Positions 1 through 64,000 of a DNA stretch of 64,000 nt are shown here, piece by piece (positions within the stretch are counted from its first letter, which is position 1; each line of letters begins with the position of its first letter). The position numbers and the translations under genes are program-made. The stretch spans positions 906 to 64,905 of the forward strand of contig JAFPZP010000083.1 in the NCBI GenBank assembly GCA_017417215.1, read 5' to 3'. Source of the DNA: Candidatus Rifleibacteriota bacterium (GTDB lineage: Bacteria > Muiribacteriota > Ozemobacteria > Ozemobacterales > Ozemobacteraceae). The notes under the pieces are model-generated. The model had not been told where the DNA came from and made no database searches. It saw only the letters and a list, made by a program, of their open reading frames with translations.

Positions 1-708
1 CTTTTGAACAAGTTTACGAGAAGCTTTGCGGAGTTTGTTAATTGTTTCAACCATATGTACAGGAATACGTATAGTTCTTGCCTGGTCTGCAATAGCTCTT
101 GTAATAGCTTGACGTATCCACCAAATTGCATAGGTGGAGAATTTGTACCCTTTTCTGTATTTGAATTTTTCAACAGCTCTGATAAGACCTTGGTTACCTT
201 CTTGAATCAAATCAAGGAAAAGCAAGCCACGTTTTGTATATTTCTTTGCTACAGAAACAACCAGTCTGAGGTTTGCTTCTATCAGTTTGCGCTGAGCATC
301 CTGATCACCATGTTCAATTCGTTTAGCCAAAGTAACTTCTTCTTGCATAGTAAGAAGTCTGATTTTACCTATTTCTCTGAGATAAACTCTAACCGAGTCA
401 TCAACATCTTCAAAATCAGCCTGCTGTTTTTCTTAGTCTTCTTCCTTCTTTTCTTCAACAACTGGAAGCTTTTTGTCAAGAACACTTTCATCATCATCAA
501 CAAGTTCAACGTTTTTATCCATCAATTCGTTGATGACTTCTTCAAACATTTCGGTAGACAAGCCATCAGGTAAAACCTTGTTAATGTCTTGATAAGACAA
601 ATAACCCTGAGTTGTACCCTTTTGTATAAGTTCAGCCCGAATTTCTTCGAGACTTCGAGGTTCGTTTTTAGTTGCAACTTTTTTGGCAGCTGCCTGTTCT
701 GTTGTCAT
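1..708 (-). CDS. rpoD: RNA polymerase primary sigma factor (sigma-70 family), 5' part; the gene runs off the left edge and carries an in-frame TAA at 433-435
   Basis: The minus strand reads [10 protein letters not shown]...[10 protein letters not shown] (acidic, region 1.1-like). After the TAA, the same frame continues [120 protein letters not shown] (regions 1.2 to 2.4). It starts 13 nt downstream of dnaG, the classical dnaG-rpoD order. ORF 4..573 (+) is its antisense shadow. Confidence 0.85.
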
Positions 709-720
709 AATGCTCCCTCA

Positions 721-2514
721 TCAATGTGAATTAACCAGCACATCAAATTGTCTCTTTACTTCTAATTGTTCCATGCTGATTTGCGCGATAGCAATATCAT
801 CACCACTATCTTCCGCATCACGTATTCGCTTTTGCAACAACTTAAGTTTCGTTTCTAGTCTTCTTCTAATCAATCCTTGTATACATTCCTTGAAAGGCAC
901 CTCTGGTCTATCTTCTAAAGTAGTAATCAACTCACTTAGTCGAGAAACCAGTTCTTCATTGTCAAGCAAAGCTAAAATTTCTGCCGGTTTTAGTGTACCC
1001 CCAGCAGCTTCCTGATTTAAACAGATTACTTCGTATATAGCACGCAAGCGTAAATCTGTGAAATCGTCAGAGCTTAGCATAGACTTGACCATTTCAATTT
1101 CTTCAGGTTGCTCAAGCAGATATTTAATTATCCATTCCTGTCTTTGAATTTCTGCATTGAGTTCTGGAGAGATAGTATTTTTTGCTTTCTTAGAGAATTC
1201 ACTCCCTTCAACTTTTTTACTTTCGAATTCCTTTTCAAGGACGTTTGGTTCGATATCAAGCAGTTTAGAAAGCTTGCGAATAACTTCGCTTTTAGCTATC
1301 GGGCTTTGAATTTCAAGAACCAGTTCTTTAAACTCCTGAATTAATTTTTCTTTTACAGGAATTTCGAAAGGTGGTTTCATTCCACGAGTACGTTTCTTCA
1401 CTAAGAAAGTATATATATCTTCTGCTTTTTCAAGCATTTTTTTAAAGTTTTCTCCACCTTCGCGAATGACGTAGGAATCAGGGTCGTCGGTGGGGTCATC
1501 AAAAACAACTACTCGAGCATTAACAGGAGAGTCCTTTTGCAAGGATATAGCTCTGACAGTAGCCTTTTGACCAGGTTCATCAGCATCGTAGCAGAAATAA
1601 AGATTTAAGTCTTTAGTTTTGCTGTTTCTTGCCAATAATTGAATTTGTTCAGAACCTATTGCTGTACCCAATGAAGCAACAGCGTTAGTAATTCCGTTCT
1701 GCCAAAGGCTTATTACATCTAAATAACCTTCTACAACAATAGCTTCATTCAATCTTCTTATAGTTGGCAAAGCATCACGGAAATTAAAAAGCATTCTTCT
1801 CTTATTGAAGGTTTCACTTTCCGCACTATTTAAATATTTGGGTTCTTGATCAGGGGAAAATACTCTTCCGCCAAAACCCGCAACTCTGCCGTGTACATCG
1901 ATAATAGGAATCATCAGTCTATTACGGAAAGTGTCGTAAAAACCGCTGTTACTCTTTTCGCTTTTTTTGATTAAATCGACTTTTTCCATTGCATTGAGCA
2001 TTCTTTGGTTTTTACCAATTCTATCTGTGAGGTAATTCCAAGAATCTGGAGCAAAACCGATTCTAAATTTTTTTGCAGTTTCTTCAGTAATACTTCTTTT
2101 TTTAAGGTAATCTCTAGCTATCTTACCTTCTGGGGCGTATAAAGCTTTTTCGAAAAGAGAAGCAGCATCATTTAAAACTGTATAAAGGTCTTCATGCCTT
2201 TCTGCTTCTGGGTCATAATCTTTAGGAATTTCAACTCCACATTTAGCAGCCAGAAATTTGACTACTTCAGGAAATGTAAGGTGTTCTAAATCCATTAAGA
2301 AAGTGAAAACATCTCCGCCTTTACCGCAACCAAAGCAGTGATAAATCTGTTTTTCGGGTAAGACGTGGAAACTAGGAGTTTTTTCTTTATGAAATGGACA
2401 AAGGGCTTTATATGTGCGACCAGAACTAATCAGGTGTACATATTCCCCAATAACTGAAATAATGTCTGTCTTATCACGGATCAGACTTATTGTTTCGCTA
2501 GATATGTAGCCCAA
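721..2514 (-). CDS. dnaG: DNA primase
   Basis: 597 aa. It has the CHC2 zinc finger CPFHKEKTPSFHV..CFGCGKGGD, a TOPRIM-type core (VVEGYLDVISL, CYDADEPGQKA) and a C-terminal helical domain. TTG start with an AAGGGG RBS. Confidence 0.95.
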   Translation of the reverse strand: MGYISSETISLIRDKTDIISVIGEYVHLISSGRTYKALCPFHKEKTPSFHVLPEKQIYHCFGCGKGGDVFTFLMDLEHLTFPEVVKFLAAKCGVEIPKDYDPEAERHEDLYTVLNDAASLFEKALYAPEGKIARDYLKKRSITEETAKKFRIGFAPDSWNYLTDRIGKNQRMLNAMEKVDLIKKSEKSNSGFYDTFRNRLMIPIIDVHGRVAGFGGRVFSPDQEPKYLNSAESETFNKRRMLFNFRDALPTIRRLNEAIVVEGYLDVISLWQNGITNAVASLGTAIGSEQIQLLARNSKTKDLNLYFCYDADEPGQKATVRAISLQKDSPVNARVVVFDDPTDDPDSYVIREGGENFKKMLEKAEDIYTFLVKKRTRGMKPPFEIPVKEKLIQEFKELVLEIQSPIAKSEVIRKLSKLLDIEPNVLEKEFESKKVEGSEFSKKAKNTISPELNAEIQRQEWIIKYLLEQPEEIEMVKSMLSSDDFTDLRLRAIYEVICLNQEAAGGTLKPAEILALLDNEELVSRLSELITTLEDRPEVPFKECIQGLIRRRLETKLKLLQKRIRDAEDSGDDIAIAQISMEQLEVKRQFDVLVNSH

Positions 2515-2565
2515 TTCAAACCCCTTAAGTTATCAGAAACCGTACATTCCTATTCGGAAAATTAT

Positions 2566-2594
2566 AGTATAAAGAAATAAAATAGAAGTGTCAA
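2566..2594 (-). promoter_or_regulatory. sigma-70-type promoter upstream of dnaG (TTGACA-17-TATACT)
   Basis: The reverse complement of 2566-2594 is TTGACActtctattttatttcttTATACT. This is a consensus -35 with a 17-nt spacer, about 50 nt upstream of the dnaG start. Confidence 0.5.
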
Positions 2595-2756
2595 GGGGGG
2601 AGCAAGAGTCAAATTTATTGAGATATAGGATATAAGATATAAGATATAAGATTGAAGATATAAGATTGAAGAACAATAGAGCGGACAGCAATCAAAGTTT
2701 GGGTATTAGTGATTGGTGATAGGTGGTGGGTGGTGAAGATGTGAGATATGAGAAGT

Positions 2757-2829
2757 CTACACATTTGTCATAAAAAGTATAGCGTATAGGCTTCAGCCCT
2801 GAAAGCTATACATTTATGACAATGGGTAG
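2757..2829. repeat. 73-nt palindromic intergenic element, family A, copy 1
   Basis: The sequence is ctacacatttgtcataaaaagtatagcgtataggcttcagccctgaaagctatacatttatgacaatgggtag. The arms are complementary around a central GC-rich tip. Five other 73-nt copies occur in the window. Confidence 0.9.
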
Positions 2830-2849
2830 AGTACAAAAGAGTTAAGAAA

Positions 2850-2905
2850 TGTGAAATGAGAAATGAGAAATGAGAATTGAGAGTTGAGAGTTGAGAGTTG
2901 AGAAA
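2850..2905 (+). repeat. tandem 7-mer tract (TGAGARW) x8
   Basis: The units read tgtgaaa tgagaaa tgagaaa tgagaat tgagagt tgagagt tgagagt tgagaaa. The same 7-mer recurs at 11443-11477 and 13781-13808. Confidence 0.9.
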
Positions 2906-2977
2906 TATCTTTATATGTCCTCAAAAGTATGGTAAAGTATTTAATCTTTTGCTGACAGTTTAAGGTGTGTACAAAGC

Positions 2978-4999
2978 ATGAAAAAACTATATTATTTTCT
3001 AATATTTATAATTGTTATTTCAACAATATTAATAATTTACTCTGTTGAGGGGATGAAATCTTCGTATTTATTTAATTCAAATTCAAATGAAATTAAAGCT
3101 GCTTCACTAGCATTAAATCAATTAAAGAGAGATTCCAGCGAAACTTTTGGCATTCAGAAAGAATTAAATCGTTTTTATGTTTTGTTAATGGAAAACAAGT
3201 GTACAGCAAAAGAATTAGAAGAACGTTGTCTTGATTTCAATAACGCCGGTTACAAATTTGTAAAAATGAGGTTCTTCAATAAAAAGCACAATAATGTCAG
3301 CATAAGAAACTATACCGATGATGATATAGTGAACGGAGCATTTCAGAGACTATATTCCGCATTGGTCACCTATCGTTCTACCGGGGATAATACTTTAATA
3401 AAAAGATACCGCTCTTTATTTGAAACTTTATTAGGTGCAGTAGACTTAGAAAAAATAGCAAAAGAAACTTCCACATTGATTCCCGTAACTCTAAGCGGGA
3501 AACCAGGTTATATTTATTGGAATGTATATGAAGACCAGGTTGAAACTCACGACATAGGCGGAATGATGGCTTGGATAAGAAGTTCAGAAATTCCAACAAG
3601 ATTCTTATATCAAAAAGTTGTCGACAAATACAATATGTATTCATCAGCAAATGAAAACAAACAGATATTTGCATTTGTTGACACTAATATGAATGGTTTT
3701 TTATATCCAGAAAACATTATAAATACTATTCCTGACTTTTATTTAAAAGAATTGATTCTTAAGCTTCAGGAATTGAAAGCCTGTTTAAGAAGCCACGATA
3801 AAATGAGTAATTATTTGCTCAGCTATATTGAACTTGGAAACGGGCGTTATTTCTTTTGTCTGACAGCAAGTACCAATGAAGTTATAGCTAATATAGCAAC
3901 TATTATTTTCGATATGATAATAATAATCGGAGCCATATTATTATCTGCTTCGCTTTATAAAATAGCTTCAACTATTGATAATTCAAAAACAAATAGTTTT
4001 GAAGAAACTTCTGAAAACACTACCTCTAGTGTACCTTCAAACTCAGAAAAGAAATTAAATAATATTTATAGATTAAATAAATATGCGATTTTATCTACTA
4101 TCTATTTGCTGATCAGTCTTATTATATTTTTTGTAAGTGTAAACATATTCGTAAGCAGATTTTCCAACAAGAATAAAAAAGAGAAAATACATTCAAATTT
4201 ATTATCTGTTATAGACTGGCTTGATGAAGGTTATGATATAGCCAAAAAAGAACTGTCTGACAAATGGCTAATGTTAGCAAAAGATGAAGATATAAAATCC
4301 TTAAATCAAGAAGCGATTAACAATATTGCAAATTCATTGAAAAAAGAACATTCCATAGACAGATTATTTATTACTGATAAAAATGGAAAAATACTCTATT
4401 CATTAACCAATGATACTAATAGTAGTATTTTTAACAAAATCATTCCTGTAATAGGCAGGAAAATTGCTTCTGAACGTTTTGGCACCGAAGAAAGCTGGAA
4501 CAGTAAAATAGATAGCCTTATGGTTAATTCTATTGGCCAAAGTTTTTCTGAATTAATCGGAGACAATGCTCTTAAAATACTTAAAGCTTTTGAAAACTTT
4601 GATACTGTTTCAGAAATTGATTTAGGCAATAAACGCCATTTAATCTTTTCAACTCTTATAGAATCACAAAACAATGAAAAGTATGTAATGATAATATGGC
4701 TGGATTCCCAGTATTTTAGCCAGGATTATTTAGTTAATAAGATAAAAGATTCGCAATCATTACCAGAAAATCTTAAACAAATAATGCTTGCAATGGTTCC
4801 TATACATTTGGATAATCAGCCATATCCTCCAGAAATTACTAAGTATTCATTCTCAAGAGATGTAACAGAACGAATAAAATATACAAAGCGTTCTAGTGAT
4901 TTTATGACAAAAATTGGAGATCAGAACTATTATGGAATAGGAACAATTCTGAGTTCTATTCCAAACTATGTAATATTTGCTCTTCAAGCAGAAGAATAA
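2978..4999 (+). CDS. hypothetical multi-pass membrane protein (673 aa)
   Basis: Long ORF with an N-terminal TM (YYFLIFIIVISTILIIY) and two central hydrophobic segments (IIFDMIIIIGAILLSASL, AILSTIYLLISLIIFFVSVNIF). I recognise no domain. Confidence 0.6.
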   Translation: MKKLYYFLIFIIVISTILIIYSVEGMKSSYLFNSNSNEIKAASLALNQLKRDSSETFGIQKELNRFYVLLMENKCTAKELEERCLDFNNAGYKFVKMRFFNKKHNNVSIRNYTDDDIVNGAFQRLYSALVTYRSTGDNTLIKRYRSLFETLLGAVDLEKIAKETSTLIPVTLSGKPGYIYWNVYEDQVETHDIGGMMAWIRSSEIPTRFLYQKVVDKYNMYSSANENKQIFAFVDTNMNGFLYPENIINTIPDFYLKELILKLQELKACLRSHDKMSNYLLSYIELGNGRYFFCLTASTNEVIANIATIIFDMIIIIGAILLSASLYKIASTIDNSKTNSFEETSENTTSSVPSNSEKKLNNIYRLNKYAILSTIYLLISLIIFFVSVNIFVSRFSNKNKKEKIHSNLLSVIDWLDEGYDIAKKELSDKWLMLAKDEDIKSLNQEAINNIANSLKKEHSIDRLFITDKNGKILYSLTNDTNSSIFNKIIPVIGRKIASERFGTEESWNSKIDSLMVNSIGQSFSELIGDNALKILKAFENFDTVSEIDLGNKRHLIFSTLIESQNNEKYVMIIWLDSQYFSQDYLVNKIKDSQSLPENLKQIMLAMVPIHLDNQPYPPEITKYSFSRDVTERIKYTKRSSDFMTKIGDQNYYGIGTILSSIPNYVIFALQAEE

Positions 5000-5080
5000 T
5001 CTAAAAAAAATTGAAATTAACTAATAACAGACCTCTTGCAAATATTTGATAATTTGTTATATTTAGATATTAGGGAATAT

Positions 5081-6100
5081 ATGAAAAAATATAGTTTAAT
5101 AGCATTTATAATATCTATAATGTTGGCTAACACAGGATTTTGTTCAGCCATAAATCCTGCTGCTGATGAATTTTACAAAAAAGCAGAAGCTGCTTTTAGA
5201 GGGAAAGACTTATCTGGTGCAGAAAAAGACCTTCTCGAAGCCTTGAAACTTGAACCAGATAATGCAATTTACAGATATATTCTTGCCCAGGTTCAATTTA
5301 TGCAAAACAATTTCATTGAATCTAAGAATAATATGGAAATAGTCTCTCATTCGAGACCTTCACAAGAAAAAGGGGCAGAATACAATAACAAATTAAAGAA
5401 TTTTAAATCTAAAATAAAAGATCTCCAAAGTAAGTTTAATGCTGCTGGAGATTCACGTTTTTCTGTTTATCAGAAGAACATAAACAGCCCTCAAAAGCTT
5501 AAACTGGCAGTAACTGCATATCAAGCATTCAGACTTAATCCTCCGCTGCGTTATAAGAATCTAAAAGTTCTTGAAGAAATTACAGGTATTTATGAAGACA
5601 ACCTGCAAAAATCTTTTGATGGCACAGAATGGCAAAAAGAACCAATGCTTCAGCTTGCTTTCCTTTATGAAATTGCAAATAAAAAAGACAAAGCTGCTGA
5701 AGTATATATGCGTGCATTAGATTATATTCAGGACCCCAACGAAGAATTTGTTATTACTCATAAATTTGACTATTTAAATCGTTCTAACAAAGAAAAGCTT
5801 TTAGATACCATTGAAGCAGGCGATTTCTCTAGACAAGATATTGAAGAATTGATTGGTACTGATACAGATAAAGTCAGTGAAGAAGACAAGAAGAAAATTG
5901 AAGGCATGATTGATGATGCTCAGGCAAAACTTCAGAATGCCAGCTCTCAAGAAGAAAGAGAGCAAGTCTTAGAAGAAATAAAGAATTCAATTCTTGAAAA
6001 GCAGAAAGCTGGCGAATTGCCTGGTCAAGATAAGTTAAAAGAACGCCTTGAAAAAGAAGGTAAGACCATGGAGGACTACCTGAAAGAAAAGGGTCTCTGA
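5081..6100 (+). CDS. TPR-like secreted protein or lipoprotein with an acidic, lysine-rich C-terminus
   Basis: I prefer the ATG at 5081 (MKKYSLIAFIISIMLANTGFCSA, signal or lipobox-like) over the TTG at 5036. The N-terminus has a TPR-like helix pair (AEAAFRGKDLSGAEKDLLEALKLEPDNA). Confidence 0.55.
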   Translation: MKKYSLIAFIISIMLANTGFCSAINPAADEFYKKAEAAFRGKDLSGAEKDLLEALKLEPDNAIYRYILAQVQFMQNNFIESKNNMEIVSHSRPSQEKGAEYNNKLKNFKSKIKDLQSKFNAAGDSRFSVYQKNINSPQKLKLAVTAYQAFRLNPPLRYKNLKVLEEITGIYEDNLQKSFDGTEWQKEPMLQLAFLYEIANKKDKAAEVYMRALDYIQDPNEEFVITHKFDYLNRSNKEKLLDTIEAGDFSRQDIEELIGTDTDKVSEEDKKKIEGMIDDAQAKLQNASSQEEREQVLEEIKNSILEKQKAGELPGQDKLKERLEKEGKTMEDYLKEKGL

Positions 6101-6112
6101 TTCTATAGTTTT

Positions 6113-6481
6113 ATGGTTCAATTTCAGCACTCTATCTTGATTTTTCATGGTTCTTCAAGTTTAGAATCCCAAAAAACTATAAATAAGTTTATTGAATCTA
6201 TCAAAAGTCAGAGTAAGCTTTCTTTTTCTGTATGTTATTTAAAAGAAAGTTCCCCTACTCTCTCAGACGCACTTACTAACGCCTTAAATGAAGGGAAAAC
6301 AGAAATAACCTGTTTCCCTTTATTTCTTTTGCCTGGCTCACATGTTTTAAAAGACATTCCTAAGATAGTTGAAGATTTTAAGCATGAGCACCCAGAATGT
6401 AATATTAAACTGCTACCTTGTTTAGCAGAAAAAGCAAGTTTTGTTGATTACACAATAAAAGTTTTAGAGAACAACAAATGA
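6113..6481 (+). CDS. small CbiX/SirB-like chelatase-fold protein
   Basis: 122 aa. ILIFHGSSS ... CFPLFLLPGSHVLKDIPKIV matches the HGS ... P-L-F-L-x-x-G-x-H-x-x-x-D-I-P pattern of CbiX(S). The stop overlaps the next gene's start (ATGA). Confidence 0.55.
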   Translation: MVQFQHSILIFHGSSSLESQKTINKFIESIKSQSKLSFSVCYLKESSPTLSDALTNALNEGKTEITCFPLFLLPGSHVLKDIPKIVEDFKHEHPECNIKLLPCLAEKASFVDYTIKVLENNK

Positions 6482-7446
6482 CAGAAAATCAACCATCTTT
6501 AAAAAAGCTTAAATTCAAACTTACTTTTAATCTATTTATAAGCATAGTCTTGTTATTAGGTTCTTTAGCAACTTTCATATATGGTTATCAGTTAACCCAA
6601 AAGCCTGTTTTAGTTGTTCTATTATTTCATGAAGCCTTGAAAAAGCCTCTAAATCCTTGGGAAATCACAGACAACACATTAGAAAAGTATATAGAAAAGT
6701 TTTTGGCATTAAAATATAAGCCTGTAGATCCGGAAAACTTTGAAAACATGCTTTCCCAAGGCTTTAAGGGAAGAAATTTTTTAGTAACTTTTGATGATGG
6801 AACAGAAAACGAATATAGAAGTATAGAAAACCTTTACAAAAAATATAAGATTAAATCTGTTTTGTTTCTAATAGAAGAATACGTTGATCTCGCACCCAAT
6901 TTATCTACAGAGCAGATAAAAAAGCTTCAAAAAGATTATGGAACATGTATTGGATTACATGGTAAATACCATGAGAAATATTCAGAACAGATTAAAAACA
7001 GAGATTTAGGTGGAATAACAGAGGAAGCCAGACAAAGACTTAACTCAAAGTTGGGTTGTAATATAAAATGGCTTGCTTATCCATTTGGGGATTATAACAA
7101 AGCTGTTATTGAAGATTTAAAGAATAAAACTGCAATAGATTTAGCCTTTACCATTGAATCAGGAAATATAAGTGATAATACAGACAAATTTATGATTAAT
7201 CGTTATATGTATATGGGTGGAATAGAACCTGGCGGAGAAGACGAAAACTTTAATCTGAATCTGTTTCCACCAGAAAGCTACCTCAATGGCCAGCTATTAA
7301 TTACTCTTTCAACGATGGTATTTTTCTTCTCTATAAGCAGAGTTTTAATGACTTGGAAATATTATAAAGCCTTAGCTGTTTTGAGAATGAAGATTGAAGA
7401 GAGAAGATTGAAGGAAGAAAATAAAAGAGAAGAAACTGAAGATTAA
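6478..7446 (+). CDS. polysaccharide deacetylase (NodB homology domain), membrane anchored
   Basis: It has the motifs FLVTFDDGTENEY, IGLHGKYHEKY and LAYPFGDYN, with TM segments at the N- and C-termini. Confidence 0.75.
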   Translation: MTENQPSLKKLKFKLTFNLFISIVLLLGSLATFIYGYQLTQKPVLVVLLFHEALKKPLNPWEITDNTLEKYIEKFLALKYKPVDPENFENMLSQGFKGRNFLVTFDDGTENEYRSIENLYKKYKIKSVLFLIEEYVDLAPNLSTEQIKKLQKDYGTCIGLHGKYHEKYSEQIKNRDLGGITEEARQRLNSKLGCNIKWLAYPFGDYNKAVIEDLKNKTAIDLAFTIESGNISDNTDKFMINRYMYMGGIEPGGEDENFNLNLFPPESYLNGQLLITLSTMVFFFSISRVLMTWKYYKALAVLRMKIEERRLKEENKREETED

Positions 7447-7464
7447 GGGGAAAAGATTGAATAA

Positions 7465-7823
7465 GCGGAATGACCTATAAGCCGGGTTCTGTGCCTCAAT
7501 TAAGAGGTGCCAATCATCTATCTTGGACTAGAATTACTCCCAGCCTCCAGCGATTTACCCGAGGTAGATAACGAAGCGGGCCACTTCTTCCTCTGTTTAA
7601 TCTTGCTTCGAGTGAGGTTTACCGAATGAACTGTCACCAGCCCATTAGTGCGCTCTTACCGCACTTTTTCACCCTTACCGATTGCTCGGCGGTATACTTT
7701 CTGTTGCACTGTCTGTCCTGCTGAAATTTCTCTCAGCAAGCCTGGATGTTATCCAGCACCCTGCCCTGGGAAGCCCGGACTTTCCTCATTCCGTAAAGGA
7801 ACGCGATTGACCAGTCATTCCGC
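7465..7823 (-). ncRNA. rnpB: RNase P RNA (bacterial, motif order like E. coli M1 RNA)
   Basis: The minus strand contains GAGGAAAGTCCGGGC, CAGGGTGC, GTGCAACAGAAAG, GGTAAGGGTGAAA, GTGCGGTAAGAGCGCAC and ACAGAACCCGGCTTAT. The P1 helix is formed by GCGGAATGAC (5' end, 7814-7823) pairing with GTCATTCCGC (3' end, 7465-7474). Confidence 0.93.
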
Positions 7824-7834
7824 AAATTCAATTC

Positions 7835-8815
7835 TTAATCAACTCTGACATTTCTTCTTACGCCTGACAAACGCATTTTCAAGCCAGACATACCTGATGG
7901 ATATATAGGCTCTTTTTTACGTCTTGTCAAACCGCATTTTTCACAAACATATATTTTTCTTTGTAATCCAAGAGTTTTATCACCGGGTTCTTTTAGAACT
8001 TCTTTTGTTACTTTAAGACTGCCACCGCACTTTGGACAACGTTCAACAAAGAAAATTATATAAATAAAGAAGAATACAGCCAAAAGACCTAAGAATACTT
8101 CTTTATAAGACCATAAAAACTCTGTCAAATCAAAGGTTTTAGGTTCATTTGTTACTCGGTCTTTATCTCTGGCTAATTCATCGAGCAACATACGTTTTAT
8201 GGTAAGAATACCTTCCATAAAGCCTTTGCCATCATTATTATCTGCATTATTAGGCAAAATAACCTGATTAAGTATTTTTTCGCCCATTTCTTTAGAGATT
8301 AGATATTTGAGACCTATACCAACCTTAATAAGAATTTTGCCATGGGCAGAGCCTTCTGGAAGAATGGCATATATTAGAATACCTCTTTTATCAAGACCAA
8401 TAGAGCGTATCCATTCTGCGAAAAAGCCATCAGCCTTTAACTGACCATCATTTATATCTTTTACGGCTTCTGTTTTAACAAGTATTCTGATACGTGCCTG
8501 TTTTTCTATTTCTATACAATATGCAGCAATAGGCTTTTTGTATTCTGCATTTATAATAGAAGCAGAATCTTCGATATATCTAGCAACATCTACATCTGTA
8601 ATCATAGAAATATCTGGAGCATCTGATTTTTCAATGTTTTCTTGAGGTTTTGCTATATCTGAAGTATTAGAAGCTTTTTCAGTTTTTGTGGTATCTGAAG
8701 CAAGAGAAGCGTTATTGGTTTCTTGACCTAAAACTTTTACAGGGGAAGCTAACAGCCCCAAAAACAAGCAAATAAAAACAACAAAAAAACTATATTTTAA
8801 AAGATAGCATTTCAT
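7835..8815 (-). CDS. TPM-domain protein with a C-terminal TM and zinc ribbon
   Basis: I prefer the start at 8815 (MKCYLLKYSFFVVFICLFLGLLASP, a signal peptide). The core WIRSIGLDKRGILIYAILPEG..KILIKVGIGLKYLISKEMGEKILNQVILP resembles a TPM domain. The C-terminus has CPKCGG...CEKCG. Confidence 0.5.
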   Translation of the reverse strand: MKCYLLKYSFFVVFICLFLGLLASPVKVLGQETNNASLASDTTKTEKASNTSDIAKPQENIEKSDAPDISMITDVDVARYIEDSASIINAEYKKPIAAYCIEIEKQARIRILVKTEAVKDINDGQLKADGFFAEWIRSIGLDKRGILIYAILPEGSAHGKILIKVGIGLKYLISKEMGEKILNQVILPNNADNNDGKGFMEGILTIKRMLLDELARDKDRVTNEPKTFDLTEFLWSYKEVFLGLLAVFFFIYIIFFVERCPKCGGSLKVTKEVLKEPGDKTLGLQRKIYVCEKCGLTRRKKEPIYPSGMSGLKMRLSGVRRNVRVD

Positions 8816-8820
8816 AAGTT

Positions 8821-9534
8821 TTATTCTCTTGGACCGGTCCAATAGACATATATTCCGCAATTATCACAGGCTTCAGCATCTTCAGAGGTTTTAATAGCTC
8901 CAAGAGTTCCGGCAGGAATACCCATTCCGCATTTCGGACAGGCTGCTGATTCTATACCAAAAAGAACCTGACCTTTTTTCTTTTTGCGTAGCTCTTCATA
9001 TTTAGTCAAAACATTAGCATTAACCTTAAGACTGGCTTGATTACGTTCTGTTGTAATAAGTTCGAGCTGTTTTTTGTCGCCAATTATTTCTTCGGAAGTG
9101 CGCTGTTTGACCATTTCGAGATGTTCATGTCTGCCAGCAACCACCTTGGTGCTTTTTTCTATATCAGCAGTCAGAACTTCGATTTTTTCCATATCGGAAA
9201 GAATCTTTGTTTCCTGTTCATCTAGCTGCTTTTTTAAATTAACAGACATTTTTTCAAATGCTGCATAGTCTTTTGGAGAAACGCCAGCATTCTGCATTTT
9301 CATATCATTAACCTTAATTTTATTGTTAAGGTCTTCAGCTTCATGTTCTGCTTTGCTTTTGCGAAGTTTTATATTCTTCAAAAGAGCCTTCTTTTTTTCA
9401 AGAAGAGTGGATTCATCAGCAACATCTTTCTGCATACGCAAAAATTTTTGCTTTCTTTCTTCGATTTGCTTTTTAGCGGCATCAATTTTTAAATCTAGTT
9501 CCTGTAAAGGAATTAGCTGCTTGCATTCTAGCAC
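8821..9534 (-). CDS. coiled-coil plus C4 zinc-ribbon protein (COG1579-like)
   Basis: 237 aa with a GTG start. A long heptad-rich N-terminus (LQELDLKIDAAKKQIEE...) is followed by CPKCG...CDNCG. Confidence 0.6.
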   Translation of the reverse strand: MLECKQLIPLQELDLKIDAAKKQIEERKQKFLRMQKDVADESTLLEKKKALLKNIKLRKSKAEHEAEDLNNKIKVNDMKMQNAGVSPKDYAAFEKMSVNLKKQLDEQETKILSDMEKIEVLTADIEKSTKVVAGRHEHLEMVKQRTSEEIIGDKKQLELITTERNQASLKVNANVLTKYEELRKKKKGQVLFGIESAACPKCGMGIPAGTLGAIKTSEDAEACDNCGIYVYWTGPRE

Positions 9535-9567
9535 TAGAGAACCTCGATAAGTTAAGTATTTTAAACT

Positions 9568-9596
9568 AGGTTATCAGAAAGCAAAAGCCCTGTCAA
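9568..9596 (-). promoter_or_regulatory. possible promoter TTGACA-17-TAACCT
   Basis: The reverse complement is TTGACAgggcttttgctttctgaTAACCT, about 35 nt upstream of the GTG at 9534. The -10 is weak. Confidence 0.3.
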
Positions 9597-9691
9597 GCCC
9601 CGAACTCATGTTCCATGCTCTAATTACATTATTCACTACTACCCTTCTTTACATTTATAATTAAATTTTGAGAGTGTATTTGTGTGATCTA

Positions 9692-9973
9692 GGTGCTCTT
9701 ACAGGTCGAACCAACAGTTGTATTATTAGAGAAGTTTTTGTTACAGGTAATATTAATGTTTCTAATGTCAGTGATTATAACGAAGGGAATTATATCGGTG
9801 GATTAATTGGTTAGAATGTAGGTTCCGATGTTACTTATTGTTGCGTAGATTCTCCAGAAGGCTCTGTGAAAGGGAATAATTATGTCGGCGGGTTATTTGG
9901 ATATTCTAGGGATTGCCTAACAGGTAGCAAAAAGGCTTCGCCTTTTTGCGGTATGATTGGTGAGAGGTGGTGA
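9692..9973 (+). pseudogene. remnant of a GLUG-motif repeat (adhesin-like) gene, C-terminal fragment with an internal TAG
   Basis: The frame reads VLLQVEPTVVIIREVFVTGNINVSNVSDYNEGNYIGGLIG*NVGSDVTYCCVDSPEGSVKGNNYVGGLFGYSRDCLTGSKKASPFCGMIGERW*. It contains two G-G-L-x-G units and has no start codon. A TAG lies at 9812-9814. Confidence 0.45.
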
Positions 9974-10086
9974 TTGGTGAGAGTAACCCCATTAACTTTT
10001 AAGCCAGATTTATAAACAGAATAAGAACTCTCATTGTTGCAGAAAAAGGGAATAACTGCTAGAATACCTTTAGGAGCCTAAAGACA

Positions 10087-11253
10087 TTGAATGATTCGCA
10101 AAATAATAAAGTATCTTGTTTAGGGAAAATCTTTCTGACATTTTTATCTTTATGTTTAGTACTTTTTTTATGCCTTATAGCTCTTATTGGCTGGGGATAC
10201 TACGAGTTAAAATATACAAATGACTTAGCCGTATACGCATCAAAGAAACTATCGAGACCTAATAAATATTCGATTGAGATAGAAAGCTTCAAAGATACTT
10301 TTCCCTTAATTACAGGTAATAATGTTAGTTATAGAAAAATAAGCAATGTCTCAACTTTAACGATTAACGTAAACGAACTAACTATTTATCCTGATTATAT
10401 CAACCCTAAAAACGGAACCCAAAGTTTTATATTTTCAAATGCCTCTATGTTTCTGCAATCGAAGAAATTTCTCATGAATGCAAATCCTATAGAGTTGTCA
10501 GGCAAATATAATCAGAAACATATTTATATAGCTTCTTCAACCTGGAATGTTTTTGGTGGGAAAATCTATCTTTCTGGGCATATTGATACAAGTATCCGAC
10601 CATCACCCTATGAAATCAATGCCGACCTCATATATGTCAGACTTCAAGATATTCTTGAGGGAACAAAGAACAAAGGCTTATACACAGGTGATGTCTACGG
10701 CAAACTAAATCTACAGAGTTCTGCTGGGAAAAAATCACCCATATATGGGAAAGCCAGTTTATCTATAACCAATGGCAGCTACCATAAACCTGAGTTAATC
10801 ATAAGAATAAATTCTGCTCTTAGAAAAATCGGGTTGCACAATACGTTAAGAGACCTTCCCGAAAGGGTTGGGAGCAGTACATTTTCTCTTAATGGTGATT
10901 TTAGACTTATTGAAAATGCTTACGAGACAAAGAATACAATAATAAAAACGCCCTGGAGTCTTATAAGATTTTCTGGATTAATAGGACCAAAATCAGCATT
11001 AAATGGAACATTCATAATCAAGTATAAAAATTATTCTGATTTTACAATAAAAGTAAATGGGAAAGACTCTAAGCATATGAGTTACAAGGTTTCAGACAGT
11101 GATAAAGCAAGACTCGCCTCTATATTTATGAGAGAATTAAGTAAAGGCACAGGGAAACAGATAAAGCAAGAGGGGCATAGGACAAACAGAAGAGTAAACA
11201 ATGGGTTAGATAGCCTTGGGAGAGGCCTTAGGAAGTGGTTTAAAGGGAAGTAA
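10087..11253 (+). CDS. hypothetical membrane-anchored protein (388 aa)
   Basis: One N-terminal TM (IFLTFLSLCLVLFLCLIALIGWGYY) and a basic C-terminus. I recognise no domain. Confidence 0.55.
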   Translation: MNDSQNNKVSCLGKIFLTFLSLCLVLFLCLIALIGWGYYELKYTNDLAVYASKKLSRPNKYSIEIESFKDTFPLITGNNVSYRKISNVSTLTINVNELTIYPDYINPKNGTQSFIFSNASMFLQSKKFLMNANPIELSGKYNQKHIYIASSTWNVFGGKIYLSGHIDTSIRPSPYEINADLIYVRLQDILEGTKNKGLYTGDVYGKLNLQSSAGKKSPIYGKASLSITNGSYHKPELIIRINSALRKIGLHNTLRDLPERVGSSTFSLNGDFRLIENAYETKNTIIKTPWSLIRFSGLIGPKSALNGTFIIKYKNYSDFTIKVNGKDSKHMSYKVSDSDKARLASIFMRELSKGTGKQIKQEGHRTNRRVNNGLDSLGRGLRKWFKGK

Positions 11254-11263
11254 GACAGAACAG

Positions 11264-11432
11264 CCAAGCATAGCTTGGCGTGATGAGTGGTTGGTGGTGG
11301 GTGGTGAGTGAGCGTACAGTAGACGCGAGACCTCTATTCTCCGCACAAGGCTCGTTCCCTCAAAGTCTATCCGAAGGTACAAATTCTCAGAGACCGCGGA
11401 GGAGAATAAGGTTGAGCAAGCAGACTGTCCAC
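11264..11432 (+). repeat. composite 3'-end element, copy 1 (CCAAGC..GCTTGG palindrome + GGT-rich tract + 121-nt family B hairpin element)
   Basis: It starts ccaagcatagcttggcgtgatgagtggttggtggtgggtggtgagtg. The B element follows, bounded by gcgtacag...ctgtccac, then TTTTAAAG. It begins 10 nt after the stop of the upstream + strand gene. Confidence 0.9.
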
Positions 11433-11442
11433 TTTTAAAGAA

Positions 11443-11477
11443 GTTGAGAAATGAGAATTGAGAGATGAGAGAATTAG
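11443..11477 (+). repeat. 7-mer tract (NNTGAGA) x5
   Basis: The units read gttgaga aatgaga attgaga gatgaga gaattag, directly after B copy 1. Confidence 0.7.
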
Positions 11478-11481
11478 AATC

Positions 11482-11510
11482 TTGACGAAGAATGCGTTAG
11501 ATGATAGAAT
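11482..11510 (+). promoter_or_regulatory. sigma-70-type promoter upstream of der (TTGACG-17-TAGAAT)
   Basis: The sequence is TTGACGaagaatgcgttagatgaTAGAAT, about 75 nt upstream of the der start. Confidence 0.45.
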
Positions 11511-11584
11511 AATGCGATTTTTTAGGTCAGCAGAATAAGCAAATAAAAGATTATAAAACTGCATTGACCATTAAGGAGTAAGTG

Positions 11585-12931
11585 ATGGATTCACTCCCAG
11601 TAATAGCAATAGTAGGAAGACCTAATGTAGGTAAGTCTTCTTTAATGAATAGAATAGTTGGCTACCGTCATGCGATAGTAGACCCAACTCCTGGAGTAAC
11701 ACGCGACAGAAACTATGCTGAAGCTACATGGAACAGACGTAAATTCAATGTAGTAGATACAGGCGGTCTTGAACCTGATAATACAAAATCTCTGATGACA
11801 TCTATCAAGAGTCAGGTTAACTTCGCACTTCAAGAAGCTAACGCAATAATATTCGTCTGTGATGGTCAGGCTGGCCTTGTTCCAGATGACAAACAGATCT
11901 ACAATTTCTTGAGAAAACGCTGGTCTGGCAGACCATTATTCGTTTGCGTTAACAAGCTTGATAACACTCAGGAATCAGAAGATATACAGCTTTCTGAATT
12001 CTTTGAATTTGGTGCAAAAAACCTATACCCGATTTCTGCTATTCATGGTCACGGCGTTGCAGATATGCTTGACGACCTGGTTGAAATTCTTCCTGTAAAT
12101 GCAGACCCGAAGAACGAACAAAAAGAAGAAAAAGATGGCAATGCCCTGGAACGCATTGCCATAGTAGGCAAGCCCAACGTTGGCAAGTCTGCATTATTCA
12201 ATGCTCTTATCGGGCAAGACCGTTCAATAGTAGATAACGTCGAAGGAACCACCAGAGACACAATTCTTTATCATCTAGATAGAAACGGCAAACGTTATTC
12301 ATTTATAGATACTGCTGGTCTTCGCCGACCAGATGCCAACAAGGACGATGTAGAAACCTATTCTGCCTACAGAACACTTGGAACAATAAAAAGAACAGAC
12401 CTTGCCATATTAGTTTTAGACGCTTCTAGAGAAGGTATTACTCATCAAGATAAACGTATTGCAGGAAAAATAATCGAAAGCGGCGCTGGCTGCATAATAG
12501 TCTGGAACAAATGGGATATTGCCAACCCAGACGAACACCGTTGGGATGAATTAAAGAAACAAACAAGAGAAGAATTTCCTTTGTTAGAATTTGCTCCTAT
12601 GGTTGCAATATCTGCAAAAACAGGCTTACGACTGAATAAACTCTTCGACACAATTGACCATGTTCAAGAAGTTGGTCACAGACATATATCTGATGAAATA
12701 CTCAAATCAATTCTCTATGATGCAGTAACGATTCAACCGCCTCCAGCCTATAAAGGCAGAGAATTGAAAATCAAGAGTATTGAACAGTATGACGGACCTC
12801 CGATTATATTTAAAGTCAGATGTAGCGAACCCAAAGGGCTTCACTTCTCTTATCAGCGTTATCTGCTGAATCATATCAGACAAGAAGAAACCTTTGAAGG
12901 CTGGCCAGTCAAGATAGTTGCTTCCCATTAA
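11585..12931 (+). CDS. der: ribosome-associated GTPase Der/EngA (tandem G domains + KH-like domain)
   Basis: Two P-loops (GRPNVGKSS and GKPNVGKSA) and two DTGG/DTAG motifs are present. AAGGAG lies 6 nt before the ATG at 11585; the track's GTG at 11582 is an alternative start. Confidence 0.95.
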   Translation: MDSLPVIAIVGRPNVGKSSLMNRIVGYRHAIVDPTPGVTRDRNYAEATWNRRKFNVVDTGGLEPDNTKSLMTSIKSQVNFALQEANAIIFVCDGQAGLVPDDKQIYNFLRKRWSGRPLFVCVNKLDNTQESEDIQLSEFFEFGAKNLYPISAIHGHGVADMLDDLVEILPVNADPKNEQKEEKDGNALERIAIVGKPNVGKSALFNALIGQDRSIVDNVEGTTRDTILYHLDRNGKRYSFIDTAGLRRPDANKDDVETYSAYRTLGTIKRTDLAILVLDASREGITHQDKRIAGKIIESGAGCIIVWNKWDIANPDEHRWDELKKQTREEFPLLEFAPMVAISAKTGLRLNKLFDTIDHVQEVGHRHISDEILKSILYDAVTIQPPPAYKGRELKIKSIEQYDGPPIIFKVRCSEPKGLHFSYQRYLLNHIRQEETFEGWPVKIVASH

Positions 12932-13574
12932 TATTATGGATTGGTTATACGCTTCTCTAATAGGTTACTTTTTCGGTTCTATTCCCACAGCCTGGCTGCT
13001 TTGCAAAATATTTTACGGAATAAACATATTTGAGCACGGCAGCAAGAATATGGGTTCTACTAATGTTTATAGAACTGTAGGCGGAAAAGCTTTTGCTGCC
13101 AATTTGGCCATAGACGTATTAAAGGGCATGGTGCCCGTATTGCTTTCTGCCCATCTTTGGCCCACACATCCACAGGTTATCTTTGCCGCAGCAGCCTTTG
13201 CAATGATTGGGCACACCCTTTCGTTCTGGGTTAAGTTTAAAGGTGGGAAAGGCGTGGCTACAGGTTTAGGAGTATTCATAGCCCTATCTGGTCACCACGC
13301 TTTATATGCATTAGCTGTTTTCTTAGTTGTATTATTGATTACAAGAATGGTATCAGTCAGTTCTATGATTGCGGCCACTTCCCTACCCTTCTTCTTGTGG
13401 TATGGAAAAGTTTTAGGCGAATATACAATTTATATAACAGTCTTCGCAGCCTTAGTTGCAATATTTGTTATTGTTAAGCACAAAACGAATATTCAGCGTA
13501 TTTTAAAAGGCACAGAATCGAAACTGCCGCTCTTTGCGCCGAAGAAAGAAGAAGAAAGCGGAGAGCAGAAGTAA
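12918..13574 (+). CDS. plsY: glycerol-3-phosphate acyltransferase PlsY
   Basis: It has GYFFGSIPTAWLL and HGSKNMGSTNVYR and is multi-pass hydrophobic. The alternative start at 12936 (MDWLY) would avoid the overlap with der. Confidence 0.9.
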   Translation: MLPINIMDWLYASLIGYFFGSIPTAWLLCKIFYGINIFEHGSKNMGSTNVYRTVGGKAFAANLAIDVLKGMVPVLLSAHLWPTHPQVIFAAAAFAMIGHTLSFWVKFKGGKGVATGLGVFIALSGHHALYALAVFLVVLLITRMVSVSSMIAATSLPFFLWYGKVLGEYTIYITVFAALVAIFVIVKHKTNIQRILKGTESKLPLFAPKKEEESGEQK

Positions 13575-13728
13575 ACGTTAGTCTGTGGGTTAACCGGCAT
13601 TGTTGAGTAATCTGTTTTTTAGGGCAAAGGGTAAAGGGAAGAGGGAGAAGAGGATTGTTTTAGCTAGAGATAGTTATTAATATTATTGGCTTTTCTGTGC
13701 TAAATAATGATTTTACGACTAACCTTTT

Positions 13729-13808
13729 AGAGAGCAGAGAGCAAAAGAGCGATAGAGCAATAGTGCAGCAGAGCGGAGAGATTAGAGTTGAGAGTTGAGA
13801 GTTGAGAC
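13729..13808 (+). repeat. purine-rich low-complexity tract (AGAGCNNN units, then TTGAGAG 7-mers)
   Basis: The sequence is agagagcagagagcaaaagagcgatagagcaatagtgcagcagagcggagag followed by attagagttgagagttgagagttgagac. A similar AGAGC tract lies at 18392-18428. Confidence 0.8.
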
Positions 13809-13947
13809 AGTCTTCGGACTCTTAAATGCTTCTCTTAATAGAGAAGCGTTGTTATCGTTTTGTGTTTTTGTTGTTTTTATTGTTTAATAGAAAGCTAGTA
13901 TACTAACGAATATCTGAAATAATCGTTATTTTGCTAACCTACTAATA

Positions 13948-13977
13948 ACAATAACTACCACAACTACCAACTACAAT
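13948..13977. repeat. left arm of the 30-nt inverted repeat bracketing the autotransporter gene
   Basis: acaataactaccacaactaccaactacaat matches the reverse complement of 18307-18336 at 28 of 30 positions (my count). Confidence 0.85.
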
Positions 13978-13988
13978 GATTACTTTGT

Positions 13989-16900
13989 CTAGAAGTGATA
14001 CTCAACCGCAACCGAACCTCCGAACCCCTGTCGTTTACCTGTAAAGCCGAAGAGAGAGATGTCGGTCTTCCAGGGGTTGGTCTTTGTGGCTTCACGGCAA
14101 TAGCCGAATTCTCCGCGAAGAGTGCCGCCCTTTACGCTAGCCGAACGTATTGGAGTTCCATTGACCGTTCCTCTGGATTCTCCGCCGAATTCGTGGTCGA
14201 AAGCTAAGCCCCCGTAGCAGTTCCACTTCCTTTGTGTAGTGCTGTATCTAAAACCAGCACGCAACACTCTGCTTCTGACTTCGTCTAATAAATACTGGTC
14301 TGCGCCGGCAGCGAAGTTTATGCCCTCACGTTCGTTGTAGAAGTATTTGCCGTATATATCAAGCTTTGTGTTATCCTCTTCTTTGTAAGTTTTCCCAAAG
14401 CCGATGTGACCGCCACGGTATTTTGTACTGGTGTCATATCCGTAGGCATTTCCTGCACCGTCGTGAAGTAGACTTGAGGCTTTGTCTTTTAAGCTGCCCA
14501 TTCTGAAACTTGCTTCGGTATAAACATCATGGCTGTTGGTCCATTTCAGTAAGAAACCACCGCCTGTGTAGTGAGTATTACCGCTGCCGGCATCTTCAAT
14601 ACCATTCATGTGAAGAGTATAGTTGCCTCTGCCGTATTCGCCGAACAGACCGTATTCAAGGGTGCCATCACTCTTTTCGAGGTTTTTGCCTACTGCCACA
14701 GCAATATTCCAACTGTTAGTATCGACGTGGCTGCCTGTTTCATAGCGTGATGAACCACCGCCCACGGATGCTGCGGTTGAAACTCCGTCAGAACCCTTGT
14801 TAGATGCCATTCCCAAGCTTTCCATTACTGTGCCTATGTGGTCATTACCAGCGGCAAGTGCTGCTATACCAGCTTCCATGGACATAACAGTGGTATGGGT
14901 TTCTTCAGACAGGCCGGCACTGGTCTTGGTCTTGAAAACAAGGTCGCTTCCATCCAGATAAGCAGAACCTTCGCCTTCATAAGCTGTACCAACTTTATAT
15001 TTACTGCCTGTAATGGTACCAACGCTGTCACCAAAATCAGACACTAAAGTCATCTGCATATTTGCTTTCATATCATCTTTGTTGGTAAAAGCAATTTTGG
15101 TTGTGTCTACATCGGCACCATCGAATGAAACATTGCTCAACATTGTTTTGTGGTCTATCAAAGCGCCTTTGTCCAGCCATTCCACATTACCGAAAGTCAG
15201 CTTGTTGGCTTTGTTTGAAACAGTCTTCAATGTGATATTCCCGCTCTTAGCTTCAAGACTGTTTCTGATTACCGCATCCATAGTCACACCGGAAAGAGGT
15301 TCATACTGGTAAGTTACTGATTTTTCCAATGCTGCCATATCGGCGAGGGTTTCGTTGGCTTTCAGAAGAGTCATAGACTGATTGACCGTAATTGTTTCAG
15401 GCTTTTCATAAGTAATATTGAAGTCTTCTGTATCTAATGTGGTAAGCTTAGAATAATTGTATTTATCACGGCTAAGAAGTTCAGCTCCATCTTCCCAAGC
15501 AACAGAAGCAAGTTTAAAGGAAGTAACGTCATTGAATACGGCGTGATAGGTAAGTGTTTTTCCATCATCAGAGGCTTTCACACCACCGGTATGTATGCCA
15601 AAAAGGGTTACACCCTTTCCGCTATCTTCTTTAAAGTTATCATTCTTATATCTTATAGCTTCATCAATCTTTTCGTCTTTGAAAACATTGGTGGAGGCTG
15701 TCAGAATATTTATTGATTCTCCAGCAGATAATTCTGGATCTGCGAAAACTCCAGAAACATCAATTCCATCGGCATTTAAACTCCAACCGCTAGGAAACTC
15801 TGATGAACTTTTGCCGTCCCAGTCTGAAAGGTCAACGCTGTTCAGCGTAATTCCAGTAAAGTAGATTTGTAAAGCTTTATCAACCTTTTTTATATTACCT
15901 GAACTTGTTCCCTCAAAAGTAATACCTTTATCCTTTTCTGATACAGGAACGGTCTTTACAGAGATGCCATTGGGGTTATCTGAAAAAGCGACAGTCTGTT
16001 CATTACCTGTTTCGTCTAGTTTGTATCTTAGATTTATGAGAGATTCTGTTTCATTTTCCCAAGTGATAATATTCATTTTATCATTTGAGCTAAATGTTGT
16101 TTTTTCACTATTATTTTCATAAAACTTCAAATCTGTGACATCCACTGTACCGATGTTTTCAAGAGAAGCAGCCTTAATAGCAGGTAAATCATTATTCCAG
16201 GCTATGCTGTGCAGTGCGATGGTTTCAAAGTTAGCGATTTTTTTAACAGAGTTATCAACTGTGCCTTCACTGTTTTTACCCTGCCAAATGGTTGTTTCAT
16301 CGCTTTTGTATATAATATTTCCATCGGAATCGCGTTTAATCTTGTCTTCATCATCGTAATCTACGCCTTTGCCGATATGAAGTTCATTACCTGAGTGAGT
16401 TCCAGAGCCATTTTTAAAATAATAACCGTAGATTTCTGCATTGTTCAGCCCAGTTACTGTACCGCCAAGGTTTACGACATTGTCTGAAATTGTTGAATTA
16501 TTTGGTTCATAAACAAAACCTGCATAAATTTTACTTTCGGAGCCAAAAGTTCCTCCGCTGATGTTGACATAATTGTTGGCTGCATTACCCAAAACAGCTT
16601 CCCCGCCTACAACATCTTTAACAATTCCACCACTGATGTTTGCAGAGTTATTGCTGGCAGCATTCCCTGAATTAGAATACCCGCCAAAAACGGTAATATT
16701 TACAGTACCACCGCTCAGGTTTGCAGAGTTGCCGATAGCATCAGCAGTAAGAGAATACCCGCCAAAGACGTAAGTATCCACAGTTCCATTGCTCATGTTA
16801 ACAGAGTTACCTGTTACATTATGATTATCAGAATACCCGCCTAAAACATAACCAGTAATTAATGTTGAATCTCCGTCAATGCAAACAGAGTTGCTGGCAA

Positions 16901-18220
16901 CATTTCCTGAAACCGATGACCCACCATAAACATAATTTTTTACTGTTCCTCCGCTGATGTTGACAGAATTGCAGAGAGTATCACCAGAATTAGAATTTCC
17001 GCCATAAACTTTTTGTTCTATGGTTCCGCCATTGATGATGACAGAGTTGTTTGTATTTTCACCAGCATTAGAAGATCCCCCACAAACATTATAATCCACA
17101 GTTCCGCCGCTTATGATGACGGAGTTGCTCGCTGCTTTACCAGATTGAGAAAGCCCGCCAAAAACATAACCAGTAATCGATGTTGTATCTCCGCTGATGC
17201 TGACAGAGTTACCGATAGAATCGCCAGATTCTGAACTAATGTATCCACCATAAACCAGTTGCTCTACCGTTCCGCCACTGATGTCGACAGAATTGCCAAT
17301 GGTATTACCGGAATAAGAATAACCACCCAAAACTTTTTTAGACTTCCGCCACTGACGTTGACAGAGTTGCTAGCGGCATCACTTGAATAAGAATACCCAC
17401 CAGTAGCACTTTTTATATTTCCGCCGCTGATGATGGCAGAGTTGCTTTCAGCATTACCAGAATAAGACTTCCCACCATAAGCTTCTTCACTAATTAATGT
17501 TGTATCTCCACTTATAATGGTAGAGTTATTAACAGCGTTACTCTCTTGAGAATAGCCACCATAAACATTTGCCATACTTCCGCCACTTATATTGACTGAG
17601 TTGCTAGCAGATTTAACCTCATAAGAATAGCCACCAATAACATTTGTCATACTTCCGCCGCTGATGTTGACAGAGTTGTTGGTAGCTTCACCAGATTTAG
17701 AATAAGCACCATAAACATCTTGTTCTATATTTCCGCCGAGGATATTAACAGAATTGCTAGCTGAAATACCAGAAATAGAAAACCCGCCACTAACTGTAGC
17801 ATTTATAGTTCCATCACTGATGTTGACTGAGTTACTGGAGGCAGTTCCCGAATTAGTATACCCGCCATAAACAGAATTATTCACTGTTCCGCCATTCACA
17901 ATATCAACACTAGCTTCTTCAACATCCTCAGAATCATTTCCTTTATGACCGTATACATTGCCAGTTACGTTTGAATTATCAATAATTACATTATATGGAG
18001 AATGACCTGTATAATTGCCAGAAGTATCTAAATCGCCACCATCAATTACAGCCAATGCACTGCCAGCGGTAGTATAAACCGCTGCTGCAACGCCCACCGC
18101 TATAGCAGCCCTACGTATGGAGCGGCGGCTGCCGCCTCTGCTGTAACTTTTTGCCAATTCACTGGCTACAACATAACAATGCTTTGCGTTATTCCAAATG
18201 ACTTTGAATATTTTGTTCAT
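13989..18220 (-). pseudogene. type Va autotransporter adhesin (ESPR signal, about 20 degenerate ~26-aa repeats, C-terminal beta-barrel), split by a frameshift at an A6 tract (17334-17339)
   Basis: The N-terminus MNKIFKVIWNNAKHCYVVASELAKS is the extended signal peptide of type V secretion. The passenger is built from NSVNISGG-x5-VYGGYS-x-SG-x-A units. The C-terminus has alternating beta strands ending in VAVEYHF. ORFs 17264..18220 and 13989..17330 overlap in different frames. One extra A would give ...SGGSLKKVLGGYSYSGNTIGNS..., which fits the repeat pattern. Confidence 0.88.
16535..17920 (-). repeat. intragenic tandem repeats (about 75-84 nt units) encoding the adhesin passenger
   Basis: NSV-N/D-ISGG ... 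YGGYS recurs at regular spacing through both ORF halves. The borders are approximate. Confidence 0.7.
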
Positions 18221-18306
18221 GATTCTGCCCTCTCAATTCAGCGAAAGTTTGTGAAATTATTCGCTAATATTATACCACTGCGTGGGTTTGTCGCATAATT
18301 GTTTTT

Positions 18307-18336
18307 ATTGTAGTTGGTAGTTATTGTAGTTATTGT
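18307..18336. repeat. right arm of the 30-nt inverted repeat bracketing the autotransporter gene
   Basis: The sequence is attgtagttggtagttattgtagttattgt. See 13948-13977. Confidence 0.85.
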
Positions 18337-18391
18337 CTCCGGCAACGTTCGTCAATAGTCGGTTGTCTTTTATCCTTTTATGTCTTTTTAT

Positions 18392-18495
18392 AGAGCAACA
18401 GAGCAAGAGAGCGGAAGAGCAGAGAGCCAAGCAAAGCTTGGCTTAATGTGTGGTTGGTGGTGAGTGGTGGGTAGTGAGTAAGCGGTTGGTGGGGG
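18392..18495 (+). repeat. AGAGC tract + CCAAGC..GCTTGG palindrome + GGT-rich tract (no B element attached)
   Basis: The sequence is agagcaacagagcaagagagcggaagagcagagagCCAAGCaaaGCTTGGcttaatgtgtggttggtggtgagtggtgggtagtgagtaagcggttggtggggg. Confidence 0.8.
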
Positions 18496-18518
18496 AGCTT
18501 CGGGAAAGAAAAGACCCC

Positions 18519-18547
18519 TTGACTAAGAATATATAAGCAAGTAAAAT
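18519..18547 (+). promoter_or_regulatory. sigma-70-type promoter upstream of gpsA (TTGACT-17-TAAAAT)
   Basis: The sequence is TTGACTaagaatatataagcaagTAAAAT, about 130 nt upstream of the gpsA ATG. Confidence 0.4.
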
Positions 18548-18677
18548 GATTGAGTTCTTTTGGTATTAAAGAGTTTATTTCTATTTTCAGAAGTAAATAA
18601 AGAATCAAAAATCATAAAAATAGATAACAACTAAACAATATATATATAGAATAAAAAAATAATGCGGAGGCAAACAA

Positions 18678-19688
18678 ATGAAATTTGCTGTTATTGGAGC
18701 AGGTTCCTGGGGAACAACTCTTGCTAATCTTCTTAGCAACAACGGTCATAAAGTAATGCTTTGGGCAAGAGAACCCGAAGTAGTCGCAGGCATAAACACA
18801 GATAGACACAATCCTTACTTTGTATCACACTTAGAAATTAATCCAACATTGGTATGCACCAATGATATGGATGAAGCAATTAATGCTTCAGAACTAGCTT
18901 TAATTTCTATTCCATCAGGTTTTATAAAAGACACTCTTGAACCTCATAAAGAAAGTTTAAGAAAATTAAGAGGCATAGCTAACGTAGCAAAAGGCTTTGA
19001 ACGAGGAACCGGCAGACGTATTTCCCAGATGCTTTGTGAAATATTAGGTATAGAACCAGATTCAGCAGAAGATCATATTGCTTGCCTTTCAGGACCCAAT
19101 ATTGCTGACGAAGTTGCCAAACAAAAATTAGGCGCCTGCGTCATAGCTTCTCCTGATGTTGAACTGGCAAAAACCTTACAGCAGTGCCTTTCCACAAATT
19201 ATTTCAGAGTATACAGTCAGAATGACCGCACAGGCGTTGAACTTGGCGGAACTTTAAAGAATATTTATGCTATAGGCGCAGGCATTGTAGACGGTCTTGA
19301 ATTAGGTGACAACTGCAAAGCAGCATATTTAACAAGAAGTCTTCACGAACTTGTTAAGCTTGGAACTGCCTTAGGCGGCCAAGCCCAGACATTTTACGGT
19401 TTAACAGGTTTGGGCGATCTGATGACCACATCAAATTCTATTCTTTCAAGAAACCATAGATTAGGTGCAGCTATGGCGAAAGGAACCAGCCTAAAAGAAT
19501 TTACCGAATCAATGAAAATGGTAGTCGAAGGAGTAGAAACAACAAAAATTGCAAATGAATGGGGTAAAAAATTAAATCTTGAGCTCCCAATTACCGAAGA
19601 GTTATATAGAATACTTTTCGAAGGACAACCTGCAAAATCGGCAGCCCAGAATTTAATGGGTAGAGCGCTGAAAGCAGAGACAGATTGA
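18678..19688 (+). CDS. gpsA: NAD(P)H-dependent glycerol-3-phosphate dehydrogenase
   Basis: It has MKFAVIGAGSWGTTLANLL (Rossmann fold), the GTLKNIYAIGAG motif, and GLGDLMTTSNS..SRN. The RBS is GGAGG. Confidence 0.95.
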   Translation: MKFAVIGAGSWGTTLANLLSNNGHKVMLWAREPEVVAGINTDRHNPYFVSHLEINPTLVCTNDMDEAINASELALISIPSGFIKDTLEPHKESLRKLRGIANVAKGFERGTGRRISQMLCEILGIEPDSAEDHIACLSGPNIADEVAKQKLGACVIASPDVELAKTLQQCLSTNYFRVYSQNDRTGVELGGTLKNIYAIGAGIVDGLELGDNCKAAYLTRSLHELVKLGTALGGQAQTFYGLTGLGDLMTTSNSILSRNHRLGAAMAKGTSLKEFTESMKMVVEGVETTKIANEWGKKLNLELPITEELYRILFEGQPAKSAAQNLMGRALKAETD

Positions 19689-19710
19689 TTTACAATAGGA
19701 GCGTAGGCAA

Positions 19711-21030
19711 ATGAAGTTTTTTAAGTCGCCCTTGTTTATTGCGGTATTGACAGTGTTTTTAGGTGTATTTTTTATTAGTATTATTTTTATGCAGAGTAAA
19801 AATACACCAACGGTAGAGAACAAACCTAACAATACTGTATCTCAGAAAGTAGAACCGAAGGCGGGTGATGAAACAAAGCCTACTACAAGCACTCCGATAA
19901 GTTTTGCAAAGGTTGAAGAAAAGACTACTACTGAAAAGCAACAGGTATTAGTATCCTTTGTAAATGAAAACAATCAGGCTATAGCTCAAAAAGAAGTTCC
20001 TCTATATGAAATTACAAAAGTTGAAAAAGGTTCAGAACCAGCTAAGATAGTTTCTGTAGTTGCAAACGGGGAATTAGCCAAGAGTCTGATAGATGATATC
20101 AAGCTTCCAAATGAAAAACATGCAGATGCAAAAATCATCAAAACAGACAGTAAGTTTGAAAAAATTGTAAGTTCTGGTTCTGGTCTTGAAGTAGACAAGG
20201 AAAAAACACTTCAGGAACTCGAAAAAAGTATTCAAAGCAATGCTGTAGCCAAAAAATTCGACAAAATTGATGTAAAGATAATAACCAAGAAAAATGAGGG
20301 GTTTTCCGAAAAAATGAATGAGATGGGTTTTAAAACTTTACTTGCCAAATTCAGAACCACACATCCTGGTCATATTGATGATGCAGGAAGAAATGTTAAT
20401 CTTGCAATTGCTTCAAAGAAGATTAACGGTTTGATAATTCCACCGAATGGTAAATTCAGCTTTAACAAAGTAGTAGGTGAAAGAAGCAGAGCCAATGGTT
20501 TCAAAGAAGCTGGTGTTATTTCTCAGGGCAGAGTCATTCCTGGACTTGGCGGCGGAATTTGTCAGGTAAGTACAACCCTTTACAGAGCGGTTCTTCTCAG
20601 TGGTGCAAAAATCAATGAACGTCACAATCATTCAATCTATGACGGCATTGAATATGCTGAACGCGGTCTTGATGCTGCTGTAGCCTGGGGTTATAAAGAT
20701 TTTAAATTTACAAACGGTCTGGACCTTCCAATATTAATTACCAGCACTTCAGGAGAAGGCTGGGTAGAAGTTTCTATTTATGCTTCACAGAAGCCGTTTG
20801 AATCAATAGAACTTTATACTCGTAATGAAGTTAAACGCCCCTACAAAACTGAAAAACGCATTAACAACAAGTTAAAATCAGGTGAAGTAAAGGTTGTTCA
20901 CCCTGGTGTAGACGGTTATACAGTTGAAGCCTACAGATTGACCACTACTTCTGACGGCAAAGCCAAGGAAGAACGCTTAAGCAAAGACAACTACCTTACC
21001 TATAACAGAATAGAAGAAAGAAGCAACTGA
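19711..21030 (+). CDS. VanW-family protein, membrane anchored
   Basis: It has an N-terminal TM. The core GFKEAGVISQGRVIPGLGGGICQVSTTLYRAVLLSGAKINERHNHS is typical of the VanW domain. Confidence 0.75.
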   Translation: MKFFKSPLFIAVLTVFLGVFFISIIFMQSKNTPTVENKPNNTVSQKVEPKAGDETKPTTSTPISFAKVEEKTTTEKQQVLVSFVNENNQAIAQKEVPLYEITKVEKGSEPAKIVSVVANGELAKSLIDDIKLPNEKHADAKIIKTDSKFEKIVSSGSGLEVDKEKTLQELEKSIQSNAVAKKFDKIDVKIITKKNEGFSEKMNEMGFKTLLAKFRTTHPGHIDDAGRNVNLAIASKKINGLIIPPNGKFSFNKVVGERSRANGFKEAGVISQGRVIPGLGGGICQVSTTLYRAVLLSGAKINERHNHSIYDGIEYAERGLDAAVAWGYKDFKFTNGLDLPILITSTSGEGWVEVSIYASQKPFESIELYTRNEVKRPYKTEKRINNKLKSGEVKVVHPGVDGYTVEAYRLTTTSDGKAKEERLSKDNYLTYNRIEERSN

Positions 21031-21031
21031 G

Positions 21032-22420
21032 ATGAAAAAGATTTCGTATTTGTTGCTTCTGGCTCTATTTATATGCCAAGCATATACAGCTGAAGCCAGT
21101 CTTGATTTTTCTAATTTTATTACAATCGGCTTTGAAGGAAAAGCCGAAATGGAGTTTAATCAGCCAGAAGATTTAATACAGGCTCCAGATGGCAATTATG
21201 TATTGGCAGACACTGGTAACAACCGTATTCAGGTTTTTGACCCCAGTGGTAAATTCATAAGAATCATTCCACCGCCAAAAGCTAAAAATGAAGCTCTTAC
21301 TGCTCAACCAACAGACAATAGACCTGCAAATCTAATCAAATTAGAAAACAACGGGTTAAGAAAACCAGTTGGTTTAGCCTTTGACTCTGAGGGTAAGCTT
21401 TATGTAACCTTGATGAATAATGACATGATAGTTGTCATAGACTACCCCACAGGTCAGGTCAAAGGAACCATAGGCAGCAGTGGTAAAAAAGAAGGTCAGT
21501 TCTGGATGCCTATGGATATAGACATAGACGACCAGGACCGTATTGCTGTTGCAGAATTCAGAAATAAACGTGTTCAAATTCTTGATTTAGACGGAAACCA
21601 GATAAACGAAATCCTTTATCAGGAACAGACAGAAAAAGGCGGTTTCAGACAGCTTGAACCAAGAGGAGTTTTCTGGACAGCAGATGGTGATTTAATAGTC
21701 ACCTACCCCAACTATCATCAGGTTGTTTGCTGGAATATAAAAGATGGTCAGGTTCGCTGGCGTTACGGCGGAAAAGCTTCAGGGAACAAAAAAGGCATGC
21801 TGAACAATCCTTCTTTTGTTACCCAGGGTGTAGACAGCCATTTAATGATTTCAGACACAAAGAATCATAGAATTGTTGAAATAACAAGAGATGGCAAGTT
21901 CTATGAAAGTCATAGTCAAAAAGGTTCATCAAAAGGCAGATTGAATTTTCCCAGAGGTTTGATCTTAACAAAAGATGAAACAATGGTAGTTGCAGACTCA
22001 GGCAACAGCAGAATACAGTTCTTTACAGCCGGAGCAACTACACTTTTATTAAAAGAAGCCAAGGCTTTGGCCAACAAAGATGATTGGAATGCTGTAATGA
22101 TGAATGTTGAAAAAGTTCTTCAATTACAACCCAACAATGAACAAGCCTTAGATTTAAAAGTAAATGCCTTGTATTACTTTGGTGATAATGCTTTTAAGAA
22201 CCAGGATTATGATAAAGCAGAAGATTACTACAGAATGGTCTTGAGATATAGACCGGATGATGGTAATATACCCCAAAAGCTTGATGCAATATTCTGGGAA
22301 AACAACAGACCCATACTGGTTGCTGCAGTAGCAATAGTACTTGGTCTCATAGGTTTAGTCACCATTATTTGGTTATTAAAACTTGTTTTCAGAAGAATAA
22401 AGGCAAAAGTAACAGAATAA
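21032..22420 (+). CDS. NHL-repeat beta-propeller protein with TPR-like segment and C-terminal TM anchor
   Basis: It has a signal peptide. NHL-type units recur: NNRIQVFDPSGKF, NKRVQILDLDGNQ, NHRIVEITRDGKF and NSRIQFF. The C-terminus is hydrophobic (ILVAAVAIVLGLIGLVTIIWLL). Confidence 0.7.
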   Translation: MKKISYLLLLALFICQAYTAEASLDFSNFITIGFEGKAEMEFNQPEDLIQAPDGNYVLADTGNNRIQVFDPSGKFIRIIPPPKAKNEALTAQPTDNRPANLIKLENNGLRKPVGLAFDSEGKLYVTLMNNDMIVVIDYPTGQVKGTIGSSGKKEGQFWMPMDIDIDDQDRIAVAEFRNKRVQILDLDGNQINEILYQEQTEKGGFRQLEPRGVFWTADGDLIVTYPNYHQVVCWNIKDGQVRWRYGGKASGNKKGMLNNPSFVTQGVDSHLMISDTKNHRIVEITRDGKFYESHSQKGSSKGRLNFPRGLILTKDETMVVADSGNSRIQFFTAGATTLLLKEAKALANKDDWNAVMMNVEKVLQLQPNNEQALDLKVNALYYFGDNAFKNQDYDKAEDYYRMVLRYRPDDGNIPQKLDAIFWENNRPILVAAVAIVLGLIGLVTIIWLLKLVFRRIKAKVTE

Positions 22421-22448
22421 CAAATAGATTTCTTAGGGGAATATACTC

Positions 22449-24251
22449 TTGTCACTGAATAGAATTCGCAACTTTTGTATCGTAGCACATATAGACCATG
22501 GTAAATCAACCCTGGCAGACCGTTTAATTGAATTTACCTCGACTGTTAGCAAACGTGAGATGAAAGATCAGCTTCTTGATTCCATGGATTTGGAAAAAGA
22601 ACGCGGTATCACGATTAAAGCTCAGGCTGTTAGAATGAACTATACAGCCAAAGATGGTCAGGAATACTGTTTAAATCTAATCGACACCCCAGGGCACGTT
22701 GATTTCTCTTATGAAGTTTCGCGCTCTATAGCAGCTTGTGAAGGCGCTTTGCTTGTAGTAGATGCAACTCAGGGTGTAGAAGCCCAGACTATGGCTAATG
22801 CCACTCTTGCAATAGCAAACGATCTTGAAATTATTCCCGTAATAAATAAAATAGATTTGCCTTCTTCCGACCCAGATAAAGTTAAAGAAGAAATAGAAAA
22901 CCTTATAGGAGTTGACTGTTCTGATGCTTTGTTGGTATCGGCAAAAGAAGGAACTGGCGTTCCTGAACTTTTAGAAGCTATAGTTGCAAGAATACCAGCA
23001 CCTAAGGGCGAAGAAGAAAAGCCATTAAGAGCCTTAGTATTTGACGCTGTTTACGACTCTTATAAAGGCGTAATTGTCTATATCAGAATAGTCGACGGCT
23101 GTATCAAAAAAGGTGACAGAATCAAATTCAAAGAAACAGAAGAATCCTTTGAAGTTATTGAAACTGGCGTATTTACACCTAAGATGACTCTTACCGACAG
23201 TCTGGAAACCGGTAAAGTCGGCTTCTTTGATGCAACCATAAAAGAAATGAGACAGGTTCACATCGGCGATACCGTTGTTTTAGAAAAGTTCAAAGATGTG
23301 GAAGCAATACCTGGCTTCCAAAAAGCGAAACAGATGGTTTTCTGCGGTCTATACCCTGTTGAAACCAACGCATTCAATGATTTGAGAACTGCTCTTGAAA
23401 AGCTTACGCTGAACGACGCAAGTCTATCTTATTTCCCAGAAAATTCATTAGCCTTAGGCTTTGGGTTCAGATGCGGTTTTTTAGGTCTTCTTCACATGGA
23501 AATCATTCAAGAACGACTTGAAAGAGAATATGATTTAGACTTGGTTACAACCGCTCCAAACGTTATTTATCAAGTTAAGCTGGTTGATGGTTCTGTAATT
23601 GAAATAGATTCTCCTTCCAAGCTTCCTGATTTAACCAAGATAGAAGAAATAAGAGAACCCTTTGTTCATGCAACCATATTTATGCCCAAAGAATTTATCG
23701 GCACCATTATGGAACTTGCAAAAGAACGCCGTGGCGTTATGGACACCATGGAATTCATTTCTGAAAATCGTGTTTCTATCTCTTTCGACTTGCCTCTTTC
23801 AGAAATAATCGTTGATTTCTATGACAAGTTAAAGAGCAGAACCAGAGGCTATGCATCTCTAGACTATGAAAACATAGGTTACAGAGCTTCTAATATTTCA
23901 AGAGTAGAAATACTTGTTAACGGCGACAAGGTTGATGCTCTCTCATTCCTTTGCCATAAAGATAAAGCAGAATACAGAGGAAGAAATGTTATTACCAAAC
24001 TTAGAAAGCTGATACCTCGTCATCAGTTCCAGATTCCATTGCAGGCTGCTATTGGAGCAAAGATTATTGCTCGTGAAAACATTGCACCAGTCAGAAAAGA
24101 CGTTTTAGCCAAATGTTATGGCGGTGACATCACCAGAAAGCGCAAACTCCTTGAAAAGCAGAAAGAAGGGAAAAAGCGCATGAAGATGGTTGGTAATGTT
24201 GAAATACCGCAGAAAGCTTTTATGGCGGTATTGAAGCCGGATGAAGACTAA
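22449..24251 (+). CDS. lepA: translation elongation factor 4
   Basis: It has [29 protein letters not shown] and NKIDL, plus the LepA-specific C-terminus ...[25 protein letters not shown] start with an AGGGGA RBS. Confidence 0.97.
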
Positions 24252-24255
24252 AAAA

Positions 24256-24287
24256 ACAAGGCTTGGGAATCCAAGCCTTGTTTTTTT
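24256..24287 (+). terminator. Rho-independent terminator of lepA
   Basis: The sequence is acaaggcttgg-gaat-ccaagccttgt followed by T7, 5 nt after the stop. Confidence 0.85.
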
Positions 24288-24304
24288 AGTCTCAACGAAA
24301 GTCT

Positions 24305-24369
24305 CTGCTTTTTCTGATGATGCTGCCCTAGAATACCCTCTTTCGTAAAGAGGGATGTCACGAAGTGAC
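24305..24369 (+). repeat. family D module, copy 1
   Basis: ctgctttttctgatgatgctgccc is followed by mini-hairpins, including gtcacgaagtgac. It parallels 24609-24663. Confidence 0.7.
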
Positions 24370-24512
24370 AGGGAGATTTTTAATAACAAAATAGTCTTCA
24401 GACTTAACTTTCTACTGCTCGGCAAAGTTCTCAAAAATCCCCTAGACTACTCCGTAGTCTTTCCCCTTTGAGAAAGGGGATGATTAATAGCTTAATGATG
24501 GGTGGTGAGGGT

Positions 24513-24553
24513 TCTAAAGCCCATACGCTATACTTTTTATGACAAATGTGTAG
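24513..24553. repeat. family A element, right arm only (truncated copy)
   Basis: ctaaagcccatacgctatactttttatgacaaatgtgtag is preceded by a GGT-rich stub (atgatgggtggtgagggt). Confidence 0.8.
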
Positions 24554-24608
24554 CCAATTAATACAATCCAATTTGGACTAAAAAAATATTTATAGCAATA
24601 GTTTGTTA

Positions 24609-24784
24609 CTGCTTTTTCTGAAGATGCTGCCCCACGATAGTGGGGAAGCTGTCACGTAGTGACTGAAGGGGGAGCAATGCAAAGCATTGCGTTTATACTT
24701 AGAAGAATTACGCAAAGCTACGCTTTGCTCGCCCCTCAGCTTCACTACGTTCAGCAGCTCCCCCGCAAGCAGGGGAGCATCTTC
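24609..24784. repeat. family D module copy 2, embedded in a ~165-nt nested imperfect palindrome
   Basis: The outer arms gaagatgctgcccc (24620-24633) and ggggagcatcttc (24772-24784) pair. The inner arms ggggaagctgtcacgtagtgactgaaggggg and cccctcagcttcactacgttcagcagctcccc also pair. The central hairpins are gcaatgcaaagcattgc and gcaaagctacgctttgc. Confidence 0.75.
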
Positions 24785-24840
24785 GGCTGCCACCCAAGCG
24801 ACTCACTTGCTAACTGATGGGGTCTTCATCTAGAGAAGCT

Positions 24841-25449
24841 TTAGGCTTTTTTGTAGTAAGCGAGTTCGCCAGAGCAATACTGGCAAAGCTTATCTTCAGG
24901 TTTTGCTTTAGTAAATGATTCACCACATTTTTCGCAGATACCGCAATCAAGAATAGGTGGCTTTTCTGTATCTGTAACAATTACATCTTCCAGGGTAAAA
25001 ATATTTCTACCACAATCTACAAGCTGTTGAACAACCAAAGCATTTGAAGTTTTTCTTTCAGGACCAAAATTTTTAACTTCTGGAGCACGTTCTCTTCTGA
25101 AAAACTTATATAATTCAGAGTATTTTTCTTTATCTATCTTGTTCTGGTCTACATAGATGCGAACGCCTTTTCCAGATTTTCGGTCATAAAGAGTCATAGC
25201 AAAACGACCGATGGATTCCAATATTTTTAATTCACCGTTACCAATGGTGCAACCAAGCATATATTGTATGGCATCTGGCATACAAGCTCTTGTTTCGGTA
25301 ATTGCACAAAGTTTTGGAACATCGCCTAAGCGTTCTTTTGCCTGGTTAACCATTTCTACTGAAACAGCAATACCAGGGGCTCTTTTAGTATGGAAAGCGA
25401 AAACTTTTTCGACAAGCTGTAAGAATTCTTCGTTATTTAGTTTGCTCAT
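24841..25449 (-). CDS. FmdE/FwdE-family protein with C-terminal zinc ribbon
   Basis: HTKRAPGIAVSVEMV and CMPDAIQYMLGCTIGNGELKI resemble the FmdE domain. The C-terminus reads CGICEKCGESF...CQYC. Confidence 0.5.
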   Translation of the reverse strand: MSKLNNEEFLQLVEKVFAFHTKRAPGIAVSVEMVNQAKERLGDVPKLCAITETRACMPDAIQYMLGCTIGNGELKILESIGRFAMTLYDRKSGKGVRIYVDQNKIDKEKYSELYKFFRRERAPEVKNFGPERKTSNALVVQQLVDCGRNIFTLEDVIVTDTEKPPILDCGICEKCGESFTKAKPEDKLCQYCSGELAYYKKA

Positions 25450-25655
25450 TTTTAATCCTATCTAATATATATTTTAGACTATTATAGCAGATTTTATATG
25501 CTTTTGCTATACCCCCTGTGTGCAATTTGAGGACATAGGACAAATAGATTAGAGTGAATCAATAGTGAAGAAATAAGAAAAGAGGATATTAAGTGACCGA
25601 AAGGAACTTGTCCGAAAGCTAGAAATTTGATGAAAAATCAGTATTTGTTTGTAGC

Positions 25656-25728
25656 CTACACATTGTCATAAACGTATAGCTTTCAGGGCTAAAGCCCATA
25701 CGCTATACTTATTATGATAAATATGTAG
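25656..25728. repeat. family A 73-nt palindromic element, copy 3
   Basis: The sequence is ctacacattgtcataaacgtatagctttcagggctaaagcccatacgctatacttattatgataaatatgtag. Its left flank, gaaatttgatgaaaaatcagtatttgtttgtagc, is shared with the copy at 63358. Confidence 0.9.
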
Positions 25729-25757
25729 GCTTTTCTTATCTCTCGATTCTTTTAAAA

Positions 25758-25920
25758 GCGGACAGTTGCTTGCTCAACCTTATTCTCCTCCGCGGTCTCT
25801 GTAAATTTGTACCTTCGGATAGACTTTGAGGGAACGAGCCTTGTGCGGAGAATAGAGGTCTCGCGTCTACTGTCCGCTCACTCACCACCTACCACCAACC
25901 ACTCATCGCGCTAAGCTTAG
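25758..25920 (-). repeat. composite 3'-end element, copy 2 (reverse orientation)
   Basis: The 120-nt B element (25758-25877) is bounded by gcggacag/ctgtccgc. It is followed by tcactcaccacctaccaccaaccactcatcgcg (the GGT tract on the minus strand) and the palindrome ctaagcttag. It ends 2 nt from the stop (25923-25925) of the minus-strand HEAT gene. Confidence 0.9.
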
Positions 25921-25922
25921 GG

Positions 25923-28415
25923 TTAGCTGTGTTTTTCCAAAGCGAGGCGGGCATTTCTCTTAACGTCAATAGAAATGTCGCCGTTAGCCATTCTTCTAAG
26001 AGCTTCTTCAGCTGAATAATCAGGAATATCAGCCAAAGCCTTAACTACAGCATAACGAACTTCTGTAGACATATCTCTTTCGCAGGTTAAAATAAGCTTT
26101 AAAGCTTCCATGTTTGCTATTCTACCAAGAGCGTTGATAGTAGCGACTCTTACAGATTCATTTCTATCTTTTAAAGCACCGCGAAGAAGTATTATAGATT
26201 CTTTACTCTGAGGATAATCACCAAGCATGTTGGCTGCATTTCCTCTGACAGTTGGGCTATCATCAAGCAATTTCAAACGAATTTTATCAAATTCTAAAGA
26301 AAGACCAGTAATCTTATCTAATGGGAGGTCTTCTTCTTCATTGATTTCAATATAATTAGCATTTTCTACTGGTTCAGCATATACTTCTTCAATATTGTTG
26401 CCATAGGTTTCTTCCCTAATACCTTCTTCTTGAGGAAGCTCACCACTCTTATACCCATCCAGTTCAACTACAACTTCTTCGGGGGTATTATTTACAGCAT
26501 CAAGTTCTTCGTTATTGAAGCCACGATTTGCTTCTTGTCTTGAATCCTGGACATAATCATCTTCATTGAAAAATACTTCACCAGAATAGTCTTCAGGATT
26601 AATACTCAGAACAGCTTCACCTTTTCTTGAATTTCTAGCTTTTACAGTTTCAGCAGCATCTAAAATAGCATCTCTTCTAGATGGTGGAACACTGCCATTT
26701 GCTTGATCTGCTTCAGCCTTAGCCTCATTAGCTGCTTTTTCACGATTAGCTTTTTCTATTGAATCATTGATAAAATTGATATCAGTATTAAACTTAGTTA
26801 CTTCAGAGAAGACTTCTGGAGCCACTTTTTCTTTTGCTAAACGATAAAGTTCCTGATCTAATCTACGGGAAGCATTAATCAGTTCTTCTATAACTTCTGG
26901 GTTTTCCTGCCCCATCAAAGCCATAGAAGCCTTGTAACATATTTCAGAATCGGCATCATTCAAGTAAGAACGCAAGATATCTATAGCTCTCTGATCTTTA
27001 AACTGGGAAAGAATTTCGATCTTTGCAATAATCTGGCTTTTTCTTTCTAAGCCGTTTTTCTCGTCTGACAGACGTTTGAAAACTTCTTCAAATGAATAAC
27101 TTGTTATAGCTTTTACAGCTGAGAAACGAACAACTTCGTTTTCGTCTTCTGCACATTTCATCAATGCTTTCAAAGCAACAGCAACGCCAGTAGTTCCAAG
27201 TGCATAAGCGGCTGAAGCTCTTACAAATTTATCTTCGTCTCTTGTGGCACCAATCAACGCTTCTACAACTTTAGGTTCAGAATGACCACTCAAAGCAGTA
27301 GCTGCTGCATATCTAACCGCAACATTATCGTCTTTTAATGCTTGGATTAAAGCAGCAACAGACTTTTCCGAACCCATTCCGCCAAGAGCCTCAGCAGCCA
27401 ATGCTCTTATAGCTTCTGATTCAAGAGTATTAGTAAGAGCTTTGCTTAAAGGTTCTACAATATCATCACTTTCTTCAATTCCAATAGCTGCCTTTGCAGC
27501 CATCTGTCTCATCTGTTCGTTATTGTCATTCAAGCCTTTTTTGACTAATTCTTTGCGAGGAATCGGGCTTCCGTCAGGCTGGAAATATTCTATTGGAAGC
27601 TGCTCAACCTTGAAAGCAACCATTTCTTTATAGTTTCTTGGAGCAGATTCCTGATTCTGAATATTAGTGGGATTATCATAGTTCTGTGTATCAGAAACTA
27701 CCAAAGCACCGCCAAGATACTCTTCTGCGGCCTTATAAAGTTCATCATCATTCTTTTTGGAAACTTCAAGAAGAGGTTCTATTGCTCTTTCATCGCCCAT
27801 AGCGCCAAGTATTTCAGCAGCAACCAAAGCGACAGATTCTTCGGGGTCATAAAGAGCATTAATCAACTCAGGAACAGCAGATTCAAGCTTCTGATAGCCT
27901 GCTTCCCTCATAGCAGCAATTCTATGTCTAACAGGTGCCTTAGGATTCTTGATGATACTTACTGGGTCGCTAATTAGAAGCTGATAATCCAATTCTACCT
28001 TAGGTTCTTCTTTTTTTACTTCCTGAGGTTTTTCCTCATTAGTCTTTTGATTATCTGTTACTTCACTAGAGTCAGTTACATTTTCTTCTGGTTTTGTTAC
28101 AGTTTTTACTAATAACTCTGTAGAATTATTTTCTTCTTGTTCAGCCATCTGATCAGCTGAAGCTTCAATTTTTATATCTTTTTCTTCTTCTTTGTCTACT
28201 ACTTCAACTTTTTCAACTTTTTTAATTGCGCTTCGAATCTTTGTTTTCTGAGCATCAGAAACTCCAGCAGGTTTTGCACCACCTACTTCTCTTACATTAG
28301 CCGGTAGTTTGGCGTGTGACATTTTATAACGTAGTATTAAAATGTGTGCAACTACTACGATAACCAGTATTACTACCGAAGAGATTAAAATTGTATCAAT
28401 ATCTAGATTATTCAT
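25923..28415 (-). CDS. HEAT-repeat (PBS-lyase-type) protein with N-terminal TM, 830 aa
   Basis: Helical repeats of the type VRxxAAxALGxxGDxRAIEPL recur, e.g. VRHRIAAMREAG, VALVAAEILGAMGDERAIEPLL, VRYAAATALSG, VRASAAYALG and VRVATINALGRI. The N-terminus is hydrophobic. Confidence 0.7.
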   Translation of the reverse strand: MNNLDIDTILISSVVILVIVVVAHILILRYKMSHAKLPANVREVGGAKPAGVSDAQKTKIRSAIKKVEKVEVVDKEEEKDIKIEASADQMAEQEENNSTELLVKTVTKPEENVTDSSEVTDNQKTNEEKPQEVKKEEPKVELDYQLLISDPVSIIKNPKAPVRHRIAAMREAGYQKLESAVPELINALYDPEESVALVAAEILGAMGDERAIEPLLEVSKKNDDELYKAAEEYLGGALVVSDTQNYDNPTNIQNQESAPRNYKEMVAFKVEQLPIEYFQPDGSPIPRKELVKKGLNDNNEQMRQMAAKAAIGIEESDDIVEPLSKALTNTLESEAIRALAAEALGGMGSEKSVAALIQALKDDNVAVRYAAATALSGHSEPKVVEALIGATRDEDKFVRASAAYALGTTGVAVALKALMKCAEDENEVVRFSAVKAITSYSFEEVFKRLSDEKNGLERKSQIIAKIEILSQFKDQRAIDILRSYLNDADSEICYKASMALMGQENPEVIEELINASRRLDQELYRLAKEKVAPEVFSEVTKFNTDINFINDSIEKANREKAANEAKAEADQANGSVPPSRRDAILDAAETVKARNSRKGEAVLSINPEDYSGEVFFNEDDYVQDSRQEANRGFNNEELDAVNNTPEEVVVELDGYKSGELPQEEGIREETYGNNIEEVYAEPVENANYIEINEEEDLPLDKITGLSLEFDKIRLKLLDDSPTVRGNAANMLGDYPQSKESIILLRGALKDRNESVRVATINALGRIANMEALKLILTCERDMSTEVRYAVVKALADIPDYSAEEALRRMANGDISIDVKRNARLALEKHS

Positions 28416-28481
28416 CGTTTTAATTTATCGACTTTATTTATATAATGATTTAAAATTTTTTTTATAGGTAATGAAATAAAT

Positions 28482-29045
28482 ATGAAATTAATTGGAAACG
28501 TAATAATATCTGATGAAGTTTGGGATACCAAGTTCGACTGCGATTTAACCAAATGCAAAGGGAAGTGCTGTCAATACGGCGACATAGGTTCACCTATCAC
28601 AGAAGAGGAAGAAGAACTGATTAAAAAGAATCTGAAAAATGTTGCACCTATGCTTTCAGAAGAAAATCTTAAACTTCTAGAAAAAGGAATAACAATTAAA
28701 GATAAACGAGGCGACCTTCATATAGTTGAAGGGGCACACAACACCCCCTGCCCTCTTTCATTCATTAATAAGGAAGGGATAGTAATGTGCTCACTGCATG
28801 ATTACTGTTTGAAAAAGAAAAAGAAAGTGCTCGATTTAAAACCGCTGTGGTGCTCGCTTTTTCCATTAATTATTAAAAACACTTCTGTCGGTTGGATAAT
28901 TAACTGTTACTTACCAGAATTCTGTAAGTCGAAAGAGAATCCGCAACCTTTGCTGCTGGCTTTTTCTGAGTATTTATCAGCTATATTTGGAGAACAATGG
29001 GTTGAAGCAGTAAGGAAGGAGTACGCCAAGCAGAGCTTGGAGTGA
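28482..29045 (+). CDS. Cys-rich protein, DUF3109-like
   Basis: The N-terminus DCDLTKCKGKCCQYGDIGSPITEEEE matches, from memory, the CDL-x-KC-x-G-x-CC-x-x-GD-x-G-x-P start of that family. The last 7 codons and the TGA lie inside composite repeat copy 3. Confidence 0.45.
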   Translation: MKLIGNVIISDEVWDTKFDCDLTKCKGKCCQYGDIGSPITEEEEELIKKNLKNVAPMLSEENLKLLEKGITIKDKRGDLHIVEGAHNTPCPLSFINKEGIVMCSLHDYCLKKKKKVLDLKPLWCSLFPLIIKNTSVGWIINCYLPEFCKSKENPQPLLLAFSEYLSAIFGEQWVEAVRKEYAKQSLE

Positions 29046-29193
29046 TTGGTGGTGGGTGGTAGGTGATGTGAAAGCGGACAGTAGACGCGAGACCTCTATT
29101 CTCCGCACAAGGCTCGTTCCCTCAAAGTTTATTCGAAGGTACAAATACACAGAGACCGCGGAGGAGAATAAGGTTGAGCAAGCAGCTGTCCGC
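29026..29193 (+). repeat. composite 3'-end element, copy 3
   Basis: ccaagcagagcttggagtgattggtggtgggtggtaggtgatgtgaaa is followed by the 120-nt B element (29074-29193, gcggacag...ctgtccgc) and then TTTAAAG. Confidence 0.9.
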
Positions 29194-29209
29194 TTTAAAG
29201 AATTGAAAT

Positions 29210-29749
29210 TTAGAAGAAATATTTCTTCCAGGAACCGCGGTTGGGTTTGCTGAAGCTGTAAATAGGCTTAGAGCCGTCAACTTCACCATACTTCAATTCG
29301 TCAACTTTATTGAAGTATTCTCTAGAAGCTGCATATTCACCCATTTTTACAAGAATATTACCTGCTTCATCATAAAGTTCATAATTCTTCTTATTCTTAT
29401 CGATTAAATCTCTAACCAACCAGAATGCATCTTCGAAATAGCCTTTGCTTACAAGGCACTGACTTAAAAACCATTTGGCATACTGATGGTTTGCATCTAA
29501 CTTCAATGTTCTTTTATATTCTTCAATAGCTTTATCTATCATATCTCTAGCATAATAGAAATTAGCTATTTTATAACTTATATCAGCATTGTCAGGGTCA
29601 TTCTTACGCATATTCTTTAAACGATGATAATATCTTTCAGAATCTTTGATGCCAATATATGCACTACCAGGATCTCCGCCATAGGTATATGGCAATAAAG
29701 CAACAAGAACCAATATTGCGGCAACAATAGAAATCATTTTCTTTAGCAT
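29210..29749 (-). CDS. small TPR-repeat secreted protein
   Basis: It has a signal peptide (MLKKMISIVAAILVLVALLPYTYG). TPR-like pairs include YKIANFYYARDMIDKAIEEYKRTLKLDANH and YAKWFLSQCLVSKGYFEDA. Confidence 0.6.
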   Translation of the reverse strand: MLKKMISIVAAILVLVALLPYTYGGDPGSAYIGIKDSERYYHRLKNMRKNDPDNADISYKIANFYYARDMIDKAIEEYKRTLKLDANHQYAKWFLSQCLVSKGYFEDAFWLVRDLIDKNKKNYELYDEAGNILVKMGEYAASREYFNKVDELKYGEVDGSKPIYSFSKPNRGSWKKYFF

Positions 29750-29812
29750 AATAAAACCCTCCGGTCTCTGTATCGACCGAAGGGCTATTTTTTATTATGA
29801 TAATTTAATTAA

Positions 29813-30676
29813 TTACAAATCTACGATATCACCCTGATCAGCATCACTTGTTGTTTCAGAATTAGAATTGTCAGTTTGAGTAGTAGAGTTTTCCTGAGAA
29901 GGAGAAATATCTATCTTTGAAAATTTTGCATCTAATTCTTTGCTATAAGCATCAGCTTCTTCTCCACCTTGTTTCCAGCCTTCTTTTACTGCTGAAGCTA
30001 TATCACCTAATAAACTGCCTAAAACATCATCAGCCCCTGCAGCTATTTGACCTGTTTTAACCAGAATCTGACCTATCTTTTCAACTACAGTTCCAACCTG
30101 ATAAAGAACTTTTCCAACCGCTTCTAAAGCCTTACCAACGGGAATAGTGTATGGAATCATTTGTAAAGCTCTACCAACAAGTTGAAGTGCCTGCCCTACA
30201 GTCTTTAATGTTTGACCAATCTGGATAAGATTATTTCCAACCTTTATAAGAGTACCCTGTATATCTGCAGTTACAGAAGTTAAAGCGTTAACACTGCTAT
30301 TATCACTCTTTTTAGTAGCTTCATTGGCTTCTTTTGAAGCTGAAGACATATCTCCAGCCGAATTTCCTATTTTCCCTAATTCTGAAGAAGCTTTATTCGA
30401 AGAACTAGAAGCCTTCTGGTTATTTACAGCATTATCAGAATTGTTGCTATTTTCTCTTATCTTATTATTTGCTTCCTGGTTAGCTTGATAACCTTCTGAT
30501 GTCTGGTTGCTAACTTCTGCTGATTTTTCACTAAGTGTTGAAAAAAGAGATTCTCTAGTTAAGCCATCTTCATAAATTTTTGCATCTTCAGCATATAATG
30601 CTTGAATTAGCATAGGCTGAACAATCATACAAAAACAAAGAAACAAGCAGAGATATCTTCTAAAAAATCGCTTCAT
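29813..30676 (-). CDS. secreted low-complexity protein with about 10 Gly-phased heptads
   Basis: I prefer the ATG at 30676 (GGGGGA RBS; MKRFFRRYLCLFLCFCMIV signal peptide). The central VGNNLIQIGQTLKTVGQALQLVGRALQ...VGKALEAVGKVLYQVGTVVEKIGQILVKTGQ has Gly every 7 residues. Confidence 0.6.
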   Translation of the reverse strand: MKRFFRRYLCLFLCFCMIVQPMLIQALYAEDAKIYEDGLTRESLFSTLSEKSAEVSNQTSEGYQANQEANNKIRENSNNSDNAVNNQKASSSSNKASSELGKIGNSAGDMSSASKEANEATKKSDNSSVNALTSVTADIQGTLIKVGNNLIQIGQTLKTVGQALQLVGRALQMIPYTIPVGKALEAVGKVLYQVGTVVEKIGQILVKTGQIAAGADDVLGSLLGDIASAVKEGWKQGGEEADAYSKELDAKFSKIDISPSQENSTTQTDNSNSETTSDADQGDIVDL

Positions 30677-30770
30677 GCTTTCCCCCAAGTTTTTACTTAT
30701 TTATAAAGTATACGAACAAACATCATACGATGTTTCACTTATTTAAAATAATGTTTAATTTTATTTAAAA

Positions 30771-30799
30771 TTGCTTAAATTCGCAAGCTAATGTAAAAT
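30771..30799 (+). promoter_or_regulatory. possible promoter of the pseudopilin-like operon (TTGCTT-17-TAAAAT)
   Basis: The sequence is TTGCTTaaattcgcaagctaatgTAAAAT, 20 nt upstream of the ATG at 30820. Confidence 0.3.
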
Positions 30800-30819
30800 A
30801 AAACAGAGGACTAGAGAAG

Positions 30820-33234
30820 ATGAATAAACGTAAAGGTTTTTTGTTATACATAATAGTAGCAATACTCTTAGCCTTATCCATTCTTGCTTTTGCGTTAAAC
30901 AGCTTTAAGAGTGGAGCAGTTGTTCAATTAGCCAAAAATGTAGACCAAAACCGACTTATTCAAATTGCCAAATCAGCAAATACTGAAATCCTTGCAATAC
31001 TCAGAACTCAAGCCAACAATTCAAAAAGTCAAAATATATTTAAAACATTCAGAAAAATATTCCCCAAAACTGGTGAAACTTCATCTTCTCTCAACCAGAC
31101 ATTAACTCTTCTTTCAAAATATACTCCGACCAAAACAAAAGAAATTGTCGACAAATCAGGTTACAACATAACAATAGAATCCTCCGCAACATTGACCAAT
31201 TACCAGAAAAGTATTTATCAATCTACTTCAGCTTATAATGCTTATATTGATATTTATACCAAAGCCTACAGAAATGAAAACCCTGGAAATGCCATTGAAG
31301 TATATGAAAGACACGATGTTAGACTAGTAGACCTTCGTCATAATCTTGATAAATATGCTCTTTTTGTTAAGAATTATTCTCCTGATATGAATAATACTCA
31401 ACGCCGTGTAATAATTCAGGGAATAGAACCAACTGACGGTCGCATTACGAGAGTTTATCTAGGCAGCGACAATTATCCCGATAATGCAGAAGGCGTAGAT
31501 AAAAACTGGAATAAAAATCTGCTTCTGTTCGATATCTGCTTTGATGAAATAAAAGATATGCCGGGCTTTAAAAGCATTTTCAAAGCAAACAATCTGGTTT
31601 CTTTTCCAGACAATTCAGCAACAAAATATCTTTTTTACTTCAATAAAATTAAATTTTCACAGTTAGGATTACCTAAGAACCTTTTCTATCATGTTTCAGC
31701 AGTAAAAAAAGTTTACGAAGACTTTGTGAATAATGCAGCAAATGGCTGTGCCAATGATACTAATCTGCCCCATCAGGTGGGGGCTGCCCTTAAACAAAAG
31801 TGTCAGTCCGCTATGCCTAATGCCAACAATAATGCAGCCGCTTATAGAATATGCAATGATTATGTACAACACTTTAAAAGGGGTGTCTACGATGGCAAAG
31901 AAGTAGACGACTACTCCGACTGCGAAAACTTTAATACCATTTTACAAACCTGCATGGATAAATGGGAATATCACTATGGTTATCTAGATGCAAAAGGAGT
32001 CTGGGATGTAGACAACAACGAGTTTCCTCATTCACCTAAGCCAAATAACTGGGTAAATGCTTTGGCTTATAAAGGTCTTGTAGACAAAAATGTAGATAAT
32101 GACCATATGGGGCCTTATATATACTGGAATTATCTTAACCAGAATGGGAAATCATTTAACCCTGAACGCTATCGTATTGGGAAAATGTTCAGATTATATG
32201 GAGAAAACAATACGACACCTGTTCTTGTTGAAGGAGCCGTTAAGCTCAGATTCTTCAAGATTGGCTATTTTAATGATTTTGAAGAACAACTCCACCTCTA
32301 TGCCAAGCAACATTCAATACATCCAGAACCTGTTCCAATACTATTTAGAAGAGCAGATCTAAGTGAAACTTTTCAGAACACTAAATGTAATATGGATTTT
32401 GCCTCATCTAACTATTTCCAAGATAATATGCTGATGAGCCAAGCGATTGAAATACCGATAAACGCATTATTAGTAGGAAGCAACGGTAACGGTCCTCAAT
32501 ACATAGACGGGAACGGGCAAACGAAGGTTCTGACCCAACAAGAAGCTCTGAGCGATGAGTTTTTATTCCCTGTTCAAAAAAGCTCTGATAAAAAAACAGA
32601 TGGCAGATACTTTGGCAGAAGAGTAGATTTTGACAATTGCAGTTACAACTATCCTTCTCCGAAAGAATTCCTTGAAGACAGAGTTAGAGAAATAAATGGT
32701 AAAAAAACTCTTTGTCTTGATGGAATAATTTATATAGAAAAAGGTGATATGAACCTAAGCGACATAAATTATTTTTATGGGAAAGGCTTAGTTTATCTAG
32801 CTACTGGCAATATTACATTTGGTAATTTTTCACGAATCAGAGATATTACAGAAGGAGATTCTGCTCGTTTTTACCTTAGACAAGGTGACTTCATACTTGC
32901 TTCAAACAATTCAGATATAAAAATAGAAGCTTCATTAGCCGCTTTATTCAGTAAGGTTGGTGACCCAGACCCAAGAAATCAAGGAAGTCTGGTTTTAAAT
33001 AACACTAAAAACCTACATATAGTAGGAAATTTACTTGTCGATTATTTTTATACCCAAGACTCTTCTGGCAGAGGTTTAGCCAAAGGCGGAACCATATTTA
33101 TAGAGCATGATCCTCTTATTATGGAGCCCAACCTAAAAACCTCTGATGGAAAAGAATTTGACCCCTTCCACGTAAGCATAGGCAAAATAAAAACTGCATT
33201 TGCCATAAAAACAGGAGATGTAGATGTTAATTGA
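30820..33234 (+). CDS. very large (804 aa) protein with a PilX/GspK-like hydrophobic N-terminus
   Basis: MNKRKGFLLYIIVAILLALSILAFAL has a basic stretch, Gly, then about 20 hydrophobic residues without Glu5, as in GspK/PilX-type minor pseudopilins. I do not recognise the rest. It is the first gene of a translationally coupled 4-gene set. Confidence 0.5.
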   Translation: MNKRKGFLLYIIVAILLALSILAFALNSFKSGAVVQLAKNVDQNRLIQIAKSANTEILAILRTQANNSKSQNIFKTFRKIFPKTGETSSSLNQTLTLLSKYTPTKTKEIVDKSGYNITIESSATLTNYQKSIYQSTSAYNAYIDIYTKAYRNENPGNAIEVYERHDVRLVDLRHNLDKYALFVKNYSPDMNNTQRRVIIQGIEPTDGRITRVYLGSDNYPDNAEGVDKNWNKNLLLFDICFDEIKDMPGFKSIFKANNLVSFPDNSATKYLFYFNKIKFSQLGLPKNLFYHVSAVKKVYEDFVNNAANGCANDTNLPHQVGAALKQKCQSAMPNANNNAAAYRICNDYVQHFKRGVYDGKEVDDYSDCENFNTILQTCMDKWEYHYGYLDAKGVWDVDNNEFPHSPKPNNWVNALAYKGLVDKNVDNDHMGPYIYWNYLNQNGKSFNPERYRIGKMFRLYGENNTTPVLVEGAVKLRFFKIGYFNDFEEQLHLYAKQHSIHPEPVPILFRRADLSETFQNTKCNMDFASSNYFQDNMLMSQAIEIPINALLVGSNGNGPQYIDGNGQTKVLTQQEALSDEFLFPVQKSSDKKTDGRYFGRRVDFDNCSYNYPSPKEFLEDRVREINGKKTLCLDGIIYIEKGDMNLSDINYFYGKGLVYLATGNITFGNFSRIRDITEGDSARFYLRQGDFILASNNSDIKIEASLAALFSKVGDPDPRNQGSLVLNNTKNLHIVGNLLVDYFYTQDSSGRGLAKGGTIFIEHDPLIMEPNLKTSDGKEFDPFHVSIGKIKTAFAIKTGDVDVN

Positions 33235-33544
33235 CAGACCAAGATTAATAATTTTATCTACTGTTCCTATAACTATGGCGATTAATTTTCTTTTGCTGAA
33301 TCACTTTTTCGGTAGTTCAAACACAAAATTTCAGCAACATAACCAGTATTCAACATCAACAGAAATAAAAGAAACTCAAACTACAAGTTCTATGAAAACA
33401 ACACCAGTCTTTTTTAGAACCAATAAAAAGCTTAAGATAGCACATTTTCCACCACCACCAGCTCACACTTTTGCGGGAAACGAATATTCAGAAATGACTG
33501 AAGAGAAAGAAAATTTCAACAATCAAGGGGTAATAATAAAATGA
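33224..33544 (+). CDS. small single-TM protein (106 aa)
   Basis: The ATG has an AGGAG RBS and overlaps the previous gene by 11 nt. The TM is LIILSTVPITMAINFLLL. Confidence 0.5.
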   Translation: MLIDRPRLIILSTVPITMAINFLLLNHFFGSSNTKFQQHNQYSTSTEIKETQTTSSMKTTPVFFRTNKKLKIAHFPPPPAHTFAGNEYSEMTEEKENFNNQGVIIK

Positions 33545-34104
33545 TTAGCTTATTCCCCAATAAAAAAAGAGCCTTAGGGCTTACAGAAATAATAATTGCC
33601 TTAGCAATTGTAATTGCAGCTGGAATTCCGATTCTCAGAATGGTCACCAAATCAAGAACAGAAACTTCATCATCCGTTAATTACTTAAGAGCTATGGAAT
33701 TAGCTGATGAAGCAATCGAATGGGCTAGCGTTTCTAAATTTAAAGATGTGGATAATCTTAAAAGCCTTAGTGGAACAATAATAGAAGTTAATGGTTCTAA
33801 TATAGAACCTATATCTATCAATACTTCAGAAGTTACAAATGAACATTGGAAAGGTTCTGAGATATTTGAAAAAGATTTGAAGTATTCTGACCAATATAGT
33901 AGAGCTTATTTTTATAGAGAAATAAGTGTAGAACCCGTAACCAGCAAGAATAATGACTTTGAAGCAAATCTACTTAAAAAAGTTAATGTAACTGTCAAGT
34001 GGTGCGAAGGCTACATGCCCAAAAATATCAATCTGGCTTCTGACAGAAACAGAGAAATACAATTATCGATCTTGGTAATAAACGATGACAATCTCTTCTA
34101 TTAA
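33541..34104 (+). CDS. pseudopilin-like protein (187 aa)
   Basis: The start overlaps the previous stop (ATGA). The N-terminus NKKRALGLTEIIIALAIVIAAGIPIL is a class III signal-like segment with Glu at +5 if cleaved after Ala. Confidence 0.55.
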   Translation: MISLFPNKKRALGLTEIIIALAIVIAAGIPILRMVTKSRTETSSSVNYLRAMELADEAIEWASVSKFKDVDNLKSLSGTIIEVNGSNIEPISINTSEVTNEHWKGSEIFEKDLKYSDQYSRAYFYREISVEPVTSKNNDFEANLLKKVNVTVKWCEGYMPKNINLASDRNREIQLSILVINDDNLFY

Positions 34105-34795
34105 CAAAAATAAATCAAATAATCGTAAAGCCATCAGTTTTGTTGAGCTGATGATTTGCGTTATTATTTCTGCACTTGTCTTAAAAATCATCTTCGATTT
34201 TATGTCTAACACAAGAAATAATTATATGTACGGAGTTGTTAATCTACAAAACTTACAAGACGCTAGATTGGCCATTAATTATTTACGTAGCGATTTTGCA
34301 ACAGCCTGCCCCATGTTTACAGACCCCAAAGAAGACAGCAAAAATGGGTTTGTTAACTTACAAAAAGCCAGGAAACAGCTTTTTGTTACCTCAAAAACCA
34401 ATAATGACATTAAAGCAGAATTAATACAGATACATGAACACGGCTTGATGTTCCATAAATTTGTGTATGGGTCTTTTGGAGATAATCCAAAGGTAGAGTC
34501 AGTAACCTATCAATATGATAAAACATCAAAAACCTTAACAAGAACTTCTGATACCAAAGGAACAAAAGTTTTCAATGGTATTGAAGATGTTAAATTCGCT
34601 CTATATACTCATGAAATCAATCCGGATGTTCCTATTTTATGGGTTAAGATATCTGTTCATGAATCTGCAAATATGTATGGTTCAGAAAAAATTGGGAAAC
34701 CTGTTGAGCTTACAACCAGCATATCCAGTTCTTTTATAAACAGTTCTCAAAATAACAAATACTGGCGTTACGAAACAGGACATCAAAAGTTGTAA
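34085..34795 (+). CDS. pseudopilin-like protein (236 aa, GspJ/PulJ-like size)
   Basis: It overlaps the previous gene by 20 nt. The N-terminus NNRKAISFVELMICVIISALVL has Glu at +5 after Ala. Confidence 0.55.
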   Translation: MTISSINKNKSNNRKAISFVELMICVIISALVLKIIFDFMSNTRNNYMYGVVNLQNLQDARLAINYLRSDFATACPMFTDPKEDSKNGFVNLQKARKQLFVTSKTNNDIKAELIQIHEHGLMFHKFVYGSFGDNPKVESVTYQYDKTSKTLTRTSDTKGTKVFNGIEDVKFALYTHEINPDVPILWVKISVHESANMYGSEKIGKPVELTTSISSSFINSSQNNKYWRYETGHQKL

Positions 34796-34940
34796 TCTTC
34801 AGATTACATATTATTGTGTTTTAATCGCAAATAAAAAGCTAAAAAGCTTTTGTGATTACTCTGACAACTTACTAGTTTTTCCTTGTGATATAATCATATA
34901 GGTGATATTATAAGAGGGTACACTTGAAACAATCGGAGTT

Positions 34941-36371
34941 ATGGCTAATATGAAGAGAAGACAGTACATTAGCGTAGTTTTTGCATTATTAATTGCAATA
35001 CCTGGTTTTGCGCACCAGGTATCAAAACCATTTATAGATATACTTTCTACTGGTAAGCATCCAATAACTGTTGCTACAAAAGTTGAAGACAGTAGCAAAA
35101 TAATAAAGAATCCAGGGAATTGCCCAATAGAATTTCTTAGAAGAATAGGAAGAGCATTTTCTAAATATTGGCCAGAAAATAAAGCTTCATTTTTAACAGC
35201 TACTATTATTTTTAAAGAAAATTTAGGCAAACCGGATTTTATAAGAAACCTTCCTGAAGAAAACTTGTCTGAAAGTCAGATAGAAGCCGCAAACTCACTT
35301 ATTAATAGCCATTCTGAAAAATTCAAACAGTCAGAAGCCGATTTTAATCCGCCATCAGAAGCCATCTCAATGAGATTTGCGGTCGATGTTTCAGAAATCC
35401 AGAAAAACTTAAAAGAATTATTAGAAGAAAAAGAACCCCAAAATACAGATAAAAAAATTCCTGTAATTCCTTTAAATGAAAAAGACAAAATAAAAGAAGA
35501 TATTCTTCCGGTTATAGAATCCTTTAGCGATTTTTATGGTCTTCTTTCAATATCAGAAAAAGGAATATTTGGTAGAATTAATGGTTACTGTGAAAAGGGA
35601 AATCTGGATCAAATCACTTCTATCAAGCCACTTAGCTTAGATGAATATATTGACGAAGAACCTTTAATTATCCTGGCTCAAACTCATAGCAATCAAGAAC
35701 CTGCAATGGTTATGAAAAAGCTAGAATCTATTCCTAACATGAAAGTTATTAATCAGCTGGTTGCTTCAGCAGGATTAGATTTTGAAAAAGACCTATTAGT
35801 TAATAATTATGCACTAGAAAGTATTCTTTATGTAAACCTTACTCCAACAGGTGAAAAAATGATACCAGATGTAAGATTGGTAACAATGCTACCTAAGATG
35901 GAACATCTGATTTCTATTATTCCAAATTTAAAGAAACTTTGTATGAATACAGGCGTTTTCATTACAAACTTAGAATCTACTATAAAAGATGTTGATATAG
36001 TAAGACTTAATCATTTCTTATTAAGTGACTACGGTATCTATATCTCGATAATAGATAAGTTCTGTGTTATCTCATCGACTCAGGAAGGTCATATCAAGGC
36101 TTTAGATTTTCTGAATACTCCTTCAAAAAGAGTCAAAAATGAAAAAGTAAAAGATTGTAACTTCTATTTCAGAATCAAGACTTCTGATTTGAATATTCAA
36201 CTTCAGCAGTTCCTGCAATCACCTTTGTTAAGAGATAAGGGCATTCCTCCTTTAACCAATATGACATTTTTGAAAGAAATGGATGACATTGTTATAAAGA
36301 GTAAAATGAACAATAAAGATATTAAAATAGACCTTGATATTCCTTTTTCTATAAAAGAAAAAGATAATTGA
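34941..36371 (+). CDS. hypothetical secreted protein (476 aa)
   Basis: It has the signal peptide MANMKRRQYISVVFALLIAIPGFAHQ. I recognise no domain. Confidence 0.55.
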   Translation: MANMKRRQYISVVFALLIAIPGFAHQVSKPFIDILSTGKHPITVATKVEDSSKIIKNPGNCPIEFLRRIGRAFSKYWPENKASFLTATIIFKENLGKPDFIRNLPEENLSESQIEAANSLINSHSEKFKQSEADFNPPSEAISMRFAVDVSEIQKNLKELLEEKEPQNTDKKIPVIPLNEKDKIKEDILPVIESFSDFYGLLSISEKGIFGRINGYCEKGNLDQITSIKPLSLDEYIDEEPLIILAQTHSNQEPAMVMKKLESIPNMKVINQLVASAGLDFEKDLLVNNYALESILYVNLTPTGEKMIPDVRLVTMLPKMEHLISIIPNLKKLCMNTGVFITNLESTIKDVDIVRLNHFLLSDYGIYISIIDKFCVISSTQEGHIKALDFLNTPSKRVKNEKVKDCNFYFRIKTSDLNIQLQQFLQSPLLRDKGIPPLTNMTFLKEMDDIVIKSKMNNKDIKIDLDIPFSIKEKDN

Positions 36372-36455
36372 AATAAAAAGATTTAAATAAAGTGGATAAA
36401 AAGATAAAACTTGTGGTATAAATGTAAATTAGTTCTAATTTGGAGACATTATGTA

Positions 36456-37415
36456 ATGGGGAAAAAATTATTAATAATAGTATTTTTATCAATGCTTTCA
36501 GTCTATTTTATAGGCTGTTGCAAGCAGGATCCAGATAATAACGACAAAAAAGGCAGTATTCAGCCTTCTGTTCAGACAAATCAGACTAATTCAGAGTCTT
36601 CCGGTTCTTCTCCATACAAGGATCAAGTGCTACGTTTAGGAAGAATTCCTTATACAAATTCTACTCAAATGGTTGTACAGCATGAAGCTTTTCTGAAATA
36701 TCTGGCAGAAAAAATCGGCGTAAAAGCTGTAAGACTTCAAACCGCACCTGATTATTCAAGTATTTTGAAGAAACTTGTTGCTGGCGAAATAGACATTGCC
36801 TGGATGGCTTCATTAAGTGCTGTAGAAGCAAGAAACAATCCGGAAGTCGAATTATTATGCAAACCCGTTAGATATGGAACCACCTCATACAGAGGAATCG
36901 TTCTTGCTCGACAAGATAGCGGTATAAGAACTCTTAGAGATCTCAAGAACAAAAAATTTGCCTGGGTAGACAAAGAATCAGCTTCAGCTTATTTATTCCC
37001 CAAAGCTATGATGCTTGAAGCCAATATCGACCCCGACAGAGATTTTGCTGAAGTTGATACTCTAGGGAAACATGATGCAGTTGTATACAATGTTCTTCTA
37101 GGCAAATATGATGCCGGAGCTTGTTACGATGATGCTAGAAATACTCTTAGAGATAAGAGCAAAAAAGACGAACTGATTATTCTAGCTACAACTCAGGACA
37201 TTTCAAATGAACCTCTTGTTTGCAGAAAGAGTCTGCCACAAGATTTAAGAGAAAAAATCAAATCTGCTCTTCTCGGTCTCAACAACAAGACTCCAGAAGG
37301 TCGTGAAATACTTAAAGATTTAGCAGATGTTCAAGGTTTTGTTAGAGTTGATGGTAGAGATTACGACAGTATCGAAAAAGTTCTAAAAGCTCTAGAAAAA
37401 CACAACAAAAACTAA
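36456..37415 (+). CDS. PhnD-like periplasmic substrate-binding lipoprotein
   Basis: I prefer the start at 36456 (MGKKLLIIVFLSMLSVYFIGC, with a lipobox). LRLGRIPYTNSTQMVVQHEAFLKYLAEKIGVKAVRLQTAPDYSSILKKLVAGEIDIAWM is the typical PhnD/ABC phosphonate-type SBP N-lobe. Confidence 0.7.
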   Translation: MGKKLLIIVFLSMLSVYFIGCCKQDPDNNDKKGSIQPSVQTNQTNSESSGSSPYKDQVLRLGRIPYTNSTQMVVQHEAFLKYLAEKIGVKAVRLQTAPDYSSILKKLVAGEIDIAWMASLSAVEARNNPEVELLCKPVRYGTTSYRGIVLARQDSGIRTLRDLKNKKFAWVDKESASAYLFPKAMMLEANIDPDRDFAEVDTLGKHDAVVYNVLLGKYDAGACYDDARNTLRDKSKKDELIILATTQDISNEPLVCRKSLPQDLREKIKSALLGLNNKTPEGREILKDLADVQGFVRVDGRDYDSIEKVLKALEKHNKN

Positions 37416-37428
37416 GCTGGATAAAATA

Positions 37429-39234
37429 GTGAATTATACTGAAGACAACAAAATCAGATTTTCTTTAAAATTAAAATTTATTTGTGGCATTGCTTTGCTC
37501 GTTGTATTTATTGTTGCATTAAACAGCTACAATTCTTCACAACGAGAATTTAATCTGCTACAAGAAAGTATGGACCAATCTGGTGAATTATTGTCTTCAA
37601 CTCTTGCTATAGCTTGCCAAGGTCCTATTATCAGCCAGTCATACGATGAGTTTATTCCTTATACCGAACGTATAATAGCTGGTGGTCAAGATATTCTAGA
37701 AATATCAGTATTAGACTTAGACGGCAAATATCTGGCTCACAAAGTCAAAGGTGATTCAGAAAGCAAACTAGGTCAAACAATTCCTAACACTCTAAGAGAT
37801 AAAATTGATAAAATAGAATCTACAGAACGTATGCTTTCTGAAAATGGTGAATACGTTGATTATGTTTCACCAATTAAGATTGGAACTTCCAGATTCGGAA
37901 CAGTCATTTTAAGATTTGGTTTTGACCGTCTTGAACAAAACAAGGCAACAAGCAAGAACCACATTTTGTTAATCGCTCTTATTGGTTTTCTTGCAGGTTT
38001 AATTCTAGCTGTAATATTGGCAAAATTCATTACAAAAGGTTTAGATAACTTGATTCGTGGTATTCAAGTCATTGAAAAAGGTGACTTAAGTCATAGAATT
38101 CAAGAAACCTCAAACGACGAAATCGGTCATCTGGCTCATAGTTTTAACTCGATGCTTACAACTCTCGAAGCTAATAACAGAGCTCTTGACAGAAAGATTT
38201 TCGAAATAGAAACACTATTTAAAGCCAGTCAGGCAATGAATTTCCAAAGTGATACAGATAAATTAATCAAACAAATTCTGGAAATGGCAGGCACAGCAAT
38301 ACAGTCAGAACGTTGTTCAATAATGCTTCAGACTGGTGCTGGAACCGATGAATTAGAAACCAAGATTGTCTACAGCATGAAAGACAGCCAGACAATTCAA
38401 CCGGCTTCTACTGTTAAAATTAGAATTGGTGAAGGTGTTGCCGGTACAGTTTTAAAAACTGGTAAGAGTATAATTGTTAATGAAGGTCACAAAGACCCAT
38501 TGTTCAAGAGCTATGAATCTAGTTCATCATACGAAAAAGCAATTAATGCCTTGATTTCTGTTCCTCTTAAAATAAAAGACAGAGTAACAGGTGTTATAAA
38601 TGGTGTTAATAAAATTAATGGTGAAGCATTCAACGATGAAGACCAGAGATTGTTAGAAGCATTAGCTCAGCAGGCAGCAATGGCCGTTGAACATGCTAGA
38701 CTCTATGAATTAGCAATTACAGATGGTTTAACTAAGTTATTCATTCACAGATACTTCCAGGCAAGACTTGAAGAAGAACTTGTAAGAGCCAAACGTTACC
38801 ATACCTGTTGTTCTTTAATATTATTCGATATTGACCACTTCAAGAAGTTCAACGATACTTATGGTCACCAGCAAGGCGATATAGTTCTTATTGAAGTTGC
38901 AAAGATAATCAAGCAAACAGTTCGTGAAACAATCGATATTCCTGCTCGTTACGGCGGCGAAGAATTTGCGATTATTCTTCCTGAAACTGATGCAAACGGA
39001 GCTTTGCTTGTTGCAGAACGTTTGAGAAAGAATGTTGAAGCCTATGATTTCCCAGGTCAGGAAAAAGCATTAAAAGTTACAATTTCTCTTGGTGTTGCTT
39101 CATTCCCAGATCATGCTAGTATAAAGAGTGTTCTCATTAAGAAATCTGACTTAGCATTGTATAAATGTAAGGGCATGGGTAGAAACTGCTGTAAGATTTG
39201 GGACGAAACCTGTACAGAGTGCGAAAAAGAATAA
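37429..39234 (+). CDS. membrane sensor diguanylate cyclase (periplasmic domain-TM-HAMP-GAF-GGDEF)
   Basis: It has two TMs, a HAMP segment (IEKGDLSHRIQETSNDEIGHLAHSFNSM), a GAF-like region, DGLTKLFIHRYF and RYGGEEF. Confidence 0.85.
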   Translation: MNYTEDNKIRFSLKLKFICGIALLVVFIVALNSYNSSQREFNLLQESMDQSGELLSSTLAIACQGPIISQSYDEFIPYTERIIAGGQDILEISVLDLDGKYLAHKVKGDSESKLGQTIPNTLRDKIDKIESTERMLSENGEYVDYVSPIKIGTSRFGTVILRFGFDRLEQNKATSKNHILLIALIGFLAGLILAVILAKFITKGLDNLIRGIQVIEKGDLSHRIQETSNDEIGHLAHSFNSMLTTLEANNRALDRKIFEIETLFKASQAMNFQSDTDKLIKQILEMAGTAIQSERCSIMLQTGAGTDELETKIVYSMKDSQTIQPASTVKIRIGEGVAGTVLKTGKSIIVNEGHKDPLFKSYESSSSYEKAINALISVPLKIKDRVTGVINGVNKINGEAFNDEDQRLLEALAQQAAMAVEHARLYELAITDGLTKLFIHRYFQARLEEELVRAKRYHTCCSLILFDIDHFKKFNDTYGHQQGDIVLIEVAKIIKQTVRETIDIPARYGGEEFAIILPETDANGALLVAERLRKNVEAYDFPGQEKALKVTISLGVASFPDHASIKSVLIKKSDLALYKCKGMGRNCCKIWDETCTECEKE

Positions 39235-40320
39235 ATGTCATTTTTTACCGATTCTCCTATCACATCATGGATAGGTAATCCCTCTGCACCTTTTGATAGC
39301 TCTGCACAAAACCCAGTTAAAGGAAGCAAACTAGAGGGCATAATAAAACCCATAAAAATAGGTAATGTACAGCTTCCAAACAATCTTGTTCTAGCTCCAA
39401 TGGCTGGAGTAACCGATGGTTCTTTCAGGCAGTTGTGTGCCCGATTGGGTGCTGGTTACTCAGTTTCAGAATTAGCTAGTTGCAAAGCTCTTCAGATGAG
39501 AAGTTCCCAAACTATAGAAATGATTAAGTTTGATGGGAACACAGGTCCTTATGCAGTTCAGATTTTTGGTGCTGACCCAGATTTAATGGCTGAAGCAGCT
39601 TCATTTGTAGAATCTTTAAAAATCTGCGATATCATAGATATAAATATGGGTTGCCCAGTATCAAAGGTTGTTAAGACAGGCGCAGGTTCTGCCTTGATGA
39701 AAACCCCAGATTTAGCAGCAAATATCATTAAAAGTGTTTCCAAAGCAGTTAGTTTGCCTGTAACCTGCAAATTCAGAAGTGGTTGGACAGAAAATTCCAT
39801 AAATGTGAAAGAATTTGCTCATGCGGTTATTGAAGCAGGAGCAAAAGCCATAACTGTTCATGCAAGAACCAGACAGGCAATGTACACAGGTTCAGCCAAC
39901 TGGAAGTATTTAGAAGGAATAAAAGAAATAAGCGGTCCCATACCATTTATAGCCAATGGTGATATATGCTCAGAAGATAATGTTATTGAACTTTATGAGA
40001 GAACTGGCTGTGATGGCTTTATGATAGGTCGAGGCTGCGTTGGCAAACCCTGGCTTTATGCTCAGCTTTTAGGTCATACTGAATTATTACAGGAAAACTT
40101 TAGATTTCCTATATTTAAACATCATTTAACAGACATGTTAATGGAACATGGTTCAACTGCAGTTCCTTTATTCAGGGTTCATTTATTCGGCTATCTTAAA
40201 AATCATCCACACTCTGCTTCATTACGTCGAAGCCTCTGCATGGAAAGAAATCCTAATGTGGTTTTACAAGCAGGGAAAGATTTTTTTGATAGAGCCAACC
40301 CCATTGACAGAGAAGCTTAA
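39235..40320 (+). CDS. dus: tRNA-dihydrouridine synthase
   Basis: It has LAPMAGVTDGSFRQLC, DINMGCPVSKV (catalytic Cys) and HARTRQAMYTGSANW. The ATG directly follows the previous stop. Confidence 0.9.
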   Translation: MSFFTDSPITSWIGNPSAPFDSSAQNPVKGSKLEGIIKPIKIGNVQLPNNLVLAPMAGVTDGSFRQLCARLGAGYSVSELASCKALQMRSSQTIEMIKFDGNTGPYAVQIFGADPDLMAEAASFVESLKICDIIDINMGCPVSKVVKTGAGSALMKTPDLAANIIKSVSKAVSLPVTCKFRSGWTENSINVKEFAHAVIEAGAKAITVHARTRQAMYTGSANWKYLEGIKEISGPIPFIANGDICSEDNVIELYERTGCDGFMIGRGCVGKPWLYAQLLGHTELLQENFRFPIFKHHLTDMLMEHGSTAVPLFRVHLFGYLKNHPHSASLRRSLCMERNPNVVLQAGKDFFDRANPIDREA

Positions 40321-40361
40321 GAATGGTAAATTAAAACAAATTTGTTTGATATTGGTTATTT

Positions 40362-41045
40362 ATGTCAAATGTAGATAAAATTCAATTCCTTAGACAGGTT
40401 GACCTATTCAGAAGCTTATCAGAAAAAGCTTTGTTTGAATTGGCTGCAATTACAATAGAACAGACTTATCCCCCTAAAACAATTATATTTAAAGAAGGAG
40501 ATAAGGGTGATGCTCTTTACATTGTAAAAAGCGGTAAAATCAATATTCTTAAAAGAAATAGTCAGGGAATTGATTCAGTTTTAGTATCTCTTGGAAAAGG
40601 CGCTGTTGTAGGCGATATGGCAATCATTGACGAACAGCCCAGATCTGCCACTCTTGCATCAGTTCAAGAAACAATATTCCTAATTATAACCAAAGATGAC
40701 TTCAGAACATTGTTAGGTACTGTTCCAGAAATCTCTTTTCAGATTCTAAAACTGACAACAGAAAGATTAAGAGCTACAAATGCGCACTTAAAAGAATTAG
40801 AAGCATCTACCAATCAGATGGAAGACGTTATCAGAGTTATTACTAACATAGCTAGAAAGAGTAATTTATTATCTCTTAACGCTTCAATTGAAGCAGCCCG
40901 TGTTGGTGAAGCCGGTAAAGCATTTTCTGTTGTTGCAGCCGAAATGAAACGTCTTGCAGAAGATTCAGCACAGGAAGCAAGTAAAATAGACTCATTGCTA
41001 CAAGCCTTGCAGTCTAAGACTAAAGCTATTGCCAATATGAAATAA
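40362..41045 (+). CDS. cNMP-binding domain fused to a minimal MCP signalling (hairpin-tip) segment
   Basis: The N-terminal part has FKEGDKGDALYIVKSGKI...GDMAIIDEQPRSATLAS, a phosphate-binding cassette with R-S-A-T. The C-terminal ~80 aa contain LLSLNASIEAARVGEAGKAFSVVAAEMKRLAEDS, the conserved MCP tip. Confidence 0.75.
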   Translation: MSNVDKIQFLRQVDLFRSLSEKALFELAAITIEQTYPPKTIIFKEGDKGDALYIVKSGKINILKRNSQGIDSVLVSLGKGAVVGDMAIIDEQPRSATLASVQETIFLIITKDDFRTLLGTVPEISFQILKLTTERLRATNAHLKELEASTNQMEDVIRVITNIARKSNLLSLNASIEAARVGEAGKAFSVVAAEMKRLAEDSAQEASKIDSLLQALQSKTKAIANMK

Positions 41046-41138
41046 AATATAATATAATTTACTGAAAAGTAAGAATGGTCATCAGAGTAATTGTTATCAA
41101 ATAAATAAAAAACAACAAAAGAGAGCAGGGAGATTAAA

Positions 41139-41939
41139 ATGTCTCAGTACAAATCACAAATCCAAAATATGTTCTTGTCTCAAGCAAGAAAAAAGCACCA
41201 GAAAATAGAATTAGTCCTTGAAACAGGAACAGTTTTACGTGGAAAACTTAAAGCCTATGATCAATTTTCTGTAACTTTAGGTTTTAAAGACCAATCAGAA
41301 GTTATATATAAATCTTCTATAATATATATGACTATTCTTCCTCCTCTTCACACTCCTGGTTTCGGAAGAAAACCAAGATATGGTTCTAGAGAAGATGGTT
41401 ACAGAAATGACGACGGATACAGAAGAAATTACGATTACGAAGATGATGATAGTGATGAATTAGATTATGAAGAAAACACAAGAGCTCTGAATAGTTATCG
41501 TAAATTAGGCGACGATACTGATAATTATAAAATAGACAACTATTACCGCGATGATAACGATGGTTATAGAAGAGATAATTATCACAGAGATAACGATGGT
41601 TATAGAAGAGATAACAACTACCGCAGAGATAATGACGGTTACAGAAGAGACAACTATCGTAAAGATAATGACAGTTATAGAAGAGATGGTTACCGCAGAG
41701 ATAACGATGGTTATAGAAAAGATAACGGTTATCATAGAAGCGATAATGATGGCTATAAACGCAATTACAATAAAGACGATAATGGTAATCGCTCAGATGG
41801 TTATCAAAAGCCATATTACAGACGCAAAGACGAAGATTACGATAGCAAGCCTATGAATCAAAGAAGACCCTATAATAGAAGAGATGATGACGATGATGAT
41901 CCACCGCCACCAAGAAAAGTCATAGTAAAACGTTATTGA
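41139..41939 (+). CDS. hfq: RNA chaperone Hfq with a ~200-aa Asp/Arg/Tyr-rich repeat tail
   Basis: The Sm fold reads IQNMFLSQARKKHQKIELVLETGTVLRGKLKAYDQFSVTLGFKDQSEVIYKSSIIYM; compare E. coli [56 protein letters not shown]. The tail has about 10 DGYR(R/K)(D/N) units. Confidence 0.85.
   Translation: MSQYKSQIQNMFLSQARKKHQKIELVLETGTVLRGKLKAYDQFSVTLGFKDQSEVIYKSSIIYMTILPPLHTPGFGRKPRYGSREDGYRNDDGYRRNYDYEDDDSDELDYEENTRALNSYRKLGDDTDNYKIDNYYRDDNDGYRRDNYHRDNDGYRRDNNYRRDNDGYRRDNYRKDNDSYRRDGYRRDNDGYRKDNGYHRSDNDGYKRNYNKDDNGNRSDGYQKPYYRRKDEDYDSKPMNQRRPYNRRDDDDDDPPPPRKVIVKRY
41541..41768 (+). repeat. intragenic tandem repeat (~33-36 nt units) encoding (Y)RRDNDGYRRDN
   Basis: gataacgatggttatagaagagataa... 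is repeated. The region is open in 4 of 6 frames, which produces the shadow ORFs 41386..41814, 41505..41735 and 41551..41856. Confidence 0.85.
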
Positions 41940-41943
41940 TAGC

Positions 41944-41982
41944 AAAAAAAAAAAAGCCTGATTTAAATCAGGCTCTTTTTTT
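41944..41982. terminator. bidirectional Rho-independent terminator (hfq and the convergent gene)
   Basis: It reads A12-agcctgattt/aaatcaggct-c-T7, a perfect 10-bp stem flanked by A and T runs. Confidence 0.85.
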
Positions 41983-41999
41983 GCTTTGCTAAATATGTA

Positions 42000-42890
42000 T
42001 TACTCTATTATTATTTCAGGAGGTGCACTTAAGTCTGGTGCTTCTTTATTCGCCTTCTGAACTGCATGAATAGAGACTTGATGAGCTGCATCACATAATT
42101 CACCAAGAGTTATTTCTTCATTAACTCCAAAATGCTCATTAGAAGCTGCAATTTTTATATTATAACTTCTTAAAGCAGATGAAGGAGCTTCCATAATATT
42201 AAATCTAGGAATATCGTTATATGATGAGCCTTTGGTAAAATCTTTATATTTTAGTTCAAACAAATCAGATAAATAAGCAAAAAACATCAACGCGGAATTT
42301 CCTCTTGTTGCATTGTCAGATGCTTTTATTGAACGTTCCTGCTCTAAATAGCTTTCTGCATTTTCCAAAGGATATTTCTTTTTATTTGTTCGATAAGCTA
42401 TATTGTTAAGATTCTTAATCATGATATTTATAACTGCATTTAATTCATTAAAAGAAGCAGTCTTATTTTTATCTTTATCACGGCAGATTTCTTCTAAATC
42501 AGCATCAAGGGATTTTATTATAGTAGAATTCAAAACAGATTCGTCGTAACTTACAGGAACAACAGCTTCTTCTTGGGGTAGAGCTTCTGGGGCATAATAC
42601 TTCATACCCATAGAGCTGAAAGCAAATAAAGCCAATAATGTTCCAAAAGATATTCCAGCAAAGAATCTCTTTATTTTTATCTGTTGGAAAGGATTAAAAA
42701 AGGTATTTAATAGTTTTCTATACCTTACAGAAAAAGTAGTTCCTCTGCCACAGCCACCACAATACTTAGCACTAGGAATATTAAGGTGTCCGCAGTGGTG
42801 ACAAGTTACTTTTACCTGATAGCCACAAATAGAACAATGACCATTACGACTTAAAAGATTATCGCATCTAGGACAAAATGTCTGCCTCAT
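42000..42890 (-). CDS. double zinc-ribbon protein with one TM (296 aa)
   Basis: The N-terminus is CPRCDNLLSRNGHCSICGYQVKVTCHHCGHLNIPSAKYCGGCG, followed by the TM FFAGISFGTLLALFAFSSMG. I do not recognise the C-terminal domain. Confidence 0.55.
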   Translation of the reverse strand: MRQTFCPRCDNLLSRNGHCSICGYQVKVTCHHCGHLNIPSAKYCGGCGRGTTFSVRYRKLLNTFFNPFQQIKIKRFFAGISFGTLLALFAFSSMGMKYYAPEALPQEEAVVPVSYDESVLNSTIIKSLDADLEEICRDKDKNKTASFNELNAVINIMIKNLNNIAYRTNKKKYPLENAESYLEQERSIKASDNATRGNSALMFFAYLSDLFELKYKDFTKGSSYNDIPRFNIMEAPSSALRSYNIKIAASNEHFGVNEEITLGELCDAAHQVSIHAVQKANKEAPDLSAPPEIIIE

Positions 42891-42975
42891 AAAAGTTACC
42901 TTTGAATATAATTATATTCTTTATATCGGCAGAAATAATCTCATATTTTAAAGAGTTTATTTTTCGATGCAACCT

Positions 42976-45348
42976 TTAGCGATAATCTGTATCAAAAATT
43001 ACGCCAGAGTTAGTTTTAGCAGGAGTTGTTCCCTGGGGTATAAATATTCCAGGTTCTCTAATACCGCTAGAAGTATTCGCTGGTGTAGTTGTTGTTCTTT
43101 GTATCCAATTCCCTGCAGAAGGCTGAGCTGAAGTCTGAGGTCTAAGGCTTGCTCCCTGCTGATAGTTGGCACTAAAGAAATCCGATGCACTTACAAAACC
43201 ATTATCAGATTCGCTTGCTTCAGTATTTTCATCAACAGGACGAGTTAAAGCATTATTTCTAGATACAAATTTATAATGTTCACATTTTACCAAGGGTTGT
43301 GATTCTATCGGGAAAACCTGAGTAACTATTTCGTTCTTGGGGCATGAACTAGAAGCAAGTTTACCTGATGTAATGCAGACTTTACAACGAACTCCGCCAT
43401 CTGGAACAGGAAATTCAGACTTAGGATATTTTGTTAAAGCCTTTTCCATAAAATCATGCCATACAGGAGCACAAACATTACCGCCTGCCATACCTTTACC
43501 AAGAGATTTTGGCATATCGTAACCAAACTGAACAATTGTTACCAAATTTGGAGAAATACCATTGAACCAAGCATCTATGTAATCGTTTGTGGTTCCTGTT
43601 TTCCCACCACAGGTCCAACCTGGAACCTTAGCTCTGTAACCAGTACCTTTTTCCAATGCATTTTTCAGAAGGTCACACATCATTGCAGCATTTATGGATT
43701 TCATTACTTCTTGAGCTTTTGGTGTATTTTCTTCAAGAACATTGTCATCTCTATCACATATTTTAGTAATAGCTATAGGCTGACAGTAAATTCCCATATT
43801 GGCAAAAATACCGTAAGCAGATGCCATTTCAAGAGGAGTAAACTGACCAGAACCAAGAGCCAGAGAAAGGTTAGGTTCCATTTGAGAAGTTACACCCATT
43901 TTCTTAGCCATCTTAATAACTTTGGCAGGTGTAAGTTTGTCTATAAGCTTAACAGCGGGAACGTTATAACTTTTTGCCAAAGCTCTCATAAGAGTTACAT
44001 AGCCATGGAACTTATGGTCAGAGTTTCTCGGTGCCCATACTTGTTTTGTCCAAGGATTTGTATATGATATGTATTCATCTAGAATTGTATCATTTGGCAA
44101 ATAACCGTTTTCAAGAGCAGTAGCATAAACGAAAGGTTTAAATGAAGAACCTGGCTGACGATATGCCTGAGTAACTCGGTTAAATTGAGATTTACTGAAA
44201 TCACGGCCGCCATACATAGCTAAGATGTGCCCATTCTTTGGGTCTAAGCAAACAAGTGATCCATTCAAATCTGGTTCTTTATCGATAGGATTCTGAACAA
44301 AAATTGCAGCAGAAGCCATAGCCTGTTCTGCATATTCCTGCAATTCCATATCTATGGTTGTATAAACTTTGAGGCCTCCGTTGTAAACAACGTTAGCACC
44401 ATATTTATCAAGAAGTCTGTCTCTAACATAAGTAGTAAAATAAGGAGCTTTTATTTCTTCCTCTTTCATTGGACAAATAACAGGTTCTTCTTTTTTGGCT
44501 TCATCATATTGAGCAGGAGTAATAAAACCTAATTCGACCATTTTAGAGAGCACAAGACCACGACGTTCTTTATTGGCTTTAGGATGTCTTACTGGTTCAT
44601 ATTGAGTAGGGCTCTTAGGAATGCTAGCAAGCATAGCACATTCGCATATTGTCATATCTTTGGGATTCTTTTTCCCGAAATATATTTCTGATGCAGCTGC
44701 TAACCCATAAGCCCCGTGACCGAAATAAATTTCATTGAGGTAAAGAGTTAGAATTTCATCTTTTGAGTATTTTCTTTCAAGCTGAAAAGCCATCATAGCT
44801 TCAATAGCTTTACGCTTAAAGGTTTTTTCACTGGTTAAAAATGCATTCTTTACTAACTGCTGTGTAAGAGTTGAAGCCCCTTGCTTAACTTTTCCTGCTT
44901 TAATGTTGCTAAGCATTGCACGGGTAATACCAAGGATGTCAATGCCATAATGCTGGTAAAAACGTTCGTCTTCGATAGCAACAATAGCATGCTTCATGTT
45001 ATCAGGTATTTCTTGGCTAGAAAGAATCTTAGTTCGGTTTTCTTCTGCATGAAGCTTTGCCAACACCTTACCATTACGGTCGTAAACCTGAGTTGTAAGA
45101 TTTGGTCTATATGAACTGTCAGAAATAATAGGAATCTTTTCAGAGAAACCCTTAACAATTCCTATTACTGCTCCAGTAATAATAATTATAGCAATAACAC
45201 TGAAAACGAATCCCAGTTTAAAGAAGAACCATAACCAGCCAATTACCTTCTGGGTAATGGTCTCGGACTCATCTTCTTCCTCGTCTTCATCTTCTTCGTT
45301 GAGGTCTTCTTCTAATTCATCCGGTTCATTACCGTCATCGAAAAGCAT
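42976..45348 (-). CDS. mrcA: class A penicillin-binding protein (transglycosylase + transpeptidase)
   Basis: The GT51 motifs are AIEDERFYQHYGID and GASTLTQQLVKN. The transpeptidase motifs are GSSFKP (SxxK) and KTGTT. It has an acidic N-terminus plus a TM, and a low-complexity C-terminal tail. Confidence 0.93.
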   Translation of the reverse strand: MLFDDGNEPDELEEDLNEEDEDEEEDESETITQKVIGWLWFFFKLGFVFSVIAIIIITGAVIGIVKGFSEKIPIISDSSYRPNLTTQVYDRNGKVLAKLHAEENRTKILSSQEIPDNMKHAIVAIEDERFYQHYGIDILGITRAMLSNIKAGKVKQGASTLTQQLVKNAFLTSEKTFKRKAIEAMMAFQLERKYSKDEILTLYLNEIYFGHGAYGLAAASEIYFGKKNPKDMTICECAMLASIPKSPTQYEPVRHPKANKERRGLVLSKMVELGFITPAQYDEAKKEEPVICPMKEEEIKAPYFTTYVRDRLLDKYGANVVYNGGLKVYTTIDMELQEYAEQAMASAAIFVQNPIDKEPDLNGSLVCLDPKNGHILAMYGGRDFSKSQFNRVTQAYRQPGSSFKPFVYATALENGYLPNDTILDEYISYTNPWTKQVWAPRNSDHKFHGYVTLMRALAKSYNVPAVKLIDKLTPAKVIKMAKKMGVTSQMEPNLSLALGSGQFTPLEMASAYGIFANMGIYCQPIAITKICDRDDNVLEENTPKAQEVMKSINAAMMCDLLKNALEKGTGYRAKVPGWTCGGKTGTTNDYIDAWFNGISPNLVTIVQFGYDMPKSLGKGMAGGNVCAPVWHDFMEKALTKYPKSEFPVPDGGVRCKVCITSGKLASSSCPKNEIVTQVFPIESQPLVKCEHYKFVSRNNALTRPVDENTEASESDNGFVSASDFFSANYQQGASLRPQTSAQPSAGNWIQRTTTTPANTSSGIREPGIFIPQGTTPAKTNSGVIFDTDYR

Positions 45349-45485
45349 GCCTTACCACCCTTAAATCAATTTGAAACATTTTACTAAATTATTAGTCATT
45401 TGTACATATCGGAATAATATTTATTTAAAATGAAATATTTTTTTCTCCCATCTCACTGCAACCCTATACACCCTATCCATTAACA

Positions 45486-45660
45486 GGGCAAATGCAAACT
45501 TTTTTAGCTATTAATCAGTATTTATTTGTTTTTAGCCTACCCATTGTCATAAACGTATAGCTTTCAGGGCTAAAGCCCATACGCTATACGTTTTATGACA
45601 AATGTGTAGGCAATTAGCACAGAAAGCCTTATCAATAAAAGAAAAAATTTGCGTTTGCCC
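45486..45660. repeat. outer inverted repeat enclosing family A copy 4 (nested palindrome)
   Basis: gggcaaatgcaaactttttt (45486-45505) pairs with aaaaaatttgcgtttgccc (45642-45660). The 73-nt element 45537-45609 lies at the centre. Confidence 0.75.
45537..45609. repeat. family A 73-nt palindromic element, copy 4
   Basis: The sequence is ctacccattgtcataaacgtatagctttcagggctaaagcccatacgctatacgttttatgacaaatgtgtag. Its flanks are aatcagtatttatttgtttttagc and gcaattagca. Confidence 0.9.
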
Positions 45661-45681
45661 CCTATACCATAAAATAATTGA

Positions 45682-45710
45682 TTGCCGTAACAATGACATT
45701 GTTGTATATT
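45682..45710 (+). promoter_or_regulatory. possible trpS promoter (TTGCCG-17-TATATT)
   Basis: The sequence is TTGCCGtaacaatgacattgttgTATATT, with AAGGAG 7 nt before the ATG at 45749. Confidence 0.3.
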
Positions 45711-45748
45711 GGAGTCTCTAAAAAATCATTCTTTCAAGGAGTTCTTAT

Positions 45749-46831
45749 ATGCCCAAAATTATACTTACTGGCGACAGACCAACAGGGAAACTTCATATAG
45801 GGCATTATGTCGGTTCTCTCAGACCCAGAGTCCAGCTTCAGAATTCTGGGGAATTTGATAAAATACTTATAATGATTGCTGATGCTCAGGCACTTACAGA
45901 CAATGCTGACCACCCTGAAAAAGTCAGACAGAATATTATAGAAGTTGCATTAGATTACTTATCTGTAGGCTTAGATCCTAAGAAATCTACAATATTTATT
46001 CAGTCACAGATTTCTGAACTTACCGAACTAAGTTTTTATTATATGAATCTTGTTACAGTAAGCAGAGTTCAAAGAAATCCTACTGTTAAAGCCGAAATAC
46101 AGATGCGCAATTTCGAAGCAAGCATACCAGTTGGTTTCTTCACCTACCCTATCAGCCAGGCTTCTGATATCACAGCTTTCAAAGCTACTGATGTTCCAGT
46201 CGGTGAAGACCAGAAACCAATGCTTGAACAGACTAGCGAAATAGTCCATAAATTCAATTCTATTTATGGCGATGTTCTTGTAGACCCCAATATCATTCTT
46301 CCTAAGAATGATGCTTGTTTGAGACTACCGGGCACTGACGGCAAAGCCAAAATGAGCAAGTCTCTCGGCAACTGCATTTATCTAAGTGATCCGGAATCAG
46401 AAATCAAAGCTAAAGTTATGAGCATGTTTACTGACCCCAATCATTTAAAAGTTTCTGACCCAGGTAATATTGAAGGTAATACAGTATTTACATACCTAGA
46501 CGCATTCTGTAATGACGAACACTTTGTTAAATATTTACCTGAATACAAAAATCTTGATGAATTAAAAGCTCATTATCAGCGCGGTGGTTTGGGTGACATG
46601 AAGGTTAAGAAGTTCCTTAATGCTATTCTTCAAGCTGAATTAGAACCAATCAGAAATAGACGCAAAGAATATGAAAACAACATAGACTTTGTTTATAATG
46701 TTCTAAAAGAAGGCTGTGATAAAGCTAGAGAAATAGCTTCACAGACTTTAAAAGAAGTTAAAGCAGCTATGAAGCTTGATTATTTTGATACTGAAGAATT
46801 CTTAAAAGAACTTCACACAAGATTTAAATAA
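45749..46831 (+). CDS. trpS: tryptophan--tRNA ligase
   Basis: It has a HIGH-type motif (GKLHIGHYVG), KMSKS (AKMSKSLGN) and GEDQKPMLE. Confidence 0.93.
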   Translation: MPKIILTGDRPTGKLHIGHYVGSLRPRVQLQNSGEFDKILIMIADAQALTDNADHPEKVRQNIIEVALDYLSVGLDPKKSTIFIQSQISELTELSFYYMNLVTVSRVQRNPTVKAEIQMRNFEASIPVGFFTYPISQASDITAFKATDVPVGEDQKPMLEQTSEIVHKFNSIYGDVLVDPNIILPKNDACLRLPGTDGKAKMSKSLGNCIYLSDPESEIKAKVMSMFTDPNHLKVSDPGNIEGNTVFTYLDAFCNDEHFVKYLPEYKNLDELKAHYQRGGLGDMKVKKFLNAILQAELEPIRNRRKEYENNIDFVYNVLKEGCDKAREIASQTLKEVKAAMKLDYFDTEEFLKELHTRFK

Positions 46832-46842
46832 ATTAAAAAAAA

Positions 46843-46869
46843 GGGGGCTTGTTAAGCCCCCCTTTTTTT
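46843..46869 (+). terminator. Rho-independent terminator of trpS
   Basis: The sequence is gggggctt-gtt-aagcccccc followed by T7, preceded by an A-run. Confidence 0.8.
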
Positions 46870-46922
46870 ATATATTTATTAATAGAGTTACATATAATAA
46901 AACTATTTATCAGAAGGAAAAT

Positions 46923-47516
46923 ATGAATAAAAATATAATTAAAATATTTATATTAGTAATTTTAACCGCATCTTTAACAGGCTGCGGTAAAACAACCTCT
47001 GAAAAAAGTTATTGGGACTCATTTAAAAGATCTTTCAAAGACAGTGCATATGAGCTAAGCGACGATGCTGATATAGAATACGCCCTTTTCAGCAATAATT
47101 GGATGGTCAGAGCAGAACAAAATTCAAGATTAGCAGAATTATTGAAAAGAATGATTCACAAAAAGCAGAATGATGTTCAAATTGAGGTATTAGAAGGATA
47201 TTACACCTTTAACTATGAACATAACGGTCATAGAAGTTATTATCTTGATATAGCCGCCTATTGCAAGATAAATGGCGAATATAGATGGCTGTTCATAGAC
47301 TGTGGGCAAGCCTATGTTGATTCAAAACATTTACACCTTGATAAAAAATGGTATCTTAGTCTTCAAGATGCAGATAAGAATGATGTTGAGGAACCCTGGG
47401 CCTGGTGTTACTATGATAAAGGTGAAATAGAAGATAGTTTTTGGAAGCCTTACTTTACATATTGTTCAGAAAATTATATGTATATGGAAAATGGGGTTTA
47501 TTTGAAGAGTTATTAA
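46923..47516 (+). CDS. hypothetical lipoprotein (197 aa)
   Basis: It has the lipobox LTASLTGCGK. I recognise no domain. Confidence 0.55.
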   Translation: MNKNIIKIFILVILTASLTGCGKTTSEKSYWDSFKRSFKDSAYELSDDADIEYALFSNNWMVRAEQNSRLAELLKRMIHKKQNDVQIEVLEGYYTFNYEHNGHRSYYLDIAAYCKINGEYRWLFIDCGQAYVDSKHLHLDKKWYLSLQDADKNDVEEPWAWCYYDKGEIEDSFWKPYFTYCSENYMYMENGVYLKSY

Positions 47517-47520
47517 GCAA

Positions 47521-47946
47521 ATGGAAGACTTAGTTATTAATGATAAAATCATCATTCCTGAAGAACAGATGACTATTAGTGCAGTTAGGTCATCGGGTCC
47601 TGGCGGTCAAAATGTCAACAAGGTTTCAACCTGTATTGAATTGCGTTTTAATCCGAAAAACTGCTCTCAACTAACAGAAACAGTTATAAATAAACTGCTG
47701 ACAGTCAACAAGAACAAACTTGATTCGGAAGACTGTTTAATAATAACAAGTCAGAAATACAGAGAACAGTATAGGAATATAGAAGATGCCAGAGAAAAGC
47801 TTCGCAATATGATTTTGGAAGCATTAAAAGTCAAAAAGAAAAGACGACCTACAAAACCAACAAAGGCTTCTATAGAAGAAAGAATGGCATCTAAGAAAAT
47901 TCAAAGTCAAAAGAAAGCAAGCCGAAGCAAAAAATACGATGATTAA
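47521..47946 (+). CDS. arfB: alternative ribosome-rescue factor ArfB (GGQ peptidyl-tRNA hydrolase)
   Basis: It has SSGPGGQNVNKVSTCIELRF and a basic C-terminal tail (KKKRRPTKPTKAS...KKASRSKK). Confidence 0.88.
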   Translation: MEDLVINDKIIIPEEQMTISAVRSSGPGGQNVNKVSTCIELRFNPKNCSQLTETVINKLLTVNKNKLDSEDCLIITSQKYREQYRNIEDAREKLRNMILEALKVKKKRRPTKPTKASIEERMASKKIQSQKKASRSKKYDD

Positions 47947-48218
47947 ATATTGCTTTCGTAGGGGTAGCAAACAGTTATAACTTTAGGGATTTCTGTATCT
48001 TTGACTATTACTTTTATATCATCACCATTGTAGCGTTCACCAACAATAGCAAGCTTTTCACCGCCACGTTCTGACCATTTATCTACAACTCTGCCATTCA
48101 TCAATGCATCTTCAACCTGTTTAATAAAGATATCTCTGGCTATCATCTGGTCGTAGGCGTGTTTAGTCATTTCGTAGTCGCCATTTGCCACAAGTTTTGC
48201 TATTCGTCTGCGTCCCAT
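47943..48218 (-). CDS. small DUF4258-like (toxin-fold) protein
   Basis: 91 aa. MTKHAYDQMIARDIFIKQVEDALMNGRVV...VIVKD...VITVCYP follows the H-x-x-x-M-x-x-R-x-I pattern I associate with DUF4258. The stop overlaps the end of arfB by 4 nt (convergent genes). Confidence 0.4.
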   Translation of the reverse strand: MGRRRIAKLVANGDYEMTKHAYDQMIARDIFIKQVEDALMNGRVVDKWSERGGEKLAIVGERYNGDDIKVIVKDTEIPKVITVCYPYESNI

Positions 48219-48314
48219 TTTTTCCCTCTTTTTTTCTCTATATATTTAAATTCTAACTTTTATTTTACATATAGTAAATGAAAAATCATGGCAAAGGTAA
48301 ACTTTTTTTGACGT

Positions 48315-48533
48315 CTACACATTGTCATAATTGTATTAAGGCGAAAGTAAACATTTTGACGTCTACACATTGTCATAAACGTATAGCTTTCAGGGCTAAA
48401 GCCCATACGCTATACTTTTTATGACAAATGTGTAGACTTATAAAATTAAGTATGTTCAGCCTATCCATTGTCATAATCATATAGCTTTCAGAGCTAAAGC
48501 CCATACATTATACTTTTTATGACAAGTGTGTAG
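48315..48533. repeat. cluster of family A elements: one left-arm stub (48315-48330) + two full 73-nt copies (48363-48435, 48461-48533)
   Basis: The leader ttttgacgt+ctacacattgtcataa occurs twice, at 48306 and 48354. The two full copies are separated by 25 nt. Confidence 0.9.
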
Positions 48534-48614
48534 ACTATTAATTATATATAGATCTGTAGCTAATTTGTCCTAGTATAGTTGAACGTATAAAATATACTGT
48601 ATATAATAAAGGCT

Positions 48615-49256
48615 ATGAAGATTAAAACTCAAATAGAAAACGCAGATATAGAGCAGGTTAAAGAATACTTATCAAAAAAAGATAAGTACATGGCAAAGTT
48701 TCTAAAAATAGCCCCGGAATTTAATCTCAAAATAAACTCTTTAACTTCAGTCTATCATTCTCTTATTGAATCTATAATATCCCAGCAATTAAGCGGCAAA
48801 GCTGCAAGCACAATATTCATGAGACTATGCAATCTATTCAATTCAAAACAGATTCTTCCATTAGATATAATAAGAAGTGATGATGATGAGCTTAGAAGCG
48901 TCGGTATTTCCCGACCAAAGATTGCAGCTATACGAGATTTAACTGATTTTGAACTAAGCGGCAAACTACCTGATTTAAAAAAGCTTCATAAAATGAAGAA
49001 TGAGGAAATAATAGAAAACTTAACTCAGGTTAAAGGAATAGGCCGATGGACAGTCGAAATGCTGCTTATATTCAGACTTGGTAGAATAGATGTTTTTTCC
49101 AGCAAAGATCTAGGATTAAGAAAAGGTTTTGCTGTAATAAAAGGCACCTACCCTAACCTTCCTAAAATAGAAGAAATAGAGCAATATGCTGAAAAATATT
49201 GGAAGCCATATCGCTCTATTGCTTCATGGTATCTTTGGAGAGCCTGTGAAGGATAA
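48615..49256 (+). CDS. HhH-GPD DNA glycosylase (AlkA-like 3-methyladenine glycosylase II)
   Basis: It has SIISQQLSGKAASTIFMRL, a helix-hairpin-helix (VKGIGRWTVEMLLIF) and the catalytic-Asp context SSKDLGLRKG. Confidence 0.75.
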   Translation: MKIKTQIENADIEQVKEYLSKKDKYMAKFLKIAPEFNLKINSLTSVYHSLIESIISQQLSGKAASTIFMRLCNLFNSKQILPLDIIRSDDDELRSVGISRPKIAAIRDLTDFELSGKLPDLKKLHKMKNEEIIENLTQVKGIGRWTVEMLLIFRLGRIDVFSSKDLGLRKGFAVIKGTYPNLPKIEEIEQYAEKYWKPYRSIASWYLWRACEG

Positions 49257-49260
49257 AAAA

Positions 49261-49285
49261 GCGGATAGTTGCTTGCTCAACCTTC
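49261..49285 (-). repeat. truncated 3' terminus of a family B element, overlapping a gene end
   Basis: The + strand gcggatagttgcttgctcaacctt equals the first 24 nt of B copy 2 with one mismatch. On the minus strand it reads ..GAAGGTTGAGCAAGCAACTATCCGC-TTTTTT and contains the TGA of ORF 49277..51031. Confidence 0.7.
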
Positions 49286-51031
49286 AGGAGTGGTAAATAT
49301 CCATTGAGACAGAAGGATTTCACCATTCTGGGTCTTTTCCAAGAAAAGCAAACCGCTTATTGGCTCGAATGCAACGTCTCTGTTACAAACTTTTTGAGGA
49401 CCCTTTATCTTCCAAAACATTCTGCCATTATTTCCAATAAGGGCTAATGTTCTTGAATTGTCTTCTGTTGAAGAAACCAGTAATTCGCCATCTATTCCAT
49501 TGGGACCTAATTCAAGATTAGTCGGCTCAAAATATTCACTAAATGTGTATTTAATGCCATTCTTTTTACCAGCATAATCATAAAGATTAGCTTCCCAGCG
49601 TTTTTCAGCATTTTTATTCATAGACCAGAATAAACCATTATCTACTGGCACTGTCGTATAAACTTCAGGCAAAGTTACAGGAGCTGATTCATTTTTAGAC
49701 AAGAAATAAGCATTGTTTCCACCAGAAAGAATAACACCCTTATCACAGGCTTCAATTCTACAGGAATCATAAGGTCCTTTAGACCATTTTGGGAAAGCAT
49801 GACCGCCAATCATGCCCTGTTCATCCAGATATATGATTTTACCAACAACAACATCATAATCTATTATTTTAGTTGATGTATTAAGCTTATGATTCTTTAT
49901 ATTACCATTGGTTAAATCAACAGTGATATATTTCCCATTAGAAGCCAAAATGAATGCCAAATTCTTATAGACACGAATTCCTACAAGATTTGAAGAGATT
50001 TCTAAAGGTATTTTTGCTATATTTTTGGTTTTTATCTCCATTGAAGCAAAATTAGAAGAAACGCCTTTGGCTTTACTCCATTCTAAGGGTTTAACAATAA
50101 ATTTTGTTTTTGGAGCTGTTTCAAAATTTGCTTCTGCCTGGAATACTTTGTTTCCTGCAACTTGAATATAGCGATTCATTGAAGTAGGAGGAACATACTG
50201 TAATTTTTCCAGAACTTCACCACATTTACTAACTTTTAGAAGGTCTAATACTCCTTTATAACCATCTTCTGGTATCATAGAAAGAATAAGAGAGCCGTCA
50301 TCTGTCAAAGAGTTAATTTTCAAATTAGTATTATTAATGAAGCCTAAGTGTGTACTATTAAGCAACTGACCTTTTGAAGAATAAACCCTATGGAAATAAC
50401 CTACATTTTCACAATAATTAATCAAATGTAGATTTGCATATTTATCAACAACAAAACCAGTTGATTGCCAGTAGTATTCTCTTAAAAATGAACCTGTTGA
50501 AGTAAAGACTGACAATTTACTTCTTCCTATATCTCCAACATAAAGTCTACCGCCAGCATCAACTTCAATCTGATTGACCTGTATAATTTTACCGGGTTCG
50601 TTTCCTGCCCCACCTACCTGAGCTAAAACCTTACCATCAGCAATGGATATCTTGCGGATAGTGTTATCTGCAGCATTTGCTATCCAAACAGATTCAGGAT
50701 TATTCAAATCATTACCGACTAATGCAAAGTCTTCTAACAACTTAAACCCTTCAAGACCTGGAACAACAACGGTTTTAACCAGATTTCCCTTTTCATCAAA
50801 GCAACTGAGTTTTCCGGCTATTGAATCTAAAACCCATAAATTATTATTTATGACTCTGAAAGAGAGAGGTCCATAAGGAATATCTTCTGCAAACTTGGGG
50901 GTATTATTACTATTATAAAAAGCTACCTTGCCTTTTTCATTTCCATAATCAAGATTCCATGTCTGAGCCTGACAGCTAGCAGATGCCAAGCTCAGCATAG
51001 TTGCAACACAAAGAAGAGAAATAGATTTCAT
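49277..51031 (-). CDS. secreted beta-propeller-like protein (584 aa)
   Basis: It has a signal peptide (MKSISLLCVATMLSLASASCQA). NHL- or YVTN-like strands recur (NTIRKISIADGKV, GRLYVGDIGRSKLSVFTSTGSF). The domain call is weak. Confidence 0.5.
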   Translation of the reverse strand: MKSISLLCVATMLSLASASCQAQTWNLDYGNEKGKVAFYNSNNTPKFAEDIPYGPLSFRVINNNLWVLDSIAGKLSCFDEKGNLVKTVVVPGLEGFKLLEDFALVGNDLNNPESVWIANAADNTIRKISIADGKVLAQVGGAGNEPGKIIQVNQIEVDAGGRLYVGDIGRSKLSVFTSTGSFLREYYWQSTGFVVDKYANLHLINYCENVGYFHRVYSSKGQLLNSTHLGFINNTNLKINSLTDDGSLILSMIPEDGYKGVLDLLKVSKCGEVLEKLQYVPPTSMNRYIQVAGNKVFQAEANFETAPKTKFIVKPLEWSKAKGVSSNFASMEIKTKNIAKIPLEISSNLVGIRVYKNLAFILASNGKYITVDLTNGNIKNHKLNTSTKIIDYDVVVGKIIYLDEQGMIGGHAFPKWSKGPYDSCRIEACDKGVILSGGNNAYFLSKNESAPVTLPEVYTTVPVDNGLFWSMNKNAEKRWEANLYDYAGKKNGIKYTFSEYFEPTNLELGPNGIDGELLVSSTEDNSRTLALIGNNGRMFWKIKGPQKVCNRDVAFEPISGLLFLEKTQNGEILLSQWIFTTPEG

Positions 51032-51044
51032 TTAAGACCTCAAA

Positions 51045-52166
51045 TTATACTTTTCTAAGAACTCTGGAAATAGGAGCACCATTAATATCAGAAATACGTG
51101 GTGTTCTTAAAGAAGAAGAATTATTCATTGCTTTATAAGTATTACCTTCTTTAAGAATAATACCTATGTGAGTATCTTCGTCTTTAATTCCGTCACCAGT
51201 ATAATCGTAGGTTTTCCATGTAATAACGTCGCCTTCCTGATAAGGTGGAGGAGTTACTTCAACCCAGCCTTTTTCTTTTAGTTTTCTAACACTTGTTCTA
51301 CAATCCAAATAAACAGCATCGAGAGCACCTGCATTTTTAAGAGCAGTAGTTGCAACCTTAGCGCAAGCAAGATTACCATAGTCAACATCTGCAGTTCTGA
51401 AAGCAGTGCTGCCTACCAAAGCTCTAGCCTGAGCAACAATATTCTGTTGCAAAGTTCCATTATTTGCAGCAACAGCATTGCCTGTATCTGCATTTGAATT
51501 TGAACCGGAACTAGTATTTGTATTAGAAGTCATTGATGCATATGATGCACTTAATTGTGCAGAAGGCGCATCTATATATTTCTTAGAAACAAAAGCTTCG
51601 TTTCCATTTACCTTTATTTTATACCAGTCACCAACTTCTCCAAGAATGTAAACCTGGTCGCCACCATTTAGCTTTGAAATTACATCGCCAGATGGAGTTC
51701 TGTAAATATTCAAGCCGTTACTGTTATTAACAACTCCGTATCTGATAGCAGTCTGACCTTGGTGATCAGGAGTAGTTACCCAGTTATGATGGATATAACA
51801 TACTTTGCCATTATAATTAATTTTATACCAATCACCTAATTCGCCAATTATAGAAACCTTATCACCATTATGATAGGTACCCATAACATCGCCCCATGGG
51901 CATGAACGAATATTAAGAGCAGATGCGGTTATTATACCATTAACGGGCTTATCATAATCCTTGGTACCCCCGTTGGTATTGTTGGTATCATTACTATTGC
52001 TAGTTGAAGAAGATTCTGAAACTTGAATATCAGCAGTTTCTAAAGAGCTGGTCTTGTTTTCTACATTCACTGAACCAGAATCATCGAAAGGAGTATAAGC
52101 CCAAATTGGTGCAGCTATTAGTGCAGCAACCAATATTAGTAATAATGAAATATAATTCTTCTTCAT
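51045..52166 (-). CDS. secreted 2xSH3b protein with a C-terminal Cys/His peptidoglycan-hydrolase-like domain
   Basis: It has two SH3b units (ALNIRSCPWGDVMGTYHNGDKVSIIGELGDWYKINYNGKVCYIH and GLNIYRTPSGDVISKLNGGDQVYILGEVGDWYKIKVNGNEAFV). The C-terminal part has NLACAKV ... DTHIGII. Confidence 0.55.
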   Translation of the reverse strand: MKKNYISLLLILVAALIAAPIWAYTPFDDSGSVNVENKTSSLETADIQVSESSSTSNSNDTNNTNGGTKDYDKPVNGIITASALNIRSCPWGDVMGTYHNGDKVSIIGELGDWYKINYNGKVCYIHHNWVTTPDHQGQTAIRYGVVNNSNGLNIYRTPSGDVISKLNGGDQVYILGEVGDWYKIKVNGNEAFVSKKYIDAPSAQLSASYASMTSNTNTSSGSNSNADTGNAVAANNGTLQQNIVAQARALVGSTAFRTADVDYGNLACAKVATTALKNAGALDAVYLDCRTSVRKLKEKGWVEVTPPPYQEGDVITWKTYDYTGDGIKDEDTHIGIILKEGNTYKAMNNSSSLRTPRISDINGAPISRVLRKV

Positions 52167-52318
52167 TATATTCCCCCTTAAATATATATATTTAATAATA
52201 CCATAAAAAAAATCAAAAGTTTAACCATATTTACGCCTATAAATTAGTTAAAAAGATTGATTACCTTTTAAAATTTGTGTATATTTTTTGAAAAAGTTGC
52301 CTCTTTTGGGGAGTAAAA

Positions 52319-53536
52319 ATGATAAATTTAAAAAAATTTTCGTTTTTCAGTACATTACCTACACGAGAATTAGAAAAATTAAATAAACACTGCCGATTTC
52401 AGCAATATACCTCAGGAACTACTATTCTTATCGAAAAAGAAGAAATAAAAGATCTTATTTTTGTAGTAGAAGGTCAGCTTTCTGTTTTAAAGAATTACGG
52501 TGGCGAAAAGAAGATATTATTTAATCTAGACCCAGGTGATGTATACGGAGAAGTTGAAATACTCAATGGGACAAAAGCTCTCTCAACAATAATAGGTTAC
52601 CAGGAAGTTCAGTTGATGTTCATTCCTAAGGAAATCTATCTGAGATTAATAGGTCTATACCAAGGTTTTGCCAAAGAATCAAGAGACCTTTATACAAGAA
52701 GAGCAAATTTATTGTTGGAAGAAACCGAAGATAAGGGGCAGCCAGCCAGAGTTATAACTTTCTTTAATGTAAAAGGCGGTGCAGGTAAATCAGTTATATC
52801 TTCAAATGTTGCCTGTATGCTTGCTAGATTTTGGAAAAAGCGTGTAGTTTTAATAGACTTAAATCTTGCATTTGGTGACCAAGCCATTCTTTTGGGTTTA
52901 ACCTGCGAAAAAAACATTCATAAATTAGTCAGTAAAAAATCATTAAAACTCTCCCATATCGAAGAACAATTAACTCTGCATCAGCCTTCGGGTTTAAAAG
53001 TCCTACTACCTCCTCCTTCACCTGAACTGGCAGAAACAATTCGTCCACAACTAGTTGAACGTATTATAGATCTACTTAAGCCTCATTATGACTTTATCAT
53101 TATCGATACACATAATCAGATAACAGATATGGAATTAAAGATATTAGACTTGAGTAATCTTATTATGCTGGTTATGACAATGGAATTAACATTTATAAAG
53201 AATACAAAGGTTCTTTTAGATCTATTCCAGAGATTGCAAATTCCAAGAGAAAAAGTAAAAGTTATTCTAAACCGTGCATTCAAATCTTTAGGTTTGGAAC
53301 CGGCAAAAGTAGAAAAATCACTTCGTTATGCAATAAGCTATTTTATTCCATCTGAAGGCGACATCGTTGTTCCCTCAGTAAATAAAGGAATGCCTTTTGT
53401 TCTTTCTAAGGGAAGCGATGGAAGTGGTATATTAGCATCTTTAAGACAACTTTGTTCTAGTATTGCCGGTGAAAATACTGATAATGGAACATGGAGCATG
53501 TTTGCTCTATTTAAAGAAGTATTTGGATTAGGTTAA
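52319..53536 (+). CDS. cNMP-binding-like domain fused to a CpaE/MinD-type P-loop ATPase
   Basis: The N-terminal beta-roll is IFVVEGQLSVL...GDVYGEVEIL. The ATPase has VITFFNVKGGAGKSVISSNVA (deviant Walker A with both lysines) and DFIIIDT (Walker B). Confidence 0.75.
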   Translation: MINLKKFSFFSTLPTRELEKLNKHCRFQQYTSGTTILIEKEEIKDLIFVVEGQLSVLKNYGGEKKILFNLDPGDVYGEVEILNGTKALSTIIGYQEVQLMFIPKEIYLRLIGLYQGFAKESRDLYTRRANLLLEETEDKGQPARVITFFNVKGGAGKSVISSNVACMLARFWKKRVVLIDLNLAFGDQAILLGLTCEKNIHKLVSKKSLKLSHIEEQLTLHQPSGLKVLLPPPSPELAETIRPQLVERIIDLLKPHYDFIIIDTHNQITDMELKILDLSNLIMLVMTMELTFIKNTKVLLDLFQRLQIPREKVKVILNRAFKSLGLEPAKVEKSLRYAISYFIPSEGDIVVPSVNKGMPFVLSKGSDGSGILASLRQLCSSIAGENTDNGTWSMFALFKEVFGLG

Positions 53537-53573
53537 AATTTTAAATATTGATATTAATAAAAAATATCTATAA

Positions 53574-53604
53574 CCCAGCAAAAATAATTATTTGCTGGGT
53601 TTTT
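53574..53604. terminator. hairpin terminator shared by convergent genes
   Basis: The sequence is cccagcaaa-aataatta-tttgctggg followed by T5. The PP2C stop codon (53588-53590) lies inside the loop and stem. Confidence 0.5.
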
Positions 53605-54460
53605 CATTATTATCATCTTCTTCGTCTTCTTCATCAATAAAAAGACCCAAGAATTTATGTAAAAAGCCTTGTTTTTTCTTAGAATTCTTTTTATGAACAA
53701 TTTCGCCACTAAGCTGACCAGAAGATATTTCATCCAAGTCATTTTCTACAGATGCAATAACAACAGATACATTATCTTTACCACCGTGTTCTAAGGCTAA
53801 CTGAATTAGTTTCTGAACACAGTCTTTAGGATTCATATTATCTCTAAGAACACCTGCAATCTGAGAAGCAGTAACTTCGCCATGGAGCCCATCTGAACAA
53901 AGAATAAATCTGTCACCAGATTTTAAAGGACCTGATGAAACGTCAACTTTAACAGTATCTTCGTGTCCAACATATCTGGTAATGGAATTCTTATAAGGGT
54001 GCGTGCTCTTTTCTTCTTCACTGATTAAACCGCGCTGGAAAAGCTCTTCAACATATGAATGGTCAACAGTCAGCTGTTGGAGCTGATTATCTCTATATCT
54101 ATATATTCTGCTGTCTCCAACATAACCTAAGCAGTATTCTTTTTTACGAAAAGCTAATAAAACACAGGTGCAACCCATTCCGCTGGCTTCTGGCTTTTCT
54201 TTCTGCATCTTACGAACATTTGCATTAGCATCAGTAATAGCATTATTAACTATACGAGACAAAGCCATATCTGATTCTGCATTTTCAAAAGCAGCGTTAA
54301 CGGAATCTTTAGCTATTTGCGAAGCAACTTCGCCGGCAGCAAGACCGCCCATACCGTCGGAAACCATTCCAAAAGCATGAGTATCAGAGGTTAGAAAAGC
54401 ATCTTCATTGTGGTCACGAACCTTTCCAACATTTGTTTCACCATAAAATGAATATCGCAT
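53588..54460 (-). CDS. PP2C-family Ser/Thr phosphatase
   Basis: It has GKVRDHNEDAF, VSDGMGG, LCSDGL and GGKDNVSVV. Confidence 0.9.
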   Translation of the reverse strand: MRYSFYGETNVGKVRDHNEDAFLTSDTHAFGMVSDGMGGLAAGEVASQIAKDSVNAAFENAESDMALSRIVNNAITDANANVRKMQKEKPEASGMGCTCVLLAFRKKEYCLGYVGDSRIYRYRDNQLQQLTVDHSYVEELFQRGLISEEEKSTHPYKNSITRYVGHEDTVKVDVSSGPLKSGDRFILCSDGLHGEVTASQIAGVLRDNMNPKDCVQKLIQLALEHGGKDNVSVVIASVENDLDEISSGQLSGEIVHKKNSKKKQGFLHKFLGLFIDEEDEEDDNNEKPSK

Positions 54461-54481
54461 TTACCTCATCACTCCTTTCGC

Positions 54482-56329
54482 TTAAAGCTTATCATGCTTT
54501 GCTTTGATTTCTGCCTGTTCAGGATATAAGAACAATGACATATCAAGAAACTGCTTGGCTCTTTCTTTTTCGCCTAATTCAATATAATATTCTCCGTAAG
54601 CATTCAAAACATCTTTATTATTTGAATCCTTCATATATGCGTTATCAAGTTCCTGCTTGTAAGACTCTTTATTGCCTTGTTCCTTGAAGATATAACACAA
54701 TAGACAATGTAAATTGGAAGTATCATTGCCATTAGCTATTAATTCTTGAATTTTAGTTTTTGCTTCATCAAGCTTATCGAAAGCCTTGCAAGCTTCTATA
54801 TAATACTTTCCGTATCTTATATCATCACAATTATCAACAAAGAGGTCTGTTATTTCTTTGTAAACCTTAGAGACTTCTTCAAGAGCTTTGGCATGATTAG
54901 CCTGTTCTTTCTTGTTTTTACTGTTAGCTATTTTTGAAAGATTATGAACTTTTTCTTTGAAACTTTCTATAGTAGCTTTCAGCTTTGCCTGACCTTCTGA
55001 ATCTATTTTTTTAAGTTTTACGGAAAGATTTAATTCTCCGCCAGCAGTGCCCTGACAAAGTTTATTTTCATCTTCGTAGCCATCATATTTGAACCAGATT
55101 AAATATTGCATTGGGGCGAGACTGATGTCTACCGGCGAAGTTCCAACCATTTCCTTGTTAATATAAACATTTGCGCCAGAAGGAGATGTTTCAAGCTTTA
55201 AGTGAACATTAGTCATTTTCCCATAAAGATAGAAAACACCTAGGAAAAATAATGAAGCTACAACAATAATCAACAGAGTTCGAACGAAACTGACTAATGC
55301 AACTGGTGGCTTAGCAACAAGTTTACGAGTAGTCATACCCGTATAATTTGTTGTTTCATCATACTCGTCACGACTGAAAGCCTCATCACCTGCTTCGGCA
55401 TGAAGCTGACTCAAATCGAGAGAAGTTGTTCTTACACCAGTTTTGCTACTGTTGGATTCTTCTGGAACATCGTCAGCATTAGGATCTAATAGCTTATCCA
55501 ATTCAGCCTTCATTTCGTTGCATGATTGGAAACGATGTTCACGTTCCTTTTCCATTGCTTTAAGAATAATATTATTCAAGCGTCTAGGAACTTCAGGATT
55601 CAGGTCTATTGGTGGAACAGGCTTTTCTTGAATATGTTTGAGAGCAACAGCATTTGCACTGTCAGCTATGAAGGGCAATCTATCGCAAACAAGCTGATAA
55701 AGAGTGACACCTAGAGAATAAATATCTGAACGATAGTCCAAGTCTCTTTTACCTAATGCCTGTTCGGGAGACATGTAGTCTGTAGAGCCAAGAGTTAGCC
55801 CTTCACCTGTTTTACTTGTGTTTTCAGCAGCTTTAGCAATACCAAAGTCAGTAAGTTTTACATTTCCATCAGCATCCATCATGAAGTTGCTAGGCTTAAT
55901 ATCACGATGAACAACGCCATGATCATGACAGAACTGTAAAGCGGATAGCGCACTATCCATTATTTTGACTATTTCTTCAAGGCTGAAACCATCAGTGGAT
56001 TTCATCAGGTCTTCCAAAGACTTCCCTTCCAGATATTCCATGATGAAATATGGAGGTAAGCCTTCTTCCTGACATTTTTCCTTGGTAGCAATATCGATAA
56101 TCTTAACGATATTAGGATGCTCACTGACGCTTTCCATGGTTCGAGCTTCGTCAAAGAATCTGGTAACTACATCTTGTTCTTCAACCCATTCACCAAGCAA
56201 CAGCTTCACAGCAGCTTTTTTTTCTAATACTGTGTGCTGTGCCAGATAGACAGTTGCAAAACCACCGTCACCAAGCTTTCGAACAAGGGTATAATTCCCT
56301 GCTCGTTTCATAGAAAAGTCATCAGACAC
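54482..56329 (-). CDS. Hanks-type Ser/Thr protein kinase with TM, PEGA-like and TPR-like extracytoplasmic region
   Basis: It has LGDGGFATVY, AVKLL, HRDIKPSN, DFGIA and SPEQ. The TM is LLIIVVASLFFLGVFYLYG. It then has ETSPSGANVYINKEMVGTSPVDISL and helical repeats. Confidence 0.92.
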   Translation of the reverse strand: MSDDFSMKRAGNYTLVRKLGDGGFATVYLAQHTVLEKKAAVKLLLGEWVEEQDVVTRFFDEARTMESVSEHPNIVKIIDIATKEKCQEEGLPPYFIMEYLEGKSLEDLMKSTDGFSLEEIVKIMDSALSALQFCHDHGVVHRDIKPSNFMMDADGNVKLTDFGIAKAAENTSKTGEGLTLGSTDYMSPEQALGKRDLDYRSDIYSLGVTLYQLVCDRLPFIADSANAVALKHIQEKPVPPIDLNPEVPRRLNNIILKAMEKEREHRFQSCNEMKAELDKLLDPNADDVPEESNSSKTGVRTTSLDLSQLHAEAGDEAFSRDEYDETTNYTGMTTRKLVAKPPVALVSFVRTLLIIVVASLFFLGVFYLYGKMTNVHLKLETSPSGANVYINKEMVGTSPVDISLAPMQYLIWFKYDGYEDENKLCQGTAGGELNLSVKLKKIDSEGQAKLKATIESFKEKVHNLSKIANSKNKKEQANHAKALEEVSKVYKEITDLFVDNCDDIRYGKYYIEACKAFDKLDEAKTKIQELIANGNDTSNLHCLLCYIFKEQGNKESYKQELDNAYMKDSNNKDVLNAYGEYYIELGEKERAKQFLDMSLFLYPEQAEIKAKHDKL

Positions 56330-56344
56330 CTTAAGGTACCTCTA

Positions 56345-57532
56345 TTACATTCCAAGAAGTGATTTTAATTTAGCAAAAATACCGCCGTCTTCTTGAACAA
56401 CTACTTCTTCGCCAATCATAGTTCTTGCAAGATTTGCAATACCAACGGTTAAAGGAGAAGAACCCTTTTCAGCCATAAGCATTTCGCCACCATTTGATGT
56501 TAAAATTGCATCATCTGGAGCGTATGGCAATGTGACTATTTCTTTTTTCAAGAAGGCTTTAATTTCTTCTGCAGCAATAGAACCAGTTCTTCCAACTTTA
56601 TTCATAATGAGTTTGAATTTTGAATCGGGGTATTTGAACTGATTCATAATTTCTATAACACGTCTTGCAGCAATCAGATGACCAATTTCTGGCTGACCTA
56701 CAAGATAAATCATATTAGAAAGTTCCCAAGTATTGATGGTTATATCATCAATAACAGCCTGAAGGTCAACAAGAACAAAGTCATAATTAGCTTCCAAGCT
56801 CCAAAGAATGCTCTTAATATGGTTTGGATTAATTAATTCAGCCAATTCAGTTTTCTTAGGAGCAGCGAGATAATCAAAGTCGCCACCCTTATGAATGAAC
56901 TTCTGAATATTTTCAGGAGTGATATCAGATTCGCCAATAGCTTCAATGATAGTCTGACCGCTTTTCCCCTTAAGGAATGTAAGAACATCACCGAATCTAA
57001 GGTCTAAGTCTACAACAACGACTTTTTTATCTGCTTTAGTTGCTAGATAATGAGCAAGATTGACTATAATTGTTGTAATACCAGTTCCGCCCTTGGGGCT
57101 GTAGAAAGAAACTATCTGAGATCCTTCTCTAGAGAGAGGTTTCAAAGTCTGCCATATATCACCAACAGCAGTATCTATGAAAATAAACTCATAAGTATCG
57201 AACTTGATTACATCTTTATGAGAAAGCAAATATGGTTCATTTGGAGGAAGTCTTTCACCATTGGCAAAAGTACCATTGGAACTTTCAGTATCGGTAAGAA
57301 TACATCTGCCATCTTGAAGTTCTACTTTAGCATGACTACGAGAAACCATGCTGCTTGGCAACTGCAAGGACTTACCTTCTTCACGACCTATGGTAAAAGC
57401 TGCACCGGGTGTTAATTCAAATGTTTTTCCAAGAAATGGTGGTGTATTACCAACCAAGAATTTCTTTTTTGCTTCTTCGGGTATGACTACTCGTCTGTAA
57501 ACGGTTTTGGCGCTATTATTTTCTTCGGTCAT
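56345..57532 (-). CDS. FHA domain fused to a CpaE/TadZ-type ATPase with a degenerate Walker A
   Basis: The FHA domain reads FTIGREEGKSLQLPSSMVSRSHAKVE...TDTESSNGTFANGERL. The ATPase has VSFYSPKGGTGITTIIVNLA (KGGTGIT, with no Lys before the T) and DFVLVDL. Confidence 0.85.
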   Translation of the reverse strand: MTEENNSAKTVYRRVVIPEEAKKKFLVGNTPPFLGKTFELTPGAAFTIGREEGKSLQLPSSMVSRSHAKVELQDGRCILTDTESSNGTFANGERLPPNEPYLLSHKDVIKFDTYEFIFIDTAVGDIWQTLKPLSREGSQIVSFYSPKGGTGITTIIVNLAHYLATKADKKVVVVDLDLRFGDVLTFLKGKSGQTIIEAIGESDITPENIQKFIHKGGDFDYLAAPKKTELAELINPNHIKSILWSLEANYDFVLVDLQAVIDDITINTWELSNMIYLVGQPEIGHLIAARRVIEIMNQFKYPDSKFKLIMNKVGRTGSIAAEEIKAFLKKEIVTLPYAPDDAILTSNGGEMLMAEKGSSPLTVGIANLARTMIGEEVVVQEDGGIFAKLKSLLGM

Positions 57533-57695
57533 TATATATCTCCAAGTTAAACTTCAAGTAACAGCATTATATACAGAGTTAAATCATAGTGCAAGAATTA
57601 TTTGTATAACAAAAAAAAAGCATAAAAAATTGTTAAGAAACAACAAGTTTCCGCCGATAGAGGGTATGGGATTTTCCCATCATAGGAGAGGTAAA

Positions 57696-57857
57696 ATGCT
57701 AAAAGAACTGTCTGTAGCCGTTGTTTTGACACTAATATTTTCTATAGGTGTAGGAGTATTATTCGTTAGAACTATTATTGAAATGGTAGAATTACTATTT
57801 AACGGTGATTTAGAAGTAAAAGAAGCAAATAAAAAAGAAGAAGGTCTTAGAGCCTAA
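57696..57857 (+). CDS. small single-TM protein (53 aa)
   Basis: A GGAGAGG RBS lies 6 nt before the ATG at 57696. The N-terminus is MLKELSVAVVLTLIFSIGVGVLFV. The longer ORF starting at 57507 has no RBS and overlaps the divergent gene. Confidence 0.4.
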   Translation: MLKELSVAVVLTLIFSIGVGVLFVRTIIEMVELLFNGDLEVKEANKKEEGLRA

Positions 57858-57860
57858 ATT

Positions 57861-58493
57861 TTAGTTCTTCAATACGCCATGTATTGAACAATTAAACAAA
57901 CGGCGACCGTTTTTATAGATAATAGAGTATTCCCCACCCCTTGGGCAAACAGGAATACTATCTAAGGCACCTATTTCAATTAGTTTTTCGCTATCAAACT
58001 TAGTTACTCTTTTTCCTAATTTTTTATCAGCATATAAAACAGCTAATATAAGTTTTCTCATTCTACCGAAGCATTTTATCTTAAAATCTTTTTCATGCTC
58101 TTCAACTTTCTTTAAAACCTTAGAATAGTTGTTTTGAGCTTTTCGATAGGTTTCATACAAAAGTGCATCTCTTTTTATATCTATTCTTATTGCGCCATCA
58201 GGAGACTTTTTATCTACTTCTTTATTATCTATTCTATCTATCAATTCAAGATATGACTGCTGGAAAGCCATGTGAACCCCTTGAAAATCTAAGGCTTCAA
58301 AGATATCCTCTTCATCTCCCACGTCTTCTATCTCATCAATTTCGTTAACAACCAAGGGCTTATAAGTTGTCATAGTTGTCCTGGTCTTTCTGTTTGACAT
58401 AAACATAAAGACAATAGACAAAAAGGCTAGAAATACAAGAAAGAATCCTAGCCATAGCACATTCTGCTTAGAAAAAAGAGTTTGTTGTTTCAT
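57861..58493 (-). CDS. membrane-anchored protein with a C-terminal Cys-bracketed pilin-globular-like module
   Basis: It has an N-terminal TM. The C-terminus KCFGRMRKLILAVLYADKKLG...IPVCPRGGEYSIIY...CSIHG is paralogous in pattern to ORF 62435..63187. Confidence 0.5.
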   Translation of the reverse strand: MKQQTLFSKQNVLWLGFFLVFLAFLSIVFMFMSNRKTRTTMTTYKPLVVNEIDEIEDVGDEEDIFEALDFQGVHMAFQQSYLELIDRIDNKEVDKKSPDGAIRIDIKRDALLYETYRKAQNNYSKVLKKVEEHEKDFKIKCFGRMRKLILAVLYADKKLGKRVTKFDSEKLIEIGALDSIPVCPRGGEYSIIYKNGRRLFNCSIHGVLKN

Positions 58494-58619
58494 TTTACCG
58501 TTCTATCATCATAAACTGTTTACAATCTACTGTCAAACATTTGAGAGGATTAAGTAAAAACTTTATAAAAGAAATTTATAAAAATCTCTTTTAAACAAAC
58601 TTTGACAGATTTTGACAAC

Positions 58620-58668
58620 AAAAAAAACAGGTTTTCAAGAAAAATTATCTTAAAAACCTGTTTTTTTA
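58620..58668 (-). terminator. Rho-independent terminator of htrA (symmetrical, A-run/T-run on both sides)
   Basis: The sequence is acaggttttcaaga-aaaatta-tcttaaaaacctgt, flanked by A8 and T7, 14 nt past the htrA stop. Confidence 0.75.
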
Positions 58669-58674
58669 TTTTAG

Positions 58675-60135
58675 TTACTTATGTGAAACAACAAGGAACA
58701 TTGGAACAGTAGCACGTTCAATCAGGAATACAGAGCTTTGTTTCTTTTCTCCATCCTTTAAGGCTTTTTCCAAATCAGCTTCATTATTAATATCACTGCC
58801 ATTAACCTGAGTAATGATGTCGCCCTTGGTTAAACCTGCCTTGTCAGCAGAAGAATCTTCCTTAACTCCTGTAATAACCAGACCTACAGTGGTCTTTAAT
58901 CCCATAGATTTGGCTAGTTCATCAGTAAGCTTTTGAACCTTGAGTCCCATTTTATCAGTCATGGCCAAAGATTTAGTTCTAGCTGGACTTGATTTAATTT
59001 CTGAAGAAGCAAGACCAAAAGTTGAAGGCATTTGTTCAAGTTTTATCTTTAATTCAACAGGTTTACCGTTTCTTAAAACCTGAGCTTTTATTTCTTCACC
59101 AACATTTTTAGAAAAAATAAACTTCTGAACATCTTCTGTTGTTTTCATTTCTTTGCCGTTAAAACTTCTAATGATATCCATTTTTCTGAAGCCAGCCTTA
59201 GAAGCAGGAGATTTTTCGGTAATATCCATAACAACAGCGCCATTCTTGTCTTTTAAACCATAATGTCCGCTAAGTTCATCAGTTACGCCAACCATAGAAA
59301 TACCCAAATAAGGTCTGGAAACACTACCACCATCAGCAATCTGATTAGCAACCTTTACAGCTAAGTTTGAAGGAATAGCAAAACTAATGCCTGAACCAGG
59401 AGCAGTAAAAATAAGTGTGTTAATACCTATTACTCTACCCATTATATCTACAAGAGGACCACCAGAGTTACCAGGGTTGATGCTTGCATCAGTCTGAATA
59501 AAATCTTCTATTGCGGCTGCACCAAGTCCAGAACGTCCAACAGCACTAACTACCCCAACAGTAACGGTTTGTTCTAAACCTAAGGGACTACCGACTGCTA
59601 TACACCACTGACCAGATTCAACTTCATCAGAGTTAGCAAAATTAGCAGCAGTTAATTTTTCATCTGGTTTAATTTTAATGACTGCGACATCTGTCTGTGG
59701 GTCCTGGCCGAGAACTTCAGCAGGATATTCCTTACCATTAAACAATTTAACAGTAATTTTAGATGCTTCTTTTACAACATGGTTATTTGTCAGAATTGTT
59801 CCATCTTCCTTAAAGATGATACCAGAGCCGCCACCAAGAACTTTTTGTTCTTTCTTTTCACCTCTTGGCATTCTGAAAAATTTTCTTAACAATTCTTCTG
59901 CTTCATCAGAATCATCATTCAAATCAAATCCAAAAGAATTTGCCTGAGTTGTTTTTTCAATTCTAATGTTTACAACACTCTGTTTCAACTGCTTTGCAAC
60001 ATTCACAAAAGCTTTCTGCATAGACATTGCAGCAGCCAACCCCTGCTGGTCATCTAAGGCATGAACTGGTGAAACAAATGAAAACAGCGACAAAGCTGTT
60101 ACAAAGATTCCGATAGCTAATTTCCTCATAAACAA
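58675..60135 (-). CDS. htrA: periplasmic serine protease HtrA/DegP (trypsin-like domain + 2 PDZ)
   Basis: It has a signal peptide. The catalytic motifs are TNNHVV, DVAVIKI and GNSGGPLV. Two PDZ-like segments are present (GVTDELSGHYGL..., GLVITGVKEDSSADKAGLTKGDII). Confidence 0.93.
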   Translation of the reverse strand: MFMRKLAIGIFVTALSLFSFVSPVHALDDQQGLAAAMSMQKAFVNVAKQLKQSVVNIRIEKTTQANSFGFDLNDDSDEAEELLRKFFRMPRGEKKEQKVLGGGSGIIFKEDGTILTNNHVVKEASKITVKLFNGKEYPAEVLGQDPQTDVAVIKIKPDEKLTAANFANSDEVESGQWCIAVGSPLGLEQTVTVGVVSAVGRSGLGAAAIEDFIQTDASINPGNSGGPLVDIMGRVIGINTLIFTAPGSGISFAIPSNLAVKVANQIADGGSVSRPYLGISMVGVTDELSGHYGLKDKNGAVVMDITEKSPASKAGFRKMDIIRSFNGKEMKTTEDVQKFIFSKNVGEEIKAQVLRNGKPVELKIKLEQMPSTFGLASSEIKSSPARTKSLAMTDKMGLKVQKLTDELAKSMGLKTTVGLVITGVKEDSSADKAGLTKGDIITQVNGSDINNEADLEKALKDGEKKQSSVFLIERATVPMFLVVSHK

Positions 60136-60237
60136 TAAACCTCCTTTTGGTTTTTGTTGTTCTTTTTAAATTATTAGACAAACAAAAAATCAAAAGGTTC
60201 CAAGTTTTTTGTTTTAAATCAGAATTAGTTTTTTATT

Positions 60238-61074
60238 TTAACGGGGTTTTCTAATCTCAAATAATCTAACTATTTTAAGTAATCTGTGTAACTGGGAATC
60301 ACAGAAACTAAAAGCTAACTTTGTGCCTGATTGAAAATCAACAGAAGTAACACCTTTATAAAAGCTTATATCTATTTTTTTCTCTTTAGTATTTGTTCTT
60401 TCTAGTATTTTTGCAATAACTTCGTCTGTAAAAACATTAAGTATTTTTTCTGGGTCTTCATCGGATAAAATCACATATTTTTCTTTAAACTCTTTGTTTT
60501 GAATAGCATATTTATCCTGATTCTTTACCTGTTTTATAGTTTTTATGTCTGAATATATCATTACAATAGATAAAATAAAAACAATTATTAATATAAACGC
60601 AAAGACAATAGTGATAACAGACTCAAAAGTAGACGTTACTCTCGTTAAATAACAGTATATCAAACCCCAAATTGAGGATATAATCAAAGATAAGGCACCT
60701 AAAATTCCAAATATTGAAGAACGTAAAGCAGATTTTCCCGTAGTTAAGTGAAAATCAGGGAAATCATCATTCTTTACTTTAAGATAGAGTTCTGACTTCC
60801 ATTCAGCTTTTCTTCTTACACCTCCACGTCTATACTCTTCTGGACGATAATATTCTATAAAACAATAATCATATCCTTCTATGTTTCCAACAATAACGTT
60901 ACAATTATCATAATCAGATTCATCATCAAGATTAAAGCGTTCTTTTACAGAGTCAATACCAACATAGTATTCAGCATTCATTCTTGCAGATATTACTTTC
61001 ATTTCAGAAGTTCTATCTTTCATCATTTCAATGCGGCTAGGTCCAAATAATCCCATTGTAGTCTCCTTCACCAA
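60238..61074 (-). CDS. hypothetical 2-TM membrane protein (278 aa)
   Basis: The central hydrophobic pair is IFGILGALSLIISSIWGLIYCYL and VITIVFAFILIIVFILSIVMIY. I recognise no domain. Confidence 0.5.
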   Translation of the reverse strand: MVKETTMGLFGPSRIEMMKDRTSEMKVISARMNAEYYVGIDSVKERFNLDDESDYDNCNVIVGNIEGYDYCFIEYYRPEEYRRGGVRRKAEWKSELYLKVKNDDFPDFHLTTGKSALRSSIFGILGALSLIISSIWGLIYCYLTRVTSTFESVITIVFAFILIIVFILSIVMIYSDIKTIKQVKNQDKYAIQNKEFKEKYVILSDEDPEKILNVFTDEVIAKILERTNTKEKKIDISFYKGVTSVDFQSGTKLAFSFCDSQLHRLLKIVRLFEIRKPR

Positions 61075-61089
61075 GTAATAAAAAGAGCA

Positions 61090-62424
61090 TTATTTTGCTG
61101 AAAATTTAAAGGATATGTCATTATTATCGTAGCCATTCTTTTCGTCTTTTTTGTTGTCAGACCCATAATTGTATAAAACATAACCATTTTCGGTGTTAAA
61201 AGAATAAGGCTTCCCAGTAAAGCGATTTAAAGGTAATTTTTCTCCAAACCATTTTTCTAATTCTTCAACACTAGAGGGCTCTTTTTGGTTTTCACAATAA
61301 AAAGCATTATAAGCTAATGAGATGGCTACCATCTCCATTTTAGCCAGTTTTTCCTCATATTTGCCTTTTATATGTGCAAAATTAGGAGCAGCCATAGACA
61401 AAATTTGATTAATAGTTATTCTTTTAATTGCTTCTATATCAATTTTTGTTCTGTCTATATCACCATTAACATTGTTCTGAAAATCCTCCATTTCCTTCAT
61501 AATTTTTTCGTTTGCATCTTCAACTTTTTTTGAATATTTATCTAGCTCAGCTTTACACATATAGAAAGGCTTATCTATGAAAGTCTTAGGTTCGACATAA
61601 AACAAAGTTATCATTTCTTTCAGATAATCACTTTCAAGCATTATATCTACAAAAGCCTTTGTTTTTTCATCTTTTTTTCCAGATTCATATAAAGTAGAAT
61701 AAACAGCTGCTTTTTCGAAATCCATGCAACTTGAGAAAGGATAATCTTTTTTAACTAATTCTAATAAATCCTTAGCTAAATATTTAGCTATTTTTGCAGA
61801 TTTAACTCTAGGTTTTTCAACCCAGCGCAAAAGTTCATTTGAAGATATTCCAGACAGTGCAATAGCAATGCTTTTACAAATCATATTTCTACTTCCAGAA
61901 TATGATTCTTCTAAATCTCTAGCAACATAATAACCTGCATAAGTAACGACTAAAGCAGCATTATCATTTTTATCTTCTTCCAATAACAATCTTACATATT
62001 GTGACCACCAGAAAACAGTGCTTCTCAATGTTTTAAAATTAGGAATAGGAGGTTTCTTAGCTAATTCCTCAAAGCTTGAAATGGTTACATTCTTTGGCTT
62101 TTTTGTTTCTTTCATGATTTGAGGACAAAAAACCTTAGCATAATCAATATAATTTTGAGGTTTATTATTTTTCGCGACTTCTAACAATTTCTCATCAGTA
62201 TCATTTTCACTTCTGCCTATTTTAACTTTTCGAGAAATATATTCAGCAGTAAAACCCTTCATAAAAGAGGGTATACTATTATCATCTCTAGAAACATCTG
62301 TTATCTTTTTTACCAAATCAGCCTCTTCTTTAGTGACAAAGACTTCATTATCTGCAAAAAGAACAGTTCCGGTAAACATCAAGCCAAATAAAACAATTAC
62401 TTTAAACAGGTTTATATTTTTCAT
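61090..62424 (-). CDS. hypothetical secreted protein (444 aa)
   Basis: It has the signal peptide MKNINLFKVIVLFGLMFTGTVLFA. I recognise no domain. Confidence 0.5.
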   Translation of the reverse strand: MKNINLFKVIVLFGLMFTGTVLFADNEVFVTKEEADLVKKITDVSRDDNSIPSFMKGFTAEYISRKVKIGRSENDTDEKLLEVAKNNKPQNYIDYAKVFCPQIMKETKKPKNVTISSFEELAKKPPIPNFKTLRSTVFWWSQYVRLLLEEDKNDNAALVVTYAGYYVARDLEESYSGSRNMICKSIAIALSGISSNELLRWVEKPRVKSAKIAKYLAKDLLELVKKDYPFSSCMDFEKAAVYSTLYESGKKDEKTKAFVDIMLESDYLKEMITLFYVEPKTFIDKPFYMCKAELDKYSKKVEDANEKIMKEMEDFQNNVNGDIDRTKIDIEAIKRITINQILSMAAPNFAHIKGKYEEKLAKMEMVAISLAYNAFYCENQKEPSSVEELEKWFGEKLPLNRFTGKPYSFNTENGYVLYNYGSDNKKDEKNGYDNNDISFKFSAK

Positions 62425-62434
62425 TTGGATTCCT

Positions 62435-63187
62435 TTATCTCTTTACCTTACCAGGGAATTTCTTTTGGTTTTTAATTATTTCAAATTTAATTTTCACAAA
62501 CATATATGCAACAAAAAACAAAGAAAGAACACTAGCTATCAAATATAAGGGGGTAATAGCCTGTATAGTAAAACCAAGTACAACCATAAAGAAATATATC
62601 GTGATTACAGCAATAGGTCTACCAAATAATGGGACTTTATCAATTATGTCCAGTATTCCCAAAATACTATTTTCCGCTTTAGCTAATGGGTCATCAAAAG
62701 AGGAGAAAAATTTTTCTATCTTGTACCATAATGTTTTTTCTAATTCTTCTCGTTCCTTAGAAGCTTTTAAATCTAACAAATATAAAGAACCGTGATTCCT
62801 ACAACAAATATAACCATCTATAACTAAATTTCCTTCAGAAAAGTATTCACATTGTGGAGTAGGTTTTTTAGGCTCTTCTTTTAAATAACCTTCTTTCAAT
62901 AACAAAGGCATGTCTAAAGAAGTCATCATAGGTTCATGATCCATAGAATACAATTCTACAGCCCCAAGAATTAGCCTTTGATTTGTGAAACACTGTCTTT
63001 CCAAAGGTCTATCATGAGGTTTTGGGGGACGTATAGCCAATGTAATAAAATTCAAAACACACAAACAAATCGCCAAACCAACAACATATACACGATAATA
63101 AACGTTTCCCAATTTAAATAATATTATCAACAAGACTATAATTGGTATTCTTACAAAAATAATATTTAAAAGGGCTAATAAATGCAT
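62435..63187 (-). CDS. 4-TM membrane protein with a central Cys-bracketed pilin-globular-like module
   Basis: The central module is QCFTNQRLILGAVELYSMDHEPMMTSLDMPLLLKEGYLKEEPKKPTPQCEYFSEGNLVIDGYICCRNHG, flanked by hydrophobic segments on both sides. Confidence 0.5.
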   Translation of the reverse strand: MHLLALLNIIFVRIPIIVLLIILFKLGNVYYRVYVVGLAICLCVLNFITLAIRPPKPHDRPLERQCFTNQRLILGAVELYSMDHEPMMTSLDMPLLLKEGYLKEEPKKPTPQCEYFSEGNLVIDGYICCRNHGSLYLLDLKASKEREELEKTLWYKIEKFFSSFDDPLAKAENSILGILDIIDKVPLFGRPIAVITIYFFMVVLGFTIQAITPLYLIASVLSLFFVAYMFVKIKFEIIKNQKKFPGKVKR

Positions 63188-63250
63188 GATATCATTCCTG
63201 CAGGTTATGTTATTAGTTTAACAAGAACTAGACTGCTACGCTCTGAACCG

Positions 63251-63330
63251 CATCAAATTTCAGTTTTCTTCAGTCGGCTTTCACAAGAAGCTCCCCTATA
63301 AGAGGTTGTCTGAAAACTAGAAATTTGATG
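63251..63330. repeat. 80-nt hairpin element abutting family A copy 8
   Basis: catcaaatttcagttttc (63251-63268) pairs with gaaaactagaaatttgatg (63312-63330). The right arm is also present at 25618-25636. Confidence 0.65.
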
Positions 63331-63357
63331 AATAATCAGTATTTATTTGTTTGTAGC

Positions 63358-63430
63358 CTACCCATTGTCAAAAACGTATAGTTTTCAGGGCTAAAGCCCA
63401 TACGCTATACTTTTTATGACAAATGTGTAG
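63358..63430. repeat. family A 73-nt palindromic element, copy 8
   Basis: The sequence is ctacccattgtcaaaaacgtatagttttcagggctaaagcccatacgctatactttttatgacaaatgtgtag, with the same flanks as copy 4. Confidence 0.9.
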
Positions 63431-63505
63431 GCAATTAGCAATTTTAATTTGGACTTAAAAATTAGTTTTCGAACAACCTCTATATGAGAAGCTTCTTTAA
63501 AAAGT

Positions 63506-64000
63506 TTACTTAACAGAGCCGTTGCAGATACGTTTGCCTGACTTGCGGTCGAAGAGAAGAATACCATCACCGCCAATGTCGAAGCGAACTTTCTGACCAA
63601 TTGCGAAAGCTGTGCTTCCGAAAACAACGCTGGTAAGCAGGAAGTTATCAAGTTTAAGCTTGAGAGTTGATTCCATACCAGTAGGCATAGCACCGTAAAC
63701 TTCTGCTTCAAAAGCACCTTTTTCATTAATGTGGATGTATTCTGGTCTTACACCGATAAAGAAATCTTCGTTGGTGACTTCTTTCTTTTCTTCGGCGTGG
63801 TCTTCAACAGCCTTATCAATACGAGGTTTGAAGAGTTCATCCTTGTTCTGCTTGTCAATAACAACAACCTTGCTAGCTGCTTCGTCTCTTTCTTTGAACC
63901 ATTTATCAAGAGATAATTTTTCATTAGATGAAGATTTATCTAAGGATAAAGATTCTTTTGGAGTGAAAGTTATTTTTTTGCCGTTAAGTATTTCTAAGGC
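63506..64000 (-). CDS. ABC transporter ATP-binding protein, C-terminal regulatory (TOBE-like) part; gene continues past the right edge
   Basis: The minus frame is open from the window edge to the TAA at 63506. ...FFIGVRPEYIHINEKGAFEAEVYGAMPTGMESTLKLKLDNFLLTSVVFGSTAFAIGQKVRFDIGGDGILLFDRKSGKRI is the MalK/UgpC/MsmX-type C-terminus. The track lists only the part from the internal Met onward (63506..63688). Confidence 0.6.
   Translation of the reverse strand, partial: ALEILNGKKITFTPKESLSLDKSSSNEKLSLDKWFKERDEAASKVVVIDKQNKDELFKPRIDKAVEDHAEEKKEVTNEDFFIGVRPEYIHINEKGAFEAEVYGAMPTGMESTLKLKLDNFLLTSVVFGSTAFAIGQKVRFDIGGDGILLFDRKSGKRICNGSVK

Follow-up and report, generated by a model that had tools for sequence, protein, structure and literature searches.

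A high-copy palindromic repeat, probably a mobile element of the MITE/REPIN kind, in intergenic DNA of uncultured rumen bacteria

Composite repeats in the window

The 64,000-nucleotide stretch of DNA analysed here (the window), assigned to a Candidatus Rifleibacteriota bacterium, contains three copies of a composite repeat of ~170 nt, located at 11264-11432 (+), 25758-25920 (-) and 29026-29193 (+), which follow the ORFs 10087..11253, 25923..28415 and 28482..29045, respectively. A first-pass annotation of this DNA had described in each copy a short palindrome, a GGT-rich tract with a 7-nt period, a unit of 120/121 nt and a final TTT(T)AAAG, and this module order was borne out by reading the sequence in all three copies. 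The internal pairing TCTATTCTCCGC / GCGGAGGAGAATA within the unit is likewise present, the offsets from the stop codons of the three ORFs (-20 to +10 nt) are as claimed, and the differences between the copies are few and grouped in apical patches. The 8-nt inverted termini attributed to all three units needed no correction in copies 2 and 3; the termini of copy 1, on the other hand, are degenerate (Table 1), and both changes break pairs.

Pairwise repeat-finder matches among the three copies extend over 161-166 nt at 90-96% identity. The nhmmer E-values of the copies range from 1e-61 to 1e-63, and a covariance model run over the whole window returned the three copies at 141-155 bits and no other significant match, scores that exclude chance.

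Table 1. Repeat modules located in the window, with strand and supporting evidence
Feature	Position	Strand	Evidence
Copy 1, module A, short palindrome CCAAGCATAGCTTGG	11264..11278	+	Direct reading; aligned in other copies/loci
Copy 1, module B, GGT-rich, 7-nt period (GATGAGT GGTTGGT GGTGGGT GGTGAGT)	11279..11311	+	Direct reading, alignment
Copy 1, hairpin unit, 121 nt, degenerate termini GCGTACAG...CTGTCCAC	11312..11432	+	Covariance model, 141 bits
Copy 1, 3' linker TTTTAAAGAAGTTGAGA leading to heptamer array (TGAGAAA x4.9)	11433..11479	+	Direct reading
Copy 2, module A, short palindrome CTAAGCTTAG	25911..25920	-	Direct reading
Copy 2, module B, GGT-rich heptamer tract	25878..25910	-	Direct reading, alignment
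Copy 2, hairpin unit, 120 nt, GCGGACAG...CTGTCCGC	25758..25877	-	Covariance model, 155 bits
Copy 2, 3' linker (TTTTAAAAGAATCGAGAGATAAGAAAAG) and adjoining second, unrelated palindromic repeat family	25631..25757	-	Repeat finder
Copy 3, module A, palindrome CCAAGCAGAGCTTGG, overlapping final codons and stop of ORF 28482-29045	29026..29040	+	
Copy 3, module B, GGT-rich tract; terminal AAA lengthens terminal stem	29041..29073	+	Sequence, fold
Copy 3, hairpin unit, 120 nt	29074..29193	+	Covariance model, 153 bits
Copy 3, tail TTTAAAG	29194..29200	+	Direct reading
Palindrome and GGT-tract module without hairpin unit	18427..18490	+	Repeat finder; nhmmer E=4e-5
Solo 3' tail of unit (AAGGTTGAGCAAGCAACTATCCGCTTT) at stop codon of ORF 49277-51031	49257..49284	-	93% over 27 nt

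The unit of copy 3 occupies the spacer between the convergent genes 28482-29045 (+) and 29210-29749 (-), with A3/T3 extensions flanking its stem on both sides, and the contigs L001, L002 and L119, which are nearly identical, retain this copy. In the region of copy 2, a block of ~310 nt (25609-25918) recurs with 91-94% identity at other loci of other genomes (L007, L008, L013, L015). The solitary tail at 49257-49284 (nhmmer E=5e-4; a weak covariance-model match, E=0.61) probably marks the end of a copy that has decayed, from which the adjoining ORF takes its final codons, an assignment of low confidence past 27 nt.

Modularity and spread of the unit

The 120-nt hairpin unit behaves as a module of its own: only about one third of its copies come with the palindrome and the GGT tract, and ~85 units among the matches listed lack both. 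The palindrome and GGT tract in turn stand alone at 18427-18490, so the modules are separable. Alternative 5' and 3' neighbours of the unit recur, the position of module B being taken elsewhere by an AGAGC-type heptamer tract or by a different module, while the type of 3' linker seen in copy 1 recurs after ~40% of units elsewhere. A T-run (at least 3 T), contributed by a linker that is itself separable, follows 41 of 98 units; in the window copies it consists of 3-4 T and then A. The heptamer tandem tracts presumably resemble the STRR-type repeats of cyanobacteria.

The unit is present at 18 loci in two GTDB species and in at least 120 metagenome contigs, and two rumen MAGs (RUG334 and 'Candidatus Riflebacteria' Rumen_Coassembly_mag_344) together with metagenome contigs hold at least 129 near-complete units at no fewer than 102 flank-defined sites. 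Its location is almost entirely intergenic. The aroA orthologues of three loci (L122, L108 and L086) carry unit sequence in frame; the full-length unit in the L108 gene may be an assembly artefact, and one further long open frame across a unit is probably spurious. Units are ~95% identical between genomes whose single comparable orthologue pair is ~47% identical in protein, a disparity that requires either horizontal spread or strong constraint.

The repeat was not matched in phage collections, in plasmid collections or among IMG/VR contigs. Against Rfam 15, the whole window at the gathering threshold yielded RNase P RNA at 7462-7822 as the sole match, and a permissive scan of 28900-29350 returned only a spurious 15-bit match outside the element, in agreement with the earlier remark that no described RNA family fits this architecture.

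Predicted structure and sequence variation

At minimum free energy (about -57 kcal/mol) the window copies fold into a long imperfect hairpin, with a z-score of no better than -1.9 to -2.2 on the strand considered by the first-pass annotation, compared with -4.7 on the opposite strand of copy 3. The terminal inverted repeat, (A)GCGGACAGT...ACTGTCCGC(T), spans 9-11 bp; the unit termini are GGACAG/CTGTCC, and the tetranucleotide following GGACA varies (GTAG, GCAG or GCTG). Sub-families vary this repeat at both of its ends together. Seven pairs of the terminal stem are changed on both sides (31 cells), which is matched in 0 of 500 shuffles and gives a score above all slid controls, and in one sub-family the termini AATAATGACAG...CTGTCATTATT replace GAGCGGACAG...CTGTCCGCT. 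The mismatches within the stem comprise 19 of the G·U type and 21 of the A·C type; with the two types equally frequent and no G·U excess, the mismatches carry no RNA signature that would single out one strand. A single ancestral G·U position breaks the symmetry of the mismatches, and its AU and GC variants are explicable by descent.

The arms, which do not fold individually as small palindromes, are strongly conserved, and variability lies at the apex, concentrated in alignment columns 62-86; since the copies were retrieved by exact 20-21-mers, the conservation of the segments so matched is built in by construction. The unpaired segments CACAA and GTTCCCTCAAAG show conservation above 90%, for which host function could be another cause. 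At the apex, RNAalifold predicts no structure, manually proposed helices (TATC/GRTA) are kept inconsistently, and covariation is lacking.

Besides the short form of 120-124 nt there is a long form of ~330 nt, found at 3-4 sites, which has only the termini in common with the short one. The long form is without the central helix, yet it has spread. Neither form contains an ORF specific to the element, and both fall below the ~600 bp usual for a MITE.

Orientation and gene context

An RNA-level role had been proposed for the repeat from strict co-orientation with the upstream gene, the terminal hairpin and the U-run. Although co-orientation holds for all three copies in the window, it does not extend to the family, in which 40 of 77 copies are co-oriented with the upstream gene (p=0.82), a random pattern obtained from gene calls that are ORF heuristics; the counts at two other ORF thresholds are 42/78 and 40/78, and stricter ORF calls with the window copies excluded give 39/75 or 38/75. 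Under random orientation, the chance of finding three co-oriented copies out of three is 1/8. Copies followed by a T-run are unoriented as well (14/27), and the composite copies alone show a non-significant lean (12/17 co-oriented). The first-pass annotation had stated that random orientation among genome-wide copies would refute its own proposal, and random orientation is what is seen over ~100 sites; with the T-run at fewer than half of the units, the RNA-level module is not supported for the family.

The contexts of the 71 fully flanked copies are similarly mixed (22 sense, 17 antisense, 17 divergent and 15 convergent). The distance to the upstream stop codon ranges from 10 to 964 nt; 14 copies lie no more than 60 nt downstream of a same-strand stop, compared with 7 in the mirror situation. 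The alternative raised in the same annotation, a MITE with strong preferences of site and orientation, is supported as regards a mobile element and dropped as regards both the orientation preference and the tight preference for stop codons.

Presence and absence at orthologous sites

The evidence for mobility of the unit is indirect and comes from comparisons. Orthologous loci of relatives are without the element where the window has one and carry it where the window has none, these filled and empty sites being compared between species only. At L120 and L128, the proteins encoded on either side share 73-99% identity with their window counterparts, and the spacer between the HEAT and FmdE genes measures 82-97 nt and is free of repeats, versus 473 nt with copy 2 in the window; in both loci a unit is found on the other side of FmdE instead. 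At L019, the orthologue of ORF 10087 has the unit on its upstream and not on its downstream side. Exact-protein look-ups for a strain-level empty site returned contigs that were too short to be informative or started inside repeats, and the Der protein had no exact match on record.

Target-site duplication was sought in 84 copies for k=2-9 at boundary offsets of 0-13. From k=3 upwards no excess was seen, and a 2-nt GC/GC at the boundaries is inseparable from the inverted repeat. Pfam analysis of 40 window ORFs revealed no transposase, and that of ORFs lying between two copies, where an autonomous partner might be encoded, identified ordinary genes (SpoIID, LuxC/E, Rnf and others). All-versus-all clustering of ORFs from ~1 Mb of fragmentary loci gave orthologues only and no multi-copy protein, and a motif screen for RAYT and HUH/Y1 enzymes over all ORFs of the window and the ~1 Mb of loci produced 0 matches. 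The mobilising enzyme is consequently hypothetical. A reading of the solo tails as ends of a longer insertion sequence was rejected, the tail at L077 belonging to the 330-nt long form and those at L122 and L070 lying inside aroA.

Relation to known repeat families

Several families of bacterial repeats share features with the unit. Like Correia/NEMIS elements of Neisseria and ERIC/IRU elements of enterobacteria, it is a non-coding, multi-copy and mainly intergenic sequence in the 100-200-nt range, with terminal inverted repeats, transcripts that fold as one long imperfect hairpin, and size variants with common ends. It differs from them in having no sequence similarity, in residing in another phylum, and in showing no detected target-site duplication (TA or other), no evidence for an IHF site or promoter and no known cognate IS. 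Copies of Correia/NEMIS and ERIC/IRU elements can lie at gene 3' ends and there affect termination or mRNA decay secondarily (PMC10969869).

In REPINs the ends are conserved, the spacer between them is variable and compensatory changes occur; together with their RAYTs, they resemble the unit and its copies in inverted conserved ends, an ssDNA/RNA hairpin, random extragenic placement, the lack of target-site duplication and decayed 'singlet' remnants (PMC3116915). REPINs consist of two inverted REP palindromes (~20-40 nt each, with a conserved GTAG) around a spacer, and their single-copy RAYT gene, encoding a Y1 HUH transposase, is flanked by the repeats. In contrast to REPINs, the unit has arms of ~45 nt rather than short REP palindromes, its GTAG is not invariant, no RAYT was found in the window and ~1 Mb of loci, and its host is far from the Proteobacteria, where REPINs have been described.

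The mosaics around the unit, in which unrelated small modules stand side by side or nested in spacers, are comparable with BOX/RUP/SPRITE clusters and E. coli BIMEs, the modules being unrelated in sequence. Pneumococcal BOX, RUP and SPRITE repeats are known to cluster and nest, and SPRITE resembles a terminator (PMC10969869). The unit also recalls the Rickettsia palindromic elements in being a palindromic repeat of ~120-150 nt that is open in several frames and is found in frame in a housekeeping gene, here aroA. Such Rickettsia elements are frequently intragenic and in frame in protein-coding genes, whereas for the unit one gene is affected in ~1 Mb and an intergenic position is the rule.

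Origin and maintenance of the repeat

Taken together, the 120-nt unit is probably a mobile palindromic repeat, non-coding and non-autonomous, that belongs to the MITE/REPIN kind and has spread in the intergenic DNA of a lineage of uncultured rumen bacteria. The family is new but of a known kind, that of MITE/REPIN-like palindromic repeats, and is embedded in mosaics with other modules. An enzyme encoded elsewhere in the genome would copy the unit by recognising its conserved ends (left, ~21 nt; right, ~43 nt), perhaps in folded single-stranded form, and sequence conservation would then reflect selection for continued mobilisation and not host function. The ~170-nt composite would not be a designed unit but separable modules that have come to lie side by side (short palindrome, heptamer tract, hairpin unit, A/T-rich linker and second palindromic family), with neighbouring modules presumably nested as in BOX/RUP/SPRITE clusters and BIMEs. 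Where a copy has landed right after a gene, its terminal stem and T-run may terminate or stabilise that transcript, as a by-product or through local exaptation; some copies, above all the one at 29026-29200, which lies between convergent genes, may thus act as incidental terminators.

A more specific form of the mobile-element reading, which we hold tentatively as a possible sub-variant, is a REPIN-like replicator whose ssDNA hairpin is the substrate of a single-copy HUH/Y1 enzyme (RAYT or IS200/IS605-type). Such a substrate would account for the lack of a target duplication, for the compensatory changes and for the persistence of the repeat over long times, and the random extragenic distribution and high identity across divergent hosts are in line with it, as is the combination of conserved arms, variable apex and pair-keeping changes on both sides, which is the REPIN pattern (PMC3116915). 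The absence of short REP palindromes in the arms and the variable tetranucleotide near the 5' end weigh against it, as do the spread of the long form without a central helix, the lack of a Y1/HUH-like ORF in the window and loci, and the lack of a gene-strand bias such as strong lagging-strand preference might give. A wider formulation appears unlikely; it would make the repeat either a REPIN-like replicator that depends on its hairpin or a hairpin domesticated by the host, kept at ~95% identity across genomes whose proteins are ~50-80% identical, with the conserved unpaired segments as the putative binding site of a dedicated single-copy enzyme or of a nucleoid- or RNA-binding protein, and with gene-end copies co-opted as uni- or bidirectional terminators.

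That the unit is a portable intrinsic terminator or 3'-UTR stabiliser, its long hairpin and U-run ending or protecting the upstream transcript, is improbable. The position of all three window copies within -20 to +10 nt of a same-strand stop, each ending in TTT(T)AAAG, would fit this role, and so would copy 3, which fills a whole convergent spacer with AAA/TTT flanking its stem on both sides, and the ratio of 14 to 7 between gene-end and mirror positions; the SPRITE, Correia and ERIC hairpin repeats moreover affect termination or mRNA decay (PMC10969869). Against it stand the random orientation of the family, with 17 of the 71 flanked copies between divergent promoters, and a T-run that is confined to a minority of units, is part of a separable linker and is itself unoriented. 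The equal mismatch types and the modest sense-strand z-score point the same way. The terminal stem encloses an interior of ~100 nt and not a short loop, owing to which a standard consensus terminator scan calls no copy.

Even less probable is an identity as structured RNA genes, that is, trans-acting sRNAs or guide-like RNAs with the variable apical patch as specificity determinant. A conserved scaffold with variation concentrated in one patch and a stable predicted fold could suit this reading, and some MITEs give rise to sRNAs (PMC10969869), but there is no Rfam match, no apex covariation and no strand asymmetry, orientation is random, the copies often lie in 3' or 5' UTR space, and the interchangeable 5' neighbours leave no conserved promoter module upstream. 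A guide-like apex was rejected, the longest match (complementary or identical) to a copy's own flanks being 6.84 nt versus 6.77 nt for the flanks of other copies. Integron attC sites, imperfect palindromes at the 3' ends of promoterless cassettes arrayed beside intI, were rejected since the unit neighbours housekeeping genes that are dispersed (Der GTPase, PlsY-type G3P acyltransferase, DUF3109 and others), is itself randomly oriented and has termini that differ from the R''/R' core sites (GTTRRRY), and a DGR was rejected on context and variation pattern.

Significance for the lineage

Interpreted as a probable mobile palindromic repeat, the family does not overturn current understanding. In practical terms, annotation of rumen 'Riflebacteria'-type MAGs should treat the ~120-nt hairpins and their surrounding mosaics as dispersed repeats to be masked, and not as terminators or sRNA genes; many copies lie at contig ends, which accounts for breaks in the assemblies of this lineage. 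A DDE transposase gene bounded by GCGGACAGTAGACG...CAAGCAACTGTCCGC, if found, would make the unit a classical MITE. Should the wider replicator reading be true, it would represent a second, independent, long-lived and vertically persisting intragenomic replicator outside the Proteobacteria, in a candidate phylum without a known one. The finding adds to a poorly known uncultured lineage a high-copy palindromic family that exists in a short and a long form and has other modules nested with it, and in which the absent target duplication and the conservation across genomes raise the possibility of a REPIN/RAYT-like system beyond the groups described.

Architecture of the repeat in the window

The three copies of the ~170-nt composite were confirmed by reading the window sequence, and the order described in the first-pass annotation, in which a short palindrome is followed by a GGT-rich tract, a 120/121-nt hairpin repeat (the unit) and TTT(T)AAAG, was borne out, together with the inner pairing TCTATTCTCCGC/GCGGAGGAGAATA and the offsets of +10, +2 and −20 nt from the three upstream stop codons. 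The inverted termini attributed to each copy hold except in copy 1, whose ends are damaged (GCGTACAG...CTGTCCAC). Mean column identity among the copies is 87% across ~220 nt, with a near-invariant core, and a repeat finder gave copy-to-copy matches of 161-166 nt at 90-96% identity. A profile made from the copies recovered them at E = 1e-61 to 1e-63, and a covariance model gave them 141-155 bits and found no further significant match in the window. The unit is predicted to fold into a single long, imperfect hairpin (about −57 kcal/mol), with a z-score of only about −2 on the strand first read. That no described RNA family is involved agrees with an Rfam 15 scan of the window, which returned RNase P RNA only, and with a permissive scan of the locus, which returned nothing relevant.

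Features in the window and in L-numbered loci (sequences from other genomes or metagenome contigs carrying repeat matches)
Feature	Location	Remark
Composite copy 1	window 11264-11432 (+)	
Composite copy 2	window 25758-25920 (-)	
Composite copy 3	window 29026-29193 (+)	
Palindrome and GGT module without unit	window 18427-18490	
Solo 27-nt unit tail	window 49257-49284 (-), within apparent decayed copy 49257-49360 (-)	at stop of ORF 49277-51031
Second palindromic family	window 2743-2838, 24514-24565, 25631-25742, 45512-45619, 48338-48445, 48436-48543, 63333-63440	
Heptanucleotide arrays	window 2621-2666, 2845-2906, 11445-11479, 13776-13807	
GGT tracts (heptanucleotide arrays)	window 11279-11311, 25878-25910, 29041-29073, 18450-18479	
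Long form	L077:295-623; L129:1001-1331; L026:3078-3418 (= L069); L026:5887-6227	
Longer-apex variant	L009:2692-2853; L014:7618-7721	
In-frame unit sequence in aroA	L122:2003-2046; L108:~21-140; L086:2434-2470	L122 aroA ORF 1386-2657
Hfq-domain protein	window 41139-41939 (+)	domain at residues 8-66; DNA periods 36 and 75 at 41525-41757
Two adjoining long ORFs	window 13989-18220 (-)	probable type V (autotransporter-like) surface protein
RNase P RNA	window 7462-7822 (-)	bacterial class A, 270 bits

A mosaic of separable modules

The composite is a mosaic of modules rather than one unit. The palindrome and GGT tract are attached to only about one third of units, the other recurrent 5' neighbours being an AGAGC-type heptamer tract, a CTGTGGGACGTTTCACTGTGGTAATTGTTA module, a second palindromic family and also unique sequence. 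The T-run, found 3' of only 41 of 98 units, is part of a separable linker (TTTTAAAGAATTGAGA...) that runs into GAGA-type heptamer arrays, and a ~310-nt block at copy 2, comprising unit, linker and second palindrome, recurs at 91-94% identity in unrelated loci of two rumen metagenome-assembled genomes (MAGs).

The second palindromic family (~80-108 nt, CTACACATTTGTCATAAAAAGTATAGCGTATGGGCTTTAGCCCTGAAAGCTATACGTTTATGACAATGTGTAG), unrelated to the unit and present in seven window copies, often adjoins the unit's 3' linker in the window and in other genomes. Intergenic heptanucleotide tandem arrays (AGATATA, AGAAATG, TGAGAAA, GAGAGTT and GGTGAGT types) lie on both sides of the hairpin repeats, with AGAGCAA-type arrays in related loci; we take them to be reminiscent of cyanobacterial STRR repeats. 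Tandem repetition also occurs in coding sequence, namely as 12-25-residue repeats in the ~200-residue C-terminal extension of the Hfq-domain protein and as 75-78-nt repeats in the region of the surface-protein ORFs, the upstream one of which carries an ESPR signal-peptide domain.

Distribution and gene context

Units were collected via exact words. The 20-mer of the 5' arm matched 18 contigs, which among 185,579 species representatives belong to just two, both of them rumen MAGs (RUG334 and 'Candidatus Riflebacteria' Rumen_Coassembly_mag_344), and the 21-mer of the 3' arm matched at least 120 metagenome contigs; the element was not found in the phage, plasmid and viral-contig collections searched. 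The window derives from neither MAG, the single orthologue seen (ORF 10087-11253 against the RUG334 locus L019) sharing ~47% protein identity. In ~1 Mb of loci, nhmmer gave 161 matches, of which 129 are near-complete units that clustering on distal flanks reduced to 102 sites; some of these may be orthologous positions that have diverged, not separate insertions. Contig ends frequently coincide with copies, in keeping with a repeat on which assemblies break.

Strict co-orientation with the upstream gene, on which the RNA-level reading of the first-pass annotation had rested, fails across the family. When each site is represented once and ORFs are called heuristically, units share the direction of the gene upstream in 40 of 77 cases (p=0.82) and of the gene downstream in 45 of 91, a random orientation that the annotation itself had named as refuting its reading. 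Sense positions between co-directional genes number 22, antisense 17, divergent 17 and convergent 15. Stricter ORF thresholds gave 42/78 and 40/78, or 39/75 and 38/75 with the window copies left out; T-run-bearing units gave 14/27, and composite copies 12/17, which is not significant and takes in the three copies that prompted the finding. Were orientation random, three co-oriented copies of three would arise by chance once in eight. The gap to a same-strand upstream stop ranges from 10 to 964 nt.

Unit-derived coding sequence

ORF 49277-51031 appears to owe its final ~25 codons and stop to a decayed unit copy, with a clear tail and faint similarity upstream, an arrangement kept in L129. The unit is stop-free in three of six frames, and unit-derived sequence stands in frame in the EPSP synthase gene (aroA) of related genomes. 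Within the L122 gene, 43 of 45 nt of unit tail encode DGQPACSTLFSSAVY, in a loop just three residues longer than that of a solved homologue; the L108 ORF stays open across a complete unit in reverse complement, after which the contig stops, a case that may reflect misassembly.

Probable mobility and size variants

Two loci, L120 and L128, are orthologous to the window at 21-29 kb and encode proteins of 73-99% identity to those there. Between the HEAT-protein and FmdE genes they have a repeat-free spacer of 82-97 nt, compared with 473 nt in the window; on the other side of FmdE, before the following gene, the pattern is reversed, with a unit in these loci and none in the window. In RUG334, the ORF 10087 orthologue is preceded rather than followed by a unit. 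A long form of ~330 nt (three or four separate sites, 80-94% identical) retains ~21-24 nt from the unit's left end and ~45 nt from its right end, enclosing a ~260-nt core that is unrelated and has small hairpins of its own, and in one copy per MAG a ~55-nt sequence (TGGATTGCCACGCCTTCGGCTCGCAATGACGGTTAACTTGCGG) replaces the apical ~30 nt. The termini, being shared by these forms, are thus the common denominator, a pattern typical of elements that an end-recognising enzyme copies.

Structural constraint

In an alignment of 77 distinct units, the central helix shows no variation; the search word covered its 3' arm and not its 5' arm. Differences between units gather mainly in an apical patch of ~25 nt. 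Seven pairs of the terminal stem are altered on both sides (31 cells), exceeding 500/500 shuffles and all slid controls, and one sub-family has AATAATGACAG/CTGTCATTATT in place of GAGCGGACAG/CTGTCCGCT. Complementarity of the ends therefore matters, a finding equally compatible with a hairpin and with an inverted repeat that one protein binds twice. With one ancestral G·U position set aside, G·U-type and A·C-type stem mismatches are about equal (19 and 21), giving no sign of one RNA strand as the selected object. RNAalifold detected no conserved apical structure, no relation of the apex to a copy's own flanks was found, and no target-site duplication of ≥3 nt occurs at any plausible boundary.

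Interpretation

The unit is probably a non-autonomous mobile palindromic repeat mobilised in trans: its conserved ends would be recognised by an enzyme that copies it, and selection for mobilisation would keep the sequence conserved. Neither 50 window ORFs nor the ORFs lying between copies yielded a transposase domain, and no multi-copy protein or HUH/Y1-like ORF was found among the loci, whose sequence is fragmentary. Of the MITE offered earlier as an alternative, the evidence fits the mobile element but neither the orientation preference nor a close preference for stop-codon sites. Between a DDE-type MITE and a REPIN-like hairpin acting as single-stranded DNA substrate, some of the evidence leans to the latter, namely the missing target-site duplication and the conserved arms, variable spacer and compensatory changes that also characterise REPINs (PMC3116915); against it stand arms that do not form REP palindromes, variation in the GTAG motif and a long form without the central helix. 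Any terminator or stabiliser role would plausibly be no more than a local by-product: the spacer between convergent genes is filled by copy 3, whose stem A3/T3 extend on both sides, and Correia, ERIC and SPRITE repeats have documented side effects of a comparable kind (PMC10969869), but orientation to the upstream gene is random.

As a trans-mobilised repeat, the element would work like Correia/ERIC-type MITEs and REPINs and sits in mosaics similar to BOX/RUP/SPRITE clusters and BIMEs, with no sequence in common with any of them. Strict MITEs are defined by a target-site duplication, which it is without, and strict REPINs by REP palindromes, which its arms are not, and a RAYT, of which the fragmentary loci showed none; because each strict family is missed on at least one defining feature, it is filed under small palindromic dispersed repeats, in no named family. 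What is unusual for this element is the absent duplication together with its conservation across genomes.
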